A stretch of 6,028 bases of DNA, from IMG/VR virus record IMGVR_UViG_2534681627_000017. One strand, 5' to 3'. The position numbers and the translations under genes were made by a program. Shown here in pieces: positions 1 through 6,028 of the stretch (positions are counted from its first letter, which is position 1; every line of letters begins with the position of its first letter). This stretch comes from a virus (Duplodnaviria; Heunggongvirae; Uroviricota; Caudoviricetes). The notes under the pieces were generated by a model. The model was not told the origin of the DNA. It searched no databases and worked only from the letters and a program-made list of their open reading frames with translations.

Positions 1-116
1 GGCAGACCTGTATGAGGCGGAATATATGCGTCACCTTCACCAATAAATTCATTAGTTCCGGCCAGCAGATTATAAATTTTTATGGTCCGTGGTTGTTCAC
101 TCATTCTGAATGCCAT
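1..116 (-). CDS. tfa: Tail fibre assembly protein Tfa, N-terminal 39 codons only; gene continues past the window start
   Basis: Minus-strand ATG at 116..114 opens a frame reading [39 protein letters not shown], which matches the lambda Tfa N-terminus as I remember it. The ATG overlaps the stf stop codon (TAATG, shared base at 116). Not in the ORF track because it is cut by the window edge. Confidence 0.8.
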
Positions 117-3100
117 TATGCAAGCCTCACAATGTAGTTAAATGCGATGTTTTTGACGGTGTTTTCCGCGTTACCAGCAGCGTTAACGGTGATGGTATGT
201 CCATGTGAACCAATCGCAACGGAGTGCGTATGAGCACCAATACCGACAGTATGTGCGTGTGCACCTGCGCTTGCAGCAGTACCCGATACAGAGTGCGTAT
301 GAGCGCCTGCAGAAGAAGTGTTAACACTGTATTTAGAATAATCAGGTGATCCACTTCCCGGAGCACCACTGGAACCACCTGAAACAAATGTCATCGAATG
401 GGTATGTGCACCGGCTGAAGCAGCCGTACCGCTAACACTATGGGTATGCGCACCAGTGTTATTCGTGGATTTAGTGCCGTAATCAAACGACGATGTGGTT
501 TTCGTCCCCAAATCAGTACTGGATGCGCTGGCGCTGTGGGTATGCGATTTTATGCCGTCCTGTTCCTGAGACAATACGGCACGACCACTGGCGGGCTTGC
601 CCTTAATCGTCCAGCCACGCATATCAGGGATCACGCCTGACGGATAAGCGGCTGCAAGTTTCGGGTAGGCAGATTTGTCAAAAGTCTGCCCCTGCATCAG
701 GGCATAACCAGACGGAACGGTATCTGATGGCCACGGGATTGGTGCGCCGACTGGGTAGCTTTCTGGTGGAAGATTTTTCGAGGTATAAACTTCTGCCCAG
801 CCTTCCTCAAAACCATAGCCATCTCTTGAGGAACGGTAGAACAGACCTCCATTTCTGTAATGCGCCTTCATCTGCAGGGTCCGGCAACTTCCGACTCCGG
901 TATAGAAGTTAACCAGAATATAGGTGTCGCCAGAGCGGGTGACATTGTAAGCGCCTGATTCGGCATTCCAGGGAACGCCACCATCCGCATCGGCATATGT
1001 ATCCGTTGCCCTTCTGGCAAAAGCAGCCACATGCGCGGCGGTTAAAGTGATATCAGTAGAACCATCAAATGGAACACCGGATATTTTTCTTGCAGTCTGA
1101 AGTTTTGTAGCAGTTGCAGCATTACCAGTGGTGTTCTGATTACCCGTAGTGTTTACACCTGGAAGGTTAATATTTGCAGAACCGTCGAAAACAACTCCAC
1201 CGATAGATCTTGCCGTCTGCAATTTCGTGGCTGTACTTGCATTACCATTCAATGAACCAGTTAATCCACCTGTAACAGACAACGGACCTGAAACTGTTCC
1301 TCCGGTTGTTGGCAGTGCTCCAATATCTAACGGCGTCGGTTTCTGATGTGTGCTATACATCGTATAAACAACACCATCGGTAACGCTGGAAGGCTTACTC
1401 GCTGAATATGTTGGCGATGTATAAATAGAAACTGTCGCATTTGCAGTACAATCCCAATGGATATTTACACGAGTCGCATAATTGCCAATCTCAACGTAAA
1501 TATCATATGTATCGCCGGATGTGTTGATCCAGGCGAAATTCGTTAATCCGACGGCTGTACGCTTCCACAAAGCCCCGGTAATTCCTTTGGGGTTTCCATT
1601 GCCTGCTCGTAGAACCAGTTCTGAAATGCCTGCCTGATGTGGGGAACCGACGTTGTAACCAGCGCCACCAATCAATGCGATGTAAACGATGGAACTCGCT
1701 TGTGGCATGGTAACCGTAGCCAGTTTGAACCACCCAGCCCCGCCAGAGAAAGACATCGTTACTGAATTTAAAGTACCAATATCTTTCGGCGTTAATGTTA
1801 TATCCGCAGTCAGTGCTTTTCCGTTAACTTTTCGGTTAGATGGCACCCTGCTATTCGCATTGTCATTGGCTGCTTTAACTGCTTTTGGCGTTGCGGCCAG
1901 CGATTCACTGATGCTATCAACAGCACTGCTAAGTTTCACAACACCTTTAGTTGTAAGGCTTGCGTCTTCCATCGCAACTGCATCGGCAATCTCTTCAGCA
2001 CGATCAGCAGCAGCTTCCGCACGGGTCGCAGCGGATTCAGCAGCAGTTTTGCTCTGAGATGCTGCCGTCGCACTGCCTGCCGCCTCTGTTGCTTTCGTGG
2101 ATGCCGTCGTGGCGCTGCCCTTCGCTGCTGACGCCTGTCTGGTCGCCTCATCTTTTGAAGCAGACGCAGATGATGCCGATGACGCTGCCGAACTGGCGGA
2201 CGATGCGGCTGCCGTTTTTGAGGATTCTGCACGGGTTTCCGACGCTTTCGCATTCGTTTCGGATGTCTTCGCTGCGGAAGCAGACCTCGCTGCTGCGCTG
2301 GCCTGTACAGCGGCTTCGCCAGCCTTCGTTGTGGCTGTTGAAGCGGACGATGCAGCACTTTCTGCCGATTTTCCGGCGGCGGTGGCACTGGCTGAGGCCT
2401 GCCCGGCACTTGTTGACGCGGCACTGGCAGACGACGCAGCCGCTGTTTTTGAGCCTGCCGCAGCTGAGGCACTCTGTCCCGCTGCCGTTTCAGAAGCCTT
2501 GGCGTTCGTCTCGGACGTTTTTGCCGCCTTCGCAGAATTTGCTGTCGCCGTTGCCGAGGAAGCTGCGCTGCTGGCGCTCGAGGCTGCGCTCGTTTCTGAT
2601 GATTTTGCCGCCTCTTTTGAAGCCGACGCATCCCGGGCTGAGGTGGCAGCTTCTGACGCTTTCGTGGTCGCGGTGGATGCTGAAGTGGCTGCTGATTGTT
2701 GTGACGCTGCCGCATTCGTTTCTGACGTTTTTGCCGCAGCGGCACTGGTGGCCGCCGCGCTTTTTGAGGACTCTGCAGCGGCAGCACTTTTTGATGCTTC
2801 AGTGGCCTTTGCTGATGCCGTTCCTGCGCTGGAAGACGCTGACTGAGCCGACGAAGCGGCCTGTCCGGCTGACGTGCTGGCTGCGCGTGCTGAGCCTGCA
2901 GCATCAGTCGCATGGGTTGCCGCCTCACGTGCTGATGTGCCGGCATCGCTGGCTGACTTCTTCGCGGCTGCCGTGTTCTGTGCCACCGCGGACGCGTTAC
3001 GCGCCACCTCTTCCACCATCAGTTCAAAACGGCGCAGTGCCTCAGGACGGGCATCATCCTCCGTCATGGCACCGAGAAAATCATTCAGCGTACCGGGTCG

Positions 3101-3343
3101 GGAATCTTCATACACGGTGATGGTCCCGGCATGTGACGGCGGGAATCCCTCCACCAACAGAATAACGCTGTACTGACCGTACTCAACGTCCATGCTGTAA
3201 CGCCCGGCTTCATCCGGATTTTCTGAGGCCAGCGTGTTCACCACCACCGTGGTGCTGTTACGTTTTGCTTTCAGCTGGATTGTGCAGTTCTGTACCGGTT
3301 TTCCTGTGCCGTCTTTCAGTACACCTGAAATCTTTACTGCCAT
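116..3343 (-). CDS. stf: Side tail fibre protein Stf, long mosaic variant (~1075 aa)
   Basis: ORF track 116..3349 (1077 aa from a GTG). I place the start at the ATG at 3343..3341 because the product then begins [26 protein letters not shown], as in lambda Stf, and a GGGG run sits 5 nt upstream, whereas the GTG has no spacing to it. The C-terminus ([40 protein letters not shown], HxH repeats, ending [22 protein letters not shown]) is the T4 gp37-like tip of lambda-family Stf. Two [12 protein letters not shown] phage tail-fibre repeat units lie at aa 706-770. Confidence 0.9.
197..553 (-). repeat. Coding array of seven His-x-His motifs in the Stf C-terminal tip
   Basis: Translation contains SHTHS, AHTHS (x4), AHAHT and SHGHT, separated by Gly/Ser/Ala/Thr-rich spacers; the unit GTAASAGAH(T/A)H recurs. 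Matching imperfect DNA repeats (gtgcgtatgagc / gtatgtgcacc) are visible on the + strand. Confidence 0.7.
1970..3001 (-). repeat. Ala/Ser/Thr-rich low-complexity repetitive shaft region of Stf (aa ~117-460)
   Basis: About 340 residues composed almost entirely of A, S, T, K, E, Q and G. The motif AAKTSETNA occurs three times (aa 205, 275, 359; nt 2737..2711, 2527..2501, 2275..2249), with ~20-bp imperfect DNA repeats on the + strand at about 2712-2734, 2505-2526 and 2258-2280. Confidence 0.75.
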
Positions 3344-3354
3344 ATTCACCCCAC

Positions 3355-3380
3355 AAAAAAGCCCGCCTGAACCGGCGGGC
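3355..3380 (-). terminator. Putative rho-independent terminator between lom and stf
   Basis: On the minus strand: GCCCGCC-ggttca-GGCGGGC (7-bp GC stem, 6-nt loop; 3380..3361) followed directly by TTTTTT (3360..3355). It lies 28 nt after the lom stop and 12 nt before the stf ATG. Confidence 0.55.
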
Positions 3381-3407
3381 TGTCATAACACTGTGTTACC
3401 TGGCTAA

Positions 3408-4007
3408 TCAGAATTTATAACCGACACCCACGATGAAACCGTCAGTGCGCCAGTCACCACTGCCGGAGCCTTCATAAGCAATATCAATGGCCACGGATTC
3501 GGTCGGGTTAAACTGCACGCCAGCCCCCCACGCCAGAGACGTGTTGCTGTGGCGACCGTCATCACTTCCGGTCAGCACATCGTGCTTTTTCCCCTTGTTG
3601 TCAGTTACGCGGAGATAATCCCCGGAGAAAGTCGACACGCGGCTGTAAGCCACACCCGCCATCGCATACGCGCTGAACCATTCATTCACGCGCACAGACG
3701 GCCCCGCCATTACGCTGAACCAGCGGTTACGAACGGAATCTTCATGCCAGCGGGTATCGCTGTAACGGGTCAGCTGGCGATTCTTGTCTCCTGCATAGCT
3801 GAATGACGTCACCAGCCCCAGTGTGTCCGTAAACTCATAACGGTATTTCACGTTAATCCCGTTCAGATCATCGCTGCCGGGGACGTTCGTCGAGGCATGA
3901 AGATAGCCCGCGCTCAGCGTGGACTGATGTTCAGACGCCCATGCAGGCGCACCGGATACGGCCAGACAAATGGCTGCGGACAAAATGGCGGCATAAAGTT
4001 TACGCAT
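3408..4007 (-). CDS. lom: Outer-membrane protein Lom (Ail/Lom/OmpX/PagC family beta-barrel)
   Basis: 199-aa ORF with a typical signal peptide (MRKLYAAILSAAICLAVSGAPAWA | SEHQ) and a C-terminal aromatic residue (..GVGYKF) as expected for an outer-membrane beta-barrel. The sequence is near-identical to lambda Lom as I remember it. A GAGAGGT Shine-Dalgarno sits 5 nt upstream of the ATG at 4007. Confidence 0.9.
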   Translation of the reverse strand: MRKLYAAILSAAICLAVSGAPAWASEHQSTLSAGYLHASTNVPGSDDLNGINVKYRYEFTDTLGLVTSFSYAGDKNRQLTRYSDTRWHEDSVRNRWFSVMAGPSVRVNEWFSAYAMAGVAYSRVSTFSGDYLRVTDNKGKKHDVLTGSDDGRHSNTSLAWGAGVQFNPTESVAIDIAYEGSGSGDWRTDGFIVGVGYKF

Positions 4008-4031
4008 AATTACCTCTCGCTTTTCTGCAAT

Positions 4032-4055
4032 AAAAAAGGCGTCATTCCTGACGCC
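4032..4055 (-). terminator. Putative rho-independent terminator or attenuator hairpin just upstream of lom
   Basis: Perfect 7-bp inverted repeat ggcgtca / tgacgcc (+ 4038-4044 and 4049-4055) with a 4-nt loop, followed on the minus strand by TTTTTTA (+ 4032-4037 is A6). The + strand has a weaker T-rich tail (cTTTaTT), so it may act in both directions. Confidence 0.5.
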
Positions 4056-4077
4056 CTTTATTGGGGTTATAAATATT

Positions 4078-4273
4078 TCAACGAATACTGATGCCGGAAG
4101 CGGCTTTTTTCATCACCACAACCAGCAGAGTCGCTGATACTGGTTGTTGGTGTCCCCTGATTGCCTTTCTGGAAAATACGTTAAACTCCAGTGTCAGCTT
4201 CCCCTGCCACTCGGCATATCAATAACTGCACTGTAACTACCGGGAATGGCCCCTTTAGTTTCTCTGGATGCGA
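4078..4273 (-). pseudogene. Out-of-frame remnant of the J 3' end (J-like C-terminal coding sequence continuing in two shifted frames)
   Basis: Downstream of the J stop at 4274, minus-strand coordinate frame 2 (open 4337..4197) reads ..[37 protein letters not shown], and coordinate frame 0 (open 4218..4081, stop 4080..4078) reads ..QGKLTLEFNVFSRKAIRGHQQPVSATLLVVVMKKAASGISIR*. These resemble the lambda J C-terminus as I remember it (..NGAVIY..SRIVDMPAGRGNVILTFTLTS..VQVMVIKKQALGISVV*). Confidence 0.55.
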
Positions 4274-6028
4274 TTAATACGCCGTTTTTGCGAACTTCAA
4301 AACCATAACCCAGGTTGAATACCAGTATGACTGTTGGTTATTTCCGCTCCCCGGATCGTCATACGCTATACCGTTAAAAATAATGGGCGGAATAATAATC
4401 TGGCGGTCAAAGTTATGATCATCGCTGATGGTGACTGTAACCGTACCGTTTGGTGTTTCCGTGTTACCCCACGTACCGACTTTTTTCGGGAAGGCTTTTG
4501 ATACAGCTTTAACGAAATCTCCTCTGACCTGGGTCGCCTCCAGCATGCCCTTAATCGTACAGTTCTGGTTAATCGTGACATTGTTGAGCGTTCCTGAGTT
4601 CGCATTCACACTGCCACTGATATCCGCATTTTTCGCCGTCAGTCTCCCGTCTGATGTCAGGGAAAATGCCGGAGGATTACCGCCGCTGGTAATGGTGGGG
4701 GCCGTCAGGCGTTTCAGGAACACTTCATTCATGAATATCTGATCGCCCTGACCAACAAACATCGGCTTTGTGTTGCCATTCGCAGGATTAATCATCGCAA
4801 TCCTGTCTGCTGCCAGCAGCACCTGACTCTGCATGCCGTCAGGGGTGTTCTCAATACCGGCACCGATACCCGCAATATAAAGGCGTCCGTCCTGCATCTG
4901 CTGCAGCTTCACAGCCCACATGCTGTTCAGGTTATTATTTGTATCAACCTGAACCTTCTGTATCTGCTGGATCGCTGCACTCTGATCTTCCAGTTTCTTA
5001 TTAACGGTCTGTGTGATTTCATTGCTGACATCCGTTATGGACGTCCTGATTTCAGTCAGGTCAGGCGCAAGCTGACCGTTATCAATCTGCGTCCACAGCT
5101 CCTGAGCCAGATGGGTTTTCCCTATCTCGCCTTTGAAAAAATCCAGATAGCCTGATGCATCATCACTCGGCTGACCGACAGCCTCCACGAATGCCGATTT
5201 GCCAACGGTGTTCACACTGCGAACGTAAAAATAATAATCATGGCCCGGTTTGATATTGATACTGGCGGCTATCCAGTACAGCGCCGTACCAAGATAGCGC
5301 GCTGTGGTTTCAACCTGCCTGATATCCGCAATCCGCTTTTCCGAGAACCAGAACTCAAACTGTACCGTCGGATCATAAACCGCAAGATGCGGCGTGGCGG
5401 TTATCTGAAAATACCCCGGTGTCAGCTCAATCTGCGACGGCGCTGCCGGTGCGGCAATCCGGAACGATACCGATGCCGGATCGCCCTGCTGTCCCCACGC
5501 ATTTACTGCCCGGACCGTCAGCGTGTAACGCCCCAGCGCCAGTTGTGTGAAGCGGTATGTGGTTTCCGCCGTCCGGGCTGTGCTGACCAGCCGCTCACTG
5601 CCGTCATCCGCTGCCACGGTCAGGCGAAGCATAAAGCTCACCCCCTTCACCACCTTCGGCGTGTCCCAGCGGGCCAGTACCTGATATTCCCCGCTGTCTG
5701 CGGTGACTTCGGCAGTCAGGTGCTGCACCGCTGGCGGCGTGACACCATTCACCGTGCCGCTCTGGTCGCCGTCAAAGTGCGCCCCGTTATCCACGATGGC
5801 CTCTTTTTCCGGTACATGCTGCACGGCGGTGATGGCATACATACCGTCGTCGTTCTCACGGATACTCACGCAGCGGAACAGGCGCTGGCGCAGCGTCGGC
5901 AGCTTCAGCCCCCACACGCTGTATCCGGCAACGCCGTCAGGAACACGGCTCACTTTTACCTTCACGCCGTCGGTGACGGACTGGACCTCCACGCTGACCG
6001 GATTGCCACTTCCGTCAACCAGGCTTAT
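4274..6028 (-). CDS. J: Tail tip / host-specificity protein J (central tail fibre), 3' portion; 5' end beyond the window; 3' end apparently truncated by frameshift
   Basis: The frame is open from the window edge at 6028; the track ORF 4274..5992 begins at an internal GTG. The translation (..[84 protein letters not shown]..) is collinear with lambda J as I remember it. The in-frame C-terminus ends ..KFAKTAY*, roughly 64 residues earlier than the homologous sequence runs. Confidence 0.88.

Follow-up and report, generated by a model that had tools for sequence, protein, structure and literature searches.

The window analysed in this study, a stretch of 6,028 nucleotides, raises the question of what is encoded by the repetitive interval 1970–3001 on its minus strand and of how that interval relates in length to its counterpart in phage lambda. 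The interval encodes 344 residues (aa 117–460) of the side tail fibre protein Stf, among them 135 Ala, 80 Ser and 39 Thr (74% A/S/T; 89% A/S/T/K/E/Q). This composition bears out the near-pure A/S/T/K/E/Q stretch of about 340 residues in the original prediction, which regarded the interval as a low-complexity shaft expanded relative to that of lambda by internal duplication. Our analyses favour another reading, to which we assign a probability of about 0.85, namely that the interval encodes the proximal rod in a side tail fibre of the lambda type, a parallel three-chain coiled coil with an Ala core, in the long form that is usual in E. coli prophages.

The side tail fibre gene and its relatives

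The gene stf occupies positions 116..3349 of the minus strand as a 1077-aa ORF that opens with a GTG at 3349. Its true start is probably the ATG at 3343, which yields the N-terminus MAVKISG like that of lambda; because residues are counted here from the GTG, our residue numbers are those of lambda plus 2. The N-terminal collar domain (aa 3–96; 3062..3343, minus strand) was identified by PF08400 (phage_tail_N), whose match extends past the collar (aa 3–136, E 1.5e-71), and by the Ur-lambda tail fibre structure 9e7m, whose match (aa 3–96, E 1.9e-51) corresponds to the resolved Ur-lambda residues 1–94. A rod of heptads follows at aa 103–459 (1973..3043, minus strand), as defined by its heptad table, phase tracking and an AF2 helix. 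The Ala/Ser richness ends at aa 460–500 (1850..1972, minus strand), a helical continuation of the rod that is poorer in these residues, as indicated by the AF2 helix to aa 500; its end is equivalent to lambda residue 393, the end of the proximal coiled coil (PMC12617516). The Mu-type tail fibre protein S (5yvq) matches aa 446–507, overlapping this continuation. At the C-terminus, aa 863–1077 (119..763, minus strand) represent a receptor-binding tip with HxH repeats, which is matched by the T4 gp37 needle tip (2xgf, E 5.4e-88) and supported by Pfam matches to Collar (PF07484) and Phage_fiber (PF03335).

The start of tfa, encoding the tail fibre assembly chaperone, lies at 1..116 on the minus strand, where it is partial in the window and was recognised by its N-terminus. 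It shares 1 nt with the stop codon of stf, the same overlap as in lambda, and the gene order J-lom-stf-tfa on one strand is also that of lambda. In its collar domain, gene order, proximal rod and gp37-type tip, this Stf is of the lambda type (PF08400 family), and the gene identity originally proposed is upheld by PF08400 and 9e7m at the N-terminus and 2xgf at the C-terminus. A search of the window against Rfam gave zero matches, and scans for promoters and terminators returned hits at chance level only.

Comparison with the Stf of Ur-lambda (PDB 9e7m/9mgh, residues 1–94; Yu et al., Sci Adv 2025, PMC12617516) revealed that, in addition to their position in J-lom-stf-tfa, the two proteins have in common an N-domain (about 92% identical), a heptad rod, the motif AAKTSETNA, a hinge region (KGxVxLSSA...ATPKAVK), a gp37-like tip and the Tfa chaperone. 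They differ in that the rod in the window has 105 more residues (15 heptads) and a third copy of the motif. The middle part, the distal shaft, differs as well, so that the window's Stf is 1075–1077 aa long versus 774 in Ur-lambda. In other E. coli phages and prophages of the lambdoid group, such as phi458 and 2H10 (Stf of 1117 aa), Stf has the same or nearly the same N-domain and 345-residue, three-motif rod, and differs only in shuffled distal and tip modules. At least 80% of the window is carried by about 770 complete E. coli genomes, the DNA of the rod is 88–100% identical in the lambdoid E. coli relatives, and one database protein (P0002) is 100% identical across the first 500 residues. 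Nothing in the rod distinguishes the window, whose protein is a standard prophage Stf and minor as a discovery.

Heptad pattern and proposed structure of the rod

The stretch aa 117–460 is not loose low-complexity sequence; it consists of ordered heptads. A total of 51 unbroken heptads with the consensus x-S-A-x-x-A-x run from aa 103 to 459, with Ser at position g in 37 and, as in alanine zippers, Ala at both core positions, a (35 heptads, with Lys in six and Glu in six others) and d (46 heptads). The first core positions (L105, F108, V112, V115, A119 and V122) form a hydrophobic cap. The Ala pattern repeats predominantly every 3.5 residues, a spacing characteristic of an alpha-helix; at this period its Fourier power was 8.6 compared with a maximum of 2.2 in 2000 shuffles, and a phase-tracking model returned a single uninterrupted in-phase segment, aa 106–459. 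An AF2 model of the monomer, made with no alignment (mean pLDDT 68.8), has a helix at aa 101–500. The S-A/E/K-x-x-A heptad was also found in representatives whose N-domains are only 47–55% identical, and most indels among homologues preserve the heptad phase.

Three Stf chains would most likely coil around one another in parallel as alpha-helices, with almost only Ala at a and d and the conserved Ser at the flanking g position. Such a rod would be a spacer: starting about 10 residues past the collar domain, by which the fibre is clamped to the tail tip, it would bear at its outer end the hinge, the distal part and the receptor-binding tip of the gp37 type. The rod of the lambda homologue was described as a trimeric coiled coil in 2025: residues 102–393 of Ur-lambda Stf have been assigned, from cryo-EM, cryo-ET and AlphaFold3, to the proximal coiled-coil domain of a trimer, and the fibres have the look of hinged rods that undergo rigid-body rotation, with a trimeric bundle resolved at their base (PMC12617516). 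The Ur-lambda fibre is a homotrimer assembled with Tfa, is present in four copies per virion and confers faster adsorption via an outer-membrane receptor (PMC12617516). By homology, the rod in the window would have the same parallel trimeric state, and the homotrimer, assembly by Tfa, four fibres and faster adsorption would carry over to this Stf as well. The AF2 model is uninformative on the oligomeric state because it represents a monomer whose helices fold back, at the Ser-rich residues ~251–260 and ~381–397. Those fold-backs may be an artefact of modelling a monomer, like that which the Ur-lambda authors saw with their full-length AlphaFold3 model (PMC12617516), or they could be real flexible points.

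The 51 strict heptads, together with the helix that continues to about aa 500, give a helical length of roughly 397 residues, compared with 292 in lambda. At 0.148 nm per residue the rod would be about 59 nm long versus about 43 nm in lambda, so that the extra 15 heptads would add about 15.5 nm of reach, and rod length may affect adsorption. Ala likewise fills both core positions in the alanine zippers, which are bundles of three parallel helices (E. coli Lpp-56, its Ala-5 to Ala-14 variants, and Licanantase; PMC4137666) and to which the rod has no sequence homology. Those zippers comprise few heptads, up to about 11, with long ones reportedly destabilising, whereas the rod has about 50 heptads, in which Ser is conserved at g and 12 of the a positions are occupied by Lys or Glu. 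All-Ala cores are reported to destabilise short trimeric coiled coils, and the Lpp Ala-14 variant forms no stable trimers in solution (PMC4137666). Therefore, the stability of the rod probably depends on its length and on its end domains. The rod would represent a natural alanine-zipper coiled coil that is far longer than the model peptides with unstable Ala cores.

A helical or fibrous spacer linking a tail-attachment domain to a receptor-binding tip is likewise a feature of T7 gp17 (rod at residues ~150–268), T4 gp37 and the fibres of Mu and P2, although their attachment domains and rod lengths differ from those in the window; the tip of T4 gp37 is homologous to that of this Stf. When the rod alone was searched against PDB sequences, the sole match was between T7 gp17 residues 173–264 and aa ~365–456, at an E value (0.16) below significance. 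SETNA-type motifs recur in the rods of other fibres.

Motif copies, DNA repeats and rod length among relatives

The motif AAKTSETNA is present in exactly three copies, at aa 205–213 (2711..2737), aa 275–283 (2501..2527) and aa 359–367 (2249..2275; all on the minus strand), confirming the copy number and the spacings of 70 and 84 residues originally described. A degenerate fourth copy, AAKSSETSA, lies at aa 247–255 (2585..2611, minus strand). The motifs are heptad blocks that set Glu at core position a. Their 27-nt coding sequences are 74–85% identical and differ at synonymous sites alone, which argues that AAKTSETNA is kept at the protein level. The original prediction of matching ~20-bp DNA repeats is correct to the extent that these motif-coding copies recur, yet they are diverged as above, and no exact DNA repeat in the shaft exceeds 14 bp (p about 0.12 versus codon-shuffled controls). 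Internal DNA periodicity is present: DNA self-identity was 0.439 when the lag was a multiple of 21 nt, whereas the other multiples of 3 gave 0.369 and all remaining lags 0.219, and the repeat spacings are all multiples of 21 nt.

The shaft is not described as a tandem array because its repeats are too diverged; Tandem Repeats Finder detected no real array in 1900–3100, just two trivial two-copy matches. The repeat blocks are 50–67% identical in DNA, with an identity of about 25% at fourfold-degenerate sites, which is the random value, and to judge from these sequences the DNA repeats of the rod are old. The top repeat block (aa 271–312 versus 355–396) has a score of 8.2, modestly above shuffled-heptad nulls (95th percentile 6.9, maximum 9.3). 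A single clean tandem duplication unit was sought and rejected: the best candidate, aa 194–305 versus 306–417, a shift of 16 heptads, is 54% identical, and shifting by 11, 12 or 22 heptads does just as well, so that there is no unique duplication register.

Rod length among relatives was determined in IMG/VR loci picked by N-domain similarity alone, 76 of which were measurable, that is, had both anchors, VEEVARNAS and KGxVxLSSA. The shaft between the anchors is 345 residues long, the three-copy form, in 74 of them, with the other two being longer by 4 and 9 residues (duplications of +12 nt in L012 and +27 nt in L080). Ur-lambda Stf, in contrast, has two AAKTSETNA copies (aa 203 and 273) and an anchor-to-anchor shaft of 240 residues, so the original prediction was accurate in giving lambda Stf two copies and a shorter shaft, the difference being 105 residues or 15 heptads. 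The segment without a counterpart in lambda Stf and other lambda-type short rods is aa 306–410 (2120..2434, minus strand; 315 nt), which includes the third motif copy. Among representatives of 50% clusters, in-phase rods span about 20 to 354 residues, and their length distribution has modes near 242–249 and at 354, in keeping with the proposal that shaft length, and with it fibre length, varies in this family.

In each short form, a prefix of the long form is joined directly to a suffix of it, and there are three different breakpoint classes in which 105 or 112 residues are removed. The lambda type is without aa ~306–410, the type represented by L093, P0139 and P0158 is without aa ~252–363, and the P0128 type is without aa ~202–306. 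The short forms are up to 94–95% identical to the long-form flanks in protein, and L093 shares 98.4% DNA identity with the joined prefix and suffix of one long relative, with a 336-nt deletion whose junction is an 11-nt match, GAAACGAACGC, within the motif. The degenerate copy AAKSSETSA is the left partner in this 16-heptad type of deletion. The lambda rod itself is only 79% identical to the window's prefix plus suffix, and wherever in the rest of the rod the segment missing from lambda is compared, its DNA identity is only about 51–56%. Since the short forms are prefix plus suffix and the missing segment is so different from the rest, lambda most likely deleted it, and the rod goes back to ancient duplications. 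The short rods, lambda's included, thus look like separate in-phase deletions of 15–16 heptads at three breakpoints, which would have arisen as rare events between diverged repeat blocks. The direction, deletion in lambda rather than expansion in the window, is probable on grounds of parsimony and the identity contrast. As lambda's rod would be a shortened version and most relatives are long, the window's rod is ordinary.

Changes in rod length are rare because the repeats are old, as evidenced by the limited exact repeats and the synonymous divergence of the motif copies, and the larger in-phase deletions are both rare and lineage-wide. The original proposal that the length is prone to recombinational change is therefore true only weakly, in that the +12-nt, +27-nt and 336-nt events did occur. 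There are no long near-identical units of the kind expected of a tandem contingency-type locus. From a wider perspective, the textbook lambda Stf has a short, minority rod, and rod length in the family shifts by whole heptads, in steps of 15–16 heptads (about 15–17 nm). Such steps matter when Stf chimeras are engineered, be it for studies of host range or for phage-based delivery. The Nature 2024 Stf-chimera paper contains nothing on the rod.

Alternative readings and overlapping open frames

Two other accounts of the shaft have to be weighed against the ordered rod. A recent internal duplication, followed by frequent recombinational gain and loss of units and a contingency-like fibre length, would explain the third motif copy relative to lambda, the 21-nt spacings, the rare length variants (including the deletion at the motif match) and the wide range of rod lengths in the family. 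We consider it unlikely, as exact repeats are no longer than in codon shuffles, the blocks are randomised at fourfold sites, no array was found, close relatives have almost exactly one length and the three short forms read best as deletions; for these reasons the notion of an expanded shaft in the window is not retained. Far less probable still is a disordered Ala/Ser/Thr linker or a beta or silk-like structure. The extreme composition, the lack of a PDB sequence relative of the shaft beyond the weak T7 gp17 match and the moderate AF2 confidence speak for such a structure, but a disordered linker has no reason to keep a strict phase through 51 heptads with Ala at a and d, nor would most homologue indels preserve that phase. 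The helical period, the helix predicted by AF2 and the rigid-body, hinged Ur-lambda fibres with their trimeric base (PMC12617516) also argue for the coiled-coil rod.

The last account concerns the open frames that overlap the rod on both strands, which are present as originally reported: the minus strand has one of 336 aa and the plus strand three, of 386, 249 and 100 aa. They had been ascribed to high GC content and to a third-position bias of Ala/Ser codons. The GC content is indeed 59–63% across the interval versus 44–53% in most of the remaining stf. No marked third-position bias exists, however (A 113, G 94, C 75 and T 63), and the alternative-frame ORFs are best explained by the amino-acid composition together with avoidance of T/A junctions (a T-ending codon before an A-starting codon), seen as a near-total lack of TA dinucleotides. 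The 336-aa ORF, in the +1 frame of stf (1936..2946, minus strand), is within expectation, as its frame is left open in 34% of synonymous shuffles, and 24 of 71 unique homologous shafts have one stop in it. The 386-aa ORF (1960..3120, plus strand) is open here only because no NCT codon precedes one that starts with A; stops interrupt it in 68 of the 71 shafts, and selection for it was rejected.

On this account, the 249-aa ORF (2097..2846, plus strand) would be a real overlapping gene, one that shapes codon choice and of which TA avoidance would partly be the signature. It runs opposite stf with the third codon positions of the two in register, the same frame relation as that of lambda orf206b; phrog_560 matches along its entire length (E 1.1e-118), all 87 unique long-form homologues leave it open and 81 keep its GTG start, TA dinucleotides are strongly depleted, and similar ORFs are annotated in lambda (orf206b) and phi458 (Orf45). 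Against this, a stop in this antisense frame requires a Gln, His or Tyr codon that follows a codon ending in T or C, a combination nearly absent from the rod; two stops were observed across the shaft versus 1.7 in synonymous shuffles, and therefore the antisense frame has no excess openness. The 93.6% protein identity of its homologues mirrors the 93.8% of Stf, the avoidance of T/A junctions also affects codons that are unable to make antisense stops, and the same bias exists outside the rod, albeit weaker (odds ratio 0.44 versus 0.14 in the rod). In addition, the 386-aa antisense ORF is broken in nearly all homologues, and a scan found no promoter-like site in 1900–3100. A coding role on both strands is thus highly improbable, and from these sequence comparisons we judge the 249-aa ORF to be a by-product of composition and no gene. 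Antisense ORFs of the rod region have repeatedly been annotated as genes, with look-alikes in lambda orf206b, phi458 Orf45, phrog_560 and phrog_3324, and are best treated as artefacts.

A heptad-phased coiled-coil rod in Stf

The interval 1970-3001 encodes the proximal coiled-coil rod of the side tail fibre protein Stf, an identification based on the domain assignment of Ur-lambda Stf and on matches of our protein to two solved structures. In Ur-lambda, Stf residues 1-94 were resolved as 12 domains that form a collar at the tail tip, ~10-residue linkers bring three collar domains into one trimeric bundle, and cryo-ET together with AlphaFold3 placed a proximal coiled-coil domain at residues 102-393, a hinge at 394-422 and a distal domain at 423-525 (Yu et al., Sci Adv 2025, PMC12617516). 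With residues numbered from the GTG at 3349 (lambda numbering plus two), Stf aa 3-96 match the solved Ur-lambda chain 9e7m (E 1.9e-51) and its aa 863-1077 the tip of T4 gp37 (2xgf, E 5.4e-88). Membership in the lambda Stf family holds on all features that could be tested.

The original prediction described the interval as a GC-rich, Ala/Ser/Thr-rich shaft with three copies of the motif AAKTSETNA, and our analyses bear out each of these points. The interval is 59-63% GC and corresponds to Stf aa 117-460, whose 344 residues include 135 Ala, 80 Ser, 39 Thr, 22 Lys and 20 Glu (A/S/T, 74%; A/S/T/K/E/Q, 89%). The motif copies are at aa 205, 275 and 359, and their spacings of 70 and 84 residues equal 10 and 12 heptads. 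When the sequence was laid out in sevens, aa 103-459 formed 51 heptads whose register is never broken, with Ser at position g in 37, Ala at d in 46 and Ala at a in 35 (with six Lys and six Glu also at a). The core begins with larger hydrophobic residues, L105, F108, V112, V115 and V122, with A119 among them. Fourier analysis of the Ala pattern gave a top peak at a period of 3.5 (power 8.6; 2000 shuffles never exceeded 2.2) and a second at 7.0, and a phase-tracking hidden Markov model returned only one in-phase segment, aa 106-459. The same periodicity is present in the DNA: all spacings reported by a repeat finder for the shaft were multiples of 21 nt, and mean self-identity was 0.439 when the lag was a multiple of 21, 0.369 for the remaining multiples of 3 and 0.219 otherwise. 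A control stretch of stf lacked this 21-nt signal.

In the heptad frame the motif reads T-S-E-T-N-A-K, its Ser falling on g, its Glu on a and its Ala on d, and each of the six Glu and six Lys at a is preceded by Ser, forming S-E or S-K heptads. Identity among the three motif copies (27 nt each) is 74-85%, and all differences are synonymous. Since the peptide remained unchanged while synonymous sites drifted, the comparison argues for constraint on AAKTSETNA at the protein level. SETNA-type heptads also occur in other rods of the Stf family, at up to seven per protein. The polar a-layers may aid register or solubility within an otherwise all-alanine core. The known alanine-zipper trimeric coiled coils are small, namely Lpp-56 and its alanine variants, whose stability falls as the zipper lengthens (PMC4137666); the Stf rod most likely works like a coiled coil of this kind. 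An AF2 monomer model of aa 90-520, made with no alignment, is helical over aa 101-500 (mean pLDDT 68.8). Two fold-back turns interrupt the helix where Ser is most abundant, at aa ~251-260 (window ~2570-2599) and at aa ~381-397 (window ~2159-2209), and these turns may be an artefact of modelling a monomer, or else flexible points of the rod.

Rod length among relatives and the direction of its change

The original prediction gave lambda two motif copies and a shorter shaft, and this is correct. The 774-aa Stf of Ur-lambda (locus L001) carries its two copies at aa 203 and 273, and its shaft measures 240 residues between the anchors VEEVARNAS and KGxVxLSSA, versus 345 here. The block absent from lambda is a single piece, aa 306-410, of 105 residues, exactly 15 heptads, with both ends on heptad boundaries. 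The rise of a coiled coil is 0.148 nm per residue, from which the rod would be about 59 nm long here (397 equivalent residues) and about 43 nm in lambda (292 residues).

Surveys placed this length among those of relatives. In the first, 80 IMG/VR loci were fetched with the N-terminal 116 residues only, so that their choice was independent of the shaft. Of 76 loci having both anchors, 74 have a shaft of exactly 345 residues; the other two carry short duplications, of TSAS (+4, L012) and of SKSAAAAES (+9, L080). In the second, a scan with the lambda N-domain, rods of 240 residues were found in lambda itself and loci L108 and L113, and rods of 233 and 125 residues in L093 and L094, respectively, together with many of 345 residues and other fibre types. 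Among 50%-identity cluster representatives with the N-domain, in-phase rods ranged from ~20 to 354 residues, with modes near 242-249 and at 354, and nearly all of them keep one phase throughout. Heptad phase is unbroken from N-domain to rod end, at any length, in most of these PF08400-family rods (P0123-P0270), and the S(g)-A/E/K(a)-A(d) pattern is retained even where N-domains are only 47-55% identical. The rod studied here belongs to the longest common length class, which is usual in E. coli prophages; its sequence is already in public databases, as a protein (P0002) that is 100% identical over the first 500 residues and in phage 2H10, which shares the rod. The finding is real but ordinary, a rod of known kind in its commonest form.

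The shaft had been read as an internal duplication relative to lambda, but the direction of change was likely the opposite. Every short form can be assembled from a prefix and a suffix of the long rod, with breakpoints that differ among three types: lambda, L108, P0126 and P0130 lack aa ~306-410 (105 residues), L093, P0139 and P0158 lack aa ~252-363 (112 residues, 16 heptads), and P0128 lacks aa ~202-306 (105 residues). Protein identity of short forms to the long-form flanks reaches 94-95%, whereas repeat blocks within the long rod have only 50-67% DNA identity, falling to ~25%, the random level, at fourfold-degenerate sites of identical residues. Because of this contrast, the duplications that built the rod appear to be ancient and the short forms younger, independent, in-phase deletions. 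By parsimony and the same contrast in identity, the 15 heptads were most likely lost by lambda rather than gained by the window phage. That lambda is probably the shortened variant, and that rod length shifts in whole blocks of 15-16 heptads, is of modest interest.

The prediction that such repeats are prone to recombinational length variation was upheld only weakly. Close relatives seldom differ in length (2 of 76). Exact direct repeats in the rod DNA reach at most 14 bp, which does not exceed codon-shuffled controls (mean 12.1, p ~0.12), no array was seen in the rod with Tandem Repeats Finder, and there is no unique repeat register, shifts of 11, 12, 16 and 22 heptads scoring alike. The part that stood concerns L093, whose rod DNA has 98.4% identity with the joined prefix and suffix of a long-form relative. 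Its 336-nt (16-heptad) in-phase deletion has as its junction an 11-nt identity, GAAACGAACGC, coding ETNA within the SETNA motif (L093 rod nt 393-404; locus L135), and this deletion shows that the short DNA match of the motif can act as a crossover point, as had been suspected. In addition, loci L061 and L067 change to a different fibre past the second motif, so the motif region also acts as a junction between fibre modules. These two and ~12 similar loci have the N-domain and rod up to the second AAKTSETNA, followed by a different rod rich in SETNA and by a distal part that is unrelated, in proteins of ~1100-1250 aa.

Antisense open frames and TA depletion

Long open frames were noted on both strands of the interval and are present: alternative-frame ORFs of 336 aa on the minus strand (1936-2946) and of 386 aa (1960-3120), 249 aa (2097-2846) and 100 aa (2874-3176) on the plus strand. 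The rod (1973-3043) has a single TA dinucleotide in 1035 nt, and its T|A codon junctions number zero; 1000 synonymous shuffles gave 12.9 +/- 2.8 and never fewer than 5. Without TA, the only possible stop on either strand is TGA. Only the lack of TA keeps the 386-aa antisense ORF open (none of 1000 shuffles left it so). It is not conserved: one to four stops interrupt it in 68 of the 71 unique shafts of homologues.

The 249-aa antisense ORF is open in all 87 homologues. It shares its third codon positions with stf, and stops in it are possible only from Gln, His and Tyr codons; across the shaft, two stops were observed in its frame, in line with the 1.7 expected. Its conservation (93.6%) mirrors that of Stf (93.8%). 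Counterparts are annotated as hypothetical genes, orf206b of lambda (L084, 1248-1868) and Orf45 of phi458 (L003, 3504-4241), and the ORF matches phrog_560 over its full length (E 1.1e-118), while the 386-aa ORF matches phrog_3324. Both families look like families of spurious gene calls, the ORFs being explained by composition, and the antisense ORFs annotated in the rod are probably artefacts. In the 71 unique rods, stf codon position 3 has 221 polymorphic sites, compared with 64 at position 1 and 59 at position 2, a concentration that identifies the stf frame as the one under selection.

Over 100 stf genes, the odds ratio for a T-ending NCN codon (Ala, Ser, Thr) before an A-starting codon was 0.14 within rods, compared with 0.44 for the other parts of these genes; T|A avoidance in the rod is a general bias in stronger form. 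Typical homologues have four to six T|A junctions, and zero is the extreme of the distribution.

Gene order and the start of stf

All genes in the window are on the minus strand in the order found in lambda. They comprise the C-terminal 585 codons of J (4274-6028; Ig_J, Phage_Tail_Tip and Ig_GpJ_C domains), whose ORF leaves the window, lom (3408-4007; Ail_Lom, E 5.9e-121), stf (116-3349, 1077 codons) and tfa (from 116), whose start shares one base with the stf stop, an arrangement also seen in lambda. The stf start called mechanically, GTG at 3349, lies inside the Shine-Dalgarno-like GGGGTGA, for which reason the ATG at 3343, giving the lambda-like N-terminus MAVKISG, is probably the true start and Stf 1075 aa long. 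In the gap that separates the lom stop codon from the start of stf, directly upstream of the stf ribosome-binding site, a strong GC-rich hairpin and T-run (3360-3381, minus strand; AGCCCGCCGGTTCAGGCGGGCT TTTTTG) has the form of a putative intrinsic terminator.

Some match to the window was found in 5223 of 5426 complete E. coli genomes, and at least 80% of it is covered in 772, the closest match being 98% identical; as judged from these alignments, the whole window is sequence matched by E. coli prophages. The places matching it number a median of 3 per genome and a maximum of 16. Most database entries for Stf (P0001-P0120) are labelled 'partial' and stop where a contig stops. It seems that draft assemblies break within stf, probably owing to several prophages per genome with the same sequence.

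Follow-up and report, generated by a model that had tools for sequence, protein, structure and literature searches.

The His-x-His array of a lambdoid prophage side tail fibre is homologous to the metal-binding needle of the T4 gp37 tip

The needle at the tip of phage T4 gp37 contains seven coordinated iron atoms along its length, with H929 and H931 as iron ligands; the H929A and H931A substitutions abolish plaque formation, and the T4 segment equivalent to the fibre head described below carries residues required for LPS/OmpC binding (PMC6957217). The needle has been described as six-stranded and antiparallel (PMC9659904), and we took the label "ascending" for one strand of the present fibre from that description. 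An octahedral Fe site formed by six histidines from three His-x-His (HxH) motifs has been reported for gp37, pyocin fibres and P2-type spikes (PMC6116203). The similarity between the lambda side tail fibre (Stf) and gp37 has been traced to work from 1983 and 1992 (PMC3157838, PMC12617516), the 3' end of T4 gene 37 together with gene 38 is regarded as derived from a lambda-like phage (PMC3157838), and Tfa can replace T4 gp38 for the folding of gp37 (PMC9659904). The Stf of Ur-lambda, for which no experimental atomic structure exists, resembles the gp37 tip in both sequence and structure and binds OmpC (PMC12617516). The HxH motifs have been described as conserved in lambda (PMC11705849).

We analysed a stretch of 6,028 nucleotides of viral DNA, hereafter the window, which covers the J-lom-stf-tfa tail region of a lambdoid Escherichia coli prophage. 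Every gene lies on the minus strand:

4274 to window end, minus strand: J, the C-terminal part of the tail tip protein, with Ig-like and tail-tip domains (Pfam)
3408-4007, minus strand: lom, Ail/Lom family (PF06316, E=5.9e-121)
116-3349, minus strand: stf, the side tail fibre gene, a 1077-residue open reading frame beginning at GTG
1-116, minus strand: 5' end of tfa, the tail fibre assembly chaperone gene, 38 codons read from the translation and cut by the window edge

Residues of Stf are numbered from the GTG of this open reading frame, although the true start is likely the ATG at 3341-3343 (MAVKISG...), two codons past the GTG and preceded by GGGGTG. The gene belongs to the lambda-type stf genes: it encodes the prophage tail fibre N-terminal domain (PF08400) at residues 3-136 (Pfam, E=1.5e-71) and is positioned after J and lom and before tfa. 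The annotations of its relatives likewise read side tail fiber protein, Lom, J and Tfa. The ATG of tfa (114-116) overlaps the stf stop codon (116-118) as TAATG, a translationally coupled arrangement, so that a gp38/Tfa-type chaperone gene directly adjoins the tip-encoding end of stf, with its first 38 codons within the window. All 38 translated Tfa residues are identical to the N-terminus of lambda Tfa, and the tfa DNA in the window is 100% identical to that of lambda, 2H10 and Kati.

At the DNA level, the window matched lambdoid coliphages such as mEp332, PhiR34_1 and Kati with 94-96% identity over 84-86% of its length, and prophages in the chromosomes of avian E. coli with 98% identity over 98% of its length. 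Of 5426 complete E. coli genomes, 5223 matched at least a part of it. Given these extensive matches in coliphages and E. coli genomes, we regard the locus as a common lambdoid prophage tail-fibre locus. A scan of the window for promoters and terminators gave counts no higher than the shuffled expectation; its sole noteworthy item was a strong hairpin upstream of stf.

An earlier note, made from the sequence of the window, had placed seven HxH motifs with Gly/Ser-rich spacers within about 120 residues at positions 197-553. The translation of the minus-strand open reading frame at 116-3349 agreed with this description. Stf contains exactly seven HxH motifs, between residues 936 and 1051 (window positions 197-544, minus strand), and the span 197-553 corresponds to Stf residues 933-1051, with the feature on the minus strand. 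The motifs are:

536-544, minus strand: HxH motif 1 (residues 936/938)
440-448, minus strand: HxH motif 2 (residues 968/970)
398-406, minus strand: HxH motif 3 (residues 982/984)
293-301, minus strand: HxH motif 4 (residues 1017/1019)
251-259, minus strand: HxH motif 5 (residues 1031/1033)
224-232, minus strand: HxH motif 6 (residues 1040/1042)
197-205, minus strand: HxH motif 7 (residues 1049/1051)

The 119-residue segment at 933-1051 is rich in Ser, Thr, Ala and Gly (26, 17, 17 and 17 residues, respectively). Its 14 histidines all belong to HxH motifs; only seven more occur in the remaining 958 residues of Stf. Shuffling the segment gave seven HxH motifs in only 7 of 100,000 trials, and shuffling the whole protein in none of 20,000. 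A chance or low-complexity origin of the array was ruled out by this shuffling together with the homology reported next.

A phmmer search against the PDB matched Stf residues 863-1077 to the T4 gp37 tip structure (2XGF) across the whole chain, with E=1.7e-89 and 303.7 bits (query 80-294 aligned to 27-242 of 2xgf_A). A three-way MAFFT alignment including lambda Stf gave 67% identity to T4 gp37 over the tip of about 215 residues. We observed that the seven Stf motifs align one to one with H883/885, H915/917, H929/931, H966/968, H980/982, H989/991 and H998/1000 of T4. The spacings between successive motifs are 32, 14, 35, 14, 9 and 9 residues in Stf and 32, 14, 37, 14, 9 and 9 residues in gp37. 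The count and spacing proposed from the sequence were thus borne out, save that the head loop is two residues shorter. The proposed equivalence to the gp37 needle is likewise supported, and by outright homology (E=1.7e-89, 67% identity) rather than analogy. The tip with its row of HxH motifs is an ordinary, already known member of the lambda Stf/T4 gp37 family.

The alignments and comparisons among homologues divide the tip as follows:

605-748, minus strand: collar domain (Stf 868-915; PF07484, E=6.4e-12), directly before the needle
398-562, minus strand: outgoing (ascending) needle strand (930-984), with HxH motifs 1-3
302-397, minus strand: head segment, the putative receptor-binding tip (32 residues, 985-1016), hypervariable among homologues
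167-301, minus strand: returning (descending) needle strand (1017-1061), with HxH motifs 4-7
119-166, minus strand: conserved C-terminal end (16 residues, 1062-1077), identical in five relatives

The collar, which lies N-terminal to the needle, scored 45.7 bits with PF07484 against a cutoff of 24, and can be aligned to the collar of 2XGF as well as to the short tail fibre structure 9cuy. Immediately upstream of it, residues 789-868 resemble the tail fibre protein S of phage Mu (8ju3, E=9.5e-19). On the outgoing strand, two 10-residue D-x-G-T-K units lie between HxH motifs 1 and 2; on the returning strand, motifs 5-7 are 9-residue G-x-H-x-H-x-V-x-I units. Three stretches of Stf matched the Phage_fiber family (PF03335, "phage tail fibre repeat") with 27.6 bits against a cutoff of 20, which makes the protein a member of that family. 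The best stretch (963-976) includes HxH motif 2, and the 14-residue PF03335 model itself is a G-x-H-x-H unit. The five relatives in which residues 1062-1077 are identical are T4 gp37, lambda Stf, 2H10, Kati and AV116.

Taking these results together, we consider it very likely that Stf residues 863 (approximately) to 1077 form the same receptor-binding tip as T4 gp37, with a collar, a long needle and a small head. For trimer formation, the identity of the metal and the receptor, we argue from the solved homologue, which is 67% identical. By comparison with 2XGF, each of three chains would run outward along the needle through motifs 1-3, turn in the head and return through motifs 4-7. Because the H-x-H of each motif would lie in a beta strand, both of its imidazoles should face the same way, toward the three-fold axis. 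At each motif, the three chains would together contribute six histidines as the octahedral ligands of one metal ion, giving a row of seven ions along the core, most likely Fe(II). These ions may serve as rivets and as registration points for trimer folding assisted by the Tfa chaperone, and may contribute to high stability. The receptor on the bacterial surface would be touched by the head, which connects motif 3 to motif 4. An AlphaFold2 monomer model of the 215-residue tip, built from a 29-sequence alignment, reached a mean pLDDT of 51.6 and a pTM of 0.22. Low confidence of this kind might be anticipated for a protein that folds only when three chains intertwine.

The sequence does not by itself tell which metal is bound, and in the native fibre the HxH motifs could bind zinc or nickel, or no metal. 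Indeed, the HxH site of T4 gp12 holds zinc in crystals, but this zinc may stem from refolding in a zinc salt (PMC6116203). Iron has been reported in the 67%-identical gp37 needle (PMC6957217) and in the HxH-bearing pyocin fibres and P2-type spikes (PMC6116203), and we therefore judge a metal other than iron, or an empty site, to be unlikely. It has also been discussed for HxH-bearing tail fibres that bound iron acts as bait for siderophore or iron-uptake receptors, or that the phage serves as an iron carrier (the "Ferrojan/Trojan horse"; PMC11705849). However, six histidines around the trimer axis would hold the ions inside the core, comparable to the buried iron of pyocin fibre shafts (PMC6116203). 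OmpC and LPS have been reported as receptors for tips of this family (PMC6957217, PMC12617516), and the window contains no pointer to iron uptake. A role of the iron in receptor capture or transport is therefore extremely improbable here.

To follow motif number across the family, we collected 260 homologues, 217 of which gave a complete tip with readable HxH spacing. These tips are related, high-scoring matches (at least about 57% identity) picked by simple sequence anchors, and are thus non-independent samples. The HxH count per tip was seven in 140, five in 32, six in 26, eight in 16, nine in two and four in one. In an alignment of 29 homologues, the histidines of motifs 1 and 4-7 were invariant and those of motif 2 nearly so; in the same alignment, the head segment had no invariant column. 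The spacing between motifs 3 and 4 ranged from 32 to 70 residues across the 217 tips, with the other spacings being fixed.

Further investigation revealed that the two needle strands vary together. With n 9-residue steps on the return strand, motifs 1 and 2 are 12+10n residues apart, give or take one residue: the spacing is 22, 32, 41/42 and 52 for n=1, 2, 3 and 4, respectively. Each 9-residue G-x-H-x-H-x-V-x-I unit added after the head is paired with a 10-residue D-x-G-T-K unit added between motifs 1 and 2. In addition, the head is preceded and followed by equally many 14-residue HxH steps (zero, one or two). This rule was obeyed by 212 out of 217 tips and by all nine architectures with more than one member, and lambda Stf (spacings 42, 14, 48, 14, 9, 9, 9) and AV116 gp37 (42, 14, 35, 14, 9, 9, 9) also fit it. 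Five tips, each a singleton or from a tiny cluster, depart from it. Among them, P0005 and P0028 have single His substitutions, motifs 2-3 are absent from P0108 and P0230, and the singleton P0084 has lost the head and one module, exactly between two 14-residue modules that are identical in protein sequence. Copy number thus does vary across homologues, from four to nine, but only in steps mirrored on both strands of the hairpin. Such paired modules are what an out-and-back hairpin needle with its halves in register requires, and the rule, which is indirect and comparative evidence, therefore supports the structural reading independently.

The earlier note had also suggested that imperfect DNA repeats encode the array and that motif number could vary by slippage. 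Under that explanation, the array would be a slippage-prone contingency repeat in which slippage or unequal crossing-over readily alters motif number and, with it, the properties of the fibre. The variation in motif number between four and nine among homologues fits such a process, as do the extra modules of lambda Stf and AV116 gp37, which adjoin look-alike units, and the deletion in P0084, which is what recombination between the two 14-residue modules would be expected to produce. The DNA itself argues against it. A repeat search of the tip returned only families of 20-21 nt whose copies are 70-90% identical to the reference copy, the 20-nt family having four copies, so the description as imperfect repeats is only weakly true. 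However, Tandem Repeats Finder detected no array in the tip (116-700), even at a score of 30, the seven 21-nt motif units have pairwise DNA identities of 43-86%, with 14 nt as the longest exact repeated word, and three adjacent 27-nt units are 56-67% identical. We thus found none of the high-identity, head-to-tail DNA repeats that typify a slippage-prone tandem repeat. The 14-residue modules at 966-979 and 1015-1028, which flank the head, are identical in protein sequence and share only 3 of 14 codons, close to the roughly 3.75 that we estimate for random synonymous choice, and their serine codons switch families between the two modules. Because the repeat DNA is so diverged, the repeats must be old and are poor substrates for slippage. 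The extra modules of lambda and AV116 are likewise old, since they are only 56-80% identical to the neighbouring units.

The pairing of changes is a second obstacle to slippage. Gain or loss of a single unit would put the two strands out of register, and a compensating change on the other strand was present in 212 of the 217 tips. Changes mirrored on both strands of the hairpin cannot be produced by one slippage event; two events are needed. Moreover, 140 of the 217 tips retain seven motifs. Motif number therefore does vary, but slippage as its ready cause is very unlikely: the DNA units are too diverged and the changes are paired across strands. Motif-number variation in the family arises through rare, paired changes. 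That the synonymous sites of the two 14-residue modules are fully scrambled might be due not simply to age but to selection against recombination that would delete the head.

The co-variation of the strands, which we observed directly, raises the possibility that the gp37-type needle is a quantised, evolvable ruler, in which the number of axial metal sites (four to nine) changes only by paired modules and the head cassette moves independently between lambdoid and T-even phages. The module pairs may be the 10-residue D-x-G-T-K unit with the 9-residue G-x-H-x-H unit, and a 14-residue HxH unit before the head with its counterpart after it. We put this idea forward tentatively and would not yet favour it. 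We did not find the module rule stated explicitly in the literature examined; it may be implicit in the 2010 paper on the structure of the gp37 tip (Bartual et al.).

Outside the interval from motif 2 to motif 5, the DNA of the tip was 93-100% identical to that of the otherwise near-identical lambdoid phages 2H10 and Kati; within this interval, identity fell to 13-60%. The collapse in DNA identity delimits the exchanged cassette:

about 262-448, minus strand: head plus its two flanking 14-residue HxH modules (approximately motif 2 to motif 5)

Among 50,697 phage records, the closest head cassette was that of gp37 of the T-even phage AV116 (Mosigvirus). The two heads share 86.5% amino-acid identity, and the DNA is 80-96% identical from about residue 983 to residue 1033, with flanks of 62-76% DNA identity. 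The head thus behaves as a cassette, one that is common to temperate and virulent phages. Passages of PMC3157838, which is also our source for Tetart 1996 and 1998, place adhesin exchanges within or near conserved motifs, and the swap of the Stf head fits this published view.

These comparisons bear on whether the HxH-coding stretches double as landmarks for homologous exchange, such that a head swap changes host specificity; this role would complement the structural one. The abrupt change in identity to 2H10 and Kati, from 93-100% outside motifs 2-5 to 13-60% within them, is as expected for such exchange, and so is the presence of the same cassette, at 80-96% DNA identity, in the eight-motif needle of AV116 gp37, whose flanks are only 62-76% identical. 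However, the evidence comes from a handful of pairwise comparisons in which the breakpoints are located to within a few tens of bases, and random exchange followed by selection for in-register products would give the same conservation at the borders. We therefore give this landmark role close to an even chance, though slightly below it, alongside the structural role of the motifs in a gp37-type needle.

As a finding, the array adds little, because it correctly re-identifies the textbook needle of lambda Stf and T4 gp37; the paired-module rule and the head cassette shared across families are modest descriptive additions. Their practical value lies in fibre engineering, in which Stf and gp37 tips serve to redirect phages, and delivery particles derived from them, to new targets. 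Two design rules may follow: needle length may be changed only in paired modules that keep the strands in register, and the head may be swapped as an HxH-bounded cassette, even if one partner is a temperate siphovirus and the other a virulent T-even phage.

Among the known systems, the T4 gp37 tip (2XGF) resembles the Stf tip in its order of collar, needle and head, in its last 16 residues and in its seven equivalent HxH motifs, and both proteins need a gp38/Tfa-type chaperone, whose gene lies just downstream. The Stf tip belongs to a siphovirus side fibre that starts with a PF08400 domain, whereas the T4 tip belongs to the distal half-fibre of a myovirus. In addition, the Stf chaperone gene overlaps the stop codon (TAATG), whereas that of T4 begins 27 nt later. 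The head loop of Stf is two residues shorter than that of T4 and largely different in sequence, and therefore probably presents a different receptor contact surface.

The Stf of Ur-lambda, encoded by orf401 and orf314 in lambda PaPa, lies in the same J-lom-stf-tfa order as the gene in the window and has in common with the present Stf the N-terminal attachment domain, an Ala/Ser-rich shaft, the collar and the needle. The lambda Stf tip (orf314) is 75% identical to the present one, with all seven Stf HxH motifs aligned and an identical Tfa N-terminus. By contrast, lambda Stf has eight HxH motifs (42, 14, 48, 14, 9, 9, 9): its return strand is longer by one 9-residue HxH unit, its outgoing strand by one 10-residue SFDYGTK unit and its head by 13 residues. 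The head of the present Stf differs from both the T4 and the lambda heads. Upstream of the collar, we detected no similarity between the lambda tip and the present one (13-49% identity in the alignment), and the pre-collar stretch of the present protein is akin to tail fibre protein S of phage Mu (8ju3). The present Stf is about 300 residues longer than lambda Stf, which we take to be about 774 residues long.

AV116 gp37 has eight HxH motifs (42, 14, 35, 14, 9, 9, 9) compared with seven in Stf, the flanks with 62-76% DNA identity are its collar and needle, and AV116 is a virulent phage of 168 kb. The collar domain is common to Stf and short tail fibres (9cuy). In R-type pyocin fibres, P2 gpV-type spikes and T4 gp12, three HxH motifs around a three-fold axis form an octahedral six-histidine site (PMC6116203). 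These proteins have one such site in a different fold, whereas Stf is predicted to have seven sites stacked in a hairpin needle.

The Stf protein, encoded on the minus strand (window 116-3349; 1077 residues), is some 300 residues longer than lambda Stf, which is about 774 residues long. Two features of its body lie upstream of the tip.

1910-2932, minus strand: Stf shaft (residues 140-480)
1088-1231, minus strand: two copies of a ~40-residue unit, with a 19-letter protein sequence (residues ~700-775)

The shaft is 38% alanine and 23% serine, and its DNA gives rise to spurious open reading frames of considerable length (336, 386 and 249 aa), both in alternative frames and on the complementary strand. 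The two ~40-residue units are followed, at residues 789-868, by a domain related to the phage Mu tail fibre protein S (structure 8ju3). The duplicated unit together with this Mu S-related domain marks Stf as a mosaic, with fibre modules drawn from different phage groups.

Within the needle, a 14-residue HxH module flanks each side of the head, the variable segment between HxH motifs 3 and 4.

413-454, minus strand: first 14-residue module (residues 966-979)
266-307, minus strand: second 14-residue module (residues 1015-1028)

These modules are identical as protein but share the same codon at only 3 of 14 positions, the codon family being switched at all three serines. Their synonymous sites look fully randomised, which could mean that the modules are old, or that selection disfavours recombination in which the head is lost. 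In one homologue, P0084 (a singleton in the set of homologous tips), the missing part is precisely the head together with a single 14-residue module. Because its junction falls inside a repeated 17-letter sequence, P0084 is a headless needle; this form may stem from a genuine deletion or from a collapse during sequence assembly.

The ends of stf and the intervals between neighboring genes carried further signals.

114-118, minus strand: overlap of stf stop and tfa start (TAATG)
3341-3349, minus strand: stf start region, with the ORF-finder GTG and an ATG
3360-3381, minus strand: GC-rich strong hairpin, then a T-run, between lom and stf
4038-4055, read on the minus strand: second hairpin, stem and T6, between J and lom

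The TAATG overlap suggests that the fibre and its chaperone are translationally coupled; all 38 Tfa residues present in the window are identical to those of lambda Tfa. At the other end of stf, the GTG start falls within GGGGTG, which looks like a ribosome-binding site, and the true start is likely the ATG at 3341-3343 (MAVKISG); the Pfam N-terminal domain starts at residue 3. The lom-stf hairpin ends ~10 nt upstream of this ribosome-binding site. Both hairpins are terminator-like, with overall counts in the underlying scan not above shuffled expectation, and both sit inside what is regarded as a single late operon.

At the J C-terminus (window 4274-4500, minus strand), the receptor-binding domain PF12421 was matched over only its first 47 of 135 positions, so the central fibre tip may differ from the LamB-binding domain of lambda J.

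In the closest phage relatives, 2H10 (locus L003, 3824-4414) and Kati (locus L004, 3869-4459), a DNA invertase gene lies directly 3' of tfa; the window stops short of the matching position. This arrangement hints at an invertible tail-fibre segment in the 2H10/Kati group, like those of Mu Gin or P1 Cin.

Follow-up and report, generated by a model that had tools for sequence, protein, structure and literature searches.

A lom gene probably inserted behind a predicted J-distal terminator of a lambda-like prophage, with a predicted terminator of its own

The lom gene has been known since 1979. In phage lambda it is regarded as a lysogenic-conversion gene (PMC7067206, PMC3594210, PMC1151598), and lom expression in lysogens has been reported (PMC7067206, PMC1151598); a microarray study of lambda lysogens did not detect it, and its transcription in lysogens has been described as poorly understood (both PMC2147009). 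The passage of PMC9836094 that cites Liu et al. 2013 describes lom as strongly expressed in the lytic cycle. Genes of the moron type are defined by the possession of their own promoter and terminator (PMC3594210). Among phages with a described lom locus, 434 (OL657226) and mEp460 (JQ182728) are 93% identical in DNA to the locus studied here over the J end, lom and the start of stf, and their GenBank records carry terminator features, themselves predictions, at positions exactly homologous to the two hairpins that flank lom. Both hairpins are therefore already marked publicly as rho-independent terminators in near-identical phages. Phage 434 differs in a compensatory stem variant of the upstream hairpin (GGCACCA/UGGUGCC), and J is intact in 434 and mEp460, whereas the J end examined here contains frame breaks. 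Neither hairpin is annotated in the lambda record NC_001416. Candidate terminators distal to J are reportedly listed in the lambda sequence papers.

In the window (the whole 6,028-nt stretch of DNA that was analysed) the elements follow one another as J - tJ - lom - tlom - stf - tfa, where tJ and tlom are the upstream and downstream hairpins and every gene lies on the minus strand (Table 1). This DNA forms the last part of the late (tail) operon in a lambda-like prophage. The segment is 93-96% identical to numerous phages of the lambdoid coliphage type, and identity reaches 98% with prophages carried in E. coli chromosomes. The order J - lom - stf - tfa is annotated likewise in related lambdoid phages and prophages, and the arrangement is already known, in a very common prophage type. 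The J-lom gap of 70 nt holds tJ and the lom-stf gap of 64 nt holds tlom; there are no other intergenic gaps in the window. The start of stf agrees with that annotated in homologues, its ribosome-binding site (GTGGGGTGA) directly adjoins the tlom T-run, and the tfa start codon (114-116) overlaps the stf stop codon within TAATG. A permissive Rfam search gave three sub-threshold matches to isrG, an Hfq-binding sRNA of Salmonella prophages, at 2002-2759 on the plus strand, opposite the Ala/Ser-rich stf repeats, with 21-29 bits against a gathering score of 100; these probably reflect common tail-fibre repeat sequence and not an RNA gene.

Table 1. Positions of the genes, predicted terminators and lom-associated segments in the window.
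Feature	Position	Strand	Sequence or basis
tfa, 5' part (tail fibre assembly gene)	1-116	minus	annotated homologue in E. coli STE15
stf, side tail fibre gene, with ribosome-binding site	116-3354 (ATG 3341-3343, stop 116-118)	minus	Pfam phage_tail_N, Collar, Phage_fiber
tlom, predicted intrinsic terminator of lom	3355-3381 (stem-loop 3360-3381, T-run 3355-3360)	minus	AGCCCGCC-GGUUCA-GGCGGGCU
lom 3' trailer, 26 nt, stop codon to terminator	3382-3407	minus	sequence comparison
lom, 199-aa precursor of an Ail/Lom-family outer-membrane beta-barrel	3408-4007	minus	intact ORF, Pfam PF06316
Putative lom signal peptide, codons 1-24	3936-4007	minus	inspection
lom leader GCAGAAAAGCGAGAGGTAATT, 21 nt	4008-4028	minus	contains Shine-Dalgarno; identical in nearly all related loci
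tJ T-run TTTTTTATT	4029-4037	minus	comparison with empty sites of Tritos and 1H12
tJ stem-loop, predicted J-distal intrinsic terminator	4038-4055, extendable to 4035-4058	minus	GGCGUCA-GGAA-UGACGCC
J, homologous stop codon TGA	4078-4080	minus	three-frame translations, alignments to intact J genes
J, 3' part (tail-tip / host-specificity gene)	4078-6028	minus	Pfam Ig_J, Ig_J_second, Phage_Tail_Tip; alignments to intact J

The end of J is broken by frame switches over its last ~85 codons (about 4080-4335), and the reading frame as present stops at 4274. The receptor-binding domain is correspondingly incomplete, the Pfam Ig_GpJ_C match reaching just positions 1-47 of the 135 in the profile. This stretch of the minus strand is a patchwork of two J allele families, in which an STE15-like (E. 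coli) backbone is interrupted by short patches identical to the L015/L010 type; it is the patches that switch the frame four times (1>3>2>1>2) and so produce both the early stop and the truncated domain match. This version of the J end was found in none of 5,426 complete E. coli genomes, the best match reaching 90.5% identity across 88% of this stretch. The patchwork could stem from gene conversion in short patches between co-resident prophages or from an assembly chimera.

The lom product was placed in the Ail/OmpX/PagC family by the first-pass annotation, and this placement is borne out by a match to Pfam PF06316 (Ail_Lom) that covers positions 1-199 of the 199 in the profile (402 bits against a cut-off of 23, E 5.9e-121). 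Relatives with solved eight-stranded barrels include Lom itself (PDB 9wso_C, E 1.9e-49), OmpX (1qj8/1orm, E 1e-18) and Ail (3qra, E 2e-17); the 9wso chain, named "Outer membrane protein lom", is the 206-aa lambda allele. The gene has its own Shine-Dalgarno sequence and apparent signal peptide, as had been noted: GAGAGGT lies at 4012-4018, 4 nt upstream of the ATG, and the N terminus of the product (MRKLYAAILSAAICLAVSGAPAWA, followed by SEHQ) resembles, by inspection, a Sec signal peptide: it opens with basic residues, continues into a hydrophobic core whose mean Kyte-Doolittle value is 2.05 and carries the cleavage motif A-W-A. The signal peptide would export Lom to the outer membrane, where members of the family may mediate adhesion or serum resistance. 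Because matches to the NCBIfam equivalogs for complement resistance and OmpX fell below their cut-offs, no specific function is assigned to this Lom; an adhesion phenotype is reported for lambda Lom only (to buccal cells, cited in PMC3594210). Its description as a candidate for lysogenic conversion agrees with the lambda lom literature cited above. Copies 95-99% identical to this one occur in 144 phage records searched by tblastn. The related-locus search used a single Lom protein and returned only copies at least 97% identical, which served to collect stem variants, and the more distant contexts discussed below came from the tblastn search of phage records.

The observation that lom is flanked by GC-rich hairpins with T-tracts was confirmed, with coordinates correct to within a base or two. 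The tJ stem consists of 7 bp, five of them GC, closed by the GNRA tetraloop GGAA and extended by G.U and A-U pairs to the outer limits given in Table 1; its folding energy is -14.5 kcal/mol and the U-run 3' of the stem reads UUUUUUAUU. The upstream hairpin had been correctly positioned, but the distance of 25 nt given between it and the lom ATG needs adjustment: the segment TTTTTTATT ends 21 nt before the ATG and its six-T run ends 24 nt before it. The tlom stem has 8 bp, seven of them GC, and a 6-nt loop, folds at -17.6 kcal/mol and is followed by TTTTTTGTGGGG, the U-run in the transcript being UUUUUUGU; it begins 26 nt past the lom stop codon, and 11 nt separate the end of its T-run from the stf ATG. 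When a perfect stem, an energy of -14 kcal/mol or better and a good T tail were all required, the window yielded exactly tJ and tlom, and 40 dinucleotide shuffles yielded no site at all; a loose consensus scan returned 7 sites in the window against 6.4 expected from shuffles and hence no enrichment. With 200 nt of nascent RNA upstream included, the probability that each hairpin forms is about 1, the pair probabilities of tJ being 0.93-1.0. By these predictions tJ and tlom have the anatomy of intrinsic (Rho-independent) terminators in the direction of transcription. The tJ element has an A-run on its 5' side besides the T-run on its 3' side; it also scores as a terminator on the plus strand (4029-4064), where GGCGTCATTCCTGACGCC is followed by CTTTATTGGG, and it may be bidirectional.

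Among about 300 fetched loci the tJ stem occurs as GGCGUCA/UGACGCC, GGCACCA/UGGUGCC and GGCGCCA/UGGCGCC, together with one U.G intermediate and rare mismatch-bearing recombinants. In an alignment of 15 distinct tJ sequences two pairs change on both sides, and 90% of cells pair, compared with 35-61% when the partner is slid; this covariation score was reached by none of 500 shuffles. The conservation evidence for tlom is weaker, its substitutions being confined to the loop or to changes that retain G.U pairing. The U-runs of both hairpins are invariant in the relatives. Because the stems are kept through compensatory or pairing-preserving changes, the hairpin structures are under selection. In locus L012 and three occupied junctions the tJ loop GAAA is replaced by its reverse complement, TTTC, on the same stem, a change suggestive of an inversion of the palindromic hairpin.

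A search with the N terminus of stf led to lambdoid phages in which J directly precedes stf, namely Tritos (OV696610) and 1H12 (NC_049947). These phages share with the window the J end, the tJ hairpin and T-run, and the ribosome-binding site and start of stf, but have neither lom nor a second terminator, and so represent the empty site. Their J-stf spacer runs from the J stop codon through TTATAACCC.., GGGCGCCAGAAATGGCGCC (or the GGCACCA variant), TTTTTTATTT and GTGGAGTGA(G/A)TATG (stf). An exact-pattern scan of IMG/VR contigs found 86 such empty J-tJ-stf junctions, or 88 with Tritos and 1H12, and a lom end lay within 1.5 kb of just one of them; occupied junctions numbered at least 120 in the exact-pattern scan and at least 204 altogether among the fetched IMG/VR loci. 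Both tJ stem variants are present in empty as well as in occupied sites. Because lom-less phages have the same hairpin and T-run between J and stf, tJ is best assigned to the backbone as its predicted J-distal terminator and is not part of the lom unit. The earlier description of lom as a self-contained cassette bracketed by hairpins does not hold in this respect, since tJ stands in 88 junctions that lack lom. Judged by this comparison, the insert is composed of GCAGAAAAGCGAGAGGTAATT, lom, 26 nt and tlom, and of the two hairpins only the downstream one came with lom. The left junction of the insert falls after TTTTTTATT, at the 3' end of the tJ T-run, and the right junction falls within the tlom T-run, before GTGGGGTGAATATG. 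The geometry of the insert in lambda equals that in the window, and insertion therefore predates the divergence of the two lom alleles.

Several loci depart from these two states. In an alignment of lambda with the window (columns about 640-814), identity is ~60% over most of lom and rises to near-identity from the last ~100 nt of the gene through tlom into stf; because this step lies inside the 3' end of lom, a recombination (mosaic) boundary between lambda and the window is placed within lom and not at the hairpins. In IMG/VR locus L080 (about 1440-1500) the end of an IS4-like transposase gene falls within the 5' arm of tJ, and in L083 (about 1445-1500) an IS66-like transposase gene ends a few bases beyond the T-run, with the first 4 nt of the lom leader replaced; J is not adjacent to lom in either. 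Locus L219 (3800-6800) carries a tandem duplication in the order complete J, tJ, a first lom copy, a J fragment of 241 C-terminal aa, tJ, a second lom copy and stf, and its two lom copies differ from one another at several residues. The lambdoid phage PhiR12_2_star has a different terminator just 5' of stf. In Yersinia phage PY54 (L095, 166-1188) an unrelated gene for a 340-aa "membrane protein" lies between J and stf, and because a different membrane-protein gene occupies this place, the J-stf junction seems to be a place where accessory envelope genes recur.

Late transcription in lambda suggests how tJ and tlom might operate. Q-modified RNA polymerase is known to read through terminators. 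In lambda a single Q-dependent transcript of about 27 kb covers the late genes (PMC10695390). By analogy, during lytic growth Q-modified polymerase from PR' would ignore tJ and tlom, and lom, stf and tfa would thereby make up the last part of the ~27-kb late mRNA, whereas in the repressed prophage the two hairpins would act on unmodified polymerase only. There tJ would block stray transcription arising inside the tail genes from entering lom and stf, and tlom would end any lom transcript ahead of stf and tfa. The empty sites show lom with its leader, trailer and tlom to be an accessory insert at the 3' end of the tJ T-run. The most satisfactory explanation, which we consider probable, adds to this that both hairpins are ordinary Rho-independent terminators bypassed by Q-modified polymerase and acting on the unmodified enzyme in the lysogen. 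Both the termination and the Q read-through are deduced here, because the basis is the sequence together with lambda biology. The suggestion that the upstream hairpin terminates transcripts that have not been antiterminated is the best-supported reading of that hairpin. Against this insulation model, lom is reported to be expressed in lysogens and yet no promoter was found downstream of tJ; the model leaves lysogen expression of lom unexplained unless tJ is leaky or the promoter unconventional. If, moreover, the late operon is silent in the lysogen because transcripts from PR' end at tR', it is hard to see what selective advantage two more terminators inside it would bring, and they could have been conserved for a different reason, RNA stability for example.

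A textbook moron, by comparison, would be an autonomous lom unit with a dedicated promoter overlapping or just upstream of tJ, the upstream hairpin serving as an insulator for lom. Besides the expression of lom by repressed lambda prophages (PMC7067206, PMC1151598), this would fit the report that lom expression in Phi24B is independent of induction (PMC3342100), and lom is indeed polymorphic for presence and absence at one site (J-tJ-stf versus J-tJ-lom-tlom-stf) and has its own 3' terminator, tlom, inside the insert. What is missing is the 5' promoter. The insert extends only 21 nt upstream of the ATG, which leaves no room for one, and a consensus scan found no minus-strand promoter between J and lom. 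A position-weight scan for sigma-70-like sites, with a spacer penalty and an extended -10 bonus, likewise found nothing above background in the J-lom gap and the final 600 nt of J, whether of the window or of lambda; the best sites in those 600 nt score 7.2-7.3, under about a dozen same-strand sites elsewhere. The hexamer TATAAC, 6-8 nt upstream of tJ, is conserved in two families of J ends, which would favour a promoter there, but it lacks the critical last T and a -35 partner and is present in lom-less phages too. It was rejected along with the -10-like hexamers that overlap the T-run (TTTATT and TATTGC; TATTAT in lambda), which are without a -35 partner or critical bases. The GC content of lom (0.56, against 0.536 for J and 0.534 for stf) is not distinct, and the upstream hairpin exists without lom. 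A fully autonomous unit of this kind is thus unlikely. Of the classic moron layout claimed by the first-pass annotation, the presence/absence pattern and the predicted terminator stand, while the sigma-70-type scans of the insert and the adjoining J end gave no promoter and the base composition is not deviant; lom would be a classic moron in part only. Any promoter active on lom in lysogens would lie outside the insert, and it is not identifiable from the sequence.

In lambda-type phages lom might lack a promoter altogether and be expressed in lysogens by polymerase that leaks through tJ from weak starts inside J, or the hairpins might be chiefly RNA stability or processing elements; taken together we hold these possibilities to be distinctly unlikely. 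Were either true, the upstream hairpin would control how much of a lysogenic-conversion protein is made rather than merely insulate lom. In the second of them the hairpins would act within the read-through late transcript, as barriers to 3' exonucleases or as protective 5' stem-loops after endonuclease cleavage, and would set the separate stabilities of J, lom and stf-tfa, with the stopping of polymerase secondary. Such a role would accord with stems that are kept by compensatory change though Q-modified polymerase should ignore them, with loops that are GNRA tetraloops (GGAA or GAAA), with the placement of each hairpin exactly at a cistron boundary, right 5' of the next ribosome-binding site, and with the strong lytic-cycle production of Lom given in the passage of PMC9836094 mentioned above. 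The near-ideal U-runs (6 U) on both hairpins, however, are unneeded by a stability element and are invariant across the variants, and such a role is in any case compatible with termination and not mutually exclusive with it; as the chief function of the hairpins it is very improbable. The proposal that the upstream hairpin is a regulated attenuator of lom, acting through an antiterminator fold or a leader peptide, draws on the position of the hairpin 24 nt before the start codon and on the need of lom for some route of expression in lysogens, but is scarcely credible given the pair probabilities already cited, obtained in 200 nt of nascent RNA where no alternative fold competed, a 93-nt context fold that is not unusual (z = -2.0), no Rfam family at threshold (the only nearby one, Trp_leader, scores 21.7 bits with E = 0.65, its gathering score being 41, and falls on tlom and not on tJ), no leader-peptide ORF or room for one, and the same hairpin before stf in phages where lom is absent.

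With lom read as an accessory insert behind tJ, the findings have little import beyond correct annotation. The refinement lies in the comparison of empty and occupied sites, which assigns one hairpin to lom and the other to the tail operon and puts both junctions in T-runs, and a promoterless insert bears on how lom is transcribed in lysogens. For annotation there is a warning that a gene flanked by hairpins is not automatically a complete moron.

Further known systems place this insert in context. An Ail/Lom-family gene is also found in the short-tailed Stx phages (the VT2-Sakai, POCJ13 and Phi24B group), where it is likewise followed, about 24 nt past its stop codon, by an intrinsic terminator whose stem, CCCGC/GCGGG, is similar; unlike in the window, the protein identity is 31-41%, the neighbouring genes are others, and the 90-117-nt AT-rich spacer upstream contains no terminator. 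The small RNA 24B_1 of Phi24B, located "between lom and vb_24B_43" (PMC4426718), belongs to this short-tailed context, is reported absent from lambda and was set aside as irrelevant to the present locus. The morons of HK97 and HK022 (HK97 gene 15; Juhala et al. 2000), as portrayed in the account given in PMC3594210, resemble lom as extra genes in the late or tail operon that are absent from close relatives, have their own terminator and encode an envelope protein useful to the lysogen; they differ in their defining internal promoter, of which the scans described above found none here, and in their deviant GC content. In lambda (NC_001416, 18965-19585) Lom differs in its length of 206 aa and is about 46% identical to the protein described here, and the upstream stem is CGUCCG-GGAA-CGGGCG, weaker at -9.0 kcal/mol, while the place, loop and U-run of that hairpin are the same. 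The arrangement is otherwise that of the window, with J followed by a hairpin and T-run, a leader of about 21 nt with GAGAGGT, lom, a 26-nt trailer, a second hairpin and T-run, and stf (orf-401), and the two are nearly identical over the final ~100 nt of lom and on through the trailer and tlom to the start of stf.

Follow-up and report, generated by a model that had tools for sequence, protein, structure and literature searches.

An apparent fine-grained patchwork of two natural alleles in the frame-broken receptor-binding domain of a lambdoid prophage J gene

The 3' end of the J gene in a draft Escherichia coli contig encodes a chimeric, frame-broken receptor-binding domain, a feature of an ordinary kind (either a prophage tail gene that is mosaic or pseudogenised, or a chimera of the draft assembly) in which the mosaic is unusually fine-grained. 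Judged from alignments to intact relatives, it reads as a patchwork, at the level of the DNA, in which two natural alleles of the receptor-binding domain (which we refer to as A and B) are combined, with short B tracts set into an A background. As written, J terminates 65 codons early with the loss of about two thirds of the receptor-binding domain, a loss that would leave the prophage tail tip non-functional. Allele A is the J of phages 434 (a close match), Kati, ev243 and mEp332 and of many E. coli prophages, and allele B is the J of E. coli M8, O157:H7 PV15-279 and O128:H27 90-9281, common in EHEC and in other E. coli prophages.

The stretch of DNA analysed (the window) is the complete 6,028-bp contig APYO01000041.1 of assembly GCA_000357325.1, and both of its ends lie in sequence repeated among lambdoid prophages. 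The minus strand carries the 3' 1.7 kb of a lambdoid J (tip attachment or host specificity protein; open reading frame at 4274-5992, cut by the contig end and closed by a premature stop), an intact lom for a 199 aa Ail/Lom outer-membrane beta-barrel protein (3408-4007), an intact stf side tail fibre gene of 1075 aa from its ATG (116-3343) and the first codons of tfa. The same strand holds the hairpin GGCGTCA-GGAA-TGACGCC followed by TTTTTTAT (4031-4056), an intrinsic-terminator-like element between J and lom, at the place equivalent to an annotated terminator in phage 434. The lambdoid tail-gene context of J, terminator, lom, stf and tfa is present, and the gene order, the hairpin and the natural J-lom spacer around it are those of phages 434 and Kati. 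The lom allele is common (812 blocks in the Lom protein search) and the same Lom protein adjoins an intact A-type or B-type J in all ten other loci, whilst the stf allele occurs in two contigs only of a 15-billion-protein collection. Outside the 3' end of J the three long reading frames of the 6 kb (J over an open stretch of 572 codons, lom and stf) are open, and outside the two patches described below the only indels relative to the closest complete genomes fall in a His-rich repeat block at the 3' end of stf, where they sum in frame, which argues against random sequencing error.

The J open reading frame ends in ..KFAKTAY at the stop at 4274, exactly where the first-pass annotation had put it. 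As written this leaves a J-lom spacer of 266 nt, which becomes 70 nt if the stop at 4078-4080 is used, close to the ~70 bp that the annotation had anticipated; that stop is the natural end of J in intact relatives, 70 nt before lom, and the same 70 nt separate the two genes in E. coli CFSAN064035, in phages 434 and Kati and at ten further loci with this Lom. Upstream of the break the protein is unremarkable: Ig_J, Ig_J_second and Phage_Tail_Tip are all matched at full length (PF24421, 146 bits; PF24489, 138 bits; PF09327, 108 bits), and are likewise intact in lambda-family gpJ (PF12421; PDB 8xcj, 8iyk and 9wca). The receptor-binding domain itself (PF12421, Ig_GpJ_C) is matched over positions 1-47 of 135 with 42 bits, compared with positions 1-134 and 90 bits in the intact J of E. 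coli STE15, in keeping with the earlier suggestion of a J inactivated, as written, in its C-terminal receptor-binding domain. In lambda-family gpJ this domain is read in one frame, whereas in the window its DNA is recognisable throughout, yet the open reading frame covers only those 47 of 135 positions, four frame breaks intervene and the remainder of the domain is split over three frames (tblastn).

The first-pass annotation had explained the split by two 1-nt deletions, one at or near an A5 run (4285-4289) and one at a G4 run (4201-4204), arising by decay or by homopolymer miscalls. A BLAST search with 3980-4700 as a 721-nt query returned thousands of J genes, the best of which cover it with 708 nt at 94.5-94.9% identity, so that the window is longer than the intact alleles here, by 13 nt, and not 2 nt shorter as two deletions would have it. 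In the alignment, window and A do not differ at a single position of 4339-4912, 4198-4311 and 3999-4110, and the differences between them are confined to 4312-4338 and 4111-4197. Both homopolymer runs, and all 114 nt between the two patches, are the same as in intact relatives, which also keep the 70-nt spacer, and the two deletions are refuted by these alignments. The appearance of two deletions has a simple source, since the changes found are block substitutions of +5 and +8 nt, each of which equals a 1-nt deletion modulo 3, and a reading in three frames alone sees no difference. Another assembly (P0026) does have a homopolymer frameshift, at an A6 run at the end of J, but here the breaks are block replacements templated by a second J allele rather than slippage or a change of run length in otherwise collinear sequence. 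Moreover, restoring one base at each site does not recover the C-terminus of J, as it leaves 17 residues out of frame, with the peptide VFSRKAIRGHQQPVSAT, which matches no J. We consider homopolymer loss a very improbable account of this locus.

The sequence that replaces A in both patches is that of allele B, as seen in alignments with the B-type J of E. coli M8 and O157:H7 PV15-279. The exact matches between window and B comprise one of 32 nt and two of 25 nt, shared flanking bases counted, and with the core of the second patch as query, allele B was recovered at 47 of 48 positions in >1,400 complete E. coli genomes. A multiple alignment of A and B, whose loops differ in length, gives just ~47-53% identity over 4078-4600, and these matches are not due to chance. 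A further allele, 'B2' (P0074 type, L011), was considered as donor and set aside, as the patches match it less well than B. The B domain has the same sequence as the 'A8 gpJ' chimera (PDB 9wca), a construct taken from a gpJ variant that occurs naturally in E. coli and reported to use OmpC (PMC11338833); in the window, this allele is the donor of the patches, and only four short tracts of J are B.

All segments of the mosaic lie on the minus strand and are given here in the direction of J. Upstream of the first patch, 4336-4912 is pure A and 100% identical to the J of E. coli STE15 and APEC O2-211, and over its last 365 nt phage Kati and CFSAN064035 share this identity. Patch 1 (4311-4335) is the 25-nt B sequence AACAGTCATACTGGTATTCAACCTG, which encodes QQSYWYST and replaces 19 nt of A for a net gain of 5 nt. 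Its last G (4311) is common to A, which limits the B-specific part to the 24 nt of 4312-4335, and together with the shared AATAACC it makes up the 32-nt exact match to B. There follow 114 nt of pure A (4197-4310, ending ..MPSGRGS), in a frame that differs from that of the J open reading frame. Patch 2 (4111-4196) is a fine mosaic of A and B in which ~43 nt of A have become ~51 nt, a net gain of 8 nt composed of steps of -1, +2, +6 and +1. It opens with B 'TGACA' (4192-4196), which is 1 nt shorter than A and creates the TGA at 4194-4196, and continues with A (4181-4191), B 'CGT' (4178-4180, +2 nt), A (4154-4177), 23 nt of B (4131-4153), a C at 4130 that is extra relative to B and is either the A state where B has a gap or de novo, and 19 nt of B (4111-4129). 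Pure A then returns for the end of J (4078-4110, KKAASGISIR*) with the natural stop at 4078-4080. By exact-match tiling, every base comes from A or B in the order A, B, A, B, A, B, A, B (with the extra C) B, A, so that each segment is identical to one parent and parentage alternates, and the four B tracts measure 25, 5, 3 and 23+19 nt. The junctions between A and B are marked by the k-mers GCGGAAATAACCAACAGTCATACTGG, GGCAATCAGGGGACACCAACAACCAG, CAGCGACTCTGCTGG, TTCAACCTGGGTTATGGTTTTG, GGGGAAGCTGACACTGGAGTTTAACGTATTTTCC and GGTGATGAAAAAAGCCGCTTCC.

The B tracts sit in the register of the DNA alignment and not in that of the codons and, as the loops of A and B differ in length, this placement produces the insertions (+5; then -1, +2, +6 and +1) and with them four frame breaks, where two frame switches had been annotated. 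Compared with the parental proteins by tblastn, the frame path through the window runs from -1 to -3, -2, -1 and -2, with A and B peptides alternating. The frame of the J open reading frame follows A as far as GSGNN, passes into B's QQSYWYST and then into noise, and further down the same frame reads A's IFQKGNQG followed by B's TPTTSISD. The second frame, read by the annotation as J-like up to ..AVIDMPSGRGS and the TGA at 4196-4194, is indeed A-type J at 4310-4197 (tblastn E 1.7e-21). A tblastn search with the intact A-type C-terminus, of the kind that the annotation had proposed as a check, places this segment in frame -3 and the last residues of J in frame -2. Its third reading, ..VVVMKKAASGISIR* up to the stop at 4080-4078, fared less evenly: the coordinates are right and the last residues are J in frame -2, but VFSRKAIRGHQQPVSAT is not J-like and consists of allele-A and allele-B DNA read out of frame. 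Programmed frameshifting to a full-length J, already doubted in the annotation, has in its favour that J-like sequence lies in several frames, and nothing more; it would require four shifts, at points that lie inside the foreign tracts and not at conserved slippery sites, in a domain that intact relatives encode in one frame. The comparison with these relatives excludes it, and we regard it as scarcely credible.

We considered whether the patches might instead record an unsampled, functional, in-frame allele in which B-type loops were grafted onto an A scaffold, later blurred by frameshift errors. A structure model of the intact A-type C-terminus (345 residues) had a mean pLDDT of 50, with values of 52-87 over the last ~140 residues, a moderate confidence that applies to the domain region only, and we used it for secondary structure only. 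In the model, patch 1 is predicted to fall at a loop end and strand start, and patch 2 at a strand start, a loop and the last strand, and parts of both would coincide with the length-variable loops of the Ig-like domain at model residues 258-267 and 321-329. The Ig-like receptor-binding domain of lambda J inserts its bottom loops into the receptor (PMC11101478), which lends the loop graft some appeal, and one added G would bring patch 1 into frame (..STWGYGFEV..). Patch 2, however, would need at least three separate corrections, and its A segment 4154-4177 and B segment 4131-4153 are in phase with one another and out of phase with both flanks, so that no single-error history gives a sensible protein. 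Among the 120 protein-cluster representatives listed, none combines A and B motifs (QQSYWYST with the A-type 10-residue motif), a weak count since clustering at 90% identity hides rare variants. Overall we judge a loop graft with later errors to be improbable.

The chimera was looked for in other collections. Exact patterns specific to its junctions gave no match in IMG/VR, the GTDB representative genomes or the JGI metagenomes, and BLAST searches of complete E. coli genomes (5,426, with ~13,700 J copies), phage records (50,697) and plasmids (72,556) returned pure alleles only. Three draft assemblies have contigs that end in ..GGAAATAACCC, 1 nt from the patch-1 junction, and were considered as a recurrent branch point; they are explained by the base next to this sequence, which is polymorphic (A/G) between A alleles of the Kati and 434 types. 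A literature search found no papers naming GCA_000357325.1 or GCA_000358795.2.

In the 15-billion-protein collection, only one contig besides the window encodes its stf protein, and it comes from the second of these assemblies (APYR01000138.1, locus L008; hereafter the sister contig). It belongs to a neighbouring accession series and seemingly to the same submission batch. It starts in J within 26 nt of the starting point of the window, its first 230 nt are identical to the window, identity to the window resumes at 3612 and extends to 552, and the contig then runs on into chromosomal ydf-region genes. The 3' end of its J is pure B over 405 nt with A-type patches that match window positions 4215-4140, the converse of the arrangement in the window. 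At several sites the two contigs have swapped states, and elsewhere both are A or both are B. The sister J is in frame overall, with a compensated frameshift that turns the conserved strand TLTLTFT into KRHSGIQ, and this allele is absent from the complete genomes, where the best match is 96.1%. In the upstream region of J, where the two contigs diverge by 2%, each keeps a coherent and distinct haplotype over runs of 7-10 SNPs.

How the mosaic arose is best discussed for a genome with both an A copy and a B copy, which an origin in the cell and an origin in silico require alike. We tentatively favour a chimera made in vivo, by recent and unselected homeologous exchange, over an artefact, at a confidence that falls just short of even. 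Two co-resident J genes of lambdoid prophages would have yielded the patches by homeologous recombination or template switching in the cell, with a Red-type or a RecABCD/Ruv pathway as the likely agents and with joints formed in identity blocks of 1-7 nt; the exchange would have been recent and free of selection, in a prophage already defective or made so by the exchange itself. Some of the evidence weighs towards an origin in the cell. The junctions of A and B share only 1-7 nt, and a k-mer or overlap assembler would need far more to change paths, such that the chimeric k-mers would be expected in the reads themselves. The coherent SNP haplotypes in the flanking part of J indicate that the assembler was not blending copies there, and the converse mosaic of the sister contig agrees with an A copy and a B copy having exchanged sequence. 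A more specific version is somewhat more doubtful, namely a micro-scale and partly reciprocal exchange of 3-25-nt tracts between ~50%-identical domains, of which the window would be an unselected, out-of-frame intermediate and the sister contig the compensated-frameshift product.

Experiments with lambda show that exchange of this general type occurs. Red and RecABCD recombine genes that are 22% diverged, the joints fall in identity blocks down to 2 bp, complex multi-joint products make up 2-5%, and symmetrical (reciprocal) products are resolved by Ruv (PMC2327257); relaxed recombination is likewise described for Rad52-like phage recombinases (PMC3945230). The hybrids of Martinsohn, Radman and Petit 2008 (PMC2327257) resemble our reading of the window in the exchange between diverged genes, the joints of a few bp and the complex and symmetrical products, and differ from it in that their genes were 4-22% diverged and viable products were selected, whereas the window would involve ~50% divergence, tracts of 3-25 nt and an out-of-frame outcome.

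Exchange through ~50% identity is expected to be very rare, and several observations sit uneasily with an origin in the cell. The chimera is unique in all the collections searched, the only comparable case (the sister contig) seemingly comes from the same batch and could equally mean a pipeline effect, a short contig with repeats at both ends is the classic setting of misassembly, and the tracts of 3 and 5 nt and the lone A-state base in a B tract (the C at 4130) resemble column-wise consensus calls. The same features are what an artefact would leave if a consensus, bubble-merging, gap-closing or polishing step had mixed the reads of paralogous J genes column by column in a genome that holds intact A and B copies. 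Such a step would also account for the absence of any mosaic base foreign to both A and B, and the converse mosaic of the sister draft contig, which carries the same rare stf, is likewise unique and garbles a conserved beta-strand. We regard this artefact as a real but rather doubtful possibility. Chimeras of paralogous prophage genes that arise by consensus usually depend on shared k-mers or on <~10% divergence; the window resembles the chimeras of draft short-read consensus in its short, repeat-bounded contig, its uniqueness and its two-parent mosaic in alignment register, and differs from them in offering neither shared k-mers nor so low a divergence. Identity blocks at the junctions reach at most 7 nt in a region that is ~50% identical, which should keep an assembler of the graph or overlap type from joining or co-aligning the two copies. 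The clean 25-nt B block of patch 1 is flanked by pure A, 260 nt on one side and 114 nt on the other, from which B is equally divergent, a pattern hard to obtain from a mixed pile-up, and the adjoining SNPs at 2% divergence are phased coherently.

For annotation, the J of the window should be listed as a pseudogene or carry a flag for possible chimeric assembly, and a two-base 'repair' is inadvisable because the repaired protein would keep nonsense in its receptor-binding domain. If the mosaic is an artefact, it serves as a warning that draft contigs can carry chimeras of paralogues even at ~50% divergence between copies. If it is real, it would exemplify in nature how co-resident prophages exchange very short homeologous tracts of their host-range determinants, here with a dead product, and would represent a natural 'gene shuffling' of host-range loops and strands. 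Homeologous exchange has been proposed from lambda experiments as a driver of phage mosaicism, and could yield new receptor specificities.

The end of J in the window includes an A6 run (4105-4110), and in another assembly the same run carries a 1-nt frameshift in P0026, a J protein of allele A (the type of phages 434 and Kati) known from an ENA record, whose tail reads ..VTKKLLPASVFVEIF... Homopolymer frameshifts at the J end do occur in other assemblies, but are absent from the window. The contigs of three unrelated draft assemblies (L025, L026 and L027; two E. coli and one Shigella sonnei) terminate exactly at ..GGAAATAACCC, 1 nt beyond the junction of the first allele-B patch in the window's J (4335/4336). 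The following base is polymorphic between A-type copies, being A in the Kati type and G in the 434 type, and this difference between co-resident A-type copies is the likely cause of the contig ends.

A-type patches lie within the B-type J end of the sister draft contig (L008, APYR01000138.1) at 1828-1882, corresponding to window ~4215-4140. In this J a conserved strand, TLTLTFT, is converted to KRHSGIQ by a compensated +1/-1 frameshift, and the loop TPTT is replaced by AGN. Like the window allele, the sister-contig J allele was found in none of the complete genomes.

At the 5' end of lom (window 3987-3998, L008 2024-2035) four sites are like those of the B-type strains M8 and PV15-279 in the window, whose J is A-type, and Kati-like in the sister contig, whose J is B-type. 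CFSAN064035, an E. coli with an A-type J, nevertheless shares the window's state at these lom sites, so lom and J alleles are only loosely linked. Upstream in J, with the reference haplotypes serving as imperfect proxies, the isolated SNPs 5492 and 4913 show the B-linked haplotype state (strain 90-9281) in the window and the A-linked state in the sister contig, in both cases opposite to the flanking runs.

The side tail fibre gene stf (window 116-3343) encodes a 1075-aa allele, WP_071597308.1, which a collection of 15 billion proteins contains from no more than two contigs. The long middle part of this allele is rich in Ala, Ser and Thr and gives rise to long spurious open reading frames in other frames and on the plus strand, such as 1936-2946, 1960-3120 and 2097-2846. 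The His-rich GAHTHS repeats at the 3' end (~280-436) are substitution-dense relative to the closest complete genomes, STE15 and APEC O2-211, and differ from them by indels (-62, +9 and +2 nt) that sum to -51 nt and so preserve the frame. Window and sister contig do not differ across this block, which therefore seems to be another allele of the repeat array and not an error.

The J allele that donated the patches in the window, allele B (L006 1035-1577), is widespread in E. coli prophages. A structure exists for its receptor-binding domain, since the solved 'A8 gpJ 713' chain (PDB 9wca/9wcb) shares the sequence of that domain.
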